DNA of 64,000 nucleotides, taken from Octopus vulgaris (lineage: Eukaryota). Positions 1 through 64,000 of the stretch are shown here, in pieces. Position 1 is the first letter of the stretch. Every line of letters starts with the position of its first letter. Location of the stretch: assembly GCA_951406725.2 (NCBI GenBank), contig OX597819.1:100316001-100380000 (forward strand), given 5' to 3'. The translations under genes and the position numbers were made by a program. The notes beneath the pieces are model-generated. The model searched no databases. It saw nothing but the letters and a program-made list of their open reading frames with translations, and was not told where the DNA came from.

Positions 1-242
1 TGTTGGTGCTGGATGTAGTGGGGGGTAGTTTAGAATAATAGTGGATGTGATGGTGGGGTTTAATGATATTGTTTTTCAAATTGATCTGTTCATTACATTG
101 TTCTGATTGTTATAACTGTTGACGTCAATAACAGTAATAACTGCAAGAACAATAATGACAGCTGAGTCAAATCTTTCTTATTTGGATTCTTGTCGCAATC
201 TTTGTAATCTTCACTGATGTTGTTAATCGCCTTACTACAATA

Positions 243-277
243 TAGTAGTAATAGTAATATCAGTAGTAGTAGTAGTG

Positions 278-339
<62 letters not shown>
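243..339. repeat. (AGT)n microsatellite
   Basis: Direct reading; explains the poly-S/V/L/Y ORFs at 93-744. Confidence 0.95.
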
Positions 340-341
<2 letters not shown>

Positions 342-454
342 AAGCAGCTGCAGTAGCAGAGATGGAGGCAACGGTTGCAGTGGTAGAGATAGTGACAAAA
401 GAGGAGGCACCAACGGTGGCGACAGCAACGTTCCTTCTTCCTCCTCCTCCTCAC

Positions 455-1020
455 TCCCTTTGTTTCTTTCCCTCATCATATCTCTTGTCTCCCTTCCCCT
501 CTGCCTGTACCTCACTCGTGATAACAGGCCATTTCTCTCACCCCTGTCTTTTCTGGACAAAACGCCCATCGGGCTGGACGTCATTTCTCTCGGCTCCCGA
601 CATTTTTCTCTTCTACTATATTCTTCTCTTCTAATCCTATTAAAAATTTCTCCCTGGCGTTACCCATTGCAATGCGTCTTGGACGAACGGCCCTTAATGT
701 TTGTCTTCGTCGATTGTGTACTTTGTACGTTCACTCTGTTGTAGTTTGTTAGTTCGAGTCTAACTCTAGTAAATTTTGTAGTAGTAGTAGTAGTAGTAGC
801 AGTAGTGGAAGCAGCTGTCAGTATAAAGTTTTACTATCTTGTCGCTGAAAGCGCGAAATAGGGAGCTCTAAAACAGTAGACAATTGACGATAGAGTTATC
901 TCCTTCTCGTATTTTGTCCTGTACTTGTCTCTCGTGTGTTTACGTATTTTTCCATCGTTGGTGATGACCTGTACTTAACGTGCACTTTCTATTTATTTAT
1001 GATCGAACGCAACGCAGCTT
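455..1020 (+). mobile_element. Decayed Penelope-like terminal repeat (pLTR) remnant, tentative
   Basis: Pyrimidine-rich tract containing a degenerate hammerhead-like arrangement at 839-883: TTGTC..CTGAAA..AAAACAGTA GACAA, with a 5-bp helix I TTGTC/GACAA. Confidence 0.3.
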
Positions 1021-1050
1021 TGTCCACCGTAAGTTCTTATATATATTATA

Positions 1051-1207
1051 TACGAAGGGCTTCTTCCAGTTTCTGTCTGCCAAATCCACACACAAGGCTT
1101 TACTCGGCCCGAGGCTATAGAAGAAGACACTTACACAAGGTGCCATGCTGAACCTGGACCATGTAGTTTAGTAGCAAGATTTTTACCACATAGCTAAGCC
1201 CGCGCCT
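1051..1207 (-). mobile_element. SINE family A, 5' half only
   Basis: Reverse complement matches the head of the copy at 5176-5345 (GGCAAGTGTCTTCT..ATAGCCTCGGGCCGA..GGATTTGG.AGAC.GAAACTG.AAGAAGCC). Confidence 0.85.
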
Positions 1208-1485
1208 CGATAATTTTTGTATTGGTAATCTTTATCCATATTTTCTTTTACCAACCCATCCAACAAGAACTTCATTTTAGATATTAGGAAATAACAGAAT
1301 CCTCTACGATAAATGTGCTGGAATATTAGTAAGGAAGTTTAGCAATTACATAAAGAATTTATTTAAGTTCATCATTTTTATAGCGGTGCTGCTTACTGAA
1401 ATCACAGTATTCCAACTCTATTCTCGTTAAAGATATTTTTGGAAATGGATTTATTATAGGAATATTGCGACTAGTATTATCATAT

Positions 1486-1826
1486 GAAGGCGCATGGCTC
1501 AGTGGTTAGAGCGTCGAGCTTACGATCGTGAGGTTGTGAGCTCGAATCCCGGACCGGGCTGCGTGTTGTGTTCTTGAGCAAAGCACTTTATTTCACGTTG
1601 CTTCAGTTCACTCAGCTGTAGAAATGAGTTGCGACGTCACTGGTGCCAAGCTGTATCGACCTTTGTCTTTCCCTTGGATAACACTGGTGGCGTGGAGAGG
1701 GGAGGCTGGTATGCATGGGCGACTGCTGGTCTTCCATAAACAACCTTGCCCAGACTTGTGTCTAGGAGGGTAACTTTCTAGGTGCAATCCCATGGTCATT
1801 CATGACCGAAGGGGGTCTTTACCCTT
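1486..1826 (+). mobile_element. Full-length tRNA-derived SINE (family C) with 11-bp TSD
   Basis: A box TGGCTCAGTGG, B-box-like GAGCTCGAATCC, CORE-like TGTGTTCTTGAGCAAAGCACTT; TATTATCATAT duplicated at 1475-1485 and 1827-1837. Confidence 0.9.
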
Positions 1827-2072
1827 TATTATCATATTGCGGCCACCGCTTTGAAAACCCAATACTTCGTACAGGGTCCGGCTTGCATACGTTATATTCC
1901 TGTGATCACGCAAGAGGGTAAAAATTCAAAAGTACTGATCTAGACACGCATACGCATTAGATGAATAACAATGACAAAAATCTAGCTATTCCGTATATCT
2001 ATTCTTGCTTTATTTGTTCCGAATGATCACTTCTTATTCCAAATTTACTGCCTTCAAATTGACACAATATTA

Positions 2073-2452
2073 TCTCTCTCTATATAAACGGCAGTTTGTC
2101 TGTGCGTGTTTCTGTGTGTCTGTTTGCTTGTACCCTCACCCTGACCAAGGCTTTCAACCTATTCTGATGAAACTTGATACACACATAGCCCAATGTCATA
2201 ATTCAAAACTAACGCAGAGAAAATTTTGAAAAGTTCCCCCAGTTATGAAAAAAATCGATAAATTCGACATGGGGTCGAGAATTAGAAACACAAACCACAA
2301 ACTGTCTAGGTGACGCAACTCCACCTTTTTAACTCTCAAAAAACATTTACCATCATTTTTTTCCATTTTTTTGCTATTTTTTGGCTATAACTCTCTAAAA
2401 ATGCTTTATAGTTATTTCCCTTACAAACCTGAGCAACGCCGGGCGATTATTC
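2073..2452 (+). mobile_element. Non-autonomous Helitron-like element
   Basis: 5' A|TC start (TCTCTCTCTATATAAA), GTCTGT-type repeats and a subterminal GC hairpin CCTGAGCAACGCCGGG at 2428-2443; terminal CTAG is eroded; no TSD. Confidence 0.7.
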
Positions 2453-2520
2453 AAAATAAAACCGATATGAAATGGAAACTTTACTGCTATATGTATCTAT
2501 GTGTGTATGTATATGAGCAA

Positions 2521-2540
2521 ATGTTTCTATGTATATATCA

Positions 2541-2598
<58 letters not shown>

Positions 2599-2734
2599 GT
2601 ATGTGTACATATAATGCATATATATATATATGTATATATATGTATGTGTACATATAATGCATATATATATATATGTATATATATGTATGTGTACATATAA
2701 TGCATATATATATATATGTATATATAATGCATGC

Positions 2735-2770
<36 letters not shown>

Positions 2771-2780
2771 GTATGTATAT
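2521..2780. repeat. (TA)n tract containing 3-4 copies of a ~40-bp unit
   Basis: Unit ATATGTATATATATGTATGTGTACATATAATGC(AT)n repeated at ~2585-2730. Confidence 0.9.
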
Positions 2781-2983
2781 TATGTAAACACACACATCTT
2801 GTTACAATCTAGGGCGACTTACCTACTAAAATGTAATTTTTATTGGTCATTTGACTTTAGTTTTGTTTCTTATCAATTTGCCATTTGTGTTGTGGCTAAG
2901 TTTTATGCGTGTTACAAGTTATGGAATTAAGGTGGGTATTTTTAGCATTTCCATTTGTTACTCTCCTTGGCGTATATAGAGAC

Positions 2984-3156
2984 AAGAAAATGGAGATTAG
3001 TGGGTTAATAATTGTCTATTATTAACTGAAAATTGGATATCTCCAGCCGTTTCTGCTAAAATGAATTCATAAGCACAGAAATAACATCCAAATGTGCATC
3101 TGACCGATTTGCTGTTAATAAGAAACAATTATTAATTCCCTAATCTCCATTTTCTT
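2984..3156. mobile_element. Small inverted-repeat (MITE-like) element
   Basis: AAGAAAATGGAGATTAG..TTAATAATTGT..TTATTAAC at 2984-3035 is the imperfect reverse complement of 3104-3156. Confidence 0.65.
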
Positions 3157-3293
3157 TTCTTTTAAATGAATATAAACTGTATGTTTTTATATATACCTAT
3201 TATTTTAAGGAAATTCATTTCCCCAAAACATTAGGCATTGAACCAGGAAACCATCCCTGCATGAAGTTTACACATTCTCTCCTTGTACATACA

Positions 3294-4154
3294 TACGCAG
3301 TCTCATCAGTGAGTATTCGAAGTATTAACGTAATAACAATACAAAAGCACCTAGAGTAAAGCCGCTTGGCACGAATTGACCTTGGTCTCTGCTGTGTATG
3401 TGCACTACATGTTAACGTTGTAGCACACTTCGCTGTTTACAGCAGAGCTTCGAAGTTACGTATGTAACGCCTGATCGTTGCATTGTCCATGACAGAGAAA
3501 GTTTTCATGGTGATACTTTTTCAGAGACCTCCGCAGGTTTACAGAAAGTGTATAGAGAGGAGTATATGAGCTGTACACTAGTGTGCGAGAGGTTCAGACC
3601 TTTCCAGAATGTCTGAAAAAATGTCGATATTGACGAACGTTCTAGGAGACCCGCAACCAGCAGGACTAAGGAAAGCATCGCAGATGTGCGTTGCAGCTGT
3701 GGGAGGAAATCGTTGAATCACCATCCGTGAATTATCAGAGAATGTGTAGATTACTTGCGGTTCAGTGCAGTCCATTATCACTGACGGTTCGGGTATGAGA
3801 CGCGTGTGTGCCAAGTTTGTGCTAAAACTGCATTTAGCCGGGGTTCAGTTGCTCAAGACCTCCTTGATTTTGTCAACAACGATCAAAACTTTTTGAAAAC
3901 TTTGCGATGTTTTCTGACAAAATTTGATGCAGATTCTCTGCTCACCTTTCTCCATCATGGTGAATGTCAAGGTCACACGCTACGCACCTTCTTTCCAAGC
4001 ACTGCTGTAAACAAAGGAAATGAGCTAGAACGTTAAAGCGTAGTGCACATGCAGAGTAGAGATCAAGGTCAATTAGTGCCGAGCGACTTTTCTCTGCCTG
4101 CTTTAGCGACATTACTATGGCAACAGTCCGAATACTTATTAATCCGAACACATA
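3294..4154 (+). mobile_element. Internally deleted mariner transposon with long inverted ends
   Basis: TA at both ends and ~200-bp imperfect inverted arms. The broken translation DERSRRPATSRT..NR*ITIRELSE..GSVQSII..GMRRVCAKFVLKL is the mariner HTH/WVPxxL region. The right arm encodes MMEKGEQRICIKFCQK on the minus strand. Confidence 0.9.
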
Positions 4155-4380
4155 CATATGAAACATATTTATACATTTACATTTCTATATTTTTAAGTAT
4201 ACATATGTATGTGTATATATGTGTATGTGTAATGAGTGTATTTTACACAGCAAACATGCATACATATATATAATGTAGCTGTGTACTTCTTTTTAGTCAC
4301 CAATTTCAACGTATATGTTTTGGTTCTCTCTATAGACTAGAGCCCATTTTGATTGGAAAATTTCAAGGAATTGATAAGAG

Positions 4381-4428
<48 letters not shown>

Positions 4429-4708
4429 ATATACGTGTATACATACATACATACATACATACATACATACATACATGCATACATATATATGTATATATAT
4501 ATATATCTGCGGCTCAGTGGTTACCGATGATGTTGACTTGTTCTTCTTTTCGGATTATGGCTGCTGTTGCTTAGTGAGTGACATTGACTCAGTGCACATT
4601 CTTTCCTCACTTTAAAAAAAATCTTCTTGCATAGACATTGCACGATAACAACATTGATTAAGCTTCGTGCATGGCCATACTCGATAACGAGGGGCAGTCA
4701 CCATGTTC

Positions 4709-4916
4709 GTATGTATGTATGTATGTATGTATGTATGTATGTATGTATGTATGTATGTATGCATGCATGCATGTATGTATGTATGTATGTATGTATGTAT
4801 GTATGTATGCATGCATGCATGTATGTATGTATGTATGTATGTATGTATGTATGTATGTATGTATGTATGTATGTATGTATGTATGTATGTATGTATGTTG
4901 TATGTATGTATGTATG

Positions 4917-4962
<46 letters not shown>
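4709..4962. repeat. (TATG)n + (TA)n microsatellite
   Basis: Direct reading. Confidence 0.95.
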
Positions 4963-4967
<5 letters not shown>

Positions 4968-5175
4968 TACCATAAAAGCCGCCCTGTCGGTCAGAATTTC
5001 AGATATTGTATAGCTTTTAAGCTATGTAATAGCTTGAATGGGAAGATCTGCAAACAGATCTCTGACTTAATTTTGAGAATTCTTTTGCAATTGCTTCCTC
5101 CAGAATCATATCTCGATGATGATTATATTCGTCGCAAAAAATTCATGTAAAAAAAAAATCATCGAAAACAATCAT

Positions 5176-5592
5176 GGGCGCAGGAGTGGCTGTGTGGTAA
5201 GTAGCTTGCTAACCAACCACATGGTTCCGGGTTCAGTCCCACTGCGTGGCATCTTGGGCAAGTGTCTTCTGCTATAGCCCCGGGCCGACCAATCCAATGC
5301 CTTGTGAGTGGATTTGGTAGACGGAAACTGAAAGAAGCCTGTCGTATATATGTATATATATATATGTGTATGTGTGTGTTTGTGTGTCTGTGTTTGTCCC
5401 CCTAGCATTGCTTGACAACCGATGCTGGTGTGTTATACATCCCCGTCACTTAGCGGTTCGGCAAAAGAGAGCGATAGAATAAGTACTGGGCTTACAAAGA
5501 ATAAGTCCCGGGGTCGATTTGCTCGACTAAAAGGTGGTGCTCCAGCATGGCCGCAGTCAAATGACTGAAACAAGTAAAAGAGTAAAGAGTAA
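5176..5592 (+). mobile_element. Full-length tRNA-derived SINE family A
   Basis: A box TGGCTGTGTGG, B-box-like GGTTCAGTCC, internal TA/TG microsatellite, 3' hairpin CAGTCA-AA-TGACTG and AAGAGT-type tail; five other copies in the window. Confidence 0.92.
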
Positions 5593-5837
5593 TAGTAATG
5601 GAAACAGAGGAATCCAAAATTTCAGAATTGCAGGTCCGGATTCGGCCCGGAATTTTTTTAATTTACTCGTGGAGTTAGTCTCATTCCAAAATGATATGTT
5701 GGGCTACGTCGTCTAGGGGTAAAGTTGAAAAAGTGTGGCACATTGACACACTGACATTCACATTTATCATATTATTATTTATTATATATTTATTATATTA
5801 TATGAGTTATATTATGTTATATCATTATATTATATAA

Positions 5838-5940
5838 AGACAGTAAGCTGGCAGAATCGTTAACAAGCCACGAGAAAGGCTTAGTGGTATTTTGTCTGCT
5901 GTTAGGTTTTGAGTTCGAATTCCGCCGAGGTCGACTTTGT
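5838..5940 (+). mobile_element. SINE family B, 5' fragment
   Basis: AGCTGGCAGAATCGTTA..GAGTTCGAATTCCGCCGAGGTCGACTTTG matches the copies at 57928-58550. Confidence 0.85.
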
Positions 5941-6283
5941 TTATATATATATATATATATATATACATGTGCGTGTGTGTATGTGTGTGTGTTTATGTAT
6001 GTCGATATGTATTAAAGATAGCAAAAAATTAAAGCAAAATTGATAGTATTCGGAACGTTGGCGACGGGAATTTCTGTCAAACAGACATTGTTAAACAAAG
6101 TTGTACACCATCTCCCTCTTTCTTTCACATACCCACTATTTCTCTCTCTTATATTATTACTTCGTCTACCATCAACATTACTACTTGTAATAAAACAGTT
6201 CTATATTTAAGAGATGAAGAACTATGTATATTATTTACATTATTTATATTTGACAGAGATTTGTCCACATCTTGTTTGTTGTT

Positions 6284-6329
6284 AACTCAACATTTCGGCT
6301 GATATACCCTCCAGCCTTCATCAGGTGTC
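6284..6329 (-). ncRNA. Minimal type I hammerhead ribozyme motif
   Basis: GACAC CUGAUGA A GGCUG-loop-CAGCC GAAAU GUU GAGUU; one helix I mismatch. Confidence 0.75.
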
Positions 6330-6472
6330 TTGGGGAAATTTCGAACCTGGGTTCTCATTCCTAAGGTATTTTTTTATGTTATTACCCAAGATTCCGAGTT
6401 CGATTCCAGGCAGTGACTTTAATAATAATAATAAGAAGAAGAATGATAATAATAATAATAATAACAATAATG

Positions 6473-6530
<58 letters not shown>

Positions 6531-6593
6531 CAACAACAACAATAGCATAAAAAAATACCTTAGGAATGAGAACCCAGGTTCAAATTTCCACAA

Positions 6594-6639
6594 GACACCT
6601 GAAGAAGGCTGGAGAGTATATCAGCCGAAACGTTGTATT
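6594..6639 (+). ncRNA. Minimal type I hammerhead ribozyme motif
   Basis: GACAC CUGAAGA A GGCUG-GAGAGUAUAU-CAGCC GAAAC GUU GUAUU; palindromic AACGUU helix III; one helix I mismatch. Confidence 0.8.
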
Positions 6640-7043
6640 AACAACGAACATGATGAGGACAAATCTCCGTCAAATATAAATAATGTAAATAAAGTAGATA
6701 AGTGTAATAAAACATCAAATCTCCCTAAATTTCTTTGTCTTTCGCTCTCTCTCTCTCTCTCCCTCTGTGCGTCTTCGTCACCACCCTCACCGTATGTATG
6801 CCTACTATTAGTCTCAGCCCATCATGAGGAATAGTAGAAGTGTCATTGAATAGTGAGCGAGGGGTCTAAGTGTGACACACTGACACACAGAAATTAGTTT
6901 TCGCATTTATAATATATATATATATATATATACATGATTTTAAAATAGGATAAAATCTTCATAAGAATTTATCAAGTAGTCAGCGTGAAAAACTCCATAA
7001 GAGAAAAATCCACCAATTGAATATGTATCAATATATATTTGAG

Positions 7044-7079
<36 letters not shown>

Positions 7080-8931
7080 TATGTATGTATGTGTATATAT
7101 ATATATATATACACACAACGTCATTGATTTTAATGCCTCTTAAAAAAGGAAAATATTTCCACAAAACCATAAAATTATGCATCAAGAATTGAATTAAAGT
7201 TATTACTGCTCTTAATGCAAGGTTATGTTGACAGCAAAATTGCAAAATTGAATAAATGATTCGGATGAATCCAAGTTCTTAAATAGAATGAATGGAATTG
7301 GCAAAAACCTGAGAATCTAGTCTCTTATACCAATTATGTTTGATGAAAGCTCAAGAAAAATAAACCAAAGCCTTTTCTCTCATCCTTATTTCATAGTAGA
7401 CTATAATCTTTTGAAACGTCAATCCAGTGAAAATGATACACTACTCAACATGCAGAATGGAAGTAAATAAAATGGAGAATACTTTATGATCTATGATCAA
7501 AGCTACTCGAAAAACCTCACAATATGGCGAAGAAAGGGGTAGCATATTTTGACTAAAATATCTGAATAATAATTTTACATTATGCAAACAATAATCAAAA
7601 AATAAATAAAAATTATTTCCGAACTATCGTCGCAACAATTAATTTCTCCCGCATTACGGAACAAAATATCTGCTGGCGTCACAAACCCAAAGTCAACCAT
7701 TTTAAAAGAATTATTTCTCTCATTCATTTCAAGATCAGTGAAGAACGGCAATGTTCACCTCAACTGATATACAATCGAAAATTCATTTATTCGTGAAGTT
7801 ATCGTATGTTTTAAATTGTAGTCTCTTAAAAACAATTACGCTTCTAGATACAATTCGTCTACCCACACACATTTGTACAAATGCTTAAGCATTTTATTCA
7901 ACGCTCTGAAAATTCTGCCAGCTAGTCAAATATCTACTCAATTGGTTGCCGACCATCAGTTTCTTATCAAAATATGACTTCCTATTTTCAGAACTCACTC
8001 TAAATCATTACAGGCCACGTCACACTAGGTACACATTTTATTACGTATATTCTCATAATAGTGTTTTTGAAACAAAACATTTTAAATCGAAAGCGATTAT
8101 TTTCAACGCTGAGAATTTTATAATTTGCACGATCGATGATAGTAGTGTTAATTAGTAATGGATAAATACCGAAAGATAGATACGGCAGAGCATTGGATAA
8201 CATATGTATGGTTCCTTAGGAAAATATCTGGCGGCATGTTGGCTGAGTAAATCTAGATTCTCTTTTACTTACATACCATAAAATATATATTTGAATCACA
8301 CTAAAAAAGTTTTAATTGATACTATTTCTCGCTGAAAAAAACCCCAAAAAAAACCAAACAGATTTGCCATCTATTTGTTCCATAAAATATGTTGTAGCCC
8401 TAATACACTGAGGTCGCTTTAATCATCTCTACCCTTTTCTTTAAAAAGAAATTAGCCTTTTGTTTAAACAAGGAACCACTATTCTTAATTAGCTGTTCGA
8501 GTGGAATATACAAACAGTCGACACTAATGCAGTCTTTAGGAGAAATTCTTAAAATATCTTTTTATAATATCAAACATTTTAGAAAATAATTGAGATATGA
8601 TCTGAACATTGTTACATTTATTTGTCTTTTCGTCGACACTGTGCTGGAAATACAAGGAGACAAGCACACACCTGGTTTGGTAACTTTCTGCAGGATCTTC
8701 AACTGAGTCGTGACTGCTTTATAAGAAAGATCTCTGGCGTCAACTTGTCTTAATGTTACTGTCTAGTTCTTCACACCTCAACCAATTAAGCGATTAAAAC
8801 ACACCATAGATTTTTAAAAGGATTCACACTTCAAATTGGTGATAAAGAGAAGTAGAGGATAGAATATGTAACTTGATTAACAATAAAACATTTGAGGTCA
8901 TACAGAATGCTAAACTGTACATCTCAAGTAA

Positions 8932-9363
8932 GCAATAACAACAACAGAAATAATAATAACATCATCAATAATAATGATGATGATGATGATGTGGATAATA
9001 ATAATAATAATAATAATAATAAGAAGAAGAAGAAGAAGAAGAAGAAGAATAACAATAATAATAATAATAATGATGAGTATAATGATGATAATGTCATCAC
9101 AAACACAAACACTGAAATTTTGATTATGTTTTTTTTATGAAGAAACACTTTCACACAGATTATTATATTACTATTTTGTAATTTTTATTGTCATCATCAT
9201 CGTCATTGTCACTGTCGTCATCGTCGTCATCGTCGTCATCATTATCATCATCATAATCATCATCCCCCACCACCATCACGCTAATTAGTGGAAAATCATT
9301 GTCTTAATAAAACAAAAAAAGAAAAATATATTCACCGTCATCACCAACTTCATCTTCTCCCCT

Positions 9364-9394
<31 letters not shown>

Positions 9395-9430
9395 CGATAA
9401 GCATCATTGACATCACCATCACCATTATCA
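8932..9430. repeat. Compound trinucleotide microsatellites (AAT/GAT/AAG, then CAT/CGT)
   Basis: Direct reading; source of the N/D/K-rich ORFs. Confidence 0.9.
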
Positions 9431-10259
9431 TAATCGTCTTCGTCCTTTTTGTCTTCGTCTTTGTTATTAAAATTGTTTGGCTTATTTGTCTTAGTTTCCG
9501 ATTTTTGAAGATAATTCAAGTATATTTAAGTATTTTTTGTCAAAACATTAATGAGTATCTTGTTTCTTTTTATTTTAAAGATGTAAGCTACGTTATCTTT
9601 TTATTCAAGAATTAGAAAACTGATGTTCAAATTAGGTGCGTAACATTTTATGAGTAGTGTCAGGTGTGTACAATTGAATTTAATTATTTTGTAAAATTAA
9701 AATGAAGAAAAATTATTCTTTCAGCATTAAGATGATCTGACACAACGACAATCAAAAATATGAACTCAGCAAAAGATTTAAAACTTTGAGAAGACTTTGT
9801 ATGTTTTCTGTGCCAGGTAGATTGTTAGGAAATTGATATTAAAACGTTATATCAGACGAATTTGAATGAGCAGAAAATAGTTTTGAACAGATGTATACGG
9901 AAACCAGGTGCATCTGTCACTTAGAGATCTTTGTTGCGTTTCAGGCTGTATTGCGACCACACAATAGTCATTGATTATTTTTAATGCACTTTGAGCCTTT
10001 GAAACCGTTCAAATCAAACAACTGTTTGATATCATAGTCTACCTTTTTGTGTCAAAGGTTGAATTGTAGATGCTCGGATTGGACAATTGTCACGAATGTT
10101 AACTGGAGTGCATAGAACTGCTTCCTTATTGGTTGTTTTTGGGTGAATACTATCAGAACTTTGCTTATACAAGTTGCTTCGTTTCGGTGAAAATCAGTAA
10201 TTAATATAGAATTAGATATTGGGGTCACTAAAATATTGAGCGGTTTAAATACAAGTATA

Positions 10260-10405
10260 ATGTTTTCAAATTTTGGTACAAATCTAACGATTTAAGGCGG
10301 GTCTAAAGCAGCTATATTGACCTCAGTATTCAAGCGGTACTTATTTTATGGACCCAGAAAGGATGAAAGACACAGTCGGACTCAGTGGAATTTGAACCTA
10401 GAACA
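10260..10405 (-). mobile_element. Decayed SINE family B fragment
   Basis: GGTACTTATTTTAT.GACCC.GAAAGGATGAAAG..GGAATTTGAAC matches family B on the minus strand. Confidence 0.7.
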
Positions 10406-11024
10406 TAAATACCTTACTAATCACTTTTTGTCGGAATATTCTAATACAAATAATGATGGAGTTTCCATAATTAGCAAATGTATCGATAGAATTAAAAGCT
10501 GACTTAATGACAGTAATAGAAAATGCCTATTAAAGGCACAACTCTTCTCTCTTCTAAAAGAAAAATGAAAACGCGCTAGTATAACATCTGTATCGAGGGA
10601 AACTGCATGACGCAAAACCGACACAATTCCTTGAGATCAAATAGACTTGTTATATTTGTTGCGATGTTGAGCATATTTGCCACAGTGAAGTATGAACACT
10701 TTCGTAGTTGAAGGCTCATAGAAAGTAGAGTAGAAGCAAAGTGGTCGAGATTTTTGAGTCTGCCTCGTAAGTATATCTCTTGATAGGGTAGTCCGCAGAC
10801 AGACATGGTCCTCATTGATTAAAGATGGGTGAAATTTCTTTGAGTAACGGAGGTGGACGCACGCTGCAGTAACTCACATTTCTTTCTTCCTTTATTTTTT
10901 GAAGTTGGTAAGTCATCGTCAACTTTGACGGACGAACGATCATCAATGATGATGATGACATTGCTTTGGTCATGCTTATGACTACAACGACGACGATGAG
11001 GATGATGATGAAGATAATCATCAT

Positions 11025-11625
11025 AATAATAATAATAATAATAATTCCATTTATTTGCCACAAGGGCGAAGGACGAGGGAAACAATACAGAGACAGACAT
11101 AAAGTGTGGAGGTTTACATATAATAATGAAATGATAAAAAAAATTAAATAATAAAGTATACACGGTATACAATGGAAAAGAAGTGACATATTCATAGCAT
11201 ATAAGGGTAAAAAAAGTGAGGGGTGACAGAGAAGTGACCCTGCTGATACAGGAACGCCTCTAGAGATAATCGAGGAACCCCACTGTCCGAGATTTCCCTG
11301 AAACTCTATGAGCAAGTGTCCTTGCCAATTCCTTTTTCCCGTCTCACAGGTGTATACCTAGAGATGTGCCATCAACTCTTGCCATTTTCGCTACTTTCAC
11401 CCACCATTAAGTAAACTCAATCGAGGACAGCACTTCCCTCTCCACTCTCAATTTCCTTTTCAAGTGAAACTCGAAGAAATCAATGAGTGATCTACCAAAT
11501 AGTTATCTGTCCTCATGCTTTTCAGCCTTGTCTACCAAACAACCTCTTTCGCTACAGCCATCTGGCTGCCGATTGAAGGAGGCCGGCAGTGCAATCATCA
11601 CTACAGCCTCGGCCGACTGACATGA
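11025..11625 (-). mobile_element. 3' fragment of a Tx1/L1-group LINE
   Basis: Broken translation MAVAKEVVW*TRLK..FFEFHLKRKLRVEREVLSSIEFT*WWVKVAKMARV..L* resembles the Tx1-type ORF2 C-terminus; followed by a 3' UTR, AATAAA and an (ATT)n tail. Confidence 0.65.
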
Positions 11626-11629
11626 GCAT

Positions 11630-11900
11630 AACTTGTGATCATAATATCACGATAAAAAATTTGTTAAACTCAGAAAATATAAAGATTTGCAGACTGAAAT
11701 CGAAAAAATGTGACATTTCAAGACGGTTACAATACCAGTGATTGTAGGAGCACTTGCAATGATCAAAAAGGGAACTGAAAATTATTTGACAATGATCTCT
11801 GGTTTACCATCCATGCAAGAAATGCAAAAAATTGCCTTAACTGGTACGTCACACGTACTGAAAAAAGCATTATCGCTGTGAATTTTCTTTCTTTTTTCCC
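11630..11900 (+). mobile_element. R4/Dong-like LINE, extreme C-terminal fragment
   Basis: KLRKYKDLQTEIEKM*HFKTVTIPVIVGALAMIKK..QEMQKIALTGTSHVLKKALSL*, the end of a restriction-like endonuclease domain. Confidence 0.85.
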
Positions 11901-11909
11901 TTTATTTTC

Positions 11910-12970
11910 GCAAGGGATCATGGCATTAACCCTAAAATAGATAGAGAACCTGAAACCACTGCCACAAAACAAGCAAAATGAAACAAGCAAACTACAAAAG
12001 AAAAAAAAACTGGCAGAAACAAACTGAGGAGCGATGGAACCAAAAGCCTCTGCAAGAACAGTAAATACTTCGAAGTCGAAATGCTGATGTAGATCAAGCA
12101 ACAACCTATCAGTGGCTGAGAATTTCAGCACTGAAAGCAGAGACAAAAGGTTTCATATTGTCGACACAAGACCAAATTTTGCTCACAAAAAAATACCAGG
12201 CTAACGTTCTTGGAACGGTTCTGACCCTAAGTGCAGATTCTGCGACACATTTGACGAAACAATAGACCATCTCATTTTGGGATGTCTTGTGGTGACACCA
12301 AACGAATACAAAAATCGCCACAATAGAGTAAGACAGTATTTACATTGGAAAATATTTTAACACTACAAAATCAGCACTCCTACTTACTGGCACGAACATT
12401 ATCCTGAACCAGTCACTGAAGGTAATAATATCATTATCTTCTGGGATTTTCCAGTTAACACTAACAGAACGATCCAGGTTAATCGACCAGACATAATTAT
12501 TAAAGAAAAGGAAGAAAATACTGGTAGACCAAGAAGTCAGCTTTCCTACTGATAAAAATATATCTGCCGAAGAATTTGACAAACTAAGTAAATGTAAGAA
12601 CCTGGGAATTGAAATACAAAAGATTTGGCATATCACAGCGAGAATTCTTCGTGTTTTTGTGGGTGCCCCAGGTATGATAAAAAAAAAGGGTTGTCAGAAG
12701 CATCTAGATAAGATCCCAGGAGAACCATGCCTCAGAGAAATCAAAAAGACTGTGCTGACAAGTACTGCACACATCCTTAGGAAAACCCTATCCATTTAAA
12801 TGTCTGTGTTGTATTACATGAAGATATTTCACTACCTCCCCTACCCAGTCATATTATAGTATCTTTTATCCTTCACTCGCCCCAGGACGCTGGGTATGTC
12901 CCGGCAAGTGACTGTAATAAAGATGGAGATTAAAAGTAATAATAAAAAATGACAATAATAATAATAACAA
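11910..12970 (+). mobile_element. R4/Dong-like LINE 3' fragment (CCHC finger + RLE domain)
   Basis: QWLRISALKAETKGFI..QDQ..KCRFCDTFDETIDHLILGC..YKNRHN..IFWDF..NRPDIII..TAHILRKTLSI* with stops and frameshifts; ends in an (AAT)n tail. Confidence 0.9.
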
Positions 12971-12973
12971 CAA

Positions 12974-13190
12974 TCCTTTCTATTACAAGTATAAAACCTG
13001 ACATTTTCGGACAAGGGGCTAATTGATTTTCATCGACCACAGCGTTCAAGTGGTTCTTAATTTATCGAACCCTTACAGATGATAAATGAAATTGTCTCTG
13101 GCGGTATTTGAACTCAGAAGTTAATGAACCAGAAGCAATGCATGTCACCAAAGTTTTCCGACGCGCCAACAATTCTGTCAGCTCGTGGCA
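12974..13190 (-). mobile_element. Decayed SINE family B copy
   Basis: Similarity to family B head and body by eye. Confidence 0.7.
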
Positions 13191-13699
13191 GTCGTGATTG
13201 TGGTGCTGCTGTTGCTGCTGCTTACTACGACAACCAGTACTACACTCATTTTAGTTAAATTAGAAGAAATTATATAATGAGTGTTGCCACGTATGTGAAA
13301 TACGATAACTTCGCAATATTTCAGCAAATATCTATTATAAGCACAGATACTATACAACCGTTATCAGAAAAAGTGCTGAACTATATAATTCCAAAGTCTA
13401 CCACATGTTTATCAAGTACAGTGTACCAAATTCGAGTCCGCACTTCTTTTTTAAACATGACTGGCGTTGAACCATTCTGCCAGAGAAATCCTTCGAATTT
13501 CTGTTATCCATTTTAGAGATTTTAATTTTACCAGTGAGAATTTTACGTTGTTGTCGTCAAGGGAATTTCGAAACATAATTCTATTCTGAGATATTGAAAC
13601 TCGATGAAGATAAAGGTTTAAATATCAGCGTACCGAAATACAAATAAAGACTTTCACTTTCTTTCAAAGTTTCTATATTACTAGGATAAAGACACGCGT

Positions 13700-13714
13700 A
13701 CACACACGCACGCA

Positions 13715-13799
<85 letters not shown>

Positions 13800-13864
13800 C
13801 ATACATATATATATATATATTTGTATATATATACATATATATATACACAAATATATATATATAC

Positions 13865-13909
<45 letters not shown>

Positions 13910-14499
13910 AATACAAACATGCAAATGTACATATATATAAATGTATACGTAAATACACACACATACATACTTAATCGTGCGTTTCTCTCTATATATTATA
14001 TCTAGATAAAAACGTGTTTTGTACGTACATACGAAGATACATACATGTATATATCCAATGAAAAGAAAGGCTACCCGAATAAAGATGGCTATTCTGTAAA
14101 TGTTTAATAAGAATGTTGCGAAATATCTGTAATTTACAGATATATATCTTTACGGCTAAGATTGTAATCGATGAAAATAAAGAATCATAGCCAGTATTGC
14201 AGCAAATCTCGTTGATTATGTATAAGTTGTTGAACATTTGGGTGGAAGTACACATGAGAAAGCTTATAACTAATTGAAAATGAGACAATTGATGATAATG
14301 TTCGTGTATGTGTGTTTCCGTGTTTGTTTGCGTGTGTGATAGATCGTGTGTATAGTTGTAAGTTTGTGTGTGTGGGTCTACATATTGTAAGCAGGACATC
14401 TGCAGTCTCCAACTTTCAGTAACACACTGTGAACATTGTTGTAGGTTGTAGTTATATATATATATATATATAATGTATATATATGTATATATAAATAAA

Positions 14500-14539
<40 letters not shown>

Positions 14540-14655
14540 TATACATATATATCATACATATATGCGTGATAGACACAAATAACGTGCATGTCTATGTCCG
14601 TGAATTTACGCATATAAGCATATATATGTACGCGTATCTGTGCAGGTGTGTGTGT

Positions 14656-14691
<36 letters not shown>

Positions 14692-15191
14692 AGAGAGAGA
14701 GAAATAGATAGATATACCTACATACACACAAATATATAATTACATATGTATGTATGTATGTATGATCGTGTGTGTATTTCCAGGAGTCTTTTGTTGTTGT
14801 GTTCGTAGTTGAGCAAGTTTATAGGCAACAATATATTCAAATATTGAAACATCTTAAAGAAGCATACAGACATATATTCAAAGACGACAATCGGTTACTC
14901 ACACACATAAAAACACATACTCACTCATACACTCAATCTTATACTACGAACTAATTGTTTAGAGACGAAAAATCTTAGAACTAAGATGGACATATTTCAG
15001 ATAGAGGGATAAATAGAAATACATAGGTAAACATACTTATAGATAATCAGATGAATATACGCGCGTGTGTGTTTCTGTGCGTATTATAAATGTGCATATG
15101 GTAATATATCTATAAGTGTATCTCTCTTTCTTTCTCTCTCTCTCTCTCTGTATATATATATATATATATTTATGTATGTATGTATGTGTAA

Positions 15192-15252
<61 letters not shown>

Positions 15253-15691
15253 CGTGTGTATTGATTATATGTGTATATATATATTTATATATGTATATAT
15301 ATATTTATAATTTCCGAAGATGAGTAGGCATACAAGGAAGTAGATAGTTTCTAGATAAATACATCAATTATATATGATAAGATGATAAATTACTTTATAT
15401 TTTATACATGAGTTTCTATATATCTGCTGGACTAGATGTATTTATTTCTTTATCTGTGTGGTACGTATAAGGAGAAGCATTAGTGTGTCCCAGATGCACA
15501 CCTCTCAATAAGCTTATACATACGAGCATACACACAGACGCTCACATACGCACACACACATATATATATATACATATACACATATATGTACATACACATG
15601 CATATACACTCAAACACCCATACATAGAATCACGTATATATATATATATATTGATATATATATATTATATATAATATATATGTTGTGTATG

Positions 15692-15739
<48 letters not shown>

Positions 15740-15750
15740 CATACATATAT
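13700..15750. repeat. Cluster of (CA)n, (TA)n, (GA)n and (TATG)n microsatellites
   Basis: Direct reading; several tracts separated by unique AT-rich spacers. Confidence 0.9.
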
Positions 15751-16150
15751 ACTCTTTTAATTTTTTCAGTCATTTGACCGCGGCCATACTGGAGCACTGC
15801 CTTTAGTCGAGAAAATCGAGCCTAGGACTTATTATTTATATGCCTAGTACTTAGTCTATCGGCATCTTTTGCCGAACCGCTAAGTTACGGGGACGAAAAT
15901 ACACCAGAATCGGTTGTCAAGCGATGTTGGGGAGACAAACCCAGAGACACACACACACACACACACACACATATATGCATATATACGACGGGCGTCTTTC
16001 AGTTTCCGTCTACCAAATCCACTCATATGGCTTTGGTCGGCCCGAAGCTACTTTAGAAGACATTTGCCCAAGGTGCGACGTGGTGGGAATGAGCCCAGGA
16101 AAATGTGGTTGGTAAGCAGGCTATTTACCACACAGCCAGTCCTGCACCTA
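15751..16150 (-). mobile_element. Full-length SINE family A
   Basis: Collinear with the reverse complement of 5176-5592. Confidence 0.9.
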
Positions 16151-16929
16151 TATATATATGTATATATATATATATATATATACATACAATCGCGCTCAGA
16201 TGCATACACACGAATGCTCATACATACACACATAAGCAATTTCAGCTTCAGCATAAGTGAATTGGGTTTCTGTAAACACATTTTGGCAGTGTAGTTAAGA
16301 ACAATATGACTGGTCAAAGCACATCTTTAACGCTTGTTCATGTGGGTAACTTACAACTGAGTTTGCCCAAACACAATGTTGAACATCTGTTAATTGATTA
16401 ATTAATCCACATAGCGAACGATTGCACTTTTATGGAAACTAGGACAAATCAATTTATATCTACGTTATAAAATCTTTGTAGATATTATCCAGGCATTATC
16501 AACAGTTCCTTGTGTGTTCAGGACGATGATTAATGCATGATTTCAGATGAAGCCATATGAAATGTTGAAGCCAGTCACATCTGTTTGACCTCTGCTAGAG
16601 ATAAAAAAGTAAAATGTGGTTTAACTAAACTGTATATATTTATTGCGATACTTAAAACGTTTCTTTAATTAGAAACTCATCCTCGTAAAGTTGTGTTATA
16701 TCTCTGCTTGCCTTAACGCATGTAGTGTTTCTTTTAATCAATTATGCATAAAATATATTAAGGATTGGAAACGTCTCAACACCGCAGTTATTCAGGTGAC
16801 GGAGGAAACTGCCGAGTGTTTGTTACTGATTCAAATTTTTTTCGAGTGGCACCGATCAATTTGTGTGCAACCCACAGGAAGATGATGGTGGTGTTAATGA
16901 TGATGATGATGATTATGATGAATACGGTA

Positions 16930-17930
16930 ATACAAAACAGAGAGCCTAAAGTTTATTTGACGATTTACAGAAAAGGGAAGATGAAACTTCTAAGAAGCGT
17001 ATGACTTTGCACAACGTAATAATGACTGCGAGCACCGATACAGAAGCTCCTAGTTATTGTCGTGGCCAGTAGAAGTATATGATTGCTGAAGGGGGCTAAA
17101 AACCAGGGCAAGTATACAATGTTGATGAAACTGAACTTTTCCCGAAGCGCATGTCTGATAGCCTCTTTGATTTTCTCTCGAGTATAAAAAACAACACCAG
17201 TATTTAGAGCTTCCAAAAGTTGTCTGCCACTTTTGTTGGGACGAAATGCCGCTGGTGATAGTAAAATCTAAGAGTATCCAAGTGGTACACAAAGTTTAAT
17301 CTACCTCTGGTTTGGTGTTCAGACAAGAAAGCATGGATGACAGAGGGCCTTTCAGATAATGTGAAGTAGACTATATCCCCAGAATACAACTTCTTTGCTT
17401 TAATTCATGGACAAAGGCGTATTACAGGAGAAGAAATTTCAAAGCAACTTCAGAAAGCAATTAACTAGGAAGATAAGCCTACAGCTAGAGATTTCTGGAA
17501 GAAATTAAACCTAATGGGTACTGTGGATAATATAGCTGAATCGTGGGATGGAAGGAAAAGCTCAAATCTGAATAGCGAGTTTCAAGTAGAAAGTCTACAT
17601 GAAATTCGGAAAGATAGGTGACACTTGCAAAAGATGTTGGTTTTGAAGAAGTCGTAGTGAATGATGTGAGTGAGATGCTAGTGTCTCAGAGAGAACGTTT
17701 ATCTAACGAGGGACTGATGCTGATAGAGAAAGAACAAGCTGAGAATACAGATGAATATAGATGAGACAACGGAAGTTCTAATTACACCACTTTAAGTGAC
17801 TATAAGAATTATTACTAAAAGATTTGCATACATAGAGAAAGGCCAGCAATTTACAACAGGAGATTACAGTGAGCTCACAAATAGATGATGCACCATAAAC
17901 AACAAAGAAATTTGGATATGTTCTTCACAC
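16930..17930 (+). mobile_element. Decayed Tigger/pogo transposase remnant
   Basis: Broken translation IAEGG*KPGQVYNVDETELFPKRM..PVFRASKSCLPLLLGRNAAGD..LPLVWCSDKKAWMT matches the Tigger DDD motifs (NVDETGLF, LLLGGNA.GD, NKKAWMT). Confidence 0.85.
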
Positions 17931-18114
17931 CCCTAGAAGATAGTAAATATTGTCCTTCATCCTCCTGCTAACGCTCATGCTATCACCACCTTTCTACTGT
18001 ATTCAACATCTTTTGTGATAAAAATGTACCGTTATGATATTGCGATTTTTATTCATTCTCCTGAATTATTCCGCTTGAAATGTTTTTGTATTTATGTATC
18101 TATATTGTATCGTG

Positions 18115-18500
18115 CATTCTTCTTATTCTTTCATTCTTTTAATTGATTGAGTTATTTGACTGCGGCCATGCTGGAGCACCACATTTAGTCGAACAAATCA
18201 AGCCCAGGACTTATTCTTTGTAAGTCTAATTCTTATTCTATCGGTATCTTTTGCCGAACCGCTTAGTTACGGGAACGTTAACACACCAACATCCGTTGTC
18301 AAGCGATGGTGGGGGGACAAATACAAACACACACACATATACGATGGGCTTCTTTCAGTTTCTGTATAACAAATCTACTCACAAGGCTTTGGTTGACCCG
18401 AGGCTATAGTAGAAGACACTTGCCCAATCCCAGTGGGATTGAACCCAGAACCATGTGGTTGGGAACCAAGCTACCTACCACACAGCCACTCCTGCGCCTA
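18115..18500 (-). mobile_element. Full-length SINE family A
   Basis: Collinear with the reverse complement of 5176-5592. Confidence 0.9.
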
Positions 18501-19897
18501 TGTTCAGAAATATTAATTTTCAGGTGATAGTGTGGTTTGTTCTCTCTTGTTTTCCTCTTGCTTCCTCTTATTTCTCCTCAATAATATCAAAAATCAATAG
18601 GACAACAAAAATTCGCATTACGGAATTTCGCGTTTCGGGAACGTATTACTTCCGTAAAGCGAGGGATTCTTGTATTGGGTTTCATTAAAAAAAGAAATTG
18701 AACTTTTCTCATTGTTTGGCTAATGCTACTGTGTCAGTATGATGTCTTTCACCCAATTTTTTTTTTTTTATATGTCTCTCCATTTTTCCAACATTTATGT
18801 CATTCATACAAACTACTTCGAAGTTTCTGGACTATCTTTCCATTTTAAACTTTGTTTTATATTTCAATTTTCATTTCGAGAGTAATCAATTTTCTTGACA
18901 TTTGAAACTCTATTATTCATTCTAGCACAAACATGTAAACGAAATATACAAAATAACATAATTCTAACCGATGCGTTATTTTAGATTGCGGTCTATCGCA
19001 ATAACAAAGAAAGTAAATTAAATTGAAATTAAAGAAAAATGATTCATTGAAAACTGCAACAGAATGGAGCAAACAATGAAGTTGTGTTTCTGTATACTAT
19101 AGCTAAATATATTTTAGTTAAATCCAAATTTTAACTCTGCGAGAAACCATACGAATTGTTTTCCGTGTAAAGTATGGGAAATACTTTTCGACTTATTAAC
19201 AACCTCATTAAGAGAGTAGTTGGTGATAGAAAAATACAAGTAGTTGAAAACTAATTCTTTTTTTTTTTTTTGTTCCAGAAAATGCGTAGTTATAACACTT
19301 TTCGTTTCGTGTAAATACATCCTCATTAGCGGAAAACTTCGAAATATATTTAACGATAGAAATATTGAAGATCCTAGGAGGATAAGAATTTTTATTTGTA
19401 TAACTTATGCATTCATGATAGGGCTGTTACAGTCATGTACTTAAATCCAGAGTACCGTCAAAGAAATTAAACTTACTATATTCATTTTCTATGGAAATAG
19501 ACGGGCGAGGACGCTTAAATAATTAAAAAGAAAAATTGTTCGTGACCTTTCAAGATTTAACTTGAGAGATCTGCGGATAATGAAAATAGCATTATTTCTC
19601 TATAATCTACCGCCTACTTCAAGAAAGTCTCTATGTATACTGTTAGATGCCAACTAAATTACTATCTTGCGTAGAGTGGGTTATATACTCTATTCTTGTT
19701 AATAGTGTTATATATTCTAGTTTTCTAGAAGTTCTTCTAAACGATATTTGGATTCACTAATCATACACGAGGAATTACCTTCGATGTTAATTCTATTTGA
19801 ATCTATTGATGTCAAGTTATTTCATGCAGTTAACCAAGTTCACTTAACCACTGAGTGCTTTCTAGATACCTGCCTAGATTTATTAATCCCTTTCGCT

Positions 19898-20036
<139 letters not shown>

Positions 20037-21299
20037 CACGTGTTTGTGCATGTATGTATATACATGTGTGTATGTTTGCAGACAGATACTTATTTATGTT
20101 CCAATTTTAGTATTTATATTGTTGCATTATTGCTGTTTTAGTATCATTGAAACAAGTTTAGATTTTATAAACAAGTTTTAGACTTTATTTGTATTTGTTT
20201 TTTTTTTCATTTATTTTTTTTTTCATTCTTGTTTCTTGAAATATAAAGTGGAAATTTGAAAATTTACAGTACTTATTCCTTAAAGGATGAATTTTAAAAT
20301 CCTAACTTCTAACTTTTAATTATAACACGCCGTTTTTCGTAATATATATTTATTTATTTACTCTTTTATTTCATTTTATTCCATTCCTTCTTTGGTGAAG
20401 AAGGTTTCTCGATTTTATGCTTTTGAACATCACAAATTCAGAACGTGCAAACATTAATATTTATGTTAAACAATATAAAATACTGTTTTTTTTTTTTGCG
20501 TATAAAGTAATAATGAAGAATTACAATCCAATGCTACATAAATATATTTATATAATAAATTAAATTGACATAGAACACGAATATATTTTAAATACCTGCA
20601 TTAGTTTTAAAAATAAAAAAAGGTAAAGTTATAGTCATTAAAGAAAGCATTAATATTGTACTGTTACACTGTCTGATATTTTAAAATGTTGATGTTTCAA
20701 TTTATTAAGGATGAAATTGTAATTACGAATGCAAGCAAAATATATTTATAGATTTCAAATGCTCACGAAATGTATTTATATATGTATATATATAAATGTA
20801 CTTTTTACATTGTTAAACGCACAAATATTAAAAATAAATCGAATAAAGCAGTAAATCCCGAACACGAATCCGTTTCTGATTTCAAAACACAGAATGAAAG
20901 AAAATTAATTGCAGATTCTAAAGCCAATAATTAAAAAAAATATCACGAAACTGCTTTCGAAGGGAAAAGTAAAATACTAAAATGTAATAATTGCCAAAAT
21001 CGTTAACAATTATATTATTAAATGCAAACTGCAATCTGCTAACAGAATACTGTATACATGAGTCCCCTGATTGATATCCATGTTGAGTATATCTAGGTTC
21101 AAGGGCTTGTGGCTAAGGCATACAGGAATCGAAGAAGTATCTTATAGGCTTGATGATCTTATGTTACGTGAACCATATATGTGTGTAAGGTTTAATAATG
21201 TCCTGTATTTTAAGAGTAATCCTAGGAGAGCTGGACAATGGCTGGGGCAACTACTGTTGTACTTTTCTCTTCCCTTTAGCTTCATTATTCTTCTTATTT

Positions 21300-21520
21300 A
21301 GAGTCCTTTGTCTAAAATATTCCATTACATCTCCTGTGACCTCTTTAACGGCTCTCCATCCTACGTGACTTCTTATGTTATGTTTGGCCCTATCTGTCTT
21401 TCTAGAAAGAGAGAATGGACTAAAGAAAACAAGAGACACGTTGGATGGAGAATCGCCATAAGAAATTGGACTAAACAGATGATACATGGGAGAAAGAATC
21501 AATGAGGAAGCCACAGAGTG
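21300..21520. mobile_element. Possible heavily decayed RTE-clade LINE C-terminal fragment
   Basis: Weak likeness of KRHVGWR..RNWTKQMIHGRK to the RTE motif GHV.R...RWTK....W; short and degenerate. Confidence 0.25.
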
Positions 21521-22094
21521 TGTGCCAAAAGATTTTGGACATAGGACACTAAAATAGGAACAATATTAAAGCTGAAGTGAAGAGCGAATAAATAATGCAT
21601 GTGTTTATTTAGTAAAAAAAGATAATAATAATGACCATCATGAAGTGTCCCCACATAGGCGCAATCATAAGACTGACACGATTAAAGATAAAATATAACC
21701 ATAATTTTTACTTGTTTTACTAAAAACTGTATACTTTAAAACTTTATCCAATATCCATTGTATAATATTCACAGCAGCAATTCATTGATAATTTCCTCAT
21801 TTTCAAAATGATTTAAAATTCTGCTAAAGATTTTGCAGCACTCTAGTTAGAGAGGTTTTGCATTTCACACCTAAGCATTATCTACAGGAGGTTCTAATAT
21901 TTCTTCTTCGTGTGGTTTATTCCATTCTTCTTCATACTCTACATATATAACAGTTTATCATTTCTAAACGCACATTGTAGCTCACTCTACAAATTTTTTT
22001 CAATTTTTTATTCAATATCAAATTTGTAAACTTTTCTCTTTGGACATCGTGTAGTGTTCAATTAAGAATAGTATATGTAATAATGTAATTACGT

Positions 22095-22131
22095 ATGTAT
22101 GTTTGTATGTATGCACATCTATCTATCTATA

Positions 22132-22214
<83 letters not shown>

Positions 22215-22221
22215 ATATCTA

Positions 22222-22282
<61 letters not shown>
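22095..22282. repeat. Compound (CTAT)n-(CT)n-(TA)n microsatellite
   Basis: Direct reading. Confidence 0.95.
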
Positions 22283-22284
<2 letters not shown>

Positions 22285-22288
<4 letters not shown>

Positions 22289-22580
22289 AATCCAAACGGG
22301 AAACAAAAAAACAACAACAATGGAACAATTACAGTATTATTATTAATAGGCGCTCAGGAAATGGAAGCAGGGAGGTATGACGTTTCGAGCGGAGCTCTTC
22401 GTCGGAAACATAAAGAAGGAAGAGAGAGGAAAGAAAGATCCCGGAGCGGGCAACGGAGATAGAGAAAAACGACTGGTGTTAGGAGTTGCACATGGTGAAA
22501 GGCGGATGTTTACGATAACAAGAGCAAAGTGGGTTTTTAAAGGCAAAAGAGTGGAGACAAGGTTGGTAACGCAACAGATG
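22285..22580 (-). mobile_element. Penelope-like pLTR with variant hammerhead at 22375-22412
   Basis: Minus strand CCGACGA A GAGC-UCC-GCUC GAAAC GUC (core C3U4 is CC; palindromic ACGU helix III); abuts a (TA)n tract. Confidence 0.65.
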
Positions 22581-25260
22581 TGTGTGTATGTGTGAGTGTG
22601 TGCGTGTGCGTGTGTGTATGTGTGTGTGTGAGGCGAGATAAAAAAACAAAAATATATGTATGTGTTAGTGTGTGCGTCTGTGTGTAGGCGTGTGAGGTAG
22701 GGCGAGACGGTGGTCAGCATAGCAGCAGCATAGCAGACAAAGGTCAGTAGTAAGACAAGGGAGGAAGGAGGAAGGGAGGGAGGGGAAGGGGTGGGGGCGT
22801 ATGTAGCGTGCCAGCGTGTGTTGAGTAGTAGTGTGTGTGTGTGTCCAGTGTCGTGGTAGTATTAGTGGCGAGTAGATTGAATGTGTGTAAGAGTAATGTA
22901 TATGTTTAAGCAATGTGTGTATATGTGTGCGCGTGTGTGTAACGAAAAAAAGGGGGGGTTAAGGAAAGGGACTCCAGCGGAGGGGAAGATGGAAGAGTGG
23001 TCCCGCGGAGACGGGCGTGGGAAAACCCAACGACAAGCGACATCCCAGGAACGGGCGGGAGGTCTCGTCGGGTCCAAGGGCGAGGTGCAGGCGGCGCGCA
23101 TGCGTGCGCGAACCGGCGCAAGCGCGTGTGTGCGCGCGCCTGCGAGTGTGCGCGTACGTATGTGTGTGTGTGGATGTGTGAGTGTGTCTGTGTGTATGTC
23201 TGGGTGGCAGTGTGTCCGATGAATGTATGTGAGTATGTGTGTATATATGTGTGTGCATAGATGTATGTCCGTGTGTGTGTGTGTGTGTGTATGTGTATGA
23301 GTGTGTATGTATGTACGTGTGGGTGTGGGGAAGTGTGTGTATGTGCATGTGTGTGCGCGAACATACAGGTGTGTGAGTGAGTGCGTGTGTGTGTATGTAT
23401 GTGTGAGTGTGTATGTATGTGTGTGTAGGATGCATGTATGTGTATGGGTGTATGTATGCGTGTGTGTATGTATGTATGTGTACGTGCGTGTGTGTGTGTG
23501 TATGCGTGTAGGTGTGCGCATGTGCATGCGTGCATGTATGTGCGTATGTGTGTGTGTGTGCATGTGTGTGGGTATATATGTGTGTGTGTATATGTGTGTG
23601 TATGTGCGTGCATGTGTGTGTGTATGCATGTGTGTGTGTAGGTGTATAGGCGTGTGTGTATAGGTGTATGTATGTAAGTATGTATGGGTGTGTCCGTGTA
23701 TGTGTGTATGTATGTGTGTGTATGTAGCTGTGTGGGCGTGTGTATATGTGTGTGTATGTAGGTGTGTGGGCGTGTGTATATAGGTGTATGTATGTCTGGG
23801 TGTGTCCGTGCATGTTTGTGTGTGTGTGTGTATGCATGTGTATGTAGGTGTGTGTGTACGTGTGTAATGTATGTGTGTATGCGTGTGTATGCGTGCGTGT
23901 GTGTATGTAGGTGTGTGTGTGTGTATGTGTGTGGGAGTGTAGGTGTGTGTGTGCGTGTGCGTGTTTATGTTGGTGTGTGCGTATGTGAGTGTGAGTGTAT
24001 GGGTGTTTGTCATGCATGTGTGTGCGCGTGCAGGTGAGTGTGTGTGTAAGTATGTGTGTGTGTATGTTTGTGTGAGTGTGTATGTGTGTATGTCTGTGTG
24101 TATGTATGTGCGTATAGGAGTATGTAGGTATGTGTGTGTGTATGTATATGGGTGTATGTATGTATGTGTGTGTGTGCATGTGTATAAGTATATGCGTGTG
24201 TGCGTATGTGTGTGTATGTGTATGTGTGAGTGTTTATGTATGTGTGTAGGCGTGAGTGTGTAGATGTATGTATGTATGGGTGTGTGTCAGTGTGTGTTTG
24301 TGTGTGTGTGTAGGTAGATGTGTGTGTCTGAGTGAGGGTATGGCTGTGTAGGTGTGTGTGTGTATGAATGTAAGTGTGTGTGTATACAAGTGTAATGTAT
24401 GTATGTAGGTGTGTGTGTGTGTGTATGTGTACGTGTGCGTGTGTATGTGTGTGTGTGTATGCGTGTGAGTGTGGGTGTATGGGTGTATGTCTGTGTGTGT
24501 GTATGTCTGAAGTGGGTATGTGTGTGTATGTATGTAAGTGTGTGCGTGTGCGGGTATGTGTGTGTATGTGTGTGTGTGAGTAGGTGTGCGTGTATGTATG
24601 TGGGTAGGGATGCATGCGAGTGTGTGGGTATGTATGCAAACATACGCATGCGCACATCCGAAGCAAGCCCACACACACGAAGCGCGTTCACGCACACAGC
24701 GCGCAAGCAGTACAACGCAAGCCCAAAGGGGCCGACCGAGCCCCCAGCGCGCGCCAAGGCGCGCGAGCGCAAAGGCCCTCGAACGCCCGCTACGCGGGAA
24801 CCGAGGATTCATCAGCCAAAACCGGAAAGCAGAAAAGAGGGGGGGCTGCCTGGATGCAAAAAGGTGTATGTGTGTGTGCATTCAGTGTACGGGTGTGCAT
24901 GTGTGGGTATGTATGTATGTATGTGCCTACATGTATGTGTGCATGTGTGTGTGTGTGAAGTATGTACGTGCGGTGTGTGTGTGTGAGTGTGTGTGTATGT
25001 ATGTGCGTATGTATGTGTGTGTGTATGTGTGTATGTATGTCTGTGTGTGTGTGTGTGTGTGTGTAAGTATGTATGCGTGTGTGTATGTATGTATGTGTGT
25101 GTGTATGTGCATGTGTGTCTGTAAGTGTGTGTGATTAAATGTGTGAATGTATGTACGTAGATGGGTCTACGTATGTGTGTGTGTGAACAGGCGTGTGGGA
25201 GGTAGGTGGGTGGGAGGTAGGTGGGTTTGGTGTGTCCGAAAAAAAAAAAAAAAAAAAAAA
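22580..25260. repeat. 2.7-kb degenerate (GT/GTAT/GTAG)n array with two GC-rich islands and a terminal A22
   Basis: Alternating purine-pyrimidine array; GC islands at 22950-23160 and 24640-24860; A22 at 25239-25260. Confidence 0.9.
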
Positions 25261-25261
25261 T

Positions 25262-25394
25262 ATTTATTATATAGAAGGAGCTTTACAGGACTAGAACTGT
25301 TTCATTCAAGAGAAATCTTCAGGAAGCACTTTCTGAAGATTTCTCTTGAATGAAACAGTTCTAGTCCTGTAGAAGCTCCTTCTATATAATAAAT
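25262..25394. repeat. Near-perfect ~62-bp-arm palindrome with a hammerhead-like core in each arm
   Basis: ATTTATTATATAGAAGGAGC..TCTTCAG and CTGAAGA..GCTCCTTCTATATAATAAAT; one bulged base; the arm reads CUGAAGA UUUCUCUUGAAU GAAAC A GUU. Confidence 0.9.
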
Positions 25395-25479
25395 TAAGTT
25401 TACTCTGCTATGTATTGAGTACCTTATTTACTGTGGTTAACCCCGAATCAACCCGGGACCTACATATATATATATATAT

Positions 25480-25646
25480 ATACGACGGGATTCTTTCAGT
25501 TTCCGTCTACCAAATCCACTCACAAGTCTTTGGTAAGCCGGAGGCTATAGCAGAAGACACTTGCACAAAGTTCCTTGCAGTGGGACTGAACCCGAAACCA
25601 TGTGGTTGGTAAGCAAGTTTCTTACCACACAGCCATGCCTGCGCCT
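25480..25646 (-). mobile_element. SINE family A, 5' half
   Basis: Matches the head of 5176-5345. Confidence 0.88.
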
Positions 25647-25690
25647 ATATATGTATATATATATGTATATATATATAGTGAGAGAGAGAG

Positions 25691-25694
<4 letters not shown>

Positions 25695-25779
<85 letters not shown>

Positions 25780-25840
25780 TAAATATAAATAGATAGATAG
25801 ATATAGATATACATACATAGATAGTTAAATAAGTAGATAA

Positions 25841-25917
<77 letters not shown>

Positions 25918-25920
25918 GAT
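25695..25920. repeat. (GATA)n microsatellite
   Basis: Direct reading. Confidence 0.95.
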
Positions 25921-25987
25921 AGAGAGAGAGAGTTATAAATGACAGAATTATTTAGGTAAATCTATATTTAAGGATAAAAAAATCCCA

Positions 25988-26137
25988 ATATCACGACAAA
26001 CTTGTTTGATAACTCAAACACATGTAAATAACTTATGTTATTATATAGTAAATAAATTACTTATATGTCCACACTAATAAAAATGTAAAAAAACCCTTCA
26101 AAATAATGCAGGATTGTGCTATGTCATCAGGTGAAAT
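25988..26137 (-). ncRNA. Degenerate hammerhead-like motif with long helix II region
   Basis: UCAC CUGAUGA..~115 nt..CAAAC AAGUUU GUC GUGA. Helix I UCAC/GUGA is intact but GAAA reads CAAA, so it is probably inactive. Confidence 0.45.
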
Positions 26138-26585
26138 AGATTTTATGTTAAAATCTGAACTGGGCAACGGAGTTTGACGAAAACTTATGGCTGCTGAAGC
26201 GTCTTAGTTCTCCCAGTCCATGACACAAATACTTTTCCAAGGGAAAGCTCTCTATCTTCAATGATGAAGTTGGCACCATCATCCTTGCAACCGTTCTCAA
26301 AACGCAGTGATCCGGAATAGGTACTGCGAGTCCTCTTGTTTGACTCGATTACCGTTTCGTATAAGTGTGTGCGTGTGTGTGCATGTGTGTGCGCATGCGC
26401 GTGTGTATGCATACCCTTTCTCATGTACATGTACATGTGCACTCATGAACACACTCACATACACAACACATACACACACACGTACACCAATACAACCAAT
26501 AACATAACTACATTCTTGCATTGACGCTCCTTGTATATGCAAATGTACGCATGTACACACATATACATACACATACACACACACG

Positions 26586-26617
<32 letters not shown>

Positions 26618-26930
26618 CACACACGCAAACACGCGCGTGCACAGTTCCATACAAATTCATACACTAACTTGCCTCAACGCCGCCATATGCAGACACAGTA
26701 ACACCGCCAGTTTCTTGTCCGACCACGTGGTCAAGTAAGCGCCCGTTTCTGAGGGAACTTTGTGACTAAACACTTTACATTATTCAGAATGACACCACTT
26801 CGACCAATAGCATTGCATATGCTTGTAACCGTCCTGGACTTCCTGGACCTCGTCATTCTGTCATTTCAGGAGCATGTAGGGGCCTGCGAAATTTGAAGTA
26901 GCACCAAGACTGAATCAAACTCTTCTGAAT

Positions 26931-26983
<53 letters not shown>

Positions 26984-27112
26984 GTAAGATTATAAGGATA
27001 AAGATCACGTTAATGATTTTTATCAAGTAGCTAGCATTCTGTAAAAATTTATAGGCAATTAATACATTAAATTAATATTAGTAATAATGTGCATAAATGT
27101 ATGTATAAATTC

Positions 27113-27338
27113 TATCAAGGATACTACGGGTGGGGAACAACCTATCTCCAGCATGCTTGAAGTGCCAATACCTTCAAAAACTACAAAAACTGCAGCTAAA
27201 AATATGCACATGCTTGAAAGCAAAAAAATAAGCCTTGTTTCTCGTCAACGCAATACACAGAGGGAATATAAGTCCAAAGAGCTATGCATGCCGCATCTAT
27301 CAATCAATCAATCAATCAATCTATCTATCTATCTATCC

Positions 27339-27411
<73 letters not shown>

Positions 27412-27650
27412 TTATTTCGACACATATTTCCCTCTGTGTATTGTGTTGACGAAGGAAAAAAGGCTTATTTTTTCCTTTAATCCAGAAATTGGAACCAATT
27501 CACAATTAACGTGAGGTATTTTAAATTTTCTCTCACTAGCACACTTTCAGCCATGTGTGTATTTTTAGCTGCAGTTTTTGGTAGTTTTTGAAGATATCAG
27601 CACTTCAACCATGCTGGAGATATGTCGTTTTCGCCCTAGCTCCCTTGATA
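27113..27650. mobile_element. Diverged inverted-repeat pair flanking a microsatellite
   Basis: 27113-27283 is an imperfect reverse complement of 27410-27650 (the right arm has ~65 extra bp); the spacer is (CAAT)n(CTAT)n(TA)n. Confidence 0.8.
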
Positions 27651-27654
27651 TGAT

Positions 27655-27687
<33 letters not shown>

Positions 27688-27807
27688 ACACAAACACACA
27701 TACATATGTATATATATATGCATATATATACATATATATATATGCGCATATATATGTATATATGTGTGCATATATATGCATATATAGACATATATATATA
27801 CACATAT

Positions 27808-27858
<51 letters not shown>

Positions 27859-28491
27859 AATACACACACACTCACACTAACACGAACTCACACATACACA
27901 TTCATGCACACACACTCATACACACACATGGACACACTAAAACACACACACACATAGACATGTGCCCCGTGTACGAATTTGAGGAAAGATTAAATTAAAA
28001 TAGCCATCAAGTATCATAATTAATGTATAAACACTGTTAGCAGCAAAGTTCCTGCTGTATTCGTTGGATGTAACACATTTATATCGGAGAGAGATGGAAA
28101 AGTCTCCTGCAAACGGTTAGTGAGAACGTGAAATGTATCCCGGCTTTATTGGTCTCAGAAAATGACTTGTATTCGTAGCTAACCACGCGCCCAGACAAGA
28201 TTTCTCGTCGCGGATATAGCATACAATGAATAATTCATTCATGTTTGTAATCAAAAGCCGCAGGTTTGAATAATAATCTGGTGCACGCAATAGAAGCAAT
28301 ATTTAATTGATTACAGCCTATCTGTAATATCTAATGTGTTTTTACACAGATTATATCCATAAGACATTTTATTTCGGACGTAAACAGTAGTAGCTCGCCT
28401 GTCAACGATGTTTGTACATTAAGCATGATACATAAATGTTGATATATATGTGCATGTATGTATGTCTCTTCTGTATTCAATCATTTAAATT

Positions 28492-28580
28492 CTACCTCTG
28501 AAGAAGCAGCTGGTTTCTAACAAAATACAAAGCTCCATCTATGGAATGTAAGATAGCGAAAACGATGTCAGATTTTAGAA
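28492..28580 (+). ncRNA. Degenerate hammerhead-like motif; related repeat copy at 34585-34645 (-)
   Basis: CU CUGAAGA AGC..GC GAAA ACGAU GUC AG; the internal AGCTGGTTTC..CAAAGCTCCATC..TGGAATGTA recurs inverted at 34585-34645. Confidence 0.4.
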
Positions 28581-30360
28581 TTGTCTAAAAAGTCTTGCGT
28601 AGTTTTACTGTTCCGCTTACAGATTGTATTTGTAATGTGTGAAGCAGTTGGTCGATTTCTTTTTCTAAACATCGAAGTATGTACGTACGTATGTATGTAC
28701 GTATGTATGTACGTATGTATGTATGTACGTATGTATGTCCGTATGTATGTATGTATATATGTTTGTACGTATGCATGTATGCATGTATGTATGTATGTAT
28801 GTATGTATGTATGTATGTATGTATGTATGTATGTATGTATGTATGACGATATGTATGTGTGTATGAATGTATGAATATATGTATATGCATATATATATGT
28901 ATATGTGAATATATATATATGCATGTATGTATCTATTTATCTATACATACATACAGATAGCCAGATAGAGAAATAGACAGACAGACAGTCAGACAGAGAG
29001 CTAGCTAGCTAGATATATATTGATTAAGGCCGAACAATATAATAGACCCGAGTGTTTGTTGTAATATAATTTTCTCCCTGCAATTGAAAGGAAATTAAGT
29101 AAGAACAGGATTGAAACTGAGCTGCTATATAAGCACGGTTAGAGTTAAGAATTTACGTTTTAGAACTCTAAAACCATTAATATTAGCTTTGATTGTTAGT
29201 GTTGTATCAAGAGATGTCGTTGTTGATTGTTGTTTTTTAAATCTATATGCTATTTATTTTATCATTACAATCTTTTCGTTATTATGTATGTCCACTTTAT
29301 TATTGTTATTTGTGAGTATTTATTTGTAGCCAGCATTTCCGGGTCTCAATTTTCAAAGAATTCATTTGAAAAAGCATTGAAGAGAAAAACAAGGTTGTAT
29401 TCTTAATGTTGCTAATTATATTCAAATGTTTTTCTGTGGGTTTTCTTTTCTGTCCTCTCATTCAACTTCAGATGAACGAATGAAATACGAAGTCCCCTAA
29501 ACCGCCCTCTTTTATTCTTCTCCGTTCTGAGCCCTCCCTGAAGTTACCGACATTGATGCTGACATCACGGTCAGCATACACATCAATAACAGGATCCCTA
29601 TTATCTATAACTGACAAACAAACCAACAACCTTCTCACAATAAAACACCTTAACTGAATTATATATCATGTTTTATTTCTTCCTTTCCACTGTCTAGCAA
29701 AGTTGAAGTTTAAACACACCTTTCTGTTATGTTAAACGGACCATATTGTATGATGTTTTTTCTCATACAGTATATCAACCATGCAGTACTTGATAGTGCT
29801 GGATATACAGCGCTGTGTTACTTATCAATTGCTATCTAATTTCAGTTATATTCATTCTTTTGATATATTTAAGTATCTCGTAAAATTCTATGGATCTGTA
29901 ATAACGCTGCTCGAGTGTTTAAATTGGCTCATATAAGACCAGCTTTACACGTTTACACTATATATATATGTATATACATACACTTATATGTGTATATATA
30001 TATATACATATATATATGTAGAATCATATGTATTTAAATATATGTATATACATATATATGTATGTACATACATATATACGTATATATATACATAAATGTT
30101 TGTCATAGTTTGTTACGTAATGAAATTATATACATAAATCTCCGCTCAAACTGACGCCAAACATATACAGACACACACATACACGCACACATACACATAT
30201 ATGAATATGTGTGCTCACGCGTTAATATCGAATAATGAGAATGAGAATTTAACACCGTATTGGTGGAACATTTTGCTATTTATGGATTGAGGCTACTAGT
30301 GGTTTCATGTTAAAATCTTTCTCTCATAACATAAGACTAATGGTAGCTTTAAACCTATAT

Positions 30361-30690
30361 ATTTTCTTTGTAGTTTCAGCTCAGAGCTGTGCCCATGCTG
30401 GATCACCACCGTTCTGCTACAATGTTATTACTGAGAACCTCTTCCAATATGTGGCACTTCGTGAAGAATGTAGTTTGATGTAGCTACCCTCTTGCCGTGA
30501 GGTAGATTCGTCTGGGACTCTCGACAGGAAGAGGTTCAGCCTTGATTTTAAAATGCCTACATCTACTTTGTGCATGTTCTTCAGGCTCTTTGGGAGGATA
30601 TTAAAAAGATGTGGGCCTCTGAAACCCTTGCTGTTGTCGTAATTGGTCCTGAAGCACGATGGCATTGCTGGGATGTTTGGCACTGTGCAC
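30361..30690 (-). mobile_element. CR1-group LINE 3' end
   Basis: NSKGFRGPHLFNILPKSLKNMHKVDVGILKSRLNLFLSRVPDE is a CR1/L2-group ORF2 C-terminus; followed by a short 3' UTR with the hairpin CAGCTC-T-GAGCTG. Confidence 0.85.
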
Positions 30691-30829
<139 letters not shown>

Positions 30830-31501
30830 TAAATGTAATATCCAACGATCGAGATGTAGGAAGGATAGTTTCAAGCAATCCGGAGAAAATATAAAGAGCA
30901 ACAATCATCTCACATTATACGTTCTCATCTCACGTTATACGTTTAGGATTTAAAAGAACAAAAATCTTTAAGACAATTTTCTTCAGTGTAACATTGCTAC
31001 ATTTTCAGGCTAATCACAAATCATGCTTATTCTTCCCCTCCCAAAATGCCACAAATCTCTTTCATGCTCTCTTCCATTCTCTCTGTCTCCGACTTTGTTT
31101 CTGTCTCTATCTTACTCTCTTATTATGTGTGTGGGTGCCAATATTATTGTATGTACATATTACTTTGATCTTTACAATGCTACATCTTAATATAACTACC
31201 TATTTTGTCATATATATTCAGTATTCTCTCTGTTAGTCTCTCATGCCTGAATATCCTCCGTCTCTACATTTCTCTATTTTATACCTCCCACAAGCAGAGT
31301 AGCCTGTTGCTATACATCTATGTCTCCATCCATAACAGATAAGCTCCCTGTCACCGTGGGAGGCCGAATCGCTAGTTTTCGCCCTTGAGTTACGTCTAAC
31401 AAATGCAAAGAAGTAGTTTGTCGTAGCAAAGTTTAAGAAAATGTATATACGCGTATCATCACTCTGCCCCCTAGAGTACACACACACACACACATACACA
31501 A

Positions 31502-31540
<39 letters not shown>

Positions 31541-31543
31541 GAT

Positions 31544-31598
<55 letters not shown>

Positions 31599-31602
31599 TG
31601 CA

Positions 31603-31660
<58 letters not shown>

Positions 31661-32292
31661 AGAGTGTGTATACTTGGATGTAGCAACATAATACATACAC
31701 ATATATTAAAACAGTAGTCAATGTTTTTGTTTTCAATTGATGAATTGATATTTTGAACTATAAAGTATTTTCTTTCGACAAACACTATTTTCGTCTGTCT
31801 AAAAAACTACACTGGTTACAAGACAGGATTTATTTCTCTGTGAACAGGAAATATATTTTATATGATAGATATTATGCTGACTACTGACCGATAAATAGCT
31901 TACAGCCATTACATGGAAATTATACCACGACTCAACTGATAAGTCAATGATCTGAGGGTGAAACCACCGACCTGCCATTTCTTAAATGAAAATGTTAAAA
32001 AGAATCGCTACACTAATATCGTAATATAATGTATTGCGTACTACATCTGAAATGACTCTCCTTCTCTTGAACATATGTGTGCACGTGCCTCTGTGTATGT
32101 GTGCGCGCGTGCGTCTATGTTTGTATGTACGTACGTATGTATTATGTATGTATGTATGTATGTATGTATGTATGTATGTATGTATGTATGTATGTATGTA
32201 TGCATGTATATATATATATGTATATGCCGCTCGTCAGGTAAGAATTTAGTAATCATGTACTCCACTAAAAGTAAAGATATATGAATAAGTTT

Positions 32293-32350
<58 letters not shown>

Positions 32351-32367
32351 GTATATATATGGGTGTG

Positions 32368-32411
<44 letters not shown>

Positions 32412-32494
32412 GTATATATATATATATACATATGTATATATATGGGTGTGTATGTATATATATATATATATATATATACATATGTATATATATG

Positions 32495-32557
<63 letters not shown>

Positions 32558-32614
32558 TAGATAATAAAACGAATGGTTTACTGTTAAAGAACGGTCAATT
32601 TCTAAAGTGTACAC

Positions 32615-34087
32615 TCTGTATATGGTAAATGAAAGACAGAAGATGGAATGTACGAGAAATTATTTTATTAATCACGACAATTGTTTCAACTGCTTTAGCA
32701 TCGATCCCTCACAGTTGCGACACGTAACAACTTGTTCCGAATCATTCAGCGGTGCAGACGTGTGCCATCGGGTGATAAATAATAAATACAACTATTTAAA
32801 ATAACAGTTCCGCAATCTATTTTCTCCTTTCGTAGAAAGAAAAGCAACAAAACGCAGAAAATAACTTCGTTTATACAGAAGATCAAACATATGATCATAG
32901 ATGCAAAAAAACAAAAAAACAAACGAACACCCAATACAGCAAGAACAGTATTAGAAATAACCGTTAATAGATATGGATGTACAAACAGCCTCGCGCAAGT
33001 TGCACAGTGCGTGCACGCCCGCTCGTACAAGGATCCGCGAAAATGTAAGCGTACGCATACATGTGGTTTGGTGCACGGTCCTAAAGCGAGTTATATGACT
33101 ACTTGATGTTTATAAGAATGGAGAGGTAAAAGCTAAACTTAATTCATTCATACCTTAAAGCAAATTATGTTAACAGTTGTTCATATTCATTCCCACTGAA
33201 TTATGCGAAAGTACATTTATATATGTGTAGCTATTTTGAGAATCTTTCAGTAAATCTATTAATGATCTTCTCATTAGACTCCAAAATAGTCGAGGATTCC
33301 TTGAAGCATAGTCATCTCCTGGAAATGATATTGTATAGTTCTGCGTACCATACTATGGACCAAGTTATGTTGTACTTCATTTTATCTACCTTCAGTCGCC
33401 ATACAAATTCGGTCAAAGATGATGCATCTCTCTTATTGATTCTCTTGATAAAGCTTCTTAAATCTATCAGTAATCTGCCTAATGTAAACACACGGCCCTC
33501 TCCTCGTATGCACGGTACATTTATATAGAAGATTTGTACTCATGCAGAGGTTCCTCATTGGGAATTTTTATTTTTCTCTACATGAACATTTATTATATTT
33601 ATTTGTATACATGGCAGTTCTGACTTCATTTTCCGACGTATTTACCGTGTTCGCTATATCATAATCATTTCTACTATTACAATTTTGGCCATAATTGGTG
33701 CTTTTCGTTGAGGTTTACATCTCCTTTGATGGTATTTAGATGCGTTTACTCGCTAGATCCAGTAGATGAGTAACCGAACTGTTATCGCATATTACTAATG
33801 TATATGCGATGCATAAGCTTCTCCAATTTAGCAGAGTTAGCGTAGGATACCTTCACGGATTGTCGATTAAAAATAGCATGATAATGATTAGATTTAGGAA
33901 AACATTTTATACAAAGCGGCAAACAAAGTTTTCCAACGATCGTGGTTGAGACAAGCGAACTAAAAATTGGGTTGAACCAGGGGACATCCTGATTTCTAAA
34001 TGTAACGGATCGATGCTACATGTGTCAAAACAATTGTTGTGATCATGAATAAAAATTGTATATTCCATCTCCCGTATTTCGTTTACC

Positions 34088-34090
<3 letters not shown>
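32615..34090 (-). mobile_element. 5'-truncated Penelope-like element with GIY-YIG endonuclease remnant and inverted 5' pLTR piece
   Basis: Broken translation from ~34000 to 33200: WFNPIFS..CFPKSNHYHAIFNRQSVKVSY..KCSCREK*KFPMRNLC..LLYKCTV..VYIRQITDRFKK..SLTEFVWRLK..WSIV..LCFKE..INR. 32618-32710 is inverted at 34003-34090. Confidence 0.88.
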
Positions 34091-34138
<48 letters not shown>

Positions 34139-34360
34139 CTGTTACTACTATGCAAAAGTGTGGTAAGATCAAAACGTTGCTGTTTCAGTTAACGAATAAA
34201 TACTTTCATCATTCCATAGCAAAACTGTTGACAACTTTTGAAATCTTGGCAACTTAAGATAGTTTGACCAAAATAACCTGCTATTTGCAAGCAGAAATAA
34301 ATGTTGAGGAAAACGTCTTCGGCCAAAATTTACATATGACAGTTTAATATAATTGCAATG

Positions 34361-34417
<57 letters not shown>

Positions 34418-34473
34418 TACATACATACCTACATATACATATATATATATATGTATATATATGTATATATATG

Positions 34474-34515
<42 letters not shown>

Positions 34516-35249
34516 TATTGACAGATAGTTATGTCTGTATACACATGCGTACATGCATACGTACTTACATGCAATCATACATATATACATTCCAGCGATG
34601 GAGCTTTGCATCTTTATTTGAAACCAGCTACTTCATGAAGAGAAGAACTTCAATAGTTAACAACAGAAAAGAACATGTATGTAAAGACATGCATATCTTA
34701 TGTACCATAGCTAGATATGAACAGGGAAACATCTCCTGATGAGATAATTCTTGTAAATTAGGTAAGCTTATTTATATGCAATTTAATAGACAAATCAATA
34801 GTGTAAGATTCTGCTTTACCGTGAGAGAGAAAGAAAGTTTACACATCGTACAGTAAACATCGTATGAGTGAAATAAATATTTTGTTATGATTATAAAGAG
34901 TGGAAGATCAGGATGGGGAAATACGACCTACAAGATGGTCTTTTGTGATTAGTGTAATCCTGCTAGTTCGAGATGACAATGTTTTACTTACACTATTCGA
35001 TAGTAATCGTTTTGTTGCTGTTTTTGCTGCTGTTAATATTACCCCAGTCATTCCTGACCGAGTAAACTCGTCACCAAAGGAAATGCAGCCATGATGAATT
35101 CACCTGTTTGAAAATCTAGAACCACACTGCCCGATATATCCTTCATCTTTCTAAGATGGCAGTATGTAATTTAATAGATTTAAAGTTATTTCTAGTAGGA
35201 CAAAGTCTTGCGTAGCTGCTTCAAAGATGCCTAGATGTGACTATTTTTT

Positions 35250-35640
35250 ATTACACAGAAGTCCAACGAGAGACTGACTAATGGGCAAGCAGGTGAAAAG
35301 AAGTGAGGTGCCGAACAACATTTGAGAGATAAATCTGCGTACTGTAAGAAATAGCGCAGAAATATTGACAATATGTCTTGATTGTAGAAAGGCATTTGAT
35401 TGTTTTCCCTCATGAGTGCACTTGGCAAAATTGCCTGCTTCCAGTAAATGAATTACAAAATGATGGTTAATAAATCACGTATTTCAAACAGAATATTTCA
35501 AGGAGTCAGTCATAGTGGAATTGTGTACATTTTGGCACAGATATCCTGAGGTTAACTTTTAGGGTTTGCAACAGCGATATTACCGATCAAATTCATGATT
35601 TATTTGGAGACAAATTAAGAACCCTTCTTCAACATATTAA
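35250..35640 (+). mobile_element. Decayed non-LTR RT fragment (R4/Dong-like)
   Basis: GQAGEKK*GAEQHL..RRN..LDCRKAFDC..IFQGVSHS correspond to the EQ.G, DYxKAFDS and GIFQGDSLS motifs. Confidence 0.65.
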
Positions 35641-37670
35641 CAATCCTGAGAAACTGCTGGTTGTAGTATAGATAAGACCAAATCTAAAATGCTTAAATTT
35701 GATAGCTGCTGCAGATGGAAAGAAGTTCCACACCTTTAAATCATTACAACTCTGCATTCCTATGAACTCTCTATCTCCTGTTGTACACACCAAAAATTTC
35801 TACAAATACCGTGATATTAGCGAATAATGGTAGAGGTTCTCTGGATGTCAATGGTCGTAATAGGAACTAATATTTGTTGGTGATAGTTAATGAAATAGAC
35901 GGGAAAGTAGAAAATTATTTCCTGATTAATGTTATGAAGATATGCCTATCATGCAGGAGATGACGTCCAATATGCAATCGATGATAACGACCACAACGAT
36001 GATAATGATTATGATGGTGCGCTCGACTATAATACAAAGGAGGAGGAGGAGGGGGGGAGATGAGGACAAGAACAATTACAATGACGAGGACAATAGTGGC
36101 GATGATAATGATGGTAATGATGAGGAAGAGAAGGAGGTGGAGGGGCATCTAAGTATTCCAACCGTGACCAAGCTATCTTTTGATAAGCATTCTAGAACTA
36201 CATTATTCAATGAATCCTTTCATTGCATAAGACGGTAGAATGTTATTTAAGGAAGATTTGGTCATTAGTTTTTGCATGTCTAGCAGTGACATAAGCTCTA
36301 TCGTTGATTTTATCATAATATGTTGATCGCAACAAGTCTTACACGTGTAAGTGCTAATTCTCTTGGTGTTATTCTTGTTCTGCCCAAGTTCAAAACTGGT
36401 TCAGTAGACGTATGTTTAAACTACTCCACTCATGGAAAGACGATCCCTCCTTTCCACTTGTGTCTAAGACTCCATTGAGTGAGATCTGTTTATTCAGGAA
36501 TAGCGTGTGGCTTACAGCAAAACAAACGGCTCTTTCCCGAAAGCTAAGTGACCGCGTACGGTTTCGTCGGAATCCCGATTGTTTCTGATGCTGTTTTTGT
36601 TGTTGCAATAACTTAGTTTGCAGCTATTGTAATTACTTTTGATATTGCTGCTGTTTAGATCCAGAGTAGCTATAATCGAGCCATTCTATACTTTACGACA
36701 CTCCATCAACGGCCATCTCGTCTTACTCTCTCGCACTGTTCATCTTCAATTACCTTACTCGATTCATCAATTCTAAATACTTTTATGATTTTATTTCAAG
36801 GCGATTTGGTAGCTATTTCTAGCAGAACAAGCGACTGTATAGTGCCACTTTAGCTGTTGTTGTTGTAGTTGTAATTGCAATTGTTAGCCCAGCTACTACT
36901 GACACTGCTGATGTTATTACTATTTCATTTGTGATCTTTCGTAGGATTCATTTTAAGGCTTCCACTTAGATGTAGGGAATGTGCGATTATGATAACGAAA
37001 CATTAATGTATGAAGAGAGATGGAAAGGAAAGAGAAAGAGATGCATTCAGAAAGAGAAAAGAGCGCATGTGAAGGGAAGATAGTCTAAGTAAGAAGATGA
37101 CGGATGTGAGAATTGTGATCATAGAAAAATAAAAAGAAAAAACAGCTTACAAATTTGCTAAAATGAATGTGATTGTTGCTTGAGAAAATATCATAAATTT
37201 CCATGTCTGTCTAAACTACACTGAAAGGTTTCTGAACTTAAATTATAGTCTCACTAAATTTAACGTGTGAATAAATGGACGGAGGTGGCCCCTAGTGGGA
37301 GGTAGGGGGGAAGCTTAGGACAATGAGTAACTTTTAGTGGTTGTGTTTCAGTGTGTTTCCATGAATGTGCCTGTCTAAACGTGTGTGTGTGTGGTGGGGG
37401 ATATTGGGCAAGGAGTGTGTAATATAGGATGATAGGGGAATGGAGCTATGAAATGTCACTCGAGCAAATTAGATAAATCGAGAAAAATTTTTTTCTCTAA
37501 ATATTTCATCAAATCATTTATTGTTGGATAGAAAGATACTGAATAACTGAATGTAGAATAAATGCGCAAAATATGTGCATGCACGTTTCTTCATATGAAC
37601 GGTTTTAATGTATCACTGTAAGGATGTATATAGGTATATATATATGTATGTGTGTATATCTATCTATGTC

Positions 37671-37713
<43 letters not shown>

Positions 37714-37786
37714 GTATATTCATATGTAAATATATGTATATAGATATATATATCTATACACACATATTTGTATACACGCACACACG

Positions 37787-37839
<53 letters not shown>

Positions 37840-38189
37840 ATACATATATACATATATGTCTGGAAACTTCGTGATTGTCGTGAAAAAATCGATAATACGG
37901 ATATTCCAATGGATCTTTCTATCTACTACATATTACTAATATTTAAACACCCAAGGGAAATAACCCATGCCACCTTCAGATTTTAGCGAAGCGATCAATA
38001 TTTGATTCTCACGATGAGCCGACCTAATTCTGCATTTCATTACTCACAGTTTTGAAATGCTAAACATTATTATTGCCCTTCCTTAATTTAAATCTTAAAC
38101 ATTAAAGACTTCGTTCATACGTTTCTATACATAAATACTTTTTTGACTGCCCATTACTCCGAGAATTCAGCATTTTTACAGTTACACTT

Positions 38190-38490
38190 TTTCCATGACA
38201 GTAGATAAATGTTTATTCCACAACGTATTTGTGGTGGCTTCAGGCAGGCGTAGCGTGGATTCGATCCTCGATTGCCAAATTTCACTTAACACTTTAACAG
38301 CGCTTTTCTCACGGTAAAACGATAGTTTTCTGTGAATGACAGCAGTTATACATTTCCCAGATGCCTTCGCTAAGCAGAATAATGTCTTTGCCTCTCGCAA
38401 ACCTCCGACAAACTCTCTCGCCAACATCCAACAATCTCTCCCTCCTCCAGCTGACAGCTTTTTGTACTTTTTCGTGACAGAAAATACACA
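38190..38490. promoter_or_regulatory. Candidate cis-regulatory module with four TGACAG sites
   Basis: TGACAG at 38196, 38337, 38452 and 38475, one overlapping CAGCTG, in apparently non-repetitive sequence. Confidence 0.25.
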
Positions 38491-39054
38491 TTTTGTGGTA
38501 GTTATAACGAAATTATTTTCTTATATCAGAGTAATAAGGTTTCAGTAGAACACCTTTACCCTCAGGGAATTACCGGGTACACCAGCTAGTGCTTGACAAG
38601 TTGCAAGATCGTTATGCTTTCACAAATATTCCATATCCCGTCCGAAACACATATCTGAAATTTGAGGAGGCTGCAAATTTATTTTTTTAATATATCCGAT
38701 CAATACTAATGTTCACCAAAAGTTCAAATAAAAAGTAGAAAGAAGAAATTAGGTTTCCATGGAAGATAACATCAAAATTACACCGAATAATTGTGAAAGC
38801 TAGAGTGAGAGAGAGAGAGAGAGAGAAGAAGAGAGAGAGAGGGGGGAATGAGAGAAGGGAGAATAAATAAGACTACTTTGATGAATATTAATCAAGAACA
38901 AAAGCGTAACAATTTTATATGCCTTTTACTCAATTGCATTTTAATGCTTAAATTTTCACAAGCAATCAAGTTTAAAAAAAATAAATTAATTAAAATTAAT
39001 TTCGAAAATAAACTTACAAAAGAAAAGTATATCAACTACAACAATAATAAATTC

Positions 39055-39497
<443 letters not shown>

Positions 39498-39509
39498 CTC
39501 CTCCTCCTC

Positions 39510-39950
39510 CTCCTCATCATCATCATTATTTAGTGGCAGAGTAGTGCATGCTGTCAAAGTGACACGGGGCTAAAATATACGAAGCCCAGTATACCCATCA
39601 TGACTACCTGTCTGATAAGGGTACACCAGGCAAAAGCATCACAAACATATGTGCGCGGCATAGTGATCCCGTATCAAAATAAACAGCGCATGAATTTGCA
39701 GGTTGGGCCCAGTTAGAATTTTCTTAAGGTTGAGTAGCCCATCCTGCTCAAAAGATCCCTAATTAAGGGTTATATAAGGATGTTGAACGAAACACCCATG
39801 TTTCCAAATGTGAATTTTTCAAACCCCAAAGAATTCCTCTCAGCACATGGCTATGATGCTGCCCCACTATTTCTGCTGTTGATCAGAGATTCACTTGTCG
39901 TCAGCCACTAAGGGACATGGTCAAGTGGTTAAGGTCAAACAACTGACGTT
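39510..39950 (-). mobile_element. Probable retroelement 3' region with (TGA)n tail, unclassified
   Basis: Higher-GC segment whose minus strand ends in AATAATGATGATGATGAGG; no recognisable ORF. Confidence 0.3.
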
Positions 39951-40127
39951 TTCCGTTGTATGATGGTACCAAGCACCCGTAACCTCATATACATACTAAC
40001 GGCATAGTAGCCAGTGGAGGTTTTGGTCCACATTGACGTGTCTACGCTTGTAATCTACATAAGTCTCTCATAGGCACTAACAATGTGAATCACGCTTTCG
40101 ACCCTCTTCCCACACATTCTATCTATC

Positions 40128-40212
<85 letters not shown>

Positions 40213-40217
40213 CTCTA

Positions 40218-40289
<72 letters not shown>

Positions 40290-40290
<1 letters not shown>

Positions 40291-40530
40291 ATGGATGGTC
40301 ACAACGCGCTTCGCATTGTTTTAACCTTCAAATGGTGCCACCCCGCTGGCTAACGAGCAGGCTAACAGAAAAAGAGTGAGAGAAGGGTGTGGCGAAAGAG
40401 TACAGCAGAGATCGCCACCACCCCCTACTGGAGCTTCGTGGAGCTTTAGGTGTTTTGGCTCAATAAACACCCACAACACCAGGTCTGGGAGTCAAAACCG
40501 CGATCCTACGACCGCGTGTCGCTGCCCTAA
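40290..40530 (-). mobile_element. tRNA-derived SINE, family D
   Basis: Minus strand A box TGGCCCAGTGG, B-box-like GGTTTTGACTCC; the body differs from families A-C. Confidence 0.75.
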
Positions 40531-40566
40531 CCACTGGGCCATTGTGTTTCCACATATATGTATGTA

Positions 40567-40627
<61 letters not shown>

Positions 40628-40640
40628 GCATATATATGTG

Positions 40641-40712
<72 letters not shown>

Positions 40713-41056
40713 TATATTTGTATAGACATTATGTGTATGTGTGTGTGTGTGTGTGTGTTTGAATGAACAGTTTGAAATCGTAATTGCAAGAATAACCATC
40801 CAATATCGCCCAATGATCGAGATATCTCTAGGTTAACGCTGGAATATGACACCATCTACCCAGTCACGTTTGAAGATATTTCCCATCTCACTTTCAAATT
40901 ATATATACACTCAAGTATGAAAATATATAATTTTAAATGCACGCACATATAAAGAAACATCCAAATCCATACAGACACACATGCATACGTATATATACAT
41001 GCACGTATATAATTACACACACATACACACATATATATGCACACAACGCACACGCA

Positions 41057-41119
<63 letters not shown>

Positions 41120-42329
41120 GTAGAGAGAGCTTTCTATATATGTACGCTTGTGTGTATATATGTACGTATACATATGTATATATATGTGTTTGTACACATA
41201 TATTCATACAAATTCCCAGGACGGTAACGTGTGAAAAATGGCGCTCTATATGTCAAATAGAGCGCAGCTTGCACCTGCCGAAAGAAGCGTTTTCTAGAGA
41301 AATAAAAAAAAAAACTACTAAATGAAATGAAATAGGTAAATAAAAGCCGCCCCTTCCGTCTATCCTTCTCTTGATTATATAATTGGTCATCTTATGGGCG
41401 GGTATTTGGTTATGGGATATTTGTCTGTTGTCAAATAGATTATTTGTTAAGGAAACGAATATAAATAAATAGATGCAATAAATAAATAAACAAAACGCAA
41501 GGTGAGGAGAAAGAAAAGCGTGGAAGAAGAGTGAAGAAAATAAGTGAAGGAACCAGTGATTTCAAAAGATATAGATTGAGGATCTAGAGGGATATTTGAC
41601 TGCGAAATAGCTTCACTTATGTAGACAAATTATCAGATGTAGGGGTGATAAGTTATGAAAGGATGTAGATTTTAGATTGAGAATAGAAGGAAGAAAAAAT
41701 TCGTCTATTCAACAAGTATCAAAATAATGTTGCGTTCGGTAATTGTCTTGCTAATATAATCTCAAAATACATTCTTATGCTTAAGTGAATATGTGTGTGT
41801 GTGTGTGTGTATGTGTGTGTGCGTGCGCGTGTGTATCTATATGTTTATGTGTGTGTGTGTGTATTTGTATATATATATAAAAAATATATATATGTCTGTG
41901 TGCGTGTGTATGCATGTCTGTCTTTGTGTCTGTGCGTATGCATATCTGTATATATTCATACACACACATACACATATACGCCCATACATAGGAATACTCA
42001 AATACATGTATCATGGGAGCATATACATGTGTAAGTTTACATATGGACATATAGATGCTAACACACACAATATATGTGCGTGTGTGTCTGTGTGTGTATG
42101 TTTCTCTATATGTGTGTACATATGTATATATACATACATACCGACATACATAATACATACATACATTCATACGCGCACACACACACACATGCATATACGC
42201 TCTTCATTTCTTTTGATGCCAGAAAGCTAAATTTAAAGGAACTTAACATTTCTTTTCATCTGAAATCCATAGTTACTCATCCGTATTAAACACCCAGACG
42301 TTACCTCTAAGACACAACCAGTTCTTTTG

Positions 42330-43400
42330 AAAGACACAAATCTTTCAACCGCCATCTGTGGTGCTTCTCTGCTGCATGGATTACTGGTGTCTCTCTCTCT
42401 CTCCCTCTATCTCCCCCTCACTCTTTCTCTCTCTTGTATACTTTTTCGAAACGTCTGTCCGAAAAGGAACGTCTGTGTTTCTATAAATCCTGTTTTTCTC
42501 ACCATATCTTACCTGGATATGAAACAACAAATACCCCGATCCAAAATCTTCCTCTTTAACTTACCCAAATACTTCCTCGGCATAAATTTGTCGACCTTGA
42601 AGTACCAATAGCAAAATCTCTTCAACAACGATGACATATGTCCCAATTCAGCCTTGTTCTTAATTATCTTTCAGGGTGGGAACATCAATTCCTTTACACC
42701 CACAACTGTTTACGTCGAATGTCTTTACTTTCTACGCAGTGAAAACACCATTGTTCGATATCTCAAGCTTAATCACAATCTCTAGCAGAACATGATTGCT
42801 TCTTCACGAATACATATTACAAATTGCCCCCCTCCTGGACACTATGGCACTAAGTTACCTGACCGCCCAGTGCTCCACTAATTCAAAACTCGCCTCTCCT
42901 TAGCTATATGTGAGCATCACCTATGATATATCAGAAAGGCTGAAATCATCGTTATAAGCGTGTCCTTCTACACAACTACATATTTTGTAATATATACAGT
43001 TTCTAACTCTTGAGGAAAACCCCTTATATTACAAGCTGGACGGCATTTTACCTGCAGCACAGGTATTGAAATATCATCATCCAAATCACGAAATTTGTCT
43101 CAGTGTATTGTACACCTCTCAACATATCACTCTTCTTTAAGGCAATAAATCGTTTTGGTCCCATGCCAAAATGTTTTCTGTAATTTCCATTCACTTCTTC
43201 ATTATAATGATTCTATGAGTAAAACTCTTTCTCAACATTCCTCGCCTAATTTACATCCAACTTCACATGGCACTCACAAGGTAAATCACTTTTAATATTA
43301 TCAGTTTTCTATTAGTCTATCATCACATGTGTAACCATGTGAGAAAATAAAACCTGTCGCTTCAAACCAACGTGACAGTTGGACTTGAAAATGTCACGTC
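42330..43400 (+). mobile_element. Possible heavily decayed Penelope-like fragments
   Basis: C/T-skewed segment with faint motifs (TRLSLAICEHH, LSTYHSSL); not decisive. Confidence 0.2.
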
Positions 43401-44441
43401 ATCTTCTACTATATCCCTTCCCTTACTACGCTATCCCTCAGGCTCCCAATGTGTACCTAGGTTTCACTATGACTATCTCCACGTTGATATTATTGAGAAA
43501 AATAAATGGGGTCTCCGATACATGTTCCACAATGGAACGGTGCGATATGTAGGAATCGCTAAAATAAGTACCAGACATACGCATAGCTATTGCTTATGTT
43601 ATAATTGATTGAGATCCTCCGATAGAATGCACCAACTTGGCTGCAATCTACTGACTGAATTCAGAAAAAGAGAGTTTCTTTTTCTTCAAAACAAGCACAC
43701 ACACACACACACACACGTATATGTAATCATATATGTACGCATGTATGTATATCCATATATATACGCATATGCACCAATTCTTGTGAATTATATTGAAGTA
43801 ATCGATACAATACACTTCTCTTAAAATATCCAGCAGTTTGACAAACGACCCAAATGTGTGATTTTGCTGAAGTGATTGACCGTACTTAATTATACAAAAC
43901 ATTATACCGAATGTAACTTTTACACTAATTCACACAATTATCCCCATCTCTCTTTCCCTCTCTCTCCCTCTCTTTTTCTCTTTTCCATGCACAATATCTT
44001 TTACTCTCTTCCTACCACTGTCACCAACTCACACATGTACACACACGGACCTCAAGACACTTACCTACTCTCAAGTATATATATGCTATAATCAAAGATG
44101 CTGGAATATCTTGTGACTTTTCAGGACTTCATTAGTTTAAGTACTATCGAAGCACAAAGAATGGTTTCAGGAACATTCTTGCTCCAGTAACTGCGCAACG
44201 GCAAACGATTAGCAAATTCTTCGCGATAATGATATATTTGTAATTAAGGTCATCATAATTTAGCCATATGTCACATTTTATGTGAACTTAAATAGTGAAT
44301 AGTGAATAGTGAATAATAGAAATAGACCTGCGTGTCTATGTCTATTTATGTGATATTTAGAACAATGATGTACGTGAAATTCATACATAAGTCTTGTGTT
44401 ACATTCATTGATTTTATGGTTAGATTGCTTGGCTCATAATC

Positions 44442-44672
44442 TATTTCTTTACTACCCACAAGGGGCTAAACACAGTGAGGACTAACAAGGACAGACAAAC
44501 GGATTAAGTCGATTATATCGACCCCAGTGGGTAATTGGTACTTAATTTATCGACCCCGAAAGGATGAAAGGCAAAGTCAACCTCGGCGGAATTTGAACTC
44601 AGAACGTAGCGGCAGACGAAATACGGCTACGCATTTCGCCGGACGTGCTAACGTTTCTGCCAGCTCGTCGCC
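44442..44672 (-). mobile_element. Young SINE family B copy with 18-bp TSD, nested in an older family C-like SINE head (44415-44800, +)
   Basis: ATTGCTTGGCTCATAATC at 44424-44441 and 44673-44690. Removing the insert restores TGGTTAGATTGCTTGGCTCATAATCATGAG..GTTCGATTCC..TGTGTCCTT. Confidence 0.92.
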
Positions 44673-45061
44673 ATTGCTTGGCTCATAATCATGAGATCGA
44701 TGTTCGATTCCTGTGCGAAATGGCGTGTTGTGTCCTTCAGTAATGCACATCATTTCTTATTGCTTCAGTTTATTCAAATGAAGTGAGTAGCAGCTTAATA
44801 CCAGTGCAGCTCTTTCTACTTCCACCAGTCACACATACTTTATGTGACTCAAAGAGAGGGTGGATCGAGAGAGTCTCTACGTCAGCTCGTGACTACATAA
44901 GTAATTAAGACAATTAGTGAAAACATACTATATGTTATTAAATCATGCAACCTATACGTATATTCTATACCTACGTTCTCTGTCAGAAAAAATTACATTT
45001 ATATTAAACCCATATTATTTTCACATAATTGCATTCATTGTTAATAACTTAATTAAATGAG

Positions 45062-45329
45062 ATATACATATCTATATTTCGTTTTTGGATTTGGTCAGCA
45101 AGATTCTTTATGTGAGTTCGTGTGTTGAAGCATATTCTATTGTGTCTGGGGAGAGTCATTTTCTTTTTGTGCCTTATAATTTAACACACACACCGGTAAA
45201 ATTTCCACTTATTTTTATTTTCCTAAAATTTTCGTTGTGTCTTGCAAACTTTTCAAGTCTTGAGTGTGTTAAATTATAAGGCACAAAAAAATGACTCTCC
45301 CCAGACACAACAGAATATACATATCTATA
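45062..45329. mobile_element. Short insertion with internal inverted duplication and 15-bp flanking direct repeat (PLE-type structure)
   Basis: Arms 45132-45189 and 45264-45318; ATATACATATCTATA at 45062-45076 and 45315-45329. Confidence 0.8.
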
Positions 45330-46084
45330 CTTATTCAATATTAATAGTTACGATTTGTTTGATATTAATATATCAGTTCTAAGTCCTTATATAACTATGT
45401 CCTTCATGTTAATCGGCTCTATATCTTATAATATTCAACGTACATTCTGAATGATATTCATGCCTATAATTGTGATACGTATAACTATATTTATTACTGT
45501 ACTTTTACATATTCTTTATGATATCCGTTTAATGCATTAATTTTGCTAATTCACCGATTTCTAGCGTGTAATAGGAAATAAATATATCAATTAACATTAT
45601 CAAGTTGGATATCAATAATTTGAAATTAATAACGTTAAATTGCTAACACGAAGTCTCTCTGTTTCGCTAGTCTTACAAAAATGAACAGCCAAGTCTTGTT
45701 TATCTAACTCCACTGTCTACGTAACAAATGGCAAGAAAACGGGATTTTCATGGACGTAGTTTCTTTTTGATCTTATTTCTGCTCGATTAGTGCCTCCCGA
45801 GGTAGGCAATAAGTTGTACAGTTTATATTGATCCATGCAGACCAAATCTAAAATCGTCCTCAACGTGTCTGTGGCTCAGAAACGTTAATTACATTAGTGG
45901 TTCTGTTATTAGTTCATAGACGTATTTAATTTGAACTTAGGATATAAGTTAACAAACGTGAAACTACGTAAATGATGCACATTGGGATCGATTGGTTAAT
46001 ATACGAAAATTAGCAGATAAATCTTATTTGATATCAAAACTCACCATATTAAGAAAGTGAAAATCGTTCGATAATAATTGTTTT

Positions 46085-46275
46085 AAAATTTGGCACAAGG
46101 CTATCAATTTCGGATGAGGAGGTGCTAGTCGATTACTTCGATCCCAGTGCTTAACCTGTATTTAATTTATTGACCCCGAAAGGATGAAAGGCAAAGCCGA
46201 CCTCTGCGGAATTTGAGCATGCAACGTAAAAATGGACAAACTACCGGTAAGCATTTTGCTCAGCGTTGTAACGTT
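46085..46275 (-). mobile_element. SINE family B copy
   Basis: GACCCCGAAAGGATGAAAGGCAAAGCCGACCTC.GCGGAATTTGA matches family B. Confidence 0.85.
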
Positions 46276-46789
46276 ATACTTCTTGCATAAAAAAGAAAAC
46301 CAAGAGAAAGATTGAGAGAGATGGGAGCGCATAGTTACAGTACCTTAGCTCAAATGTCAACTAAATCAGAAGAGAGGCCTTGGATTAAGCAACGACAAAA
46401 CGTATGAGCAGTAAGAACAACAGCAATAACGAAAACATCGACAGCGATAACAAAACACGACTTGAACAGCATTGGAGATGCGAACAATCATAATTGCAGT
46501 AACAGATCAGTATCAGGGTCGACAACGGTCACAACTGTAAATAAAGCAGCGCTAACAGAATTAACGACATTTACAACAAAATTGAAAAACAAAGGGGGAA
46601 AGAAGAAGAGATTCTTCTCCGTCGTTCAAAGTACTGCAAGTAGCACTCGAAACTGTCTTTTTTTAAAAAAAGAAAAACAAATAATTAATGTAACATATAA
46701 TGTAATCTCAGAGATTTGATTGTAAAGTTTTAATGTCTTTTGATCATAAGTCTGGTCTATCTGACCTGATTGATTGGGTCCCACCAATA

Positions 46790-47130
<341 letters not shown>

Positions 47131-47339
47131 GCTTCAACTACGACTACGGAGTAACAGCAGAAATAAATATTAACAACGGCAACACCAATTACAACAACAA
47201 TTTAAAACAAATATTAATAATACAAAACTAAAACAAACCACAATAACTAACAACTGTTGACTTGAGAAATAGAAGGAAATGCTGACTGTGTGGGGAAGCA
47301 AGAGGAAGTGGAACTCTAGTGAGTAAAGAAACAATAAAT

Positions 47340-48630
47340 GTGAATGAGGTTGATGGAATTAAAGAAATGATAGGGTGTCGTTGCATTTCTTGAAATGATG
47401 CCTTCCGGTGGCTACAACCATCAATGATGAACAGTTGATGATATTATGGTGCGATGATTGAGTTAGTGGTAAATGGTTGACCTCGTTAGATGATGGATGG
47501 CTGTCTTAATGATATAGTGGTGGTGAGAGTGATGGTCATGTTTCATTCTGAGGTGGTGCATGTGATGGTGGAGGTACTTGAGTTCGAATTCAAGGTGGTG
47601 GGGGTTGTTTATGTGAAGCTGAAGGTATGAAAGGGCATGATGAGAGGTAGCAGGTGTTATAATGAAGGTACGAGCAATCAAGCTGTGATAAACTACGTGA
47701 CGGTGGACGCAGGGTTGAAATGGTGGATGAGATGGTTGGAGGTGGCTTAGGTTTGGATTGTAGTGGTGGATGTGAAAGTGGGTGGAGGTATATCAGGTTC
47801 GAGGTGTGGTGGTGTTGGATGTGACAGCGAGGAAACTAGTGATCAAAGAGGACATTATGATCGACATATTAACGTTTCAATCAGTTGGAGTAGAAATGAT
47901 GAGGGAATTATTCGAGGTTCAAGTTTATGTGGTGGATGTGCTTTTGCAGATAGTAAAGTCCCGAACAGAGGCCGTGGATGTTGCGGGGTATTACTAATAG
48001 TTCTAGTTGTGGTATTAGATACGATGGTGACGGGAGTAGAGGGACAGCTACAGGGTGAATGTCAGGATGGACGTGGATGTGAAGGTGGTGCTGATACAGG
48101 TTAGAACTGAGGTGGTTGATGTGATGAAGACACAACACGTTGCCGCTGTGTTAATGGATGCAATGGTGCAGGTACTACAAGTTTGGCCTGCAGTGAGAGA
48201 TGTGATAATGGAGATACCAGAGGTCTGGCCTTGGATCGTGGTACTGATTGTGGAAGCACCAGATATTCAACCAGTGGGAGTGGATAAGATGACGGAGTTT
48301 CAATTGGTTGGAGTTGTATTGGTGGATGTGATTGTGAAGACAGTAAATGCTGGGATTGAGGCGATTTATATGACTACGCTAGCTATTGTTAGTCGGCATC
48401 GGTTAAAATGATTATAGTTTTGGCATTCATGAGGAGTAGTTGTGGAAGTTGCGGTTATTGTAGTGGTTATGGCCATGGATACAGTAGTAGTAGTGGTGGT
48501 GGTGCTGATAGGGTTGCTAAATTATTGGGGGAGGAGAAGCATATTTTGATAGCTATTGATTGCGATAATTATATTGATAATTTCAGAGGTTGTGATTTCG
48601 GAGGTAACCAATGCTGGTGTTTGTAGATAT
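47340..48630. repeat. Cryptically simple G/T-skewed region (decayed GGT/GAT repeats)
   Basis: Strong C depletion on the plus strand; recurring GTGGATGTGA words; stops in all frames. Confidence 0.6.
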
Positions 48631-49385
48631 TAGATTTCTATGTAGTGGTAAAATAATGACAGTCTAGGTGACTTTGAATGTTTGAGTAAATGCTTTCCGG
48701 TGATACATACTGAAAACGATCTTGGTAACGGTTGTGTTTCTGTTATAGTTCTTAAAACTGAAGCTCTAAGTTATTTACCACAATTTCTTGTACCAGAAAT
48801 TTGATGACACCGATATACTTAAAATTCCCTGAACTAAAAGAGATAGATGAGTGGCAAATAAGAATATGAAGGGGGTTTGTCGAACAATATTAATATCTTG
48901 ACACTGTTTGACTCCAATTCAATTATTGATACTCTGATAGAGTATAAAGAATGATATGTCTGTGATGAATCTCCGTGAAAAATATATAGGATATCATATT
49001 CTGCTGTTTTGTCACTACATGATGTCTGTCACTAAGGAAAACAAAACAAGGAGAAAATACGTGATCTGGCAGTTCCGGAAGCCATAAAAGACGGTTCTCG
49101 TCTATCAACGATATAAATATGAATACAATTATACACCATGAGTCCATATAAGATTTCCTCTTAAGGTAAATAATGCAGATTTCTGTGTTTTAACACGTAA
49201 TCCAAGTTACGTTTGAGGTATGTATAAATTTTAGTATTAATACTGTTTCTGTCGCTATTAATTTTAATATATGTATATATATATGTGTGTAAAGGTAAGA
49301 TCTAAGGTTGATTTTCGATCAAATCTCCTGTGAGTTGACATGGGACCACTTGAATACAACGTAACCTTCATTTGACTAAGGTACC

Positions 49386-49472
49386 TTCGGCCTGATGAGC
49401 AGCTAGTGGAGTACCCCTCGTTGAGTAATTACTACTTCCGAGGTTCTGCTTGCTAAGAAACATGTAGCCGGT
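49386..49472 (+). ncRNA. Type I hammerhead ribozyme motif with extended helix II
   Basis: UCGGC CUGAUGA..GAAAC AU GUA GCCGG; 5-bp helix I; palindromic ACAUGU; helix II pairs AGUGGAG/UUCUGCU and CCUCG/CGAGG. Confidence 0.75.
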
Positions 49473-51083
49473 ATTTTACCTACTTCATTCCCTAAATTTG
49501 GATTCTATATATATGTGTGTGTGTGTATTTCTTGCTTTTTCTTTCTTTTCGTCTCATCTATTGGTTTGCGGCCATTTGGTAGAACCGTTTTGTAGGTCTG
49601 TTAGATTAATACTCCCCCAACCTACTACTTATTTTAAATATGATATATATTCTAGCGCTCTCACTGAAAAGCACAGATATAAAGGTATACACACTCAACA
49701 CACACACATACACACATACACGAGCACACACCTGCACACACTCACACGTAAACTCACTTTCACACACACCTCTCATTCTGCATACTTATACACAGTCACA
49801 CATATATAAACCCACCCCACCACCAACTAATTCCCATCACTATTTACTTCAATATTTATCTTTCCCTTAAACTATTTCCCAGCGAAGTTTAATTAGCCAA
49901 AAAAAAAAAAAAATCAGCACACCTTTATTCTCCAAAGTCTAAAATAAAATAAAATAAATATAACATACGCTGATATTTGAACCTATTACAGTATAACCCA
50001 CTCAATTTTTAGATGTTACTTGACCCAAGGATCAGCCCACCCTTGTCCTGTTCTTTCCCTACCCTACCCGCTCGTTTGACTTAACTGCTTCATGCTGCTG
50101 GTGGGGGTCGTCTGAAATATATTTTATTTTCACATTTTCTACCTTAGAATTACTGGCGTGAGAATATTCTGATTTCTGTTTCTAATTTGTTAGGAAATCA
50201 AAGGTATTTACCATTTTTTTCCCTTTTGCTTTTAAATTTCATCTTTCATTTCCCATCACCTATTTCTTGTCTATTCATTATATTTCCCTTTTTTCGTTAT
50301 TGCTTTCCTTGCATTTTGAAACATGAAACAGTCTTTGTTCTTTTTTTCTTTTCCTCTTTGTATTTCTTCCCTTTCTTCTGTACTGCCTCTCTTCTCTCTC
50401 TTATGTTTTCCACAATTGCTGTCAACATTTCGTTTCTACTTGAATTTATTTTTTATCATTTTCCTATTATTTATATTATTTTCACCATCTCATCTTTTCT
50501 CTATTTCATACCTTCTTTGTATTTCTTTTCTGTCTTTCATTCATTTATTAACGATTCTCCAAAGCATTTGTAATCCGTTTTTTATTTCATAAAACTAGCA
50601 GCAACGGGGGGTTTTCCTTCCGTCCGTCCCACTTGCAAATCTTTTAATTCCTGTTGCACGCTTAAGAGGACAACAATAATTATTCTCTGTTCATAGCCAC
50701 CTCCTATGTTTTTATCTATCTGTCTGTCTCGTTAGCTTATTTATACATTTCTATATTGTCTGTGTATCTATGTTCGTCTCCTACCTGGAAAACTATAAAC
50801 TAAATGCAATCATAATGTAATCATCAGACATAAACACAAAAAAAATGTATAAATCTAGCAACCCAAAAATAAATAAAATAGAAAGAAGCCTAAAGAGAGA
50901 CAACGAAAAGCAATCCTGTAGTCGAATCTCCTCCTTCGGCATGAAAACCCCTTTTCATAATACTTAGTGGCTATAGTAGATTATGAAGTATGTAGGACAA
51001 TTTCACACCCCTCACGTCATAGCTATGGTGGTGTTTGTGAAAAGAAATCTATTGCAATGAAAAGCAATAGCCCTATTTGTATG

Positions 51084-51195
<112 letters not shown>

Positions 51196-51443
51196 GTATA
51201 TATATATATATATGTGTATACACACATACAGACATACATACATGCGCACACATATATATATTTAAACACATGTATGTATTACGTATGTATATAAACACAC
51301 ATAATTCTCCTAAGGAGTGTGTAATTATGTATGTGAGTTTCTCTGTGAATCACTACCATTTTGCTTTTCATCTCAGACAGATGCATATACATACATATAT
51401 ACATACATATATACATACATACATACATATATATATATATATG

Positions 51444-51482
<39 letters not shown>

Positions 51483-51498
51483 CTATGTATATATATAA

Positions 51499-51529
<31 letters not shown>

Positions 51530-51719
51530 TGTATGTATGTATGTGTATGTGTGTGTATGTGTTCAATGTATTTCCGGTTTTTCGTATAAGAATTCTTTTT
51601 GCTTGTATGCTAAGGTGCTGTTATTGCTGAAAATGTTGTTAGAATCGTTGGTGTCAAATTCAACTGTCCAATATATGTTTGTTATTTAGTAGGGCGGTGT
51701 GAGATTTGAATGAAATAAC

Positions 51720-51940
51720 TTTTCTACAGTAGAAAACGAGGCCTGAACATTTGGGAGAGTCACTAGTCGATTACAGCAACACCCATGTTCAATTGGTAGT
51801 TATCTTATGGAACCCCGAAAGGGAAGAATGGCAATGCCGACCCCGACGGAATTTGTATTCAGATTTCAAAAAACACGGACGAAATGTGGCTAAGCATTCT
51901 TGTTTGCCGTGCTAATGATTCTGCTAGTTTGTTTCCTTAG
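51720..51940 (-). mobile_element. Decayed SINE family B copy
   Basis: Similarity by eye to family B. Confidence 0.75.
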
Positions 51941-51959
51941 ATTTGTGCAAGCTGGACTG

Positions 51960-52640
51960 TTGAAGAGATATGTTAATAGGGTAAAAAGTGAGGGTTAAGT
52001 TCAAGTTGCTATGGGGGTTGGTGTGAGGCGTGAATCCGGAGATGCAATCAGCGTGAGTGGTCTGGGGCTAAAATCGACACATGAATTGGAGAACCGTCAC
52101 GTGAGACTGGGTCACAAACGTATCGTGCCGATGGCAACATAAACTGCGAAGGAATAGTGATAATGAATTACGAATAGTATCCAAGCGAAGGAATAGTAAT
52201 CTGGAGTAAAGAAGGAAAAATTTAGAGAGTTTCGTGTGGGAAGAGAGTAAGTTGAGCTGAATGAATGTGAGAGTCGGTTGGTTTACACAGAGGGGACATG
52301 GCGAAAGTGAGATTGGATTATGAACGATGAGATTGGATTATCAATCAAGAAAATTGAGAAATGAGGAGCAGATTCTATAAGTGAATTCAATGGCTTGGGA
52401 GAAAGAATGATGACCTTAATGAAGATTATGCGTTGAATATGAAGGAGTACGGTAACTCTAATGCAATCATCGATGTATATACCATACACTTCAGGTGTGG
52501 GACCACTGCAATTGAAAAAGATTTGAGATTCAACGTAGTCAACGAAATACGGTTTAGCGTAACTCGGGACCATGCTAGTTCCCATGGCCACTCCGGTGAT
52601 ATACTGGTAAAATTTGCCGTAGAAAAGAAATTTAAAGCAG
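51960..52640 (-). mobile_element. Penelope-like reverse transcriptase remnant
   Basis: FLFYGKFYQYITGVAMGTSMVPSYA..VESQIF..PEVYGIYIDDCI, then KPTDSH: PLE RT motifs GxAMG and YIDD. Confidence 0.9.
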
Positions 52641-53594
52641 ATACGCGCGAACGCACAAACATGCCCATACACACACTGACGAACACACACACAATCGCTT
52701 ACACTTTTATATGATTTTACACGCTGAGATAAACGTTGTTTATATCCAGTGTAACAAGGAATAACCGGGTTAAATCACACATATATATTTATGTGACTCA
52801 GTTTATCGATATAAATATAGTCTATAAATTCTGTACTTTGTTTGTGAAACAATGTCGACACTTCCATAAGGCAGTAACTTCCAAAATAGTACAAAAGTGT
52901 AGTAGTTGATCCAATGACACCTATAAATTATAACATGGCTGTCGGATTTCGACAACCGTTTTAATGATAAACGATTCTTAAATTAGCATCAATTGTACTG
53001 GTACTTAAAACATTTGCTCTGCGAATGTGATGTACGGCTAGAGAATCAGCATGTGTAGAGATTATAATCCACGTAGTATATAATCTATTGCTTTCAATTC
53101 GATTGAGCTTATTAAAACGACAATCACATAATTTACCACTCTGAGCAACGCAAACATTTGACCAGTATATGTATGACAGAACATATATAAGGTCAAATTC
53201 ATCATTTGTTGATCGAAGACTTGTAGAATTGTTGATACCACGAATATATTAATGCGAAAATAAAGATTTCAAAATGGAATCGGTGATGAAGAAATATTTA
53301 CTTGAACGTTGGCCAGACACTTTAGAAAGCTGCCAAATATCTTGTGATTGTAAAATAGAAATTAATCGACAGGCTTTGGGGTAGAAATAAAATAAAGTAA
53401 AAACAAATGGTGCTGAAAATGGCAAAAATACTATCGATTATATAAAGTTAAATTTTGTGTCAACATTAGAAATTTGTCCCATTGGTTATTAAAACTTTAA
53501 TGAAGAGCGGTGCTTAGTGATGTACCGTAAAATGGTCTTCAGTTCACACCATTAGTAAACATGCACACATACAATGAGTACAGCTACAAGCCTA

Positions 53595-53830
53595 TACAGG
53601 GGTGGTCAAAAGTCACCCGACAGTAAATAAATTCCATAGATACTTAATATTCAATTACATTTGTTCATTTAGAAAAATAGTGTCGCTCAAAAAGGACTTC
53701 ATTTAGAACAATTTTCATGATGTTTCATATTTAGACGCTTTTATTAAATTCATTCGATTGATAAACATAAATAAATCTTGGGATTAAATGGTTTAGATTT
53801 ACTGTCAGGCGACTTTTGGCCAACCTCATA
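53595..53830. mobile_element. Tc1/mariner-type MITE
   Basis: TA|CAGGGGTGGTCAAAAGTCACCCGACAGTAAAT ... ATTTACTGTCAGGCGACTTTTGGCCAACCTCA|TA; AT-rich interior. Confidence 0.85.
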
Positions 53831-53859
53831 TTTCCAAATACACGTGTCTGTTTACGTAT

Positions 53860-53995
53860 ATTTGTCCTACAACTTAAACAAGTATTACAGCTCGCTCACT
53901 CACGCTCACACACATGTATATATATATATAAATATATACATGTGTGTGAGCGTGAGTGAGCGAGCTGTAATATTTGTTTAAGTTGTGGGACAAAT
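53860..53995. repeat. 136-bp near-perfect palindrome centred on (TA)n
   Basis: ~62-bp arms with only two differences outside the centre. Confidence 0.95.
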
Positions 53996-55831
53996 GGCCA
54001 ATTATGTTAGAAGTATGCAGAAACTGTTCTTACATCGTGGTGGGTAGACTAGATTATTTTTGATACCAAATGTTTTCGTGCGATTTATAAAAAGCAAGTC
54101 ATAATCTTACAGAAGTTAGAAATAAGGAAATGGACTGTTGAACATTATAGTTGTATGCATAGGGGTACTTTTCATTTTTCGTTTAGATAGTAACTTTACT
54201 GGACAAGGGAATTTTTGTGTGGTTAGTAGCGTTATTATCATTGCATACTTTTATATATTTTTACAAGCATCGGCAGTTCAAGTTTCGGAAATTTCTCGAT
54301 AGCACACGTTTTCTCTTATCATGTATCATTTGATTGATCTGGCCAACAGTAAATCACGTAGGTCATCATGTATCTAGTGACGGGGTTGGTCATGTATTTT
54401 GTGACGTGTTTGGTCCTGTGTCTGGTGACATGTTTCGGGTATTTGATTAGTAAAGTGATTGACTTTTCTTTCCAGTAGCTATTCACAGATGGCCCTACTT
54501 TATATTTGACTAGGTACAAATTTGATATATGGTTGCCAGCTGAGATGAGCTCTTATTTCTTGCTGGAATGGAGACAGGGTGATGAATAATTCAGTGTTGC
54601 TCTCTAGAGAGAAACTCTAAATCGTACTTCAAACACCAGTCGAAAAGGGCTAACTTCATCGAAGACACTACCAGTCTCATGAAAATGACAAGGTGACCAC
54701 TTCAAAAAAGGACTTTCCTTAGAGTTAGCTGGTGTGTGAGTTCAGTCAGAGAAAGATTGACTGAACGAAATAAACGTTGGAAAATATTTACCATGAACAG
54801 GAATGCTCATATATGAAACCGTATACACTTGGGCAGCGGTATTCTTAATCATTTATAATTTTGTACTGAAAAATGAAAACAATACATGCACATTTATATG
54901 TATGTATATATGTGTCTGTGTGGGTATAGGTGCTAGTGTGTGTGGTACAGTCGGTGCCATCGGTTAAAGCCAGATATCATTCTATTATATCCCAAGTGAA
55001 CTTTATGCTTCAACTCTTATCAAATTCATAAAATATATAATCATTTCAAGGTTTATGCACTTATAATGTTAGTAGACCAGCGGGGCCAAGGTCAGATGAC
55101 AAAAGAAAAGAATTATGAAAATTTTAAAAATGGAAACAAATCCTGTATCTTACAGACTAATGCAATGTCTGCTAAATTCTAGTTTTGTTTTACAAATTTC
55201 AATTACTTTCACATGAAAATTACTATTATATTGTAGAAGATCCATTTTTGCCATTTAAATACACATGAAAGATTAAATTAGCTTTTCATTTCATTTTTAC
55301 GGTAAGAAAATGTACGTCAAACAACAATGACCTGGTCACTGACAGTTCTTTTCCAAGTATTTGAGTCACTTTCAAGGTAAGATTATCACAGAAATTAAAA
55401 TTTATGTTTATTTATATCTTTTAGATAGTTGAGAGGAATCATACAATGTTTATTTATTCAGATTTTTATAAAACAAAACTAATGTTTCTAGCATTATATT
55501 CTCTATTTTCAAGTTGTATAACCATACTTTTGTTAAAACTTTTCAATGAGGACTTCCTGAATACTTACAAGGGTACATTATTTCGCGGCTATTACCGATT
55601 AGATCGACCTCAGTAATTCAATGGCTATATTACTGTATGAAATTCGTGGAAAATAGAACTCTCACGTGAAATTTTTAATGCTTTATTGTTGATGTAGTAG
55701 TTATGTCTACTGAATTTAGTTGTTTTGTCTACATAGGAAAAATATGCTTTACCAGAGATAAGAATTAAGCCCCAGAATTAAGCGCGCTGGGTTCTATAGA
55801 CGGATCTAGTTTTAGATTACATAACATTATA

Positions 55832-55947
55832 AATCTTACGGCCGTTTCCGCATCCGGTGCTGATCAATGCCTATAAATAATTACTGAAATAAAATTCTTC
55901 ATCTTCATAGGACATTCGAACAGGGGCACGGAGCTTCATCAGAGTAA
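55832..55947 (-). ncRNA. Type I hammerhead-like motif with very long helix II
   Basis: CU CUGAUGA A GCUCCGUGC..CCUAU..AUAGG..GCACCGGAUGC G GAAAC GGCC GUA AG; palindromic ACGGCCGU; helix I weak. Confidence 0.65.
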
Positions 55948-56264
55948 AATAAAAGCATCCAAAATAAGCAAAAGTAAGAAGCAATAGGAAAGAAATCATG
56001 GTCTAGAAAATAAGTCTAGAAGTCAAAAATATTAAAAGCATATAATCTACCATCATAGGGGTACGAAATCGATAGGTAAGAGAATGAACTAGTATTGGTC
56101 TAGGGGGCAATAAACAATTTTTACGGATAATTACCTGTACTCTACGAGCATAGAGTGCCTGCATGCCCATGTCCAGATATAACATGAGTAACGGATACCG
56201 ATAGTGTATACGGATATTTTATCCCTTAATCGATATTACAACCGCTAACTCTGCTTACATATAT

Positions 56265-56370
<106 letters not shown>

Positions 56371-57927
56371 ATATAGGTATATATACATATTTAAATACAT
56401 ATATATGATTTGCATTTAATCAAAATAAGTCATCAACATATACATTCGAATAATGGGATATCAGCCTTGGCCAAGACTTATTTTATTCTGTTTCTTCATT
56501 CATTATTAGTATTTTTATACAAGAATTTAAAAATACCAACATATCAACATATTCTCACCTACAAAGAAACGAGGCCAAGACAAAGGAAACGAGAAAAATA
56601 ACGACTTCCTGTTCATGACACAATCTATCTAAGAATTTGAATCCATTCTACTTCGTTACTGTCGTTTGGTAAATATATTTTCTCCAAGAAGTTTTATTCG
56701 AGTTGGCTGCAATTTGCTGCTTAAAATATATTTCATATCTGATTTGACAAAGTAACTCCCCAACGTCCCACATCAAACTGAATGGAATCTCAATTGCTCA
56801 GAACAGTACACTTTGAGATACTGGAGACAGTCGGAGAAATGCGATGATTAATTTCGAAACGGTTGGTTCCTGGTTCTTGTTTAGGAAATCGTTAAAATCG
56901 AAATATATTTACGATCACGTCTCTATCAATTTCTTTTGTCATTAATCATTTTCTTCTTGTAGAAGTAAAGATGTAAAAGAAAAGAAAATGAGAGACGAGG
57001 GAGGGAGATAGATAGATAGATAGAGAGAGAGATGGGGAGAGAGACAGAGAAGGGAGAGATGGAGGGATAGAGAGATAGAGGGAAAAAGAGAGACTTTGAG
57101 TTGGAGTATAAACGTGAGAGGATAGATGAGATTGTATGAGGTGGGGTGAGGGCAGAGAATTGGGGAGACTGCTAAAGGGCGGAGAAGGACAGGAAGAAGA
57201 AGAAGAAGAAGAAGAAGATAGGTGTAATAACGTGGGGAGAAAGGGGACGGAAGTGAAGTGGGAAGAATGTGTAACTAAGTGTAGAGTAGAGAGTCAATGA
57301 AACGTCGGTAGGGGTATAATGTGCTACTCTGTGTCAGTGTATGTGTTTATGTGAATATTCTATATGTATGTATATATGCATGCATACATATTTGTATGTA
57401 TACGTTTGTTCTTGCACAATTTTATATGTATATTTTTGTGTGTGTGTGTGTTTATATATACATATATATGTGTGTGTGTTTGTGAATATGTAAGTGCATG
57501 TATTTGTAGGTGGGTGTGCGTGTGTACCTGTGTGTAGGTGCATGCATTTGTGTGTGCGTGTACGTGTATATATGTGTATCTCTGTGTTTCTGCATGTGTG
57601 TGTGTGTATGTGTGTGTATACGTGTGTGCGTGCGCATTCAGCAGTTTTGTCGTCTACTGTTCTGCAGTAGTAGTCAGAATAGTAGCCAGTACAGAGGTGA
57701 AGTTGGGGGCGTTAGTATCAACTAAGATTGAAATATATTTGGTTCAACCTATTTCTTGAATATGCTTATTTTTATTCTAGATGTGACTGGCATTGTGGTG
57801 ATGGTTGTATTTGGGATGTTAATAGTTTAGGACATATTGTTACTGTGGTAGTATAGCAGTATTGATGGTAGTCTTTGAGGTAGTAGCGATGGTGGTCATA
57901 GCGCTCTTGACAATATTCATAGTAGTA

Positions 57928-58550
57928 AAGGTGGTGAGCTGGCAGAAATGTTAGCACGCCGGGCGAAATGCGTTGCCGTATTTCATCTGCCGTTACGTTC
58001 TGAGTCCAAATTCCGCCGAGGTCGACTTTGCCTTTCATCCTTTCGGGGTCGATTAAATAAGTACCAGTTACGCACTGAGAACGATATAATCGACTTAATC
58101 CGTTTGTCTGTCCTTGTTTGTCTTCTCTGTGTTTAGCCCCTTGTGGGTAGTAAAGAAATAGGTATTTCGTCTGCCGTTACGTTCTGAGTTCAAATTCCAC
58201 CGAGGTCGACTTTGCCTTTCATCCTCTCGGGGTTGATAAATTAAGTACCAGTTATGCACTGGAGTCGATGTGATCGACTTAATCCGTTTGTCTGTCCTTG
58301 TTTGTCCCCTTTATGTTTAGCCCCTCGTGGGCAATAAAGAAATAAGAAAGGTTAGCTCGCCGGGCGAAATGTTTAGCGGTATTTCGTCTGCCGTTACGTT
58401 CTGAGTTAAAATTCTGCCGGGGTCGACTTTGCTTTTCATCCTTTCGGGGTCGATAAATTAAGTACCAGTTGCATACTGGGGTCGATCTAATCGACTGCCC
58501 CACACTCTCCCAAAACGTAGGGTCTTGTACCTAGAGTGGAAAAGAATATT
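57928..58550 (+). mobile_element. Head-to-tail trimer of SINE family B
   Basis: Units 57928-58160, 58161-58344 and 58345-58550; B box GAGTTCAAATTCC; the third unit has a different tail. Confidence 0.92.
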
Positions 58551-58699
58551 CATATTAGTAGTTTTACGAGTTGCAGTTTCGGTGGTGATGGTGGTGGTGG
58601 TATTGATTATTGTGGTAGTGTTGACAACAGTAATTATATTGGACGTGGTGGTAGCAGTAGTCGTTATGCTCGTGTTAATTGTGCTCGTGTTGTGTGACA

Positions 58700-58990
58700 T
58701 CACATGGTTTAGGGGCTATAGTATATGACTCACGGTCTTAAGGTCGTGAGATCAATTGCCAGAAGCATCTTGTGTCCTTGAGCAAGACACTATATTTTAC
58801 GTTACTCCAGTCTACTCGGCTGGCAAAAAGGAGTTCTACCTGTATTTCAGAGGGCCATCCTTGTCACAATCAGTGCCATGTTGAATCTCCCCGAGAACTC
58901 CCTTAAGTGTACGTGTCTGTAGAGTGTTCAGCAAACTTTCACATTAATTTCATGAGCAGGCTGTTCCGTTGATCGGATCAACTGCCACCT
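58700..58990 (+). mobile_element. tRNA-derived SINE, family C-related
   Basis: TGTGTCCTTGAGCAAGACACT box; collinear with 60960-61270. Confidence 0.82.
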
Positions 58991-60379
58991 TCTGGCGCGT
59001 GCTTGTGGGGTGGTGAAAGAATATTCTTAGTCAATGTTGTTAGAAAATTCGTAACAGGAACACAGGTTTCGTATTTGATGTTAATCATTATGTTGTCCTT
59101 CGTGAGCATATAAGCAGTCGCACCAAAAATCCATACGAGAGGTCTTCTCATGGTAAATAACATAGAATACGGTATTCGAACAAAACATCCACTTTTAGTG
59201 GCAGATTTATATTATGTTTTGGTACCAATATTGCTTCTGCGGCTTTTAATTTTTTTAATAAACCAACTGACTATTTGCAGCACCGGTGTCTGGGAAAACT
59301 TTAAAATTGTATATGTTATTGGCGGGAGGAATTTCTCTGCTGTGTATAACCAGACGTCTGCCATTAAAAAGCCCAAGTAAAGATGAAATCACGTGATCTA
59401 GAGGTTCTGCCTGCCGCAGTGAACGATTGTCACCCACCAGCGATATAAGCGTGAGTGCTCCTATGCACCAAAAGTGTTAACGCGATGGTCACTCACTGCC
59501 AATAACGCAGTATTCTGTGTTCTAAGAAAACATCTACTTATATATATATATATGTGTGTGTGTTGTGTGTGTGCGCGTGTGTGTGTGTGTATGTGTGTAC
59601 ATGTATTTATACATATCTATATATGTGTGAGTATGTATGTATATACATATATATATATGTATATATATACAGAGAGAGAGAAAGAGAGAGAAGGGTGACA
59701 CAGAGTTAGTGACAGAGAAAGAGACAGACCAGAAGGAGGTGTTTGCTTGTGATGTGCGTAAAAGATATGAGAAAGAGATGAGTAAAAATGAGAAAATGAA
59801 TAAGATGGTGAGGGATATAGGGGTGGGGATGAAATGTAGTGGAAGGAGTGGGTGATCTCGTAATGATGCGAAAGTGAAAGAATGTGATATATTGAGAAAT
59901 TAATTCTGAAAGACCAATATGGTGGGTGAGAGAGAGAGAAAGAAAGAGAGAGTGTGTGTCTGTGTGTGACTTGGCAAGAGAGCAAGGAAAAAATTACTAT
60001 TGATGCGAAGATGTTGATGGAAAGATAAAGCTAATGCGCGCCCGTGTGTGTGTGTTTGTGTGGTGGGTGTTTGCGTGTGCGAGTGTGACTATACATGTGT
60101 CTTTGTTCTTGTTTCTGTGTACATGAGCGAGTGCAGATGTGTTGGGCTATGTGTATGTGTATGTGTGTACATGTGCGTAATCAGTCATGCGTCGGCGTTT
60201 ATGTTGTTTTCGTGTGCATGTGTGAGTATATATGTGCTTGTGCGTGTATCTCTGTGTATGTTGTTACGTGTGTACCTGCACGTGTGGCTGTGCGCAAGAA
60301 AATACACAAAAAGTATGAGAGAATGTGGGAAATATTGCTATAAGGTAGGAATATAAAAGAGTGAGTATATACTCATTGC

Positions 60380-60835
60380 TCTTTACTCTTTTACTTGTTT
60401 CAGTAATTTGACTGTGGCCATGCTGGAGCACTGCCTTTAGTCGAGCAAATTCTTTGTAAGCCTAGTACTCATTCTATCGGTCTCTTTTGCCGAACCGCTA
60501 GATTTCGGGGACGTAAACACACCAGCATCGGTTGTCAGGCGTTGTTGGGGACAAACACAGACATACAAACATACACACACACACGCACACACATATATAT
60601 TACACTTTTTTTTACTCTTTTACTTGTTTCAGTCATTTGACTGCGGCCATGCTGGAGCACCGCCTTTAGTCGAGCAAATCGTATATAAATATATACGACT
60701 GGCTTCTTTCAGTTTCTGCCTACCAAATCCACTCACAAGGCTTTGGTCGCCCCGAGGCTATAGTAGAAGACACTTGCCCAAAGTGCCACGAAGTGGAACT
60801 GAACCCGGCACCATATGGCTTGTAAGCAAGCCTGG
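60380..60835 (-). mobile_element. SINE family A with duplicated 3' segment
   Basis: The tail TTACTCTTTTACTTGTTTCAGT..GCCATGCTGGAGCAC occurs at ~60383 and ~60612; head at 60695-60835. Confidence 0.88.
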
Positions 60836-60864
60836 TATGCATTTTATATCATTTTATAGTATTA

Positions 60865-60959
<95 letters not shown>

Positions 60960-60960
<1 letters not shown>

Positions 60961-61270
60961 AGGCGCGTGTCTTAGCGGTTATGGCATTTCACTCACGCTA
61001 GTAAGGTCGTGAGTTCAATTCCCGGTGACGCGACGTGTCCTTGAGCAAGACACTTTATTTCACGTTGCTCCAATCCACACAACTGGCAAAAATGAGTTAT
61101 ACCTGTATTTCAAAGAGCCGACCTTGTCTCAATGTGTCACGCTGAATCTCCCTAAGAAATATATTAGGGGTACGCGTGTCTGTGGATTACTCAGTCACTT
61201 GCAAGTTAATTTCTGTTCCGTTGATCGTATCAGCAGTGACCCTCCTCGTCGTAACTGACGGAGTGCTTCT
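60960..61270 (+). mobile_element. tRNA-derived SINE, family C-related, within (AGT)n
   Basis: B box GAGTTCAATTCC; GTGTCCTTGAGCAAGACACTTTATTTCACGTTGC shared with 1486-1826. Confidence 0.85.
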
Positions 61271-61271
61271 T

Positions 61272-61472
61272 TAGTAGTACTAGTAGTAGTAGCATCAGTA
61301 GTCGCGGCAGTAGCAACATCAGTTGTTGTTGTAGTAGTAGCAGCAGCAGTAGCAGAGTAGTAGCAGCAATAGTATCAGTAGTAATAGTAGTCGTAGTAGT
61401 AGTAATAATATTACTAGTAGCAGCAGTAGTAGTAGCAGTAGTAGTATTAGCAGTAGTAGTAGTAGTAGTAGT

Positions 61473-61563
<91 letters not shown>
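61272..61563. repeat. (AGT)n/(AGC)n microsatellite
   Basis: Direct reading. Confidence 0.93.
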
Positions 61564-62424
61564 ATTTTTAATCGCCGTGTTAATAATATAAGTAGCTACC
61601 TTAGTTTTAGTGGTGGGTTTGAGAGGACTGGCTACATTAATTGAAGTACGTTCTCCGTGTATATTTGACTAGTCTACAATCTGTTTACTTGTCTCTATAC
61701 TATCGACGTGGGAGCATCTATCTGATAGAATTGGGAGTTGAAATTCCTTAAAATCACTGCGTACCGACCTATAAAAGGTTGCACAGTTATGCTAGTGTTT
61801 AGGGAATCAAACCGTGAATAAAAAGACGAGCTGATTCGGTATATATTTATACCTGCCAGATGAAATTCAGTGACACGGAAGTTAGTGTTGCGTTTCAGTA
61901 CGATATCGAATGCATATGCAGTAGATTTGTACACAAAATTTATAAAATATCACACCCAATATCATCAGTATGACTATCACATTTTTACATGGAGAAATAA
62001 TGGCAATAGAAGAAACTTGTTTGGCATTTAACGATATCTCGTTTGTCTATATAATATACAAAATCCGTGGTTTCCATTCATCTCTTATTACTTGGATTGG
62101 TGGTGTCGTATCAAGTCACAATACCTGTAACATCATCCAGTACTATACAGATGTTAAAACCCTTCTTAAATACTCACCCAAGGTTCACCCACATGTAATT
62201 TCTATATCTTTGCCGATTCTGTAAAGAATCTATGAACCGAGAGCTCGAAAAAATCTTCCAGTCAGTCGTTCCATTCAAGTTTCTTAATACTTGAACAGTG
62301 AATTCTGACAGTCAGAGAATAATGGCATATCACTTCAAGCGCAGATATATAAAATTATCGAGGATATTTGCAGGCGAACTCACATATTTAGCGCAAGTGA
62401 GGCATTTTTAAATTACAAACTGAA

Positions 62425-63320
62425 ACGGAAGGATACAAATACCTTGGTGTACAATATTTCAACGAGATAATGGAAATGGAAATGAAAGAGCAACTAAGGA
62501 TGGAATATTTCCGAAGACTGAGGTTGGTGTTGCGCTCAAAATTGATTGGATGGAATAAAATTCAAGCAGTTAATACATGGGCATCACTTCGGTATGGAGC
62601 TGGAAATATAAAACGGCAAAAGAGAGAAATGAAGAAAATGGGTACCAAGACCAGAGAAAAATGTTGACAGTACACGGATTCTGCCACCCTAAGAAAAACA
62701 CCGATAGGCTATACCTGTCCAGAAGATAGAGTTGGAGAGGTTTGGTCAGTTGCCGGGACTGTATCGAAGCAATGGAAAACAGCTTAGTGTGGTATATAAA
62801 ACATATCGTAGAGCCACTGTTGAAACATATGATGAAAGCCGGTGTCATCAAAATTAAAAATTGTGCAACGAAAGAAAAATTTAAACAAGAAATGAAAAAA
62901 AAAAGCATGGATGGAAAAGAAAATGTACGGTCAGTTTGCAAGAGATGTGAACGCCAGGACACATACGAAGGACCGGTGGCTATGGATGAGGAATAGGGAC
63001 CTGAAGACAGAGACAGAAGCACTCATATGCACAACTCAGGAACAAACGGTAAGGACCAACTGTATGAAGTGCAGAATAGACAACACTACCGATAGTGACA
63101 AATGCAGAATGTGTGATGAGAGGGATGAAATAGTATGGCACATCGTTAGTGAATGCGCGAAATTGGCACAACGCGAATACAAAAGACGCCATGACATTGT
63201 GACAAGAATAGGTCATTAGGAGCTTTTTGGAAATCACATCCTACAAGGAGCAAAGGCGTGGAATACGAAAACTCCAGAAGGAGATACCAAAAATGAGAAT
63301 TCCAAAATCCTGTGGGATGC
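62425..63320 (+). mobile_element. R4/Dong-like LINE fragment (RT end to CCHC finger)
   Basis: YKYLG..EYFRRLRLVLRSKL.GWNKIQAVNTWA..HPKKNTDRLYL..MYGQF..LKTETEALI..QEQ..KCRMCDERDEIVWHIVSEC..YKRRHD..KILWD; frameshifted. Confidence 0.92.
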
Positions 63321-63425
63321 ATCCTTGAAAGTTTCATCCTAATCTGTCCAGCGGTTCTTGAGATATCTTGTCCTCGGATAAACAAACAAACGAACGCGAC
63401 TGAAAACAATACCTCCGCCTTTGCT
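63321..63425 (+). mobile_element. Helentron-associated (DINE/HINE-like) 3' fragment
   Basis: AAAGTTTCATCCTAATCTGTCCAGCGGTTCTTGAGAT..(ACAA)n..AAAACAATACCTCCGCC; judged from recalled family architecture only. Confidence 0.5.
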
Positions 63426-63449
63426 ATCAGATCTCCTGTTGTCTACATC

Positions 63450-64000
<551 letters not shown>

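Follow-up and report, generated by a model that had tools for sequence, protein, structure and literature searches.

The described systems closest to the element reported here are two Penelope-like elements (PLEs), Poseidon_Ac of the green anole (PMC11167929) and Pen2a of Adineta (PMC3846280). In the accounts given there, each carries a single ORF with a reverse transcriptase (RT) and a GIY-YIG domain at the C-terminus, together with a pseudo-LTR (pLTR) that contains the ORF start and a hammerhead. Inverted truncated pLTRs, an optional tail of ~30 nt on one end, an AT-rich target and a short target-site duplication (TSD) belong to the same description. The combination of an inverted pLTR with a one-sided tail is the PLE insertion pattern (PMC8557442, PMC3846280), and in Poseidon_Ac the one-sided tail goes back to two internal RT start sites seen in vitro (PMC11167929). 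The octopus element resembles both in these respects. It differs from them, as described, in a pLTR beginning with an A/B-box head of tRNA origin followed by (AAT)n, in a solo-pLTR to ORF copy ratio of ~6 to 1 among the sampled loci, and in a coding strand without TTTT.

Among non-coding retroposons, SINEs and TRIMp3 are known to have Pol III promoters; one in a protein-coding retroelement would be unusual. TRIMp3 elements (Cassandra, Helenus, Ajax) likewise have a small-RNA-derived Pol III promoter inside the terminal repeat, but are described as non-autonomous LTR elements of 0.3-1.3 kb, whereas the octopus element is an autonomous-type PLE of about 2.9 kb (PMC10886601). In the schistosome repeats Sm-alpha and Sj-alpha a Pol III promoter lies beside a type I hammerhead in a short repeat (PMC6765202). 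These are reported there as non-coding tandem repeats whose canonical hammerheads are freed from multimers. The octopus unit, by contrast, is the dispersed pLTR of a coding element, and its hammerhead is a minimal one. Non-LTR retrozymes are also short hammerhead units, proposed to derive from PLE pLTRs (PMC7229834, bioRxiv 10.64898/2026.07.22.740005); they are described as head-to-tail arrays with circular RNAs (PMC7229834), whereas the octopus unit inserts singly or head to head.

The DNA analysed, hereafter the window, is a 64,000-nt stretch of Octopus vulgaris contig OX597819.1 (positions 100,316,001 to 100,380,000, forward strand). The insertion within it is laid out as follows, in window coordinates:

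6186..6197, plus strand: left target-site duplication, 12 nt, TGTAATAAAACA, sharing its last 2-3 nt with the inverted arm's end
6196..6226, minus strand: PLE tail of ~30 nt, on the inverted arm only
6227..6383, minus strand: inverted 5'-truncated pLTR arm; its hammerhead module is the PLE ORF start
6284..6329, minus strand: minimal type I hammerhead of the inverted arm, with one helix I mismatch and the helix III palindrome changed to AUGU
6385..6419, plus strand: 3' half of the tRNA-derived pLTR head (head positions 45-79), with the B box at 6398-6406
6420..6540, plus strand: (AAT)n/(AAC)n linker of the pLTR, just 5' of the ORF start and of differing length among copies
6541..6692, plus strand: direct pLTR module, with a tail-less end at AATGTAAAT repeats
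6594..6639, plus strand: minimal type I hammerhead of the direct arm, with a predicted cut after GUU at 6634
6693..6702, no strand: junction filler of 10 nt, outside the element
6703..6714, plus strand: right target-site duplication, 12 nt, TGTAATAAAACA

The layout proposed in the initial annotation (12-bp direct repeats, inverted module, B-box remnant, (AAT)n and two hammerheads) was recovered with each part in its place. The arms (6223-6383 and 6541-6700) were 91% alike over 161 nt, and the head remnant at 6385-6419 has lost its A box at the head-to-head junction. During insertion the tailed arm would have reached only the edge of (AAT)n, and the tail-less arm the middle of the head. In the direct module the likely ORF start is the ATG at 6566-6568, followed soon after by a 1-nt deletion in the window copy; in full copies the ~30-nt tail leads in frame into the ORF. 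Elsewhere in the window, 5395-5600 and 5830-5940 are pieces of two other abundant SINE-like repeats, each with 4-9 more copies in the window; these other SINEs we take to resemble octopus repeats. Decayed fragments of other PLE reading frames lie at 33333-33988 and 52286-52774, both on the minus strand.

Rfam and ARAGORN detected neither the hammerhead nor the tRNA motif of the insertion. The hammerhead was identified from its core letters and from the description of minimal hammerheads in PMC4209133, which specifies a CUGANGA/GAAA/NUH core, an extra base after A9, G10.1-C11.1, a helix I of 4-5 bp and a palindromic 15.2-16.2. In the plus-strand window copy the core consists of CUGAAGA, an extra A, a 5-bp helix II and GAAACGUU, and the majority of 111 arms shows the features of a minimal type I hammerhead given in PMC4209133. 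Core letters and arm majority thus bear out the PLE-type minimal hammerhead claimed earlier. The two helix I mismatches, one per window hammerhead and at different places, were likewise confirmed; the C-to-U change in the helix III palindrome of the minus-strand copy (AUGU) had not been recorded.

An exact 32-nt hammerhead pattern had 3,645 matches in the genome while its reversed control had 0, so the window hammerhead is not due to chance. This exact pattern was present in only 8/49 protein-selected arms, which scales to a rough ~22,000 arms genome-wide; the 2 arms encountered in 544 kb of unrelated loci scale, again roughly, to ~10,000. Across the 111 arms the module agreed with its majority at 95%. 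Conservation of the core across copies, which the initial annotation had set as a check, did not stand out: the catalytic core was kept no better than other non-CpG positions of the module, as expected for decay after insertion. Nor was a sharp pile-up of 5' ends found at the predicted hammerhead cut among the element copies; a few junctions coincided with this site, but with microhomology. Since the two window hammerheads lie on opposite strands, they cannot pair in one RNA. A dimer could form through ACGU in a tandem transcript, and the hammerhead would cut only as such a dimer or with protein help; cutting may be dispensable for insertion (PMC11167929).

The short unit, ~290 nt long, runs in the order tRNA-derived head (A and B boxes), (AAT)n, hammerhead module and optional ~30-nt tail. 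By tblastn we identified a locus (L056) in which an RT thumb and a GIY-YIG domain lie immediately 5' of (AAT)n and the module. A search with the L056 domain returned 4,783 candidates, of which 150 were scored and 30 fetched. In 26/30 of these ORF loci a short linker and then the same tRNA head came after the GIY-YIG stop; of the other four, two joined straight to the module and two had neither head nor module. Module and tail form the in-frame 5' part of the ORF and encode the protein N-terminus, their translation matching the N-terminus of relative P0004 at 37% over 190 aa. The full element therefore reads head-(AAT)n-hammerhead/ORF start-tail-ORF(RT, GIY-YIG)-short linker-head-(AAT)n-hammerhead, about 2.8-2.9 kb in all. 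L463 is a complete but decayed copy of 2.8 kb with a pLTR at both ends, L465 is near-complete, and L373 is a partial tandem copy. Three other organisms have contigs covering ORF, linker, head and module, with both 3' ends present; among the contigs listed, none held a piece bridging ORF and head.

Short and ORF-linked pLTRs had the same majority letter at every head and module position. Their agreement with this majority was 0.93/0.95 and 0.93/0.94, respectively, indicating about the same age. Since the head adjoins the ORF stop and the majorities do not differ, the short unit is almost certainly the pLTR of an autonomous Penelope/Poseidon-type element and no separate SINE. The initial annotation had proposed a SINE with a borrowed PLE tail, mobilised by a Penelope-like RT/GIY-YIG. 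Much that it anticipated was found: many copies have, upstream of (AAT)n, a head complete with both an A box and a B box, and the module is matched by the pLTR of an autonomous PLE (L056 and 26/30 GIY-YIG loci); mobilisation by such enzymes is supported as well. The SINE itself has to be given up, with the head lying inside the PLE's own pLTR in 26/30 loci and short copies of about the same age showing no majority difference from ORF-linked ones. Short copies are PLE ends, yet they may be catalogued as SINEs or as unknown repeats, and a library may already list the short unit by name as a SINE or a repeat.

The element carries one ORF with a PLE-type RT and a GIY-YIG domain at the C-terminus, a pLTR with ORF start and minimal hammerhead, and partial tandems, as PLEs do. 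A 569-aa frame at L244 matched RVT_1 at E 2.7e-6, below the curated cut-off, and aligned end to end with RT-EN relatives. Pfam GIY-YIG gave no match on this decayed copy, the EN being identified from alignment motifs, and a PDB search with a PLE ORF gave no match. A Zn-finger linker between RT and EN is a feature of Neptune and Nematis (PMC8557442); it was absent in L244 and its relatives and present in the Neptune-type L091. Because this linker of Neptune is absent, the sequence points to Penelope/Poseidon as the probable clade; the protein hits listed included no named reference. With about 93-95% agreement the element looks old, and no intact full ORF was found among its copies. The Neptune-type family and two other PLE groups of the genome, considered as partner and rejected, do not share the module; a putative subfamily at positions 64/76/98 reflected bias of the window-derived query; and an upstream extension in RNA loose ends was the PLE linker.

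The insertion footprint was examined in 88 loci, which came from 93 of the first 100 C1 matches to the pattern (five pairs were merged and seven matches left unfetched). In simple head-to-head pairs a ~30-nt tail was present on one arm in 45/47, on neither in 2/47 and on both in 0/47; all ORF-selected pairs (11/11) had one tail, and two-tailed pairs amounted to 0/58. Direct repeats of at least 10 nt, one mismatch allowed, flanked 29/45 one-tailed pairs versus 3/179 mismatched controls. These repeats were 78% AT and about 11-12 nt long, with a TSD median of 11 against 7 in controls. Inverted truncated pLTR, one-sided tail of 30-40 nt and short TSD together constitute a PLE footprint. Thirteen of the 88 loci had ORF sequence and 71 had the head; ORF-bearing L264 and L265 look like one duplicated locus. 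The remaining 75/88 of these hammerhead-selected loci lacked ORF sequence, giving the ratio of ~6 to 1 for solo pLTRs to ORF copies.

By analogy with Poseidon_Ac (PMC11167929), the protein would nick each strand of an AT-rich target, with about 11-12 nt between the nicks. From either 3' end reverse transcription would then begin internally on the RNA, at one or the other of two priming sites separated by ~30 nt, and short homologies would serve to join the resulting cDNAs head to head. A head-started RNA primed in its 5' pLTR would yield exactly the ~290-nt copies, and one primed in a downstream pLTR the ORF copies; most short copies would therefore be by-products of autonomous RNA with no lineage of their own. 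The family offers a large natural data set for two-site internal priming, known in vitro from Poseidon_Ac.

Insertions were single or head to head rather than in the head-to-tail arrangement of retrozymes, and only rare derivatives were tandem. Such mini-tandems occur at L355, L360, L367, L375-L378 (G000:C29), L358, L364, L365, L368-L370, L372, L379 and L381, in the order module-tail-ORF 5' piece (122-266 nt)-module with one hammerhead per unit; the period at L355 is 276 nt. They retain the presumed protein-binding sequence beyond the tail and look like retrozymes born from a PLE 5' region. Two apparently separate lineages among them (L358, L379, L364, L372) share the same ORF join, about 234 nt past the tail and just before an A run. 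At this position the ORF continues into either the start G of the head or the predicted cut site of the hammerhead; since the cut-site join has CGTT microhomology, cleavage is only a candidate cause.

In the head majority, built from 55 heads, both the A box and the B box are complete, though ARAGORN finds no cloverleaf in it; both boxes were retained in 23/55 head copies. A tRNA-related 5' head with A and B boxes, as in SINEs, is therefore present. A tRNA profile found a sense tRNA-like piece after the ORF in 21/30 of the element's own copies versus 0/37 distant relatives, the latter being 37/79 metagenome loci chosen for long matches and, mostly, enough downstream DNA. The head was 68-70% like the heads of two other SINEs in the genome. 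Its best match among 35 genomic tRNA sequences was tRNA-Arg (z 7.6); these represent few isotypes, so the assignment is tentative. OR1 and OR2 are of Arg-related origin. Along with OK, they are the octopus tRNA SINEs reportedly described by Ohshima and Okada in 1994. All three share a tRNA-derived head with the present element, compared by description only, and OR2 is called a CORE SINE (PMC4758252).

The start of the head is a sharp boundary. In 45/106 head-bearing arms the 5' end fell at -4..+9, a rate of 6.6% per nt at risk, compared with 0.77% at +10..+58 and 0.22% at -298..-14. Nine further arm ends at -13..-5 were mostly fold-back look-alikes, and a second cluster of ends lay at +21..+24. 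The start G is 13 nt 5' of the A box and 28 nt 3' of TATAAG, which occupied -28 in 21/24 copies (29 copies less five with rearranged linkers). As the start region forms an imperfect hairpin, junctions were split by where the partner arm ends. An arm reached +12 in 90 of 144 loci: 57 of these stopped close to the start of the head with a partner arm that was missing or ended at another point, 16 were near-symmetric, and 17 were scored as extending upstream, namely 13 ORF-bearing loci, 2 short ones and 2 that by eye are artefacts.

These counts bear on whether the ends are random 5' truncations of PLE cDNA, piled up by a hairpin or palindrome at the pLTR start with no promoter signal. The imperfect hairpin and the 16 near-symmetric junctions are in keeping with this, the +21..+24 cluster fits microhomology joining, and palindromes at inverted junctions have been described for PLE pLTRs (PMC3846280). 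Stalling, however, is expected at the stem base (about +15) and not at 0 to +5; the 57 loci end at the head start irrespective of a partner arm; and the mini-tandems L364 and L372 jump onto exactly the start G. We regard truncation of this kind as very improbable.

The same boundary, together with the missing ORF sequence in 75/88 hammerhead-selected loci and the intact boxes in 23/55 heads, could be expected of a true SINE with short Pol III masters of its own that uses PLE enzymes in trans; L364 and L372, with a head and an ORF 5' piece, could be such masters. Yet the head sits inside the autonomous pLTR, no diagnostic majority differences set the short copies apart, and their age equals that of ORF-linked copies. 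Solo copies also have neither the TATA upstream nor the stretch of ORF past the tail that Poseidon_Ac needed in vitro (PMC11167929), and no other SINE family with the same head but another body was found in 1.57 Mb of fetched DNA. Neither an unshared head nor a lineage of its own, as of an independent composite, was therefore seen, and a true SINE is improbable, if less so than truncation.

Transcription of the whole coding element by Pol III is likely, because the pLTR opens with tRNA-type promoter boxes; the RNA would start at the head of an upstream pLTR. The complete reading, head-to-head insertion of two pLTR pieces from an element that Pol III transcribes from its tRNA head, is the one we lean towards, by a modest degree. 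The main competitor keeps the same pLTR but has Pol II start from the TATA 28 nt upstream, leaving the tRNA piece as a 5' UTR passenger or driver of a minor RNA. TATAAG at -28 in 21/24 copies is a Pol II-compatible place, but a TATA at about -30 also serves Pol III via TFIIIB. Both boxes are perfect in the majority though the tRNA stems have decayed and the cloverleaf is lost, and the RNA start would be that of the tRNA head; both observations favour Pol III. For Pol II speak a TATA/Inr pLTR promoter proposed for Adineta Pen2a (PMC3846280), an internal LINE-like promoter proposed for D. virilis Penelope (PMC2377424), the presence of TATAAATA 5' of the hammerhead in relative L394, and an account of translation that needs no new assumptions. 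Overall we consider Pol II unlikely, though a more serious contender than a SINE; were it the real polymerase, this would be a Poseidon family of the ordinary sort that carries, as a curiosity, a captured piece of tRNA.

A further argument for Pol III over Pol II comes from TTTT, at which Pol III stops. The coding-region majority had 0 TTTT in 2,555 nt where a base shuffle expects 4.4 (P=0.006), versus 8 in the Neptune-type majority and 10 in that of another family; from pooled PLE codon usage one would expect 4.4 and 1.1 in the two coding parts, and a real copy, L465, had 0 in 2,632 nt. Under stricter nulls the gap is weak. A dinucleotide null expects 2.3 (P=0.12), and shuffling the element's own codons expects 1.2 per part, with zero in 25% and 20% of runs. 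TTTT was also absent from the RT-EN stretch in 4/52 relatives, and two other local PLE ORFs had only 1 and 2. Of 12.9 million RNA reads from a related organism, 6,880 matched, on both strands about equally and with no common ends, which fits read-through in host RNAs; a transcript attributable to Pol III was not seen among them. A search of sequencing runs listed none of RNA that contains the sequence.

A bolder version, on which we are somewhat doubtful, extends transcription by Pol III to a promoter swap: the element would have exchanged its promoter for a Pol III promoter of tRNA origin, cleared a 2.9-kb unit of Pol III terminators, had its uncapped RNA translated, perhaps through an (AAU)n leader or hammerhead cleavage, and shed ten thousand or more solo-pLTR copies. 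If true, this would be LINE and SINE in one, and a direct route for the birth of a SINE from its own partner. A coding element run by Pol III would also raise the question of cap-independent translation, which hammerhead cleavage can drive in RNA viruses (PMC13725137). Against Pol III in an element of this length stands Kojima's argument that the processivity of this polymerase limits elements to about 1.3 kb (PMC10886601, section 4.1). The kind of element and its insertion mode are known; the promoter arrangement looks undescribed, and the signs of Pol III transcription are fair but indirect. In a literature search made mostly among open-access papers, we found no PLE with a tRNA-derived pLTR promoter and no PLE-mobilised tRNA SINE; a Repbase or Dfam entry or the supplement of a PLE paper may already describe the element.

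Other PLEs and repeats were encountered in the same searches. L139-L143 represent a very abundant PLE group (16,659 candidates, frames up to 1,091 aa), in which a regex search found no canonical hammerhead. L091, L096, L072 and others belong to a young Neptune-type family with many intact 781-aa frames, which inserts in (TA)n and has variant hammerhead-like ends. Another minimal hammerhead repeat with a different helix II (L077; L153:9523, minus strand) adjoins (TA)n and is unrelated to the tRNA-headed PLE. On a metagenome contig, six tRNA-Cys-like units with a 135-nt period (L397:6659-7426) lie 2 kb 3' of a PLE ORF.
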